The notes under the pieces were generated by a model. The model saw only the letters and a program-made list of their open reading frames with translations. It did not search any database and had not been told where the DNA came from. From a virus: a stretch of DNA of 5,064 bases. The stretch spans positions 1 to 5,064 of the IMG/VR virus record IMGVR_UViG_3300022693_003385; one strand, 5' to 3'. How positions within the stretch are numbered: the first letter of the stretch is position 1; each line of letters starts with the position of its first letter. This document shows positions 1-5,064 of this stretch, one piece after another. The position numbers were made by a program, and so were the translations under genes.

Positions 1-144
1 CGGGATTAGGAGATTCCGAGCCAATTAATCCGATCCAAATGGCTTTCGCGCAATTGATCGGAAATATGGCTCAACAAAAACAAGTTATTATTCCTCCTAA
101 AATAATTGAAAGAGACCAAAAAGGATTATTTGTTTCAAAAGACG
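1..144. repeat. Terminal direct repeat, copy 1, identical to 4921..5064. This is the overlap signature of a circular or concatemeric 4,920-bp unit.
   Basis: I compared all 144 bases with 4921..5064 by eye and found no mismatch. The repeat is flush with both window ends and lies inside an ORF. Confidence 0.95.
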
Positions 145-149
145 AATAA
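1..149 (+). CDS. 3' end of the wrap-around ORF that starts at 4767. It is a duplicate of 4921..5064 plus the last 5 nt, gaa TAA.
   Basis: The frame continues from 4767. Codons run gga(3-5)...gac(141-143) gaa(144-146) TAA(147-149), giving ...GLGDSEPINPIQMAFAQLIGNMAQQKQVIIPPKIIERDQKGLFVSKDE*. Confidence 0.7.
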   Translation, partial: GLGDSEPINPIQMAFAQLIGNMAQQKQVIIPPKIIERDQKGLFVSKDE

Positions 150-203
150 CGGAATTTTTAGATCTTAAAAACTTCGAATTCCGGAAAAAATAAAGCTCAA
201 AAA

Positions 204-251
204 TTGCTGTTTTACGGTAAAATTTGTAAAACAATAATAAACAACTATACA
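204..251 (+). promoter_or_regulatory. Weak candidate sigma70-like promoter region for the plus-strand structural operon.
   Basis: Hand-picked hexamers are TTGTAA(224-229)-16 nt-TATACA(246-251) or TTTACG(211-216)-18 nt-TAATAA(235-240). This is the only sizeable AT-rich gap before gene 265. Gene 265 has no SD, so a very short leader is possible. Confidence 0.25.
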
Positions 252-264
252 ACCAGATGTTAGT

Positions 265-690
265 ATGGCACGTAGAAGAAAGAAAGCCTCAAGACGAAGA
301 AGCCGATCGGTTTCACTAATTAATTTAGCAGAAAGTTATGCTTATGCAGATACATTAACCTCTGGAGTTATGGGAACTACTCCATTAGGATTTATTACAG
401 GCGCGTCTGATATTGGAATGAAACGAATGCCTGATTCTGTAGGCGGTTATAACACATCTAGTATGGTAATGACAGGTACAGATCAAATATCCTTAGCAGA
501 TATTACTACGAATCCGGGTGCATCGTTTAATGCTATGCAGGCAAATCTGTCCAGCAATTATATGAGCATGTTTTACAAAGCCGCAGCCATAAATGTAAGT
601 TTTAAATTAGGTAAAAGATTACTTCGTAGACCTATTTCAAACGTAAATAGAAATATCTTTCGGCCCTTGGGAGCGGGTTTTAAATTATAA
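265..690 (+). CDS. Hypothetical protein with an arginine-rich N-terminus, possibly a nucleic-acid-binding or internal virion protein.
   Basis: 141-aa ORF with an ATG start. The first 15 residues, MARRRKKASRRRSRS, include 9 basic ones, and the C-terminus (KLGKRLLRRPISNVNRNIFRP) is also basic. It sits directly ahead of the tightly spaced operon. Confidence 0.7.
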   Translation: MARRRKKASRRRSRSVSLINLAESYAYADTLTSGVMGTTPLGFITGASDIGMKRMPDSVGGYNTSSMVMTGTDQISLADITTNPGASFNAMQANLSSNYMSMFYKAAAINVSFKLGKRLLRRPISNVNRNIFRPLGAGFKL

Positions 691-693
691 ATT

Positions 694-699
694 GGTGAT
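694..699 (+). promoter_or_regulatory. Shine-Dalgarno site GGTGAT for the gene at 704.
   Basis: GGTGAT lies 4 nt before the ATG and is complementary to the GAUCACC part of the 16S rRNA 3' tail. Confidence 0.7.
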
Positions 700-703
700 T
701 TGA

Positions 704-1390
704 ATGACTACACAAAATGTATCAGGAGTCCTAAACTGCACTAGCGGTTTTAAAATTCCATTAAACGCAACAATCACTGACGGTACAGAAGCAAGTCTAA
801 CTACAGATACTGCTTTCACTGTAACGGCTCAAAATATTGGCGACTTTGCTAATGGTCAAACTGTAACTTCTGGATTAGTTACTGCAGGAGCAAACATATC
901 ATACGCATACATACTAAGGAAAGGATTGATCCTTTCTTTAATACCATTTGCAGTTAAGGGAGTTGCATGTGGAACTCCTTCTCTTGCTCGCCCTGTGACT
1001 TTAATGGCTGGAGATCAACTCCGAGTTTTCACTATGGTTGCTGCTGGCAGAAATGCGTCTCTAGCGGTAGTGACTAACCAAGGTGTTCCTCGTATCTTCA
1101 TCGGTGCAAGTGTAGCGGCAGGTGCGGGAACTTTCCAACTTGTAGACCTCCAGACTTCGAATTCCATAGGAGAAACTCTCCAGGGCCAAGTTGTTCAGAT
1201 GGCACAATTTACTTCAGTAGATCAAGCATTAATTACAAGCGTGGCAGGTGGCGCACAAGTAACTATGAGTAATGGAAATTTGAGCGGAAGTATTCCTGCA
1301 ACTGATCCAATTGAAACACAACCTTACATGAAGCCTTGCTCAATTCCAGTTCAATTAAATTTCACAGCACAATACATAACTTCTGCTTAA
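704..1390 (+). CDS. Hypothetical structural protein, the candidate major capsid protein. No family is assigned.
   Basis: 228-aa ORF with a strong SD. It is rich in T/V/A/G/S, has few charged residues, and has no His or Trp. It has a beta-strand-like alternating pattern and sits between the Arg-rich protein and the fibre gene. Confidence 0.85.
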   Translation: MTTQNVSGVLNCTSGFKIPLNATITDGTEASLTTDTAFTVTAQNIGDFANGQTVTSGLVTAGANISYAYILRKGLILSLIPFAVKGVACGTPSLARPVTLMAGDQLRVFTMVAAGRNASLAVVTNQGVPRIFIGASVAAGAGTFQLVDLQTSNSIGETLQGQVVQMAQFTSVDQALITSVAGGAQVTMSNGNLSGSIPATDPIETQPYMKPCSIPVQLNFTAQYITSA

Positions 1391-1397
1391 GGTGATC
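1391..1397 (+). promoter_or_regulatory. Shine-Dalgarno site GGTGATC for the small gene at 1401.
   Basis: The sequence reads TAAGGTGATCtaaATG. The 7-nt complement to the 16S tail ends 3 nt before the ATG, with the core GGTGAT 4 nt before it. Confidence 0.65.
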
Positions 1398-1400
1398 TAA

Positions 1401-1562
1401 ATGGCTAAGATTACAAAGGCACAACAAAAAAGATTGATTAAGTCTATTGATTCAAAAGCAGTCAAATTGGCCTTTAATACTTTTAACCCTAGGATTTTAA
1501 CTCCACAAGATTACATGGCGATCGAGAAGATTCTGGCAAGAGCGATGAACCGAATAAAGTGA
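1401..1562 (+). CDS. Small basic hypothetical protein of 53 aa, absent from the supplied ORF track.
   Basis: Hand translation gives MAKITKAQQKRLIKSIDSKAVKLAFNTFNPRILTPQDYMAIEKILARAMNRIK*. It has a perfect SD and exactly fills the gap between 1390 and 1569 in the operon. Confidence 0.6.
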   Translation: MAKITKAQQKRLIKSIDSKAVKLAFNTFNPRILTPQDYMAIEKILARAMNRIK

Positions 1563-1563
1563 T
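1559..1563 (+). promoter_or_regulatory. Partial Shine-Dalgarno site (a)GTGAT for the gene at 1569.
   Basis: GTGAT lies 5 nt before the ATG, with the same motif register as the neighbouring genes. Confidence 0.4.
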
Positions 1564-1568
1564 ATGAA

Positions 1569-1787
1569 ATGCCCCTCCCTAATGCTGAAAGACGTAGCAA
1601 TAGAATTTACCCTATCATTAAGGGCAAGACGCTTGAAGAGATTGCTTCTGGTGAGAATCCTACAATTGATAATATCGGCAAACCGATCGATATAATGCTA
1701 TTGAATGAAGATGAACTAAGAAGATTAGTATTAATTAAACTCGCAATTACTGCCTGCAAGGCCGATTGGGATGGATTTTTGAGTTAG
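1569..1787 (+). CDS. Stand-alone paralogue of the N-terminal (putative virion-anchor) domain of the downstream fibre protein.
   Basis: The 72-aa ORF aligns by hand with residues 1-69 of the 460-aa protein over shared blocks MPLP.A...S.RIY...K...LE, NEDE.RRLVL..LA..A...DW.GFL. About 29 positions are identical. The ORF ends exactly where the fibre's Gly linker begins. Confidence 0.75.
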   Translation: MPLPNAERRSNRIYPIIKGKTLEEIASGENPTIDNIGKPIDIMLLNEDELRRLVLIKLAITACKADWDGFLS

Positions 1788-1792
1788 GAGAT
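1786..1792 (+). promoter_or_regulatory. Shine-Dalgarno site AGGAGAT for the fibre gene at 1798.
   Basis: AGGAGAT ends 5 nt before the ATG. Confidence 0.65.
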
Positions 1793-1797
1793 GAAAT

Positions 1798-3180
1798 ATG
1801 CCACTACCAGACGCACCAGATTACTCAAAAAGAATCTATGAACTATTGAAAGAGACCGATCTGGAGAACTTATCGTATAGTCAATTCAAGGGAGTTGCAG
1901 AAAAAATCTTTATTGAGCCTGAAAATGAAGACGAAATGCGTCGTTTAGTATTAGTTCAACTTGCTAGAATGGCCGTACGTGGTGACTGGAACGGATTTTT
2001 AACGGGTGGAGGAGGATCAGGAGCGCCAACTGACGCAGAATATGTAGTAATGGCACTCAATGGTACTCTAACTAACGAAAGAAAACTTACAGCAGGGGCT
2101 AACATAACTATTACAGATGGCGGAGCAGGTGGTAATGTAACCATTGCAGCATCTGGAGGTGCTGTATCATTTCCTCTTGAAGGATCGTTAGGTTCTGTAT
2201 CTGCTCCTACTTATTCATTTACGGGTGATACTAATACTGGAATGTATTCTCCTGCAGCCGATCAACTCGGTTTTACTGTTGGAGGTAATGAAAGACTAGG
2301 TGTAGCAAACAACAAAGTCACTGGAATTGCATTTCAAACATCAGGAACCAATACAGCAGCGGCTCCCGACTTTTCTTTTACTGCTGATGCAGATACTGGA
2401 ATCTTCAAAGCGGCCGCAAATCAAATAGGATTTTCTGCGGGTGGATCAGAGAAATTTAGAATGGCAGACGCAGGACAATTAGGAATTGGTGGGGCAAATT
2501 ATGGAACTGCAGGACAAGTATTGACATCTGCAGGAGCAACAAGTCCTCCTACCTGGTCCACTGCTGCAGGAGGAGGTAACGAATTTAACGCGGAATTAGT
2601 TGGTGTAGAATTAGACCAATCAGGTACTGGATATGCTGCGTTTGATATTTTGAGTTTACCACCATACGGCGCTAGTCGTTACAATACTGGATCAATAGAT
2701 ACTAAACAATATTTTTACCCTTTTATTGCTCCAGCATCTGGAGATATTTCAGAAATAATAATGAATTTTACTTCTGCATCATCTGGAGCGACTAATGTCT
2801 ACTATGGATTCTATAGAGATAATAACGGAGTGCCTTCAACTCTTTTGGGTTATGCTACTGCAGACGGAACTTCAACAGGTGAACAAAGTATTACTTCGTT
2901 TAGTTCTACAGTTACTCTGACTAGAGGAACTCAATTCTGGTTATCTCAAAATAAATCGACTACAGATTCTATTACTCAAAGAGCAATCGATAACATTTAC
3001 AGAGCAAGGATCGCGCCTTACGAATCATTCCCATCAACTACTAACGGTTACGGAACTTCATTGACTACTAATTCAAGTGTTTCTGCTGTTCCAAGTGATA
3101 TTACTGCAGAAGATTTAGAACCCGGCATATTTTTCTCAGGTTTAGGTGCTTGTCCTCATATTAGTATTAAAATTCTCTAG
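1798..3180 (+). CDS. Tail-fibre/spike-like host-recognition protein.
   Basis: 460-aa ORF with a modular layout:
- N-terminal helical domain, aa 1-68;
- TGGGGSG linker;
- the segment DAEYVVMALNGTLTNERKLTAGANITITDGGAGGNVTIAA;
- two copies of a roughly 35-aa repeat, AP.(Y/F)SFT.D.(N/D)TG(M/I)(Y/F)..AA.Q(L/I)GF..GG.E;
- a GQVLTSAGATSPPTW motif;
- a roughly 200-aa C-terminal domain rich in S/T/N.
From memory these motifs are typical of phage fibre proteins. I have not confirmed this by search. Confidence 0.9.
   Translation: MPLPDAPDYSKRIYELLKETDLENLSYSQFKGVAEKIFIEPENEDEMRRLVLVQLARMAVRGDWNGFLTGGGGSGAPTDAEYVVMALNGTLTNERKLTAGANITITDGGAGGNVTIAASGGAVSFPLEGSLGSVSAPTYSFTGDTNTGMYSPAADQLGFTVGGNERLGVANNKVTGIAFQTSGTNTAAAPDFSFTADADTGIFKAAANQIGFSAGGSEKFRMADAGQLGIGGANYGTAGQVLTSAGATSPPTWSTAAGGGNEFNAELVGVELDQSGTGYAAFDILSLPPYGASRYNTGSIDTKQYFYPFIAPASGDISEIIMNFTSASSGATNVYYGFYRDNNGVPSTLLGYATADGTSTGEQSITSFSSTVTLTRGTQFWLSQNKSTTDSITQRAIDNIYRARIAPYESFPSTTNGYGTSLTTNSSVSAVPSDITAEDLEPGIFFSGLGACPHISIKIL
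2200..2304 (+). repeat. Intragenic fibre repeat, unit 1 (aa 135-169).
   Basis: SAPTYSFTGDTNTGMYSPAADQLGFTVGGNERLGV aligns with unit 2 at about 16 of 35 identical positions. The units are offset by 53 aa. Confidence 0.7.
2359..2463 (+). repeat. Intragenic fibre repeat, unit 2 (aa 188-222).
   Basis: AAPDFSFTADADTGIFKAAANQIGFSAGGSEKFRM. See unit 1. Confidence 0.7.
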
Positions 3181-3185
3181 GTGAT
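3180..3185 (+). promoter_or_regulatory. Shine-Dalgarno site GGTGAT for the gene at 3189.
   Basis: The sequence reads taGGTGATtcaATG, with 3-nt spacing. The first G is the last base of the fibre stop codon. Confidence 0.7.
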
Positions 3186-3188
3186 TCA

Positions 3189-3635
3189 ATGCCTAAGCCA
3201 AAACCAGACCAAGTCGTTCGTCATGAAATAGTTCTAGGCCGATCTGAACGAGAATTAATTTCTGATGGCATTGCAGCATACCAATTTAACAGAATTACCA
3301 CTCCTTTAGTTGCATTATTTTCTGATGCTTCAGCAATGGGCTTGATTCTTGGTGGTTTGGCTACTTATTATGGATTCAAATTTGACATAATACCGGGAGC
3401 ATATAATACTGGATTGGAATTGTATAATGACTGGAAGATTCAATATGATGCATGGAGAGAAACTGCCGGAGATTTTGCAAACGATCCTATTGGAGAAATC
3501 TTAGGAATTTTAATTCCCAATATTAACTTTAATCCGGGTGGAAGAATAGACCCTGTAACTGGAATGCCTGTTCAATATCCATACGGGCCCACAACTCCTC
3601 CAAGTTATACACCCGGCACACCTAGACCCTATTGA
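3189..3635 (+). CDS. Hypothetical membrane protein with a Pro/Tyr-rich C-terminal tail.
   Basis: 148-aa ORF with a strong SD. It has one hydrophobic span, about aa 36-63 (ITTPLVALFSDASAMGLILGGLATYYGF). The C-terminus is PVQYPYGPTTPPSYTPGTPRPY. It is the last gene of the plus-strand operon. Confidence 0.8.
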   Translation: MPKPKPDQVVRHEIVLGRSERELISDGIAAYQFNRITTPLVALFSDASAMGLILGGLATYYGFKFDIIPGAYNTGLELYNDWKIQYDAWRETAGDFANDPIGEILGILIPNINFNPGGRIDPVTGMPVQYPYGPTTPPSYTPGTPRPY

Positions 3636-3644
3636 GAGTGTAAA

Positions 3645-3688
3645 GTCAATAGCGATAATTCTTCGCCATCATAGGCGAAAATATTGAC
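3645..3688. terminator. Nested inverted repeat in the convergent intergenic gap, a candidate bidirectional terminator.
   Basis: The outer arms are GTCAATA(3645-3651) and TATTGAC(3682-3688). The inner hairpin is TTCGCC(3662-3667), loop ATCATA, GGCGAA(3674-3679). It lies between the stop codons at 3635 (+) and 3703 (-). The flanking U-tracts are poor. Confidence 0.45.
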
Positions 3689-3702
3689 CTCTCGACCCCC
3701 TA

Positions 3703-4026
3703 TTAAGGCAATTTTTTCCAGAACTTAAACCTATTATCTTTGAGTGCTTTGCTCTCAGCGTTCAATTGATCTATTTGTTGATTTAACTGCCCGATCACTT
3801 CTAGCATCTTTTTTCTTTCAAAGGGTGCAATAACTACACCATGTGATGATTGAATTAGTTTACCAGTGAAACCTTCTTCATCATATTCTTTTGCCCATTT
3901 AGGTTCAGTGTAGAACCAGATGATCGCTTTAGATACATTATCTGACATTTCTCCAGCCTTCGATCTGGTTCTAATTAATTCAGATGCTTGTTTATAGAGA
4001 GTAAATGAATGTAGAATTTTACTCAT
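3703..4026 (-). CDS. Hypothetical protein of 107 aa with a coiled-coil-like C-terminal half. It is the last gene of the minus-strand cassette.
   Basis: ATG start at 4026 with the SD GGAGAT (4033-4038 on the minus strand) 6 nt upstream. The start directly abuts the stop of the upstream gene (TAG-ATG). The segment MLEVIGQLNQQIDQLNAESKALK looks heptad-like. Confidence 0.75.
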   Translation of the reverse strand: MSKILHSFTLYKQASELIRTRSKAGEMSDNVSKAIIWFYTEPKWAKEYDEEGFTGKLIQSSHGVVIAPFERKKMLEVIGQLNQQIDQLNAESKALKDNRFKFWKKLP

Positions 4027-4269
4027 CTAACAATCTCCACTTAATAGAATTTCAAAGTGCTCCATAGTTTTCTTGATCATATTTACTTTATCAAATAATG
4101 ATTCTAAAATTCTAATCTGAGTTTCATCATAACATCCTCTATGATAAATATTAGGATCGCATTCTTCATTGCATTGACATCCTTTTTCGATTTCATCCCA
4201 TTCATGATCTTTGGCTAATAATAACGCTCCACAAATGACATCCCATTCTTTCGCTCTTAATCCAATCAT
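4027..4269 (-). CDS. Small Cys/His-rich hypothetical protein of 80 aa, possibly metal-binding.
   Basis: It contains GCQCNEECDPNIYHRGC plus Cys13 and Cys80. A GAGG SD sits inside the upstream gene, and there is a 4-nt ATGA overlap with the upstream gene at 4266-4269. Confidence 0.75.
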   Translation of the reverse strand: MIGLRAKEWDVICGALLLAKDHEWDEIEKGCQCNEECDPNIYHRGCYDETQIRILESLFDKVNMIKKTMEHFEILLSGDC

Positions 4270-4454
4270 TCTTCCTCATCCCTAAATCGGCCTTGTTTAG
4301 CCAAACATACAACCATTTCAACAAATGAATGTGAACCAACTAACTCTCCACAGGTTAAACACGGATCATTAGCATCAAATCCTTGTTCTTCAAGACACAT
4401 AGCACACCCGTAGTACCCACAATTAGGACAAACAACAGTTCTTGCATCCATCAT
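4266..4454 (-). CDS. Small zinc-ribbon-like protein of 62 aa.
   Basis: It has three CxxC pairs, at C9-C12, C17-C20 and C32-C35 (CPNCGYYGCAMC...CLTC). A GAGG SD lies 7 nt upstream. Its start overlaps the stop of the 39-codon ORF (TAATG). Confidence 0.75.
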   Translation of the reverse strand: MMDARTVVCPNCGYYGCAMCLEEQGFDANDPCLTCGELVGSHSFVEMVVCLAKQGRFRDEEE

Positions 4455-4573
4455 TACCAGTCCTCACTGATCGTGTCCTTACATCGTTCACAAATTCCCC
4501 ATGTATGTCTCTTTTCGTCTTGATAGCATTTCCTTATTCTGCAAAGGCAGCATTTGTCGTCGTATTCACCCAT
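4454..4573 (-). CDS. Mini zinc-ribbon-like protein of 39 aa, absent from the ORF track. It is the first gene of the minus-strand cassette.
   Basis: Hand translation of the reverse complement gives MGEYDDKCCLCRIRKCYQDEKRHTWGICERCKDTISEDW*. It has two CxxC pairs, at C8-C11 and C28-C31. A GAGG SD (4580-4583) lies 6 nt before the ATG. Its stop TAA shares one base with the next ATG. Confidence 0.55.
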   Translation of the reverse strand: MGEYDDKCCLCRIRKCYQDEKRHTWGICERCKDTISEDW

Positions 4574-4601
4574 ATTATGCCTCACGACCTAAAATCAATA
4601 T

Positions 4602-4629
4602 ATAATATCACCGGCAGAATGCCGATCAA
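4602..4629 (-). promoter_or_regulatory. Candidate promoter of the minus-strand cassette.
   Basis: On the minus strand it reads TTGATC(4629-4624), a 16-nt spacer, then an extended -10, TGaTATTAT (4610-4602). It is about 30 nt upstream of the ATG at 4573. The same ATATTATATAT stretch could also be read as an archaeal TATA box. Confidence 0.45.
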
Positions 4630-4673
4630 ATCTTTTGATTCGATTAAAATCGTTTTACGCGATTGCATATCGC
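4612..4673. repeat. Cluster of four contiguous short inverted repeats, candidate operator or origin structures.
   Basis: The four repeats are:
- CGGCA-gaa-TGCCG (4612-4624);
- ATCAAA-tct-TTTGAT (4625-4639);
- CGATT-aa-AATCG (4641-4652);
- GCGAT-tgcat-ATCGC (4659-4673).
The region is also dense in GATT/AATC tetramers. Confidence 0.5.
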
Positions 4674-4716
4674 CTGAAAGGTATCCTTTCGACTCATGAT
4701 TAAGATAAAAAGATTA

Positions 4717-4735
4717 GGGTGGGGTTCGGGGAGGG
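4717..4735 (+). other. G-quadruplex-capable motif GGGTGGGGTTCGGGGAGGG.
   Basis: There are four runs of at least 3 G separated by loops of 1, 3 and 1 nt. It sits on the plus strand of an AT-rich intergenic region, 32 nt upstream of the ATG at 4767. Confidence 0.6.
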
Positions 4736-4766
4736 TATTAAGAACCGATCGGGCTACGATGGGGAT

Positions 4767-5064
4767 ATGATGGAGAGCCTCTATATTATAGGAGTCATAA
4801 TCTTAGGTTTTGGGGTTATGGCTAAACTTTTACATGATCTTGCAAACCAAATAGACGAAGGATTAATAGAATTGGACGAAAAATTAGCATTAGCGATACA
4901 ATCAGTAGTTGAAAAAATACCGGGATTAGGAGATTCCGAGCCAATTAATCCGATCCAAATGGCTTTCGCGCAATTGATCGGAAATATGGCTCAACAAAAA
5001 CAAGTTATTATTCCTCCTAAAATAATTGAAAGAGACCAAAAAGGATTATTTGTTTCAAAAGACG
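4767..5064 (+). CDS. Small protein with an N-terminal membrane anchor. It is 100 aa in the circularised unit; the ORF runs off the window end and finishes at 147-149.
   Basis: Hand translation gives MMESLYIIGVIILGFGVMAKLLHDLANQIDEGLIELDEKLALAIQSVVEKIPGLGDSEPINPIQMAFAQLIGNMAQQKQVIIPPKIIERDQKGLFVSKD(E*). Residues about 5-22 are hydrophobic. The start is ATG 4767 or ATG 4770, the latter with GGGGAT 3 nt upstream. It is absent from the ORF track because it is truncated by the window edge. Confidence 0.7.
   Translation, partial: MMESLYIIGVIILGFGVMAKLLHDLANQIDEGLIELDEKLALAIQSVVEKIPGLGDSEPINPIQMAFAQLIGNMAQQKQVIIPPKIIERDQKGLFVSKD
4921..5064. repeat. Terminal direct repeat, copy 2, identical to 1..144.
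   Basis: Same exact 144-nt match. The window stops exactly where the identity would otherwise continue. Confidence 0.95.

Follow-up and report, generated by a model that had tools for sequence, protein, structure and literature searches.

A 4,920-bp circular virus-like genome with its own modular fibre, almost certainly a Charybdis element

Charybdis elements were first described by Kirchberger and Luque (bioRxiv 2025, doi 10.1101/2025.08.03.668216) as a family of marine, circular, probably double-stranded DNA genomes of ~4.6 kb, having Gp3 as hallmark protein and Poseidoniales as putative hosts. GenBank records entitled 'Circular genetic element sp.', attributed to Tisza et al. (2020), represent the same kind of genome (Kirchberger and Luque, 2025), and received no classification or interpretation at deposition. 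They include homologues of two proteins discussed below, the minus-strand 107-aa protein (P0160, 46% identity) and the fibre (P0340, 48% identity, titled 'tail fiber protein').

The DNA analysed here (the window; 5,064 nucleotides, IMG/VR record IMGVR_UViG_3300022693_003385) is a single circular virus-like genome, complete and encoding its own fibre (Table 1). The exact 144-nt direct repeat at its ends, reconfirmed base for base, closes a 4,920-bp unit of 38.7% GC, as the original prediction had claimed, and the open reading frame (ORF) which it described as cut by the overlap and complete only once joined is that of gp1. The eleven ORFs, likewise predicted to be tightly packed in two opposed modules and nearly all preceded by Shine-Dalgarno (SD) sites, cover 91.4% of the unit, and SD motifs (GGTGAT/GGAG-type) lie upstream of nine of the 11 genes, the exceptions being gp1 and gp2. 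Exact end overlaps are also found in 30 of 44 related IMG/VR contigs, with differing breakpoints and units of 4.4-5.0 kb. Contigs of 9-15.7 kb with core genes are concatemers, most of them joined head to tail and one containing inverted copies; the sole exception among the longer core-gene contigs inspected is L052, possibly an integrated copy.

Table 1. Features of the window, in window coordinates.
Feature	Position	Strand	Remarks
Terminal overlap	1..144		Same letters as 4921-5064; redundancy that arises when a circular or concatemeric genome of 4,920 bp is linearised
gp1, 100 aa	4767..5064, through the junction to a stop at base 149 of the unit; 3' end seen again at 1..149	+	ORF on circularised sequence
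gp1-gp2 spacer	150..264		Mostly insertion specific to this element; ~30 nt in relatives
gp2, 141 aa	265..690	+	Arg-rich N-terminus MARRRKKASRRRSRS
gp3, 228 aa	704..1390	+	Charybdis hallmark protein; all-beta, two domains
Small basic protein, 53 aa	1401..1562	+	Weakly conserved
gp4, 72 aa	1569..1787	+	Free-standing paralogue of fibre N-terminal anchor ('knob')
gp5, 460 aa, fibre or 'protrusion'	1798..3180	+	phrog_28766 tail fibre, 7.9e-14
gp6, 148 aa	3189..3635	+	Hydrophobic helix at residues 40-58, Pro-rich C-terminus
Convergent spacer between modules	3636..3702		Hairpin TTCGCC-N6-GGCGAA at 3662-3679, from sequence reading
107-aa protein	4026-3703	-	Only minus-strand-module protein in 44/44 relatives
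80-aa Cys-rich accessory protein	4269-4027	-	In 6/44 relatives
62-aa accessory protein	4454-4266	-	CxxC pairs, Zn-ribbon-like; 0/44 relatives
Small Cys-rich protein, 39 aa	4573-4454	-	ATG 4573; 43 aa via alternative GTG 4585; first gene of module
Divergent non-coding control region	4574..4766		TATA-like box 4598-4608

Gp3 is 75-94% identical to proteins on the 44 contigs, every one of 4.2-5.9 kb, and two of these, IMGVR_UViG_3300017782_005554 (L017) and IMGVR_UViG_3300048442_000827 (L003), are listed in the authors' own data. Given this identity, and since its size, gp1-gp3 trio, modular gp5, pair of opposed modules and missing replication genes also fit the published description, it is near certain that the window is a complete Charybdis element genome, of the group with long, fibre-like gp5 ('Type II protrusions' in the preprint). 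The lineage is not an undescribed one: the family has its name, and relatives had been deposited before it was given. As in other Charybdis elements, Gp3 has two beta domains in about 230 aa, the circular genome is inside the 3.7-5.2 kb range, a structural module gp1-gp6 opposes an accessory module, the gp5 knob is conserved with an exchangeable tip, and replication, packaging and plasmid hallmark genes are lacking. The window differs in no family-defining feature; it has no methyltransferase, of the three small Cys-rich proteins encoded by its accessory genes two are rare or private, and the gp1-gp2 spacer carries a 115-nt insertion. Four observations were not found in the preprint: gp4 as an anchor copy, the fibre tie to contigs encoding a polymerase and an ATPase, the conserved control region and the conserved 107-aa protein.

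The virion-like content first read from the ORFs (a protein with an Arg-rich N-terminus, a beta-looking 228-aa protein, a fibre-like protein and two small membrane proteins) is supported, the last by the hydrophobic helices of gp1 and gp6. Gp1 has an N-terminal transmembrane helix (residues 4-22, KD hydrophobicity 2.15) and homologues in all 44 relatives and a distant clade. The spacer behind it contains a 34-nt near-palindrome (150-183) and an A/T-rich box (233-241) ending 24 nt before the gp2 ATG; identity to relatives across 121-240 is 0.11-0.27. Gp2 (20 K+R vs 6 D+E) is equally widespread (44/44 and the distant clade), its N-terminal Arg run is retained in L052, and no Pfam or PHROGs family matches it; it is a candidate for a core or DNA-binding protein inside a particle. 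No gene of the element is better conserved than gp3, of whose 190 homologues nearly all come from contigs of ~5 kb or less; the inspected contigs above that length are concatemers. Its AlphaFold2 model has two beta domains (pLDDT 90, pTM 0.88), for which Foldseek gave no PDB analogue and no capsid match (double jelly-roll included; best E 0.026, TM <= 0.23), and the single match in BFVD is a half-size relative. Gp3 is a candidate shell protein, and it is predicted to form capsomer-like trimers (Kirchberger and Luque, 2025). The 53-aa protein has tblastn matches in 31/44 relatives (29-60% identity) and 49-aa counterparts in the distant clade. Gp4 is 43% identical over 72 aa to residues 1-69 of gp5 (E 1e-18), a relation also visible as DNA repeat D4, and is present in 44/44 relatives (77-94% identity) and in the distant clade.

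In gp5, a conserved N-terminal anchor (residues ~1-74/130) is followed by a shaft with repeats of tail-fibre type (~96-280) and, at the C-terminus, by a tip that can be exchanged. Among relatives, whose gp5 has 186-489 aa, the N-terminus is 80-90% identical and the remainder is swapped. Fibres of cultured phages match only at residues ~99-278. Counterparts also occur on contigs of 12-15 kb that encode a fibre chaperone as well as a protein-primed PolB and a Walker-A ATPase: the L055 fibre matches residues 123-459 at 66% identity, and the L054 fibre matches residues 186-458 at 55%. The N-terminus of these fibres differs from the gp5 anchor, so that shaft and tip are common and the anchor is not; homologues that span the anchor came solely from contigs of Charybdis size or from concatemers of these. 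This distribution suggests that the anchor docks on something element-specific. For the other proteins of the window, no homologues were found in L054/L055 or cultured phages.

The motif scan agrees with the original prediction in finding no HUH-type Rep and no Walker A: Walker A and HxH/HxQ motifs are absent from all ORFs, and the 228-aa protein, as had been claimed, and also the 141-aa protein have no His. Pfam and PHROGs searches over all ORFs returned nothing save tail-fibre repeat families at residues ~96-244 of gp5, and no replication or packaging family for any ORF, in line with the prediction that no replication, packaging or integration enzyme is recognisable. Nucleotide matches were absent from 50,697 phage and 72,556 plasmid records. 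The gene block, which had been proposed for checking against larger tailed-phage genomes, was not found in one.

In the minus-strand module, the 107-aa protein has invariant ends (N-terminus MxKILxSFTL, C-terminus NRFKFWKK) and homologues in part of the distant clade. Its predicted fold comprises three short helices, a beta-hairpin and a long helix (pLDDT 72). It has no significant sequence, profile or fold match (Foldseek E >= 1.6), and hhalign against ribbon-helix-helix proteins gave 1% probability; it is a candidate DNA-binding regulator or replication adaptor. The 62-aa protein, with only sub-threshold zinc-finger Pfam matches, occurs in this element but in none of the examined relatives. 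The earlier idea that tiny Zn-finger proteins recruit host replication fails as a general mechanism because their genes are accessory, being present in 0/44 (62-aa), 6/44 (80-aa) and 35/44 (39/43-aa) relatives.

The divergent control region has five consecutive inverted repeats (4612-4624, 4625-4639, 4641-4652, 4659-4673 and 4676-4690), then a G-tract of four G runs (4717-4735) and the box TATTAAGAACCG (4736-4747). It is kept in all 31 circular relatives, with compensatory changes in hairpin 4676-4690, and its DNA fold (-17.7 kcal/mol, z = -4.18) was equalled in stability by 0/200 shuffles; there is no Rfam match. Of these features the distant clade shares the TTAAGAACCG box alone; palindromes and G-tract are limited to the window's own clade. 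These features make the region a candidate for promoters plus an origin or regulator-binding sites. An A/T box ends 24-25 nt upstream of the ATG at gp1, gp2 and the 39-aa gene, the first genes of transcription units, and gp1 and gp2 lack SD motifs where internal genes have them, as is typical of leaderless operons in archaea. In the window the TATA-like box also coincides in part with a sigma-70-like site, and upstream of the first minus-strand gene lies an SD-like GTGAGG; a bacterial reading of this promoter is thus possible. From its hairpin, the convergent spacer is a probable transcription stop region.

Integrated Charybdis copies have been reported in Poseidoniales MAGs (Kirchberger and Luque, 2025). 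In L052, a Marine Group II MAG contig, gp1-gp4 adjoin an archaeal-type alaS (TIGR03683, 918 bits) that is truncated at the junction (model positions 3-793 of 902), and this contig may have been misassembled instead of recording an integration. Small contigs of this kind have also been binned with unrelated bacterial MAGs. A marine archaeon (Poseidoniales) is the probable host; the bacterial phages against which the element was originally compared are probably the wrong frame, since the sole host evidence for the family (the preprint and L052) points to these archaea.

At a probability of roughly 0.5, the leading account is that the element forms its own small, tail-less, membrane-associated particle in an archaeal host and is copied by the host replisome. 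Gp3 would build the shell, Arg-rich gp2 would bind DNA inside it, gp1 and gp6 would sit in the membrane, and gp4 with the homologous gp5 anchor would form the base by which the receptor-binding fibre is held on the particle. With no polymerase, initiator or packaging ATPase among its genes, the element would leave the copying of its circular, probably double-stranded DNA to the host replisome, whose recruitment may occur at the hairpin- and G-rich control region, possibly via the 107-aa protein. An own particle is supported by the unit size of 4.4-5.0 kb in 30 circular relatives, the conservation and confident two-domain model of gp3, the Arg-rich gp2 N-terminus kept across clades, and the anchor, which is duplicated and restricted to Charybdis-type contigs. 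Host replication is supported by the lack of Walker A, HUH and replication families, the conserved control region and the ubiquity of the 107-aa protein. The missing packaging ATPase, present in known membrane-containing icosahedral DNA viruses, counts against the own-particle account, as does the failure of gp3 to match a capsid in Foldseek. The proposed replication route is weakened by the lack of any significant DNA-binding family match for the 107-aa protein and by the restriction of palindromes and G-tract to one clade. Apart from Zn-finger recruitment, both earlier alternatives, a host-replicated minimal virus or a satellite or plasmid, stand as hypotheses that the preprint leaves open.

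It is possible, if rather unlikely, that the element is a satellite that brings a fibre and some structural or membrane proteins but borrows capsid, packaging and/or replication from a co-infecting helper, perhaps a tailed magrovirus or a small PolB/ATPase virus like those of L054 and L055. The absent replication and packaging genes and the existence of concatemers suit this reading, which the preprint treats as a serious option, and the 55-66% identity of the fibre shaft and tip means that element and L054/L055 probably meet in the same host. Known satellites, however, share genes with their helpers, whereas the other proteins here have no such homologues and the gp5 anchor is not of helper type. 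Moreover, a protein-primed polymerase copies linear genomes, not circles, the unit size is tightly fixed, and the elements are absent from the tailed-virus density fraction (Kirchberger and Luque, 2025).

Less probable still is a plasmid-like element (cf. pR1SE, pleolipovirus-like) carried in host-membrane vesicles with gp1/gp6 and the fibre but no protein shell, gp3 being otherwise employed. Two membrane proteins, a gp3 lacking any capsid-fold match and the missing packaging ATPase are consistent with it, as are the enrichment of the elements in a fraction also holding extracellular vesicles and the existence of pleolipoviruses without a recognisable replication protein (Kirchberger and Luque, 2025, and citations therein). 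Against it stand the very narrow spread of genome sizes, which is not that of plasmids or vesicle cargo, the lack of a plasmid Rep or Mob gene and of PLSDB or IMG/PR matches, and the conservation and predicted trimers of gp3. An assembly artefact or a piece of a larger genome (a repeat-collapsed tailed phage or a chromosome), which the phage-like fibre repeats, the Caudoviricetes label of 58% of Charybdis-type contigs in IMG/VR (Kirchberger and Luque, 2025) and the cellular genes next to the element's module on L052 might suggest, is largely refuted and very improbable, given dozens of independent assemblies from different samples closing to the same 4.4-5.0 kb unit at different breakpoints, the concatemeric nature of every longer core-gene contig inspected save L052, where the module abuts archaeal genes, and the empty nucleotide searches.

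Among known systems, Microviridae, Inoviridae and Plectroviridae share genome size class and circular topology with the window, which differs in lacking an HUH rolling-circle initiator, an F-type capsid protein of ~430-550 aa and a Zot-type ATPase, and in its probably double-stranded DNA and archaeal host. Clavaviridae APBV1, an archaeal virus with a ~5.3-kb circular dsDNA genome, appears to be wholly host-replicated. It and some Pleolipoviridae resemble the window in small circular genomes and apparent full reliance on host replication, but have alpha-helical or membrane-only virions in place of a candidate beta-sandwich shell with fibres, and no sequence or predicted-fold relationship to them was found. 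Phage satellites (P4-like, PICI/cfPICI, PLE, PICMI) are also small, lack replication and packaging genes and have a structural gene related to that of a larger virus. They are, however, of 10 kb or more compared with about 5 kb, and the window has no integrase, primase/Rep, small terminase or capsid-redirecting homologue and shares only fibre shaft and tip with any candidate helper. Compared with the tail-less membrane viruses of Varidnaviria (Corticoviridae PM2, Autolykiviridae, Tectiviridae, Finnlakeviridae FLiP), the window is half the size of the smallest genome and lacks a double jelly-roll match, an FtsK/HerA-type packaging ATPase and a polymerase or Rep. It resembles them in its small genome, small membrane proteins, candidate shell protein of two beta domains, vertex fibres or spikes whose tips can be exchanged and density fraction (Kirchberger and Luque, 2025), and its fibre shaft and tip are common to PolB/ATPase contigs that themselves resemble these viruses.

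The first 144 bases of the window are identical to the last 144 and close a unit of 4,920 bp with 38.7% GC, on which eleven ORFs are found and 91% of the sequence is coding. A ribosome-binding motif of the GGTGAT/GGAG type precedes nine of the eleven genes. The 100-aa ORF runs across the junction and is therefore complete on the joined molecule only. The overlap, the unit size, the ORF layout and the junction ORF were all described accurately in the original prediction. Its report that a Walker A motif, an HUH-type Rep and histidine in the 228-aa protein (Gp3) are lacking was also borne out: motif scans gave no Walker A or HUH-like motif in any ORF, the histidine count of Gp3 is zero, and Pfam and PHROGs searches of the ten main proteins (all except the 39/43-aa protein) matched only tail-fibre repeat families, in the middle of the 460-aa protein. 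The window had no match in Rfam, and the whole unit had no nucleotide similarity among 50,697 phage records or 72,556 plasmid records (PLSDB).

Judged by its sequence, the window is a member of the already described Charybdis family, and its discovery was pre-empted by a 2025 preprint (Kirchberger and Luque, 2025; bioRxiv, doi 10.1101/2025.08.03.668216). Charybdis elements are circular, ~4.6 kb long (3.7-5.2 kb), probably double-stranded and found in marine samples only, and their larger contigs are concatemers. They have two opposed modules, with the gp1-gp2-gp3 trio heading the structural cluster. Their hallmark is Gp3, a protein of ~230 aa with a two-domain "double Greek-key" fold without clear structural relative and with identity of at least ~30% among members. 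In the product of the gp5 "protrusion" gene, an N-terminal knob of three helices is conserved and the C-terminal part varies; the elements have no replication gene and no virus, plasmid or transposon hallmark for replication or packaging (Kirchberger and Luque, 2025). The window likewise has a Gp3 homologue, a circle within this size range and two opposed clusters with gp1-gp2-gp3 at the head, and it lacks any replication or packaging hallmark gene in Pfam, PHROGs and motif scans. Its Gp3 is 91-93% identical to those of two elements listed in the preprint, L017 (IMGVR_UViG_3300017782_005554; 91%), which is the Type II protrusion example, and L003, which appears in Table S2 (Kirchberger and Luque, 2025). 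Relatives had already been entered in GenBank under the name "Circular genetic element sp."; L003 comes from Southern California Bight seawater and other homologues from Tara and Red Sea data.

Features of the element and of two contigs with related fibres (window positions unless a contig is named)
Feature	Position	Strand	Remark
gp1	4767 to base 149 of next unit	plus	100 aa
gp2		plus	141 aa
gp3		plus	228 aa
Small ORF		plus	53 aa
gp4 position	1569-1787	plus	72 aa
gp5 (fibre)		plus	460 aa
gp5 N-terminal anchor	1798-2004	plus	
gp5 part related to L054/L055 fibres	2164-3177	plus	
gp6		plus	148 aa
107-aa gene		minus	107 aa
Two Cys-rich genes	4027-4454	minus	80 aa, 62 aa
Third Cys-rich gene		minus	39 aa; 43 aa from alternative GTG start
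gp1-gp2 spacer	150-264		115 nt
Near-palindrome in spacer	150-183		34 nt, centred on GATC
Gp3 profile positions 133-180	~1100-1245		
Control region	4574-4766		193 nt
TATA-like box	4598-4608		
Five consecutive inverted repeats	4612-4690		
G-tract, four runs of G (GGG T GGGG TTC GGGG A GGG)	4717-4735	plus	directly upstream of gp1 promoter-like box
Box TATTAAGAACCG	4736-4747		kept in distant clade too
Fibre in L054	9776-11917		
Fibre in L055	9671-11392		

A Gp3 scan of IMG/VR returned 44 contigs of 4.2-5.9 kb with 75-94% identity, 30 of which have exact end overlaps, with breakpoints scattered round the gene map and units of 4.4-5.0 kb. Homologues of gp1-gp4 and gp6 are present in all 44 and of gp5 in 43 (the other contig being incomplete), and a distant clade (~52% Gp3 identity) has homologues of all six as well. 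In a collection of 5.8 billion proteins, 190 Gp3 homologues were detected, nearly all on contigs of at most ~5 kb. Contigs L045-L047, L050, L053 and L056-L058 (7-15.7 kb) are concatemers of the Charybdis unit; most are arranged head-to-tail, and inverted copies occur in one. None of the inspected longer contigs with core genes embeds the block in a larger phage, which would have spoken against the original prediction; they are concatemers with the sole exception of L052, a contig of a metagenome-assembled genome (MAG). In some concatemers, such as L045 (15 kb) and L047 (13.4 kb), copies are inverted or the units differ in one accessory gene, a methylase that is present or absent. This points to amplification or to chimeras assembled from mixed strains, not to a single native multimer.

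The AlphaFold2 model of Gp3 (pLDDT 90, pTM 0.88) is all-beta and consists of two halves. Foldseek comparison of the model with the PDB gave no relative and no capsid protein (best E 0.026, TM <= 0.23), and the sole BFVD match was a half-size family member, A0A345N4I3 (103 aa). The predicted structure, with two beta halves and no PDB relative, agrees with that reported by the authors (Kirchberger and Luque, 2025). Full-length matches in the profile search came from the Charybdis family only, and tblastn against phage records found nothing. Many matches in the representative library (P0174, P0192, P0202, P0208 and others; 95-120 aa) cover one half of Gp3 only, either N- or C-terminal. Such half-length matches, A0A345N4I3 included, are consistent with the arrangement in basal Charybdis clades, where Gp3 is split over two genes (Kirchberger and Luque, 2025). 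Through profile positions 133-180, Gp3 matched every blade of long WD40/STAND proteins weakly and repeatedly (E 4e-12 to 4e-4). These matches rest on a stretch of ~50 residues containing "DLQT..IG.TLQG" and were taken as a motif-level resemblance to WD40 repeats; homology between a beta-sandwich and a propeller was rejected.

The product of gp4 is 43% identical to the N-terminal anchor of the gp5 fibre over 72 aa (E 1e-18) and, from this alignment, is a free-standing paralogue of the anchor. It is a core gene kept across clades, and no mention of it as an anchor duplicate was found in the preprint (Kirchberger and Luque, 2025). In relatives, the first 74-130 residues of gp5 are 80-90% identical and the remainder is swapped, with lengths of 186-489 aa. 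A PDB sequence search with the fibre returned chance antibody matches only. Two homologues of the shaft and tip were found on non-Charybdis contigs, L054 (15.1 kb; 15,117 nt) and L055 (12.2 kb; 12,159 nt). Each of these encodes DNA methylases, a protein-primed family-B polymerase (PF03175, 1.3e-41), a 226-227-aa Walker-A ATPase, an unannotated beta-rich protein of 321-327 aa, the fibre and a fibre chaperone (PF16778). Among cultured viruses, Methanosarcina spherical virus has the polymerase nearest to that of L054 (28% identity, E 1e-27), with tectiviruses ranking lower. The 321-aa capsid candidate of L054 had no match in the PDB, in phage records or in IMG/VR.

Identity with the L055 fibre is 66% for gp5 residues 123-459, and identity with the L054 fibre is 55% for residues 186-458; the N-terminal anchors are unrelated. 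Fibre sharing with these polymerase- and ATPase-bearing contigs, which was not found in the preprint (Kirchberger and Luque, 2025), is read here as a probable exchange of receptor-binding modules between two virus types of one host. Together with the unrelated anchors, it speaks for docking of the Charybdis anchor on a structure peculiar to Charybdis elements. L054 and L055 may be tail-less viruses of the host of the element, or a candidate helper. No gene beyond the fibre shaft and tip is common to the element and the two contigs, nor is any control-region motif or the anchor, so that the helper reading is weak.

The divergent control region shows a degree of conservation similar to that of most coding sequence, and its description as a conserved feature was not found in the preprint (Kirchberger and Luque, 2025). 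The inverted repeats fold with -17.7 kcal/mol (z = -4.18; 0 of 200 shuffles as stable), and the last hairpin shows compensatory changes. The four G runs match a G-quadruplex motif, which is kept in the clade of the window and absent from the distant clade. An A/T box ends 24-25 nt before the ATG of gp1, gp2 and the 39-aa minus gene, the first genes of transcription units; gp1 and gp2 are without Shine-Dalgarno (SD) motif and internal genes have one. The pattern would fit archaeal leaderless operons and is suggestive only, since a sigma-70-like site overlaps one A/T box. A sigma-70 scan for bacterial promoters showed no enrichment (15 sites vs 15.5 expected). The gp1-gp2 spacer, which is ~30 nt long in most relatives, has extra sequence in the window, comprising the near-palindrome and, 24 nt ahead of the ATG of gp2, an A/T box, and this may be an added terminator and internal promoter.

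All 44 close relatives have the 107-aa protein, as do some members of the distant clade, and its N-terminus (MxKILxSFTL) and C-terminus (NRFKFWKK) are invariant; its conservation within the "accessory" module was not found in the preprint (Kirchberger and Luque, 2025). Its AlphaFold2 model has three short helices, a beta-hairpin and a long helix, a topology that looks more like a winged helix, at a pLDDT of only 72. A ribbon-helix-helix fold, suggested by the pattern KILHSFTL-helix-G.MS-helix, was rejected (hhalign probability 1% against Arc, Mnt and CopG, a weak probe with approximate sequences). Sequence, profile (PDB) and fold (Foldseek) searches gave no significant match, and a role in DNA binding is therefore no more than a guess. 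The Cys-rich proteins are accessory, the 62-aa protein occurring in 0/44 relatives, the 80-aa protein in 6/44 and the 43-aa protein in 35/44. The 80-aa and 62-aa genes lie at the site of methyltransferases in other Charybdis genomes, e.g., L048 and L050. The original prediction of a minimal virus lineage copied by host machinery, or else a satellite or plasmid in a borrowed particle, is partly supported overall; its favoured recruiters of replication, the Cys-rich Zn-finger proteins, were not upheld, given their accessory distribution.

One scan of species-representative genomes gave three Gp3 contigs. Two of these consist of the element only and are binned into unrelated bacterial MAGs; this binning is spurious, a problem noted for Charybdis contigs by the authors too (Kirchberger and Luque, 2025). 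In L052 (LUSA01000020.1, Marine Group II MAG REDSEA-S43_B8), rtcB and an archaeal-type alaS (TIGR03683, 918 bits) are present, with gp1-gp4 immediately after alaS. At the junction, near 4378, the TTAAGAACCG box marks the exact start of homology to the element, and alaS is truncated (model positions 3-793 of 902), so that L052 may be a product of integration in the control region or of chimeric assembly. The library sequence P0074 is binned to Poseidoniales, and 24 integrated copies of one Charybdis clade were reported in Poseidoniales (Marine Group II) archaea (Kirchberger and Luque, 2025). From these copies and L052, an archaeal host is the best-supported reading, putative for the clade of the window.

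The closed ~4.9-kb genome of fixed size, the highly conserved beta-rich protein, the small Arg-rich protein, the two membrane proteins, the fibre with its duplicated anchor, the absence of a replication or packaging enzyme and the palindrome-rich conserved control region point to an element with its own particle and replication by the host. The particle would be small, tail-less, membrane-associated and made by the element itself, and the host replisome would be recruited to the control region and copy the genome; the probability of this reading is put at about 0.5. In density gradients, Charybdis elements were found with small tail-less viruses and vesicles, not with tailed viruses (Kirchberger and Luque, 2025). 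A satellite of another virus is a less likely reading, and a vesicle-borne plasmid-like element is less likely still; plasmid Rep, mobilisation and partition genes had no Pfam match in the window, PLSDB had no nucleotide match, and Charybdis elements have no matches in IMG/PR according to the preprint, whose verdict is likewise open among these readings (Kirchberger and Luque, 2025). An artefact is essentially excluded.

A broader proposal, tentative as a whole and given less than even odds, is that Charybdis elements are autonomous viruses of abundant marine archaea, with a capsid fold unused by known viruses, and form a lineage of the rank of a new realm. The ~5-kb circle would be replicated wholly by the host replisome, with recruitment by the 107-aa protein at the hairpin/G-rich control region, and fibres would be traded with unrelated PolB tail-less viruses of the same host.

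The Charybdis family is real, abundant and of high interest. If Gp3 is the capsid protein, its members would be among the smallest prokaryotic DNA viruses, with a new shell fold and without replication gene, and their hosts would be one of the commonest archaeal groups of the ocean. The window adds only the duplicated anchor, the shared fibre tip, the conserved 107-aa protein and the control region. With its defined palindromes, the control region is a candidate origin or operator and the 107-aa protein a candidate binder, and gp4 is a candidate for docking onto Gp3. The fibre tip would link the element to another virus type of the same host, and this virus type is also a candidate helper.

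Unlike Microviridae, the window has neither an HUH rolling-circle Rep (no motif, no Rep family match) nor an F-type capsid protein of ~430-550 aa, its largest non-fibre protein having 228 aa. The rolling-circle initiator and Zot-type Walker A ATPase of Inoviridae and Plectroviridae are absent by motif scan and family searches. Varidnaviria have a double jelly-roll capsid protein and an FtsK/HerA-type packaging ATPase, whereas the Gp3 model matched no capsid protein in Foldseek and the window has no ATPase; the structural tree of the preprint places Gp3 outside Varidnaviria (Kirchberger and Luque, 2025). The integrase, primase/Rep and helper-derived assembly genes of Caudoviricetes satellites have no match in the window. 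The HK97-fold capsid, terminase and portal of Caudoviricetes themselves are absent, and the likeness to tailed-phage proteins is confined to the fibre repeat region.

What the first reader, a model, noticed from the sequence alone, without database searches (positions are those of the whole stretch)
1569..2001. Stand-alone duplicate of the fibre N-terminal domain immediately upstream of the fibre gene
What the sequence shows:
- The 72-aa ORF and residues 1-69 of the 460-aa fibre align end to end, with shared blocks MPLP.A...S.RIY...K...LE, NEDE.RRLVL..LA..A...DW.GFL. By hand alignment about 29 of 72 positions are identical, with one 3-aa gap.
- The short ORF stops one residue after GFL, exactly where the fibre continues into its TGGGGSG linker.
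- The nucleotide sequences are well diverged, so the copy is old and the protein-level conservation suggests selection.

Established knowledge: the N-terminal domains of phage fibres dock the fibre onto the particle, while distal parts bind the receptor.

Inference, with three possibilities:
- a docking-site competitor or stoichiometry regulator;
- a decoy that displaces a helper phage's own fibres, if the element is a satellite;
- the relic of a second fibre gene that lost its distal part.

Side note: the next gene (3189) also starts MPKP, so three consecutive genes begin with MP.P.
Basis: partly seen in the sequence, partly recalled or inferred. Interest (0 to 1): 0.7.

Follow-up and report, generated by a model that had tools for sequence, protein, structure and literature searches.

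The report
Free copy of fibre anchor domain
A tiny circular marine virus-like element (a "Charybdis element") encodes a conserved 72-residue free-standing copy of the anchor domain of its own three-armed fibre. This copy most likely fills the two empty places when a trimeric fibre sits on a five-fold anchoring ring, as phage PR772 does with a different protein fold.

Summary
**Observation: confirmed.** ORF 1569-1787 (72 aa, "S") aligns end to end with residues 1-69 of the 460-aa fibre ("F", 1798-3180). Identity is 31/72, E=1e-17, z=27 against shuffles. S stops exactly where F enters its GGGGSG linker.

**What the window is.** It is a complete ~4.92-kb circular Charybdis element (Kirchberger & Luque, bioRxiv 2025). 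F is its Type II Gp5 "protrusion". The shared domain is the N-terminal helical "knob". That paper does not describe S.

**S is a real gene, not a relic.**
- dN/dS is 0.09.
- It lies directly upstream of F, usually -1 to 13 nt away.
- It occurs in 89 of 89 complete genomes with trimeric fibres (Type II and III).
- It occurs in 0 of 30 genomes with pentameric Type I Gp5 and 0 of 7 knob-less genomes.
- S and F share lineage-specific C-terminal helix variants despite diverged codons.

**Best explanation (confidence ~0.5, inferred).** Three fibre knobs plus two free knobs close a five-membered anchoring ring. The solved precedent is PR772/PRD1, where three P5 plus two P31 form the penton. Its gene layout, paralogue identity (38%) and domain boundary are the same, but the fold is unrelated.

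**Verdict.** This is a new variant of a known solution. It also argues that Charybdis fibres attach at five-fold sites.

The parts
1569..1787 (+). S: stand-alone knob protein, 72 aa (MPLPNA...NEDELRRLVL...DWDGFLS*). It is not named in the Charybdis paper and lies between gp4 and gp5.
   Evidence: - ORF; paralogy to F.
- Orthologues occur in all trimeric-fibre relatives.
- dN/dS is 0.09.
- It has an ATG start with a GTGAT SD-like motif upstream.
1798..2004 (+). Knob domain of the fibre (F residues 1-69), the paralogue of S.
   Evidence: - Paralogy.
- dN/dS is 0.05.
2005..2022 (+). GGGGSG linker (F residues 70-75). This is the domain boundary where S ends and where distal fibre modules are exchanged.
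   Evidence: - Read from the sequence.
- A Gly-rich linker follows the knob in nearly all fibres.
- Distal modules are swapped at this point (paper).
1798..3180 (+). Fibre gene (Gp5, long Type II protrusion), 460 aa. It comprises the knob, the linker, a shaft with phage tail-fibre repeats (about nt 2083-2529) and a head domain starting at GGGNEFNAEL (nt 2569-3177).
   Evidence: - PHROG tail-fibre hits cover residues 96-244.
- The head is shared with short Type II fibres.
- L024, the paper's Type II exemplar, lies in the same clade.
1401..1562 (+). gp4 homologue (53 aa, basic). Its TGA stop lies inside the SD-like motif of S.
   Evidence: - It resembles the prototype gp4 in Table S1 of the paper by eye; no formal alignment was run.
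- phmmer with the window's p53 detects it in 27 of the first 52 loci.
704..1390 (+). Gp3, the hallmark double-Greek-key protein (228 aa) and putative capsid protein.
   Evidence: - 190 homologues were found, all unannotated and on small marine contigs.
- The AF2 model is all-beta with pLDDT 83. It has no PDB Foldseek match.
- It is 36% identical to the prototype Gp3.
265..690 (+). Gp2 homologue (141 aa, Arg-rich N-terminus MARRRKKASRRRSRS).
   Evidence: - ORF; present in 49 of 52 loci.
- The prototype gp2 has the same character.
3189..3635 (+). Gp6 homologue (148 aa) with a hydrophobic segment. Its N-terminus is MPKPKPDQVVRHEIVL.
   Evidence: - ORF; present in 49 of 52 loci.
- The prototype gp6 starts MPRKAPDQVIEHRIAL.
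4767..5064 (+). Gp1 homologue (membrane protein). It runs across the circle junction and ends at position 149 of the first repeat copy.
   Evidence: - The junction-spanning ORF is; it is present in 52 of 52 loci.
- The prototype gp1 is also an N-terminal transmembrane protein.
3703..4585 (-). Accessory module: four small ORFs of 107, 80, 62 (Cys-rich) and 43 (Cys-rich) aa. There is no methyltransferase.
   Evidence: - ORFs; no significant family hits.
- The 107-aa ORF occurs in 43 loci and the 43-aa ORF in 36 loci.
4921..5064 (.). Terminal direct repeat, identical to positions 1-144. It is the assembly signature of a circular 4920-bp genome.

Best explanation
**What the element is.** The window is a complete circular Charybdis element. 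Its fibre (Gp5, Type II) has an N-terminal helical knob that anchors it to the particle.

**The ring and the mismatch.**
- In relatives with short Type I Gp5, five copies of the homologous knob are predicted to form a closed five-membered ring.
- A trimeric fibre supplies only three knobs.

**Proposed role of S.**
- S is a knob with nothing attached. It is translated from the gene directly upstream of the fibre gene.
- Two S copies take the two vacant ring positions, giving a 3 F + 2 S hetero-pentamer. This resolves the 3-on-5 symmetry mismatch.
- The few genomes with two different free knobs would assemble as 3 F + 1 + 1.
- The shared C-terminal helix would form the ring or particle contacts. 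The diverged N-terminal half would distinguish positions with and without a shaft.

**Shown versus inferred.**
- Shown: paralogy, selection, linkage, strict co-occurrence with trimeric fibres, and co-variation of the helix.
- Inferred: physical co-assembly, the 3:2 stoichiometry, and a five-fold attachment site.
For: 1. **Paralogy ending at the linker boundary**.
2. **Strong purifying selection.** dN/dS is 0.09 for S and 0.05 for the F knob, with saturated synonymous divergence between the paralogues.
3. **Tight linkage.** The S stop lies -1 to 13 nt from the F start in 83 of 100 loci. Both have conserved ATG starts and SD-like motifs.
4. **Co-occurrence in complete circular genomes**.
   - Type II: 86/86 carry S.
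   - Type III, an unrelated trimeric distal module with a tail-fibre shaft and S74-like end: 3/3 carry S.
   - Type I, predicted pentamer: 0/30. The Gp3-to-Gp5 gap is mostly 173-210 nt and holds only gp4. A maximum-sensitivity Type I knob HMM finds no free copy.
   - Knob-less basal clades: 0/7.
5. **Two lineages.** Trimeric fibres with S occur in two separated lineages of the Gp3 tree.
6. **The knobs are homologous.** By hhalign, Type I versus F gives probability 90% (E=1.6e-6) and Type I versus S gives 78%. The paper reports knob structures overlapping at under 1.4 A. It also reports that Type I modelled as a trimer gives 'incomplete pentamers (missing two proteins)'.
7. **Co-variation of the C-terminal helix.**
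   - S and F of one genome share lineage-specific helix variants, reaching 86-93% identity in the helix against 37-79% overall.
   - The same codon is used at identical residues only 52% of the time on average (as low as 4/21).
   - When the same Type III module sits on two knob lineages, S matches its own F each time.
8. **A solved precedent with the same genetic design.**
   - The PR772 penton is three P5 plus two P31, and P31 is similar to the P5 N-domain (PMC6750898).
   - PRD1 gene XXXI lies immediately upstream of gene V.
   - P31 and P5 are 38% identical, E=1e-20.
   - P31 ends at ...GVW, where P5 enters its collagen-like linker.
Against: - **No multimer model or experiment.** The AF2 monomer of S is poor (pLDDT 62, one clear helix). 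That fits an oligomer-dependent fold but shows nothing.
- **The trimer may stand alone.** The paper's AF3 Type II trimer scores ipTM 0.78 without S. The three knobs might therefore close on their own.
- **No particle has been seen.** Whether Charybdis elements have a capsid or any five-fold site is itself hypothetical.
- **Phylogenetic non-independence.** The association rests on few independent events: about two lineages, on an NJ tree, and recombination is possible.
- **Sampling limits.** Type I genomes came from only one broad Gp3 group. Clades L, N and P of the paper were not sampled.
- **Gene conversion.** It contributes to S-F similarity in some genomes (L237 21/24 and L055 18/23 same codons).
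Confidence: 0.5

Rival explanations
1. S forms its own homo-oligomer, for example a five-membered ring. This ring caps or plugs attachment sites that carry no fibre, so S sets how many sites bear fibres.
For: - The homologous Type I knob is predicted to form homopentameric rings.
- S keeps the ring-forming C-terminal helix.
- In PRD1, P31 alone can build the penton when P5 is missing (PMC6750898).
- Some genomes have two free knobs.
Against: - It does not explain why S is absent from all Type I genomes.
- It does not solve how three fibre knobs sit at the same kind of site.
- The tight S-F helix matching within genomes is more naturally explained by mixed assembly.
Confidence: 0.2
2. S is a transient assembly factor. 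It acts as a placeholder or chaperone that binds the fibre knob or its docking site during assembly and is absent from the finished particle.
For: - The S gene sits immediately upstream of the fibre gene and is translationally coupled to it.
- S is under strong selection.
- S shares an interaction surface with F.
Against: - Known fibre chaperones act on distal trimerisation domains and are not paralogues of the anchor domain (my own knowledge, not tested here).
- The Type III fibres already carry their own S74-like intramolecular chaperone yet still keep S.
Confidence: 0.1
3. S and F co-assemble, but not as 3+2 on a five-fold site. Examples are a 3+3 hexameric collar, or an anchor in a membrane vesicle with no icosahedral vertex.
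For: - The elements are enriched in the vesicle / small tail-less virus density fraction, and no capsid has been seen.
- Gp1 and Gp6 have hydrophobic segments.
Against: - The only oligomer predicted with high confidence for the homologous knob alone is a pentamer (ipTM 0.94). Trimer models of it leave exactly two gaps.
Confidence: 0.1
4. S is a decoy that displaces the fibres of a helper phage (satellite scenario), or it is a decaying remnant of a second fibre gene.
For: - No replication or packaging genes are recognisable, so a satellite lifestyle is not excluded.
Against: - Every knob homologue listed by the word-index search of 5.8 billion proteins (the 120 hits shown) is a 49-123 aa protein on a short contig of at most ~14 kb. 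The fibre homologues found lie on 4-6 kb Charybdis-type contigs. No larger phage appears among the hits.
- S tracks its own element's fibre knob.
- The frame is intact with dN/dS 0.09 in about 160 genomes.
Confidence: 0.04

Closest known systems
P31 / P5 vertex of tectiviruses PRD1 and PR772 (penton = 3 x P5 N-domain + 2 x P31; eLife 2019, PMC6750898)
   Same: - A small stand-alone protein is a paralogue of the N-terminal base domain of a trimeric spike. Identity is 38% in PRD1 and 43% here.
- Its gene lies immediately upstream of the spike gene, in the same orientation, with almost no spacer.
- It ends exactly where the spike enters a Gly-rich or collagen-like linker.
- Distal spike parts are variable.
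   Different: - The fold and sequence are unrelated: a ~125-aa jelly-roll penton domain there, a ~70-aa helical bundle here.
- The capsid context differs: a DJR capsid with a membrane, packaging ATPase and 15-kb linear genome there. Here it is a 4.9-kb circle with a double-Greek-key Gp3 and no ATPase.
- The 3:2 assembly is solved by cryo-EM there and only inferred here.
Charybdis elements, Gp5 'protrusions' Types I-III (Kirchberger & Luque, bioRxiv 10.1101/2025.08.03.668216)
   Same: - The window is one of these elements.
- Shared features are the size, circularity, Gp1-Gp3, gp4, Gp5 and Gp6 order, marine origin and the Type II fibre with a conserved knob.
   Different: - The paper describes the knob only as part of Gp5.
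- Its text and the supplements held contain no mention of a knob-only gene, paralogy or duplication.
- Its prototype is Type I and has no such gene.
Other solutions to trimer-on-pentamer mismatch: adenovirus fibre tails on penton base; vibriophage NO16 (two trimeric GP13 spikes on pentameric GP14, PMC13552765)
   Same: A trimeric receptor-binding fibre is attached at a five-fold site.
   Different: - In those viruses a homopentameric base is kept, and short fibre N-terminal tails or strands bind asymmetrically.
- No paralogue of the fibre's own domain is involved.

Membership tests
Charybdis elements | Circular genome of about 3.7-5.2 kb | tested here: met
   Positions 1-144 are identical to 4921-5064, giving a 4920-bp circle. 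Relatives are 4.1-5.9 kb with assembly-type terminal repeats.
Charybdis elements | Hallmark Gp3 (~230 aa, two beta-sandwich domains, at least 30% identity across the group) | tested here: met
   - p228 is 36% identical to the prototype Gp3.
- It is 91% identical to the Gp3 of the paper's exemplar IMGVR_UViG_3300017782_005554 (L024).
- The AF2 model is all-beta with about 19 strands and has no Foldseek PDB match, as the paper reports.
Charybdis elements | Structural module gp1-gp2-gp3-(gp4)-gp5-gp6 opposed to an accessory module; no replication, packaging or plasmid hallmark genes | tested here: met
   There are no Pfam or PHROG hits except tail-fibre repeats. This genome's accessory module lacks the common methyltransferase.
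Gp5 Type II protrusion (trimeric) | N-terminal triple-helix knob, stalk, C-terminal lectin-type SJR head; predicted trimer | tested here: inconclusive
   - The knob sequence is nearly identical to that of the paper's Type II exemplar.
- The stalk gives tail-fibre PHROG hits.
- The head motif is shared with short Type II fibres.
- The oligomeric state was not modelled here and is taken from the paper.
PRD1/PR772-type heteropentameric vertex (P31 + P5) | Stand-alone paralogue of the spike's N-terminal base domain, encoded next to the spike gene | tested here: met
   for the window; for PRD1.
PRD1/PR772-type heteropentameric vertex (P31 + P5) | Base domain is a single jelly-roll homologous to P31, in a DJR-capsid, membrane-containing virus with a packaging ATPase | tested here: not met
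   - The knob is about 70 aa and helical (paper).
- It has no sequence match to any PDB chain.
- No ATPase is present.
- According to the paper, Gp3 falls outside the DJR proteins.
PRD1/PR772-type heteropentameric vertex (P31 + P5) | Physical 3:2 hetero-pentamer at the five-fold vertex | not testable with these tools
   No multimer prediction was available and no particles exist. Support is indirect: the co-occurrence data and the co-variation data.
Phage tail-fibre chaperone / assembly protein | Usually encoded downstream of the fibre, acts on the distal domain, and is not a paralogue of the anchor domain | tested here: not met
   S is upstream of the fibre and is a paralogue of the anchor domain. 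It has no family hits.

The most novel reading that the evidence does not exclude
The knob ring is itself the five-fold vertex element of a self-built icosahedral shell made of the double-Greek-key Gp3. It is homopentameric in Type I elements and a 3 F + 2 S hetero-pentamer in Type II and III elements. In that case Charybdis elements are autonomous viruses of marine group II archaea with a previously unseen capsid architecture. That architecture would have converged on the tectivirus trick of duplicating the spike base to fit trimers onto five-fold vertices.
Probability: 0.3. Interest if true: 0.8.

Novelty: new variant of a known kind. Interest (0 to 1): 0.6.

Why it matters
**The open question.** Charybdis elements are abundant and global, but their nature is unresolved: virus, satellite or vesicle-borne plasmid.

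**What S adds.**
- A conserved free anchor domain appears only when the fibre is trimeric and never when it is pentameric. This is hard to explain unless the fibre docks at a five-fold site.
- That favours a self-assembled icosahedral particle over a hijacked phage tail or a plain vesicle.
- It gives a direct test that needs no culturable host: does 3 F + 2 S form a closed ring?

**Wider significance.**
- It would be a second, independent case, in an unrelated fold, of resolving a symmetry mismatch by duplicating the spike base domain. That would suggest the solution is general.
- It also explains how these elements can swap distal fibre modules freely while keeping one particle-side interface.

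Tried and rejected
**Searches that found nothing.**
- Pfam and PHROG scans of all ten ORFs gave only tail-fibre repeats in F.
- blastn of the whole element against 50,697 phage records gave no match.
- PDB sequence searches with Gp3 and knob profiles gave nothing meaningful.
- Foldseek of the Gp3 model against PDB gave nothing at E<=0.001.

**Structure prediction.**
- The AF2 monomer of S has pLDDT 62, too poor for a fold search.
- No multimer modelling was possible.

**Attempts to fetch Type I elements from the viral-contig collection failed.**
- Queries were the prototype Gp3, alignment A4 and the Type I exemplar Gp5. That collection lacks them.
- The metagenome scan solved the problem.
- Alignment A7 was too divergent to search with.

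**Ideas rejected.**
- The large proteins hitting the Gp3 profile are not cellular relatives. They are WD40 or Ig repeat proteins, so the hits are additive repeat artefacts.
- A p53-S readthrough fusion is unlikely. The two are in frame in the window's clade but not in other clades.
- The 'MP.P' similarity of Gp6 to the knob is not homology, because the knob HMM does not hit Gp6.
- Promoter-like sites are no more frequent than in shuffled sequence (15 vs 15.3 +/- 4.6). Terminator-like sites are only slightly above (6 vs 3.1 +/- 1.9).
Full report
**1. The observation**

- The window carries an exact 144-nt terminal repeat (1-144 = 4921-5064). It is therefore a complete 4920-bp circle.
- ORF 1569-1787 (72 aa, here "S") aligns end to end with residues 1-69 of the 460-aa ORF 1798-3180 ("F"). 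BLASTP gives 31/72 identical, one 3-aa gap and E=1e-17.
- The local alignment score is 139, against 23 +/- 4.3 for shuffled sequences (z=27).
- S ends ...DWDGFLS*. F continues ...DWNGFLT followed by GGGGSG.
- Nucleotide identity over the aligned codons is 51% and synonymous differences are saturated.

**2. What the element is**

- None of the ten ORFs has a Pfam family. Only the middle of F hits PHROG tail-fibre families. There is no DNA match among 50,697 phage records.
- Searching IMG/VR with F returned 51 contigs of 4.1-5.9 kb. Most have assembly-type terminal repeats, and they share the same gene set.
- The 228-aa protein has 190 unannotated homologues on small marine contigs. A few are binned to Poseidoniales.
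- Its AF2 model is confident and all-beta but matches nothing in the PDB.
- A literature search identified the family as the "Charybdis elements" of Kirchberger & Luque (bioRxiv 10.1101/2025.08.03.668216).
  - These are ~4.6-kb circular, probably dsDNA, exclusively marine elements.
  - They are enriched in the vesicle / small tail-less virus density fraction.
  - Their putative hosts are marine group II archaea.
- Gene assignments in the window:

| Paper's name | Window ORF | Note |
|---|---|---|
| Gp1 | junction-spanning ORF | membrane protein |
| Gp2 | p141 | Arg-rich |
| Gp3 | p228 | double-Greek-key hallmark |
| gp4 | p53 | small, basic |
| Gp5 | F | "protrusion" |
| Gp6 | p148 | hydrophobic segment |

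  These assignments rest.
- The paper's Type II exemplar (IMGVR_UViG_3300017782_005554 = L024) lies in the window's own clade, with 91% Gp3 identity.
- The paper describes the Gp5 N-terminus as an anti-parallel triple-helix "knob" shared by three protrusion types.
  - Type I is about 165 aa and confidently predicted as a pentamer whose knobs form a ring.
  - Types II and III are predicted trimers.
  - Type I modelled as a trimer gives "incomplete pentamers (missing two proteins)".
- The paper never mentions a knob-only gene. Searches of its text and held supplements for gp4, paralog and duplicat found nothing relevant. Its gp4 is the homologue of p53, not of S.

**3. S is a conserved gene**

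- Every one of the first 51 relatives has an S orthologue of about 72 aa directly upstream of a knob-bearing fibre. The same holds in further clades.
- Orthologue comparisons give dN/dS = 0.09 for S and 0.05 for the F knob.
- S always stops within a residue or two of the knob's end.
- The S-to-F spacer is -1 to 13 nt in 83 of 100 loci. Starts are conserved ATGs preceded by SD-like GTGAT (S) or GGAG (F) motifs.
- This rules out a relic.

**4. The decisive pattern**

I sampled other Charybdis clades through their Gp3. Counts of genomes carrying a free knob:

| Gp5 type | Predicted oligomer | Circular genomes with S | Non-circular contigs with S |
|---|---|---|---|
| Type II | trimer | 86 / 86 | 68 / 69 |
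| Type III | trimer | 3 / 3 | not sampled |
| Type I | pentamer | 0 / 30 | 0 / 39 |
| Knob-less basal clades | none | 0 / 7 | not classified |

- Among the 86 Type II genomes, 84 have one free knob and L046 has two in tandem. L143's apparent second copy is a junction artefact.
- The Type III fibres have a quite different distal module: a tail-fibre shaft with an S74-like intramolecular-chaperone end. I fetched them using the distal part alone, and S still lies 1-2 nt upstream of the fibre.
- In Type I genomes the Gp3-to-Gp5 gap is mostly 173-210 nt and holds only gp4. A maximum-sensitivity Type I knob HMM finds no free copy. The same HMM does weakly detect Type II fibre knobs.
- The basal clades carry a ~140-aa beta-rich protein that has no knob at all.
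- On an NJ Gp3 tree, the trimeric-fibre-plus-S state occupies two separated lineages.
- Profile-profile comparison supports homology of the Type I knob with F (probability 90%, E=1.6e-6) and with S (78%).

**5. Co-variation of S and F**

- S-F identity within a genome ranges from 37 to 79% overall.
- The C-terminal helix is much more similar, up to 93%, and carries lineage-specific variants shared by both proteins of the same genome. Examples are RLCLVAFARMVTKGSFDGWL, LIIVNLARLCVK.EW.GLL and RRLVLVNLARLTVK.
- At identical residues in this helix the same codon is used only 52% of the time on average, and as little as 4/21. The baselines are 33% for between-genome S-versus-F pairs and 57% for S orthologues. 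The match is therefore mostly maintained at protein level.
- A few pairs (L237, L055) look like recent gene conversion.
- The same Type III module sits on two different knob lineages. In each case S matches its own fibre's knob.
- S and the F knob therefore behave as one co-adapted, particle-side unit. Distal modules recombine at the linker.

**6. Mechanism**

- The simplest reading is ring completion. Knobs are built for a five-membered ring, a trimeric fibre brings three, and two free knobs fill the rest.
- L046 and L047 have two distinct free knobs and would assemble as 3+1+1.
- This is inference. I could not run multimer predictions. The S monomer model is poor (pLDDT 62). No particle has ever been seen.
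- The paper's Type II trimer models score acceptably without S. That is the main point against the model.
- The rival explanations, with their evidence, are given in the Rival explanations section.

**7. Comparison with the known**

The closest system is the tectivirus vertex.
- In PR772 the penton base is a hetero-pentamer of three P5 spike N-domains and two P31. P31 has high sequence similarity to the P5 N-domain (PMC6750898).
- I checked the genetic design in PRD1.
  - Gene XXXI (P31, 126 aa) lies immediately upstream of gene V (P5).
  - The two proteins are 38% identical over 115 aa, E=1e-20.
  - P31 ends at ...GVW, exactly where P5 enters its collagen-like linker.
- The Charybdis S/F pair reproduces each of these features. 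However, it uses a ~70-aa helical knob rather than a jelly roll, and it sits in an element with no DJR capsid protein and no packaging ATPase. It works like P31/P5 but is not a member of that family.
- Adenovirus and vibriophage NO16 solve the mismatch differently, by asymmetric binding of fibre tails to a homopentamer.

**8. Verdict**

The duplication and selection claims are right, the relic is refuted, the decoy is unsupported, and 'stoichiometry' is near the mark.
- The element is already described, but the free knob, its strict link to trimeric fibres and its co-variation with the fibre knob are not.
- I rate it a new variant of a known kind, with interest 0.6. It offers a concrete, host-free test of whether Charybdis elements build five-fold vertices.

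Noticed in passing
L046 (S1 at 3478-3720, S2 at about 3678-3935, F at 3886-4782); L047 (1813-2037, 2019-2249, 2254-3141): Two relatives carry two different free knob genes in tandem before the fibre. The second resembles a fibre-type knob, and the fibre itself has an extended N-terminus. This is compatible with a 3+1+1 ring, or with a fibre gene split at the linker.
   Followed up: partly
L256 versus L257/L258 (fibres at 2281-3534, 2180-3415 and 3484-4719): The same Type III distal module (82-100% identical) is grafted onto two different knob lineages. This shows recombination exactly at the knob/linker boundary, while S stays matched to the resident knob.
   Followed up: yes
L230-L234, L254, L255 (ORF of 138-145 aa about 140-180 nt after Gp3): Divergent or basal Charybdis clades (some with Gp3 split into ~120-aa halves) encode a beta-rich ~140-aa protein at the gp5 position. 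It has no helical knob and no detectable similarity to Type I Gp5 (hhalign probability 0.2%).
   Followed up: partly
window 704-1390 (Gp3 profile): About 25 giant proteins (500-2900 aa) hit Gp3 profile positions ~133-190 in 5-13 tandem stretches. Pfam shows they are WD40 (nSTAND NTPase) or bacterial Ig/cadherin repeat proteins. The hits are additive repeat artefacts, not relatives of Gp3.
   Followed up: yes
window 3703-4585, minus strand: The accessory module of this element has no methyltransferase, which is the commonest accessory gene in the family. It holds four small ORFs instead. Two are Cys-rich (62 aa with CxxC...CxxC, and 43 aa). The 43-aa and 107-aa ORFs are conserved in 36 and 43 of 52 relatives respectively.
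   Followed up: no
window 1560-1571: The TGA stop of gp4 (p53) lies inside the GTGAT SD-like motif of S and is in frame with the S start, 9 nt downstream. Readthrough would therefore fuse gp4 to S. The in-frame relation is not kept in other clades such as L235, so it is probably incidental.
   Followed up: partly
window 3189-3236 (Gp6 N-terminus): The Gp6 N-terminus MPKPKPDQVVRHEIVL is conserved with the Type I prototype (MPRKAPDQVIEHRIAL). The knob HMM gives no hit to Gp6.
   Followed up: partly
L072, L101, L103, L119, L131 (7.5-8 kb contigs): Some contigs hold two element copies. In several of them (L072, L101, L103) the copies are not identical, for example fibres of 267 and 279 aa in L072. 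These may be hetero-concatemers or chimeric assemblies of co-occurring strains.
   Followed up: no
L045, L111 and similar (large Type II clade) versus L237, L241, L245 (L050 clade): The same S and F helix variant (RLCLVAFARMVTKGSFDGWL) occurs in genomes that fall into two separate Gp3 lineages on the NJ tree. This suggests that the S + F-knob unit moves between capsid backgrounds as a module.
   Followed up: partly

Follow-up and report, generated by a model that had tools for sequence, protein, structure and literature searches.

The closest described system is the Charybdis family, a recently described marine element with a circular genome of about 4.6 kb (Kirchberger & Luque, bioRxiv 10.1101/2025.08.03.668216). 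According to the main text of this preprint, Charybdis is probably a dsDNA entity, either a mobile element or a virus; its members are circles of approximately 3.7-5.2 kb carrying two gene clusters in opposite orientation, and their hallmark is Gp3, a protein of about 230 aa with a double Greek-key fold and at least 30% identity between members. The same text reports no known replication gene, nor any hallmark of viruses, plasmids or transposons, and names marine group II archaea as the putative host, the integration evidence coming from clade P only. Nowhere does it use the terms zinc, cysteine, regulat-, promoter or leaderless, and the invariant distal gene discussed below is given no special place in it (bioRxiv 10.1101/2025.08.03.668216). 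Two groups of small proteins are also relevant for comparison. The CPxCG zinc-finger proteins, which have fewer than 100 aa and contain little beyond paired Cys/His knuckles, are frequent in archaea, where they represent about 8% of small proteins vs 1.5% in bacteria (PMC2253796); one of them, Brz, is a gene regulator. The characterised transcription regulators of archaeal viruses, in turn, are mostly RHH or Zn-finger proteins (PMC5569661).

The window, that is, the whole stretch of 5,064 nucleotides analysed here (IMG/VR record IMGVR_UViG_3300022693_003385), is a complete circular Charybdis element: a terminal redundancy of 144 nt closes it into a circle of 4,920 bp. Its membership of the family is established by sequence comparison. 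The 228-aa protein encoded at 704-1390 has counterparts at 75-94% identity on 44 contigs of IMG/VR, 4.2-5.9 kb long (hereafter, the relatives), 30 of which bear terminal repeats and one of which (L017, IMGVR_UViG_3300017782_005554) is cited by name in the main text of the preprint. It also shares 31% identity with the 230-aa protein that MH617945 encodes and, on that basis, can be assigned to Gp3. Both the size and the two-cluster organization agree with the family, one cluster running on the plus strand from 4767 across the circle junction to 3635 and the other occupying 3703-4573 on the minus strand. Searches of the ten proteins of the window against Pfam and PHROG retrieved neither a replication gene nor a hallmark of viruses, plasmids or transposons, the sole matches being tail-fibre-like repeats in a 460-aa protein. 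Tandem concatemer contigs exist. The window had no match in 50,697 phage records (blastn and tblastn), and no relatives were found in GTDB genomes scanned with two of the minus-strand products, p39 and p107. The original prediction had regarded the minus-strand genes as the only non-structural module of a replicon without a recognisable Rep, and the main text of the preprint reaches the same conclusion for Charybdis. As far as that text describes it, the Charybdis accessory module is like the one found here (a circle of about 4.6-4.9 kb, Gp3, a structural operon opposed to a variable one, no replication gene); relatives carry methyltransferases there, whereas in the window the module has none and consists of mini-proteins and p107 only.

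The accessory module of the window consists of four minus-strand ORFs of 39, 62, 80 and 107 aa, which cover 100% of the 871 nt between 3703 and 4573. Its genes and translation signals are the following.

4454-4573, minus strand: p39, 39 aa, first gene of the operon, candidate Cys4 zinc ribbon (ORF and homologues)
4266-4454, minus strand: p62, 62 aa, second gene of the operon (ORF, and pN/pS over the part shared with the genome L045)
4027-4269, minus strand: p80, 80 aa, predicted acidic helical hairpin with a four-Cys loop (AF2 model and homologues)
3703-4026, minus strand: p107, 107 aa, last gene of the operon, basic, Cys-free core gene (44/44 relatives; AF2)
4580-4583, minus strand: SD-like GAGG, 6 nt from the ATG of p39
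4461-4465, minus strand: SD GAGGA for p62, 6-nt spacer, within the terminal codons of p39 (…SEDW-stop)
4273-4277, minus strand: SD GAGGA for p80, 3-nt spacer, within the terminal codons of p62 (…RDEEE-stop)
4035-4038, minus strand: SD GGAG for p107, 8-nt spacer, within the terminal codons of p80 (…SGDC-stop)

Direct reading of the minus strand confirmed the predicted head-to-tail arrangement, with a TAATG junction and a 1-nt overlap between p39 and p62 (GGTAATGATG), an ATGA junction and a 4-nt overlap between p62 and p80 (GAAGAATGATT) and a TAG abutting the ATG (0 nt) between p80 and p107 (GTTAGATG). When the sequence was shuffled by mononucleotide 2,000 times, the fraction occupied by head-to-tail ORFs (35 aa or longer) averaged 10% and peaked at 69%, no shuffle attaining the observed 100%. 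Tight junctions (-8, -4, -1 or 0 nt) account for 127 of the 144 junctions across the clade, ATGA overlaps (n = 73) and 1-nt overlaps (n = 43) among them, and the clade-wide SD profile has a GAGG peak at -11 to -8, with 7 nt as the commonest spacer. The idea that each gene has its own SD is correct insofar as a motif precedes all four, but the GAGG of p39 is peculiar to the window, since GGAG or GAGG is found before the first gene in 3 of the 44 relatives. SDs embedded in the preceding gene and overlapping or abutting stop and start codons, the features by which a translationally coupled operon is recognised, are both present, and the operon is probably translated in this way.

All four ORFs are real genes under purifying selection: pN/pS values in the four-gene set range from 0.2 to 0.37 and the coding frame scores below the other frames. 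Between the window and L045, pN/pS is 0.20 for p107 and 0.24 for p80, while among relatives the pooled value (NG86) is 0.30 for both p39 and p80. A dN/dS near 1, proposed at the outset as the mark of frames without a coding signature, was not observed (median dN/dS 0.19 for p39 and 0.11 for p80; pN/pS 0.37 for p62).

Upstream of the operon lies a region shared with gp1, the first gene on the other side, whose features are listed below.

4574-4766, no strand assigned: divergent control region separating gp1 (structural module) from the accessory operon, with conserved blocks and three palindromes (4612-4624, 4659-4673 and 4676-4690)
4599-4607, minus strand: invariant TATTATATA, putative TATA box for the accessory genes; from its first T, the ATG of p39 is 34 nt downstream
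4612-4624, no strand assigned: palindrome rich in GC, CGGCA-GAA-TGCCG, on the upstream side of the TATA-like box and 4 nt away from it

The box is found at exactly 34 nt in 41 of 44 genomes, the first accessory gene lacks an SD in 41 of 44, and on the opposite side T[TA]TTAAG occurs 31 nt upstream of the gp1 ATG in 42 of 45. This suggests that TATTATATA is probably an archaeal-type TATA promoter from which a leaderless first gene is transcribed; alternatively, the same box can be read as the extended -10 of a sigma-70 promoter with a leader of approximately 20 nt. A direct palindrome search revealed that the position of the GC-rich palindrome is kept in relatives despite changes on both arms (GCGGCA/TGCCGC, CGCCG/CGGCG, AGGGCA/TGCCCT), with loops whose length differs between genomes. 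Rfam returned no match at E ≤ 1. Two other readings of this region were discarded, namely a GTG at 4585 as the start of p39 (the start codon conserved in the alignment is the ATG at 4573) and a small minus-strand ORF at 4582-4668 (MQSRK...), which lies upstream of the TATA-like box and whose indels in relatives are not multiples of three.

The distribution of the four genes is very heterogeneous, p107 being present in 44/44 relatives, p39 in 35/44, p80 in 6/44 and p62 in 0/44. On the basis of this comparison, the accessory module is an invariant distal gene preceded by a hypervariable run of mini-genes. The small ORFs of the 45 genomes fall into 30 families, 16 of which have a mean of at least four Cys; at least four Cys are also found in 97 of 130 small accessory ORFs, and the Cys content of these ORFs is 9.6% vs 0.45% in the structural proteins of the window. 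Dam and C5 methyltransferases score above the Pfam cut-off in the accessory modules of relatives, and eight of the nine genomes devoid of p39 have a methyltransferase in the first position, an exchange that may reflect nothing but a tight limit on genome size, with no shared function. No family above cut-off was retrieved for p39, p62, p80 or p107 from Pfam, PHROG, NCBIfam, PDB sequences or Foldseek, and among the other accessory families searched in Pfam, PHROG and NCBIfam the methyltransferases alone scored above cut-off.

The first gene product, p39, contains six Cys (8, 9, 11, 16, 28 and 31), which include the two predicted CxxC pairs, C8xxC11 and C28xxC31, in a CxxC-x16-CxxC arrangement. 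In the conservation check suggested for these residues, five of them (C8, C9, C11, C28 and C31) proved invariant in 37 sequences, C16 being the variable one. p39 looks like a Cys4 zinc knuckle. No match was obtained in Pfam, PHROG or PDB sequences, the PDB-sequence profile search yielding noise only, and the DksA/TraR C4 zinc finger was rejected as a relative (NCBIfam DksA_like, E = 0.06, 13.6 bits vs a cut-off of 105).

As had been anticipated, p62 has three CxxC pairs (C9xxC12, C17xxC20 and C32xxC35), in addition to C50 and H42, and a net charge of -7. By definition, a CPxCG protein has fewer than 100 aa and two Cys/His pairs, with 2-3 residues within a pair and 7-40 residues between pairs, at least one pair being CPxCG, CPxCx or CxxCG (PMC2253796, Tarasov et al. 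2008). Among p39, p62 and p80 the definition applies only to p62 (C9PNC12G and C32LTC35G); in p39 neither of the two CxxC pairs, 16 residues apart, is CPxCG-like, and p80 also falls outside it. According to its sequence, p62 looks like a Cys4 zinc knuckle of the CPxCG type, and zinc binding by p39 and p62 is putative. A RING/treble-clef finger was discarded (zf-RING_5, E = 0.061, 13.7 bits vs a cut-off of 27.9).

It has to be considered here whether p62, and perhaps p80 as well, might be ORFs in decay or arisen by chance, which only the compactness of the operon keeps open, p62 being a near-orphan whose sole relative is a truncated 42-aa ORF in L045 and for which no relatives emerged from IMG/VR contigs, JGI metagenome contigs or GTDB genomes. 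Yet, over the 41 codons shared with L045, pN/pS of p62 is 0.37 in frame vs 0.75 and 2.6 in the other two frames, and that of p80 has the low value given above; the start/stop overlaps and embedded SDs are intact and the AF2 model of p80 is confident. The Cys check on p62 had a mixed outcome, in that C32, C35, H42 and C50 are kept in L045 but the N-terminal pair of knuckles is gone there. The DNA alignment places this loss in one in-frame segment.

4392-4451, minus strand: p62 codons 2-21 (CPNCG...CxxC knuckle), a 20-codon in-frame segment missing from the L045 homologue

A free-standing 20-aa ORF of another genome, L024 (MPLCPNCGDWPDGCFCEGEE), resembles the same codons. With the Cys/His ligands of the remaining part preserved, we regard decay or a chance origin of these frames as extremely unlikely.

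The third product, p80, carries the expected CxC-x3-C-x8-C pattern in a distinct segment.

4126-4182, minus strand: p80 Cys loop, residues 30-48, C31xC33x3C37x8C46, the block with the lowest pLDDT (69)

Other Cys and His residues are C13, C80 and three His. In the AF2 model (mean pLDDT 80.5), two helices (6-29 and 49-77) are connected by the loop bearing the Cys, and Foldseek gave no significant fold match of this model in the PDB. Homologues were found in 6 of the 44 relatives, in L045 and in eight database clusters, an IMG/VR scan with p80 adding no further contigs. C31, C33, C37 and C46 are kept in seven close homologues and in six full-length database clusters, in agreement with the expectation of conserved Cys; on the other side, the L032 homologue (33% identity over 84 aligned residues) has lost the loop and is Cys-free, and H43 of the loop is not conserved. 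Hence the zinc-finger-like character attributed to p80 is not supported: on the modelled structure, it is not a zinc-finger fold and is instead a two-helix hairpin, whose Cys loop appears dispensable for the fold and may bind metal. The idea of paired CxxC zinc knuckles thus holds for p39 and p62 and fails for p80.

The Cys-rich products might also be something other than zinc fingers: mini-proteins stabilised by disulfides or binding Fe in the manner of rubredoxins, or else components of the virion. Rubredoxins, too, are defined by CxxC...CxxC, and the identity of a metal is unreadable from sequence. Moreover, a contamination of about 15% by Fe-S proteins was reported for the CPxCG set (PMC2253796). 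These products, though, have no signal peptides or membrane segments, their genes sit in a non-structural operon at a locus shared with methyltransferases, and no rubredoxin or ferredoxin match was found in Pfam even at E ≤ 1, so that this explanation seems to us quite unlikely.

What, then, might the Cys-rich proteins do? It had been proposed that they act as regulators, as host-takeover factors or as recruiters of the host replication machinery. The first two roles fit a module which in relatives carries DNA methyltransferases. The third, with the Cys-rich proteins replacing a missing Rep, would agree with the absence of a recognisable replication gene from the window and, according to the preprint's main text, from the family, and with the frequent occurrence of zinc ribbons among replication and transcription factors. 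But none of the 44 relatives has p62, 38 lack p80 and 9 lack p39; methyltransferases fill the p39 slot in eight of these nine, and both p62 and p80 are strongly acidic. Because close relatives lack these genes, an essential replication role is not seated in them, unless many non-homologous mini-proteins share the job; since relatives live without them, they would be poor recruiters family-wide and, judging from gene content, cannot be the universal replication factors of the family. We therefore consider the recruitment hypothesis very unlikely.

The gene that the original prediction overlooked is the Cys-free p107. Besides its presence in all the relatives, its homologue in the distant clade represented by MH617945 is 46% identical, whereas Gp3 reaches 31% there; by sequence, p107 is the best-conserved protein of the element out to that clade, better than Gp3. 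It matches 42 clusters in a set of 5.8 billion proteins (28 representatives at E ≤ 1e-3). The protein has a pI of 9.5 and an invariant basic-aromatic C-terminal tail, NRFKFWKK. Its AF2 model comprises a disordered stretch (1-11), two helices (12-21 and 27-40), a hairpin (44-59) and a long helix (68-104). The family-wide invariant pattern HxFxL...KS..VS.AI.W fits the RHH layout (strand and two helices with a G-x-S/T/N turn), the Gly not being invariant. By similarity, an RHH assignment found no support in Pfam, PDB, hhalign or Foldseek: Pfam scans of 30 and 19 family members gave no RHH family; the full-length protein and its N-terminal 43 aa retrieved from PDB sequences noise only (across these searches and the one with p39, hyaluronate lyase, antibody light chains and a mitochondrial ribosomal protein); hhalign of the N-terminus against a small, approximate Arc/Mnt/CopG alignment gave a probability of 3%; and Foldseek against PDB and BFVD produced no match at E ≤ 0.001 except a family member, the fold hints being limited to insignificant winged-helix proteins. 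p107 is thus a conserved, basic coiled-coil protein that possibly binds DNA, and its most likely role would be autoregulation of the divergent promoters by way of the conserved control region.

A different function of p107 can be envisaged, i.e., that of an origin-binding, replication-initiation or genome-maintenance protein and not (only) of a transcriptional regulator. Its target would be the intergenic region with the palindromes, and it would bring in host enzymes or tether the DNA for packaging. Such a function would suit a basic protein with an invariant tail, encoded by the only conserved gene outside the structural operon, the best conserved overall, next to a region whose three palindromes are kept by compensatory changes; the concatemer contigs mentioned above point in the same direction. 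Nevertheless, this protein of 107 aa is devoid of nuclease, HUH, primase and ATPase motifs and matches no initiator, and the concatemers may derive from multiple displacement amplification, which according to the preprint's main text was used for its Mediterranean data set (bioRxiv 10.1101/2025.08.03.668216). We judge such a role possible but unlikely.

Overall, the explanation that we favour, and that we hold to be reasonably probable, is that the Charybdis accessory module is a TATA-driven, probably leaderless and translationally coupled host-interaction operon with the conserved p107. A single polycistronic mRNA would start at, or a few nt from, the ATG of p39, the TATTATATA box 34 nt upstream acting as an archaeal-type TATA promoter for a leaderless first gene, and p62, p80 and p107 would be translated by coupled re-initiation at the embedded SDs. 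p39, through its CxxC-x16-CxxC motif, and the CPxCG-type p62, through two knuckle pairs, would fold around zinc, and p80 would be acidic and fold as a helical hairpin, with a Cys4 loop that the fold does not need and that may bind metal. The three proteins might represent interchangeable host-interaction factors outside the essential machinery, acting as small regulators or by inhibiting host defence or other host proteins. p107, in which a long coiled-coil helix would accompany an N-terminal half of RHH-like or winged-helix-like type, would be the conserved DNA-binding component, most likely auto-regulating the divergent promoters via the control region.

This organization recalls the anti-CRISPR acr-aca loci of phages, anti-defence operons in which small, fast-turnover genes behind a strong promoter are followed by a conserved small DNA-binding gene. 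In the relatives, methyltransferases, which are anti-restriction functions, occupy the same locus. The likeness would be one of architecture only, no homology to Acr or Aca proteins being known. As to the CPxCG proteins, the window genes differ from them in lacking homology, in that only p62 has the motif, and in belonging to the shuffling array of a mobile element. The RHH proteins SvtR, AvtR, F55 and E73 and the Zn-finger AFV1p06 are similarly small DNA-binding proteins of compact archaeal mobile genomes, in elements which depend wholly on the host RNA polymerase (PMC5569661). The pattern of p107 would match the RHH layout in its N-terminal strand and two subsequent helices; p107 differs from these regulators in having no detectable similarity to them and in possessing an extra hairpin, the long coiled-coil helix and the basic-aromatic tail.

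The finding for this window is one more instance of a described architecture, with some details that are absent from the preprint. Charybdis elements, of which IMG/VR has about 2,975 complete genomes, are abundant in the oceans and may be an undescribed virus lineage. Their "accessory module" is not uniformly accessory, in that it ends in a gene better conserved than Gp3 and stands beside a palindrome-rich control region; p107 and this region offer a concrete first target for work on the control or copying of these elements. The Cys-rich mini-genes, mostly below the thresholds of gene callers, are a pool of candidate host-interaction factors for the uncultured marine group II archaea. A more far-reaching idea, which we consider clearly improbable, is that a replicon devoid of Rep has in this operon all of its non-structural equipment. 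p107 would then be a minimal origin-binding protein of a new kind, acting on the palindrome-rich region at 4574-4766 and recruiting the replisome of the archaeal host, and the zinc mini-proteins (p39, a 40-aa family or p80, p62 and others) would be swappable adaptors or inhibitors directed against replication, transcription or defence proteins of the host; if this were true, these mini-proteins would be a large and so far unexploited source of factors for host takeover and anti-defence in archaea.

The minus strand of the window between positions 3703 and 4573 is tiled without gaps by four genes, named here after the length of their products in amino acids:

4454-4573, minus strand: p39, an open reading frame (ORF)
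4266-4454, minus strand: p62, an ORF
4027-4269, minus strand: p80, an ORF
3703-4026, minus strand: p107, an ORF

The junctions agree with the original prediction: they consist of a TAATG (1-nt overlap), an ATGA (4-nt overlap) and a TAG followed by ATG without a gap. Upstream of each gene, 3-8 nt from its start, stands a Shine-Dalgarno (SD)-like GAGG, GAGGA or GGAG, which for p62, p80 and p107 lies within the final codons of the preceding gene (encoding the ends SEDW, RDEEE and SGDC, respectively). The Cys patterns predicted for three of the products were also recovered when positions were read from the ORFs: C8xxC11 and C28xxC31, plus C9 and C16, in p39; C9xxC12, C17xxC20 and C32xxC35, plus H42 and C50, in p62; and C31xC33x3C37x8C46 in p80. 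When the 871 nt were shuffled 2,000 times, head-to-tail ORFs never covered more than 69%, against 100% in the window, so that the arrangement is not due to chance; the four genes are real and are laid out like a coupled operon. A hairpin (TTCGCC-ATCATA-GGCGAA, 3662-3679), not followed by a T-run, lies between the convergent stops of the structural operon (3633-3635) and of p107 (3703-3705), and may act as a bidirectional terminator.

The window is a complete circle of 4,920 bp, as revealed by an exact terminal redundancy of 144 nt (1-144 = 4921-5064), and one gene crosses the circle junction:

4767 to 149, across the circle junction: gp1-like gene of 100 aa (MMESLYIIGVIILGFGV...; first gene of the structural module), with a hydrophobic N-terminal segment

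Apart from tail-fibre-like repeats in a 460-aa protein, the window proteins matched nothing in Pfam or PHROGs, and no phage record matched the window at the DNA or protein level. Relatives of the 228-aa protein (704-1390), with 75-94% identity, were found in IMG/VR on 44 contigs, which are 4.2-5.9 kb long; 30 of them carry terminal repeats. According to a recent preprint (Kirchberger and Luque 2025, bioRxiv 10.1101/2025.08.03.668216), Charybdis elements are circular, probably dsDNA, about 4.6 kb long and found in the sea only; they are defined by Gp3, a double Greek-key protein of about 230 aa, and consist of a “structural module” and an opposite-strand, methyltransferase-rich “accessory module”, without a detectable replication gene. 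Marine group II archaea (Poseidoniales) are their putative hosts, on the basis of the integrated elements of clade P. One of our relatives, IMGVR_UViG_3300017782_005554 (L017), is named there as an example of type II protrusion, and MH617945 (“Circular genetic element sp.”), a record type also mentioned there, is a more distant relative. On the basis of these relatives and of the match to this family, the four-gene cassette is the accessory module of a Charybdis element; the window is thus a further member, a variant without methyltransferase, of a family whose accessory-module concept was already described in 2025.

Other features of these elements deserve mention. The 460-aa protrusion protein has a free-standing paralogue of its first ~69 residues (1798-2004) in the 72-aa protein (1569-1787), the two being 43% identical (E 9e-19); this region presumably corresponds to what the preprint calls the N-terminal knob (anchor) domain. 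The 141-aa protein (265-690) has an arginine-rich start, MARRRKKASRRRSRS, resembling the nucleic-acid-binding N-termini of capsid or internal proteins in small viruses. Two long contigs, ENA ERZ26869290 ctg347519 (L046, 16,940 nt) and L049 (11,758 nt), are tandem Charybdis concatemers; the former has a period of 4,504 nt and ~3.7 copies that differ by frameshift-type changes. Such contigs may have arisen during replication, as intermediates, or by amplification.

When the window proteins were compared by tblastn with the 44 circularised relatives, every structural-module protein was found in 42-44 of them and p107 in all 44, whereas p39 was present in 35, p80 in six (plus a 33%-identical variant in L032) and p62 in none. 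We then clustered all the minus-strand ORFs with 20 or more codons that lie between p107 and gp1 in the 45 genomes (relatives plus window). The promoter-to-p107 interval is hypervariable and embeds 30 small-ORF families, together with DNA methyltransferases of the Dam (PF05869) and C5 (PF00145) types, both of which exceed the Pfam cut-off, and two weaker N6-like ones. The accessory module is a mosaic with one invariant gene. At least four Cys occur in 97 of the 130 small accessory ORFs, and the family mean is four or more in 16 of the 30 families; the Cys content is 9.6% in these ORFs, 2.3% in methyltransferase-sized ORFs and 0.45% in the structural proteins of the window. The swarm of Cys-rich mini-genes is therefore a property of the clade and not a peculiarity of the window; word searches of the preprint's main text revealed no mention of zinc or cysteine. 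In six genomes, the slot adjoining p107 is filled by a Dam-like methyltransferase. A 40-aa family, MNLRCCKCQLVFLVNTFEDVRIIQAMSCPEGAGHKLSEVV (MNLRCCKCQ…; CxxC...C-x4-H), occurs in 36 of the 44 relatives and is absent from the window:

L001, module positions 338-460, minus-strand module: example of the 40-aa family

This family is under very strong constraint (pN/pS 0.08); among the 45 genomes, 36 harbor it and seven harbor p80, two have neither and none has both.

The first gene of the module is almost always p39 where this is present. Its C8, C9, C11, C28 and C31 are invariant in 37 sequences, C16 being variable, and its frame shows a coding signature (pN/pS 0.30; median dN/dS 0.19). Nine genomes lack p39, and in eight of them (L005, L014, L015, L016, L026, L030, L034 and L035) the first slot is held by a DNA methyltransferase, belonging to one of three families (C5, DPPF-type and NPPF-type); p39 is thus dispensable and replaceable. 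As for p62, a search of 5.8 billion proteins yielded a single relative, an ORF of 42 aa; the ENA contig that carries it (L045, 747 bp) has the same p39-p62-p80-p107 gene order. The 41 shared codons also carry a coding signature (pN/pS 0.37 in frame versus 0.75 and 2.6 out of frame), and C32, C35, H42 and C50 are retained. The window p62 has an extra in-frame segment of 20 codons (4392-4451), encoding a CPNCG-x4-CxxC knuckle similar to a free-standing 20-aa ORF of L024, MPLCPNCGDWPDGCFCEGEE; this similarity suggests that p62 may have arisen from two mini-cassettes fused across the GAAGAA common to a tail ending in EE and a start reading MEEQ. Of the three products described as zinc-finger-like, p39 and p62, with their invariant or retained Cys, are good candidates, and p80 is not. 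The published definition of CPxCG-related zinc fingers (PMC2253796) embraces p62 and leaves out p39 and p80; judging from their Cys patterns, both p39 and p62 would bind zinc.

Homologues of p80 fall into eight database clusters, and the four loop Cys are conserved among the close ones. AF2 predicts a hairpin of two helices (6-29 and 49-77; mean pLDDT 80.5) and places the Cys in the loop that joins them, Foldseek against the PDB returned only generic helical hairpins (E>1), and the 70-aa homologue of L032 (minus-strand module positions 342-554) has zero Cys, the whole loop being missing and both helices kept. On these observations, p80 is not a zinc-finger fold; a metal-binding or disulfide-bonded loop at the hairpin tip is possible.

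The invariant gene, p107, encodes a Cys-free protein (pI 9.5) that is the best-conserved one between the window and MH617945 (3703-4026, minus strand, versus 752-1135): identity is 46% (E 3e-33), versus 40% for gp1, 39% for the 141-aa protein and 31% for Gp3. A profile search of 1.84 billion representatives gave only 28 matches at E<=1e-3, all of ~60-180 aa except for a repetitive 2,241-aa protein. The family shares HxFxL…KS..VS.AI.W and, in many members, a basic-aromatic C-terminal tail. Within 30 sequences the C-terminal NRFKFWKK hardly varies: N, R, K, F, W and the last K never change, and F100 and K104 are retained in at least 90%. Distant members keep a basic-aromatic tail, perhaps an amphipathic segment that binds membranes or nucleic acids. 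In the AF2 model of p107 (mean pLDDT 71), a disordered stretch (1-11) is followed by two helices (12-21 and 27-40), a hairpin (44-59) and a long helix (68-104). This modelled layout fits a ribbon-helix-helix (RHH) protein in which the N-terminal strand becomes ordered upon dimerisation only, and also a winged helix minus helix 1. No Pfam RHH or HTH family matched any of 49 family members, no PDB sequence matched p107, hhalign against Arc/Mnt/CopG gave 3% probability, and the MarR-, DnaD- and WH1-like Foldseek matches were all insignificant. Since none of these searches confirmed either reading, we infer DNA binding by p107 with roughly even chances of being right; the protein would then have a regulatory role.

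Concerning expression, 127 of the 144 module junctions of the clade fall at -8, -4, -1 or 0 nt (73 ATGA and 43 1-nt overlaps), and the 101 unique tight ones show a GAGG peak at -11 to -8 (G 72%, A 56%, G 71%, G 74%), the spacer being most often 7 nt. Translated as Glu/Gly codons, the embedded SD motifs give acidic tails such as …EEE to 36 of the 127 upstream proteins. Conversely, GGAG/GAGG precedes the first accessory gene in only three of 44 genomes, the window included, and an invariant TATTATATA (window 4599-4607, minus strand) starts exactly 34 nt before its ATG in 41 of 44. On the other side, T[TA]TTAAG (4736-4742, plus strand) lies 31 nt before the gp1 ATG in 42 of 45 genomes. A TATA box centred ~27-30 nt before the start codon of an SD-less first gene, followed by SD-bearing internal genes, is the classic archaeal arrangement. 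The sequences of both sites fit divergent archaeal-type TATA promoters with leaderless first genes, and the accessory operon would be transcribed as a single, near-leaderless polycistronic mRNA. A sigma-70 promoter can also be read here (TTGATC, 16 nt, TG-n-TATTAT, leader of ~20 nt); however, its -35 part is not conserved among the relatives and promoter-like sites are no commoner than in shuffles. The TATA-like box, the SD-less first gene and the internal SDs are in agreement with the archaeal host proposed in the preprint. Three palindromes (4612-4624, 4659-4673 and 4676-4690) lie in the non-coding region between the two boxes and the divergent operons; relatives retain them despite changes, both arms being altered together (GAAAGG/CCTTTC vs GCTAAG/CTTAGC vs GGAAGG/CCTTCC; CGGCA/TGCCG vs CGCCG/CGGCG vs AGGGCA/TGCCCT). 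They are candidates for an operator or an origin.

What might these genes do? It had been suggested that the Cys-rich proteins recruit host replication machinery, an idea disfavoured by their patchy distribution among the relatives; if the module has a replication or maintenance gene, it would be p107. We rather infer host-interaction roles for p39, p62 and p80, as small regulators or inhibitors of host proteins, including those of defence; the acidity of p62 and p80 argues against their direct binding to DNA. The regulator reading is made plausible by the literature: among the regulators characterised in archaeal viruses, the RHH and Zn-finger types make up the majority (PMC5569661), archaea are several-fold richer than bacteria in small CPxCG zinc-finger proteins, including the transcription regulator Brz (PMC2253796), and 12 of 16 deletion mutants of Haloferax zinc-finger mini-proteins showed a phenotype (PMC6562870). 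Five features not found in the preprint's main text are possibly new, namely the predominance of Cys-rich mini-genes in the accessory module, the presence of p107 as an invariant distal gene that is better conserved than Gp3, the TATA-like box at a fixed distance from a first gene lacking an SD, the SDs embedded in tail codons, and the palindromes kept by compensatory changes; these candidate features would be useful leads.
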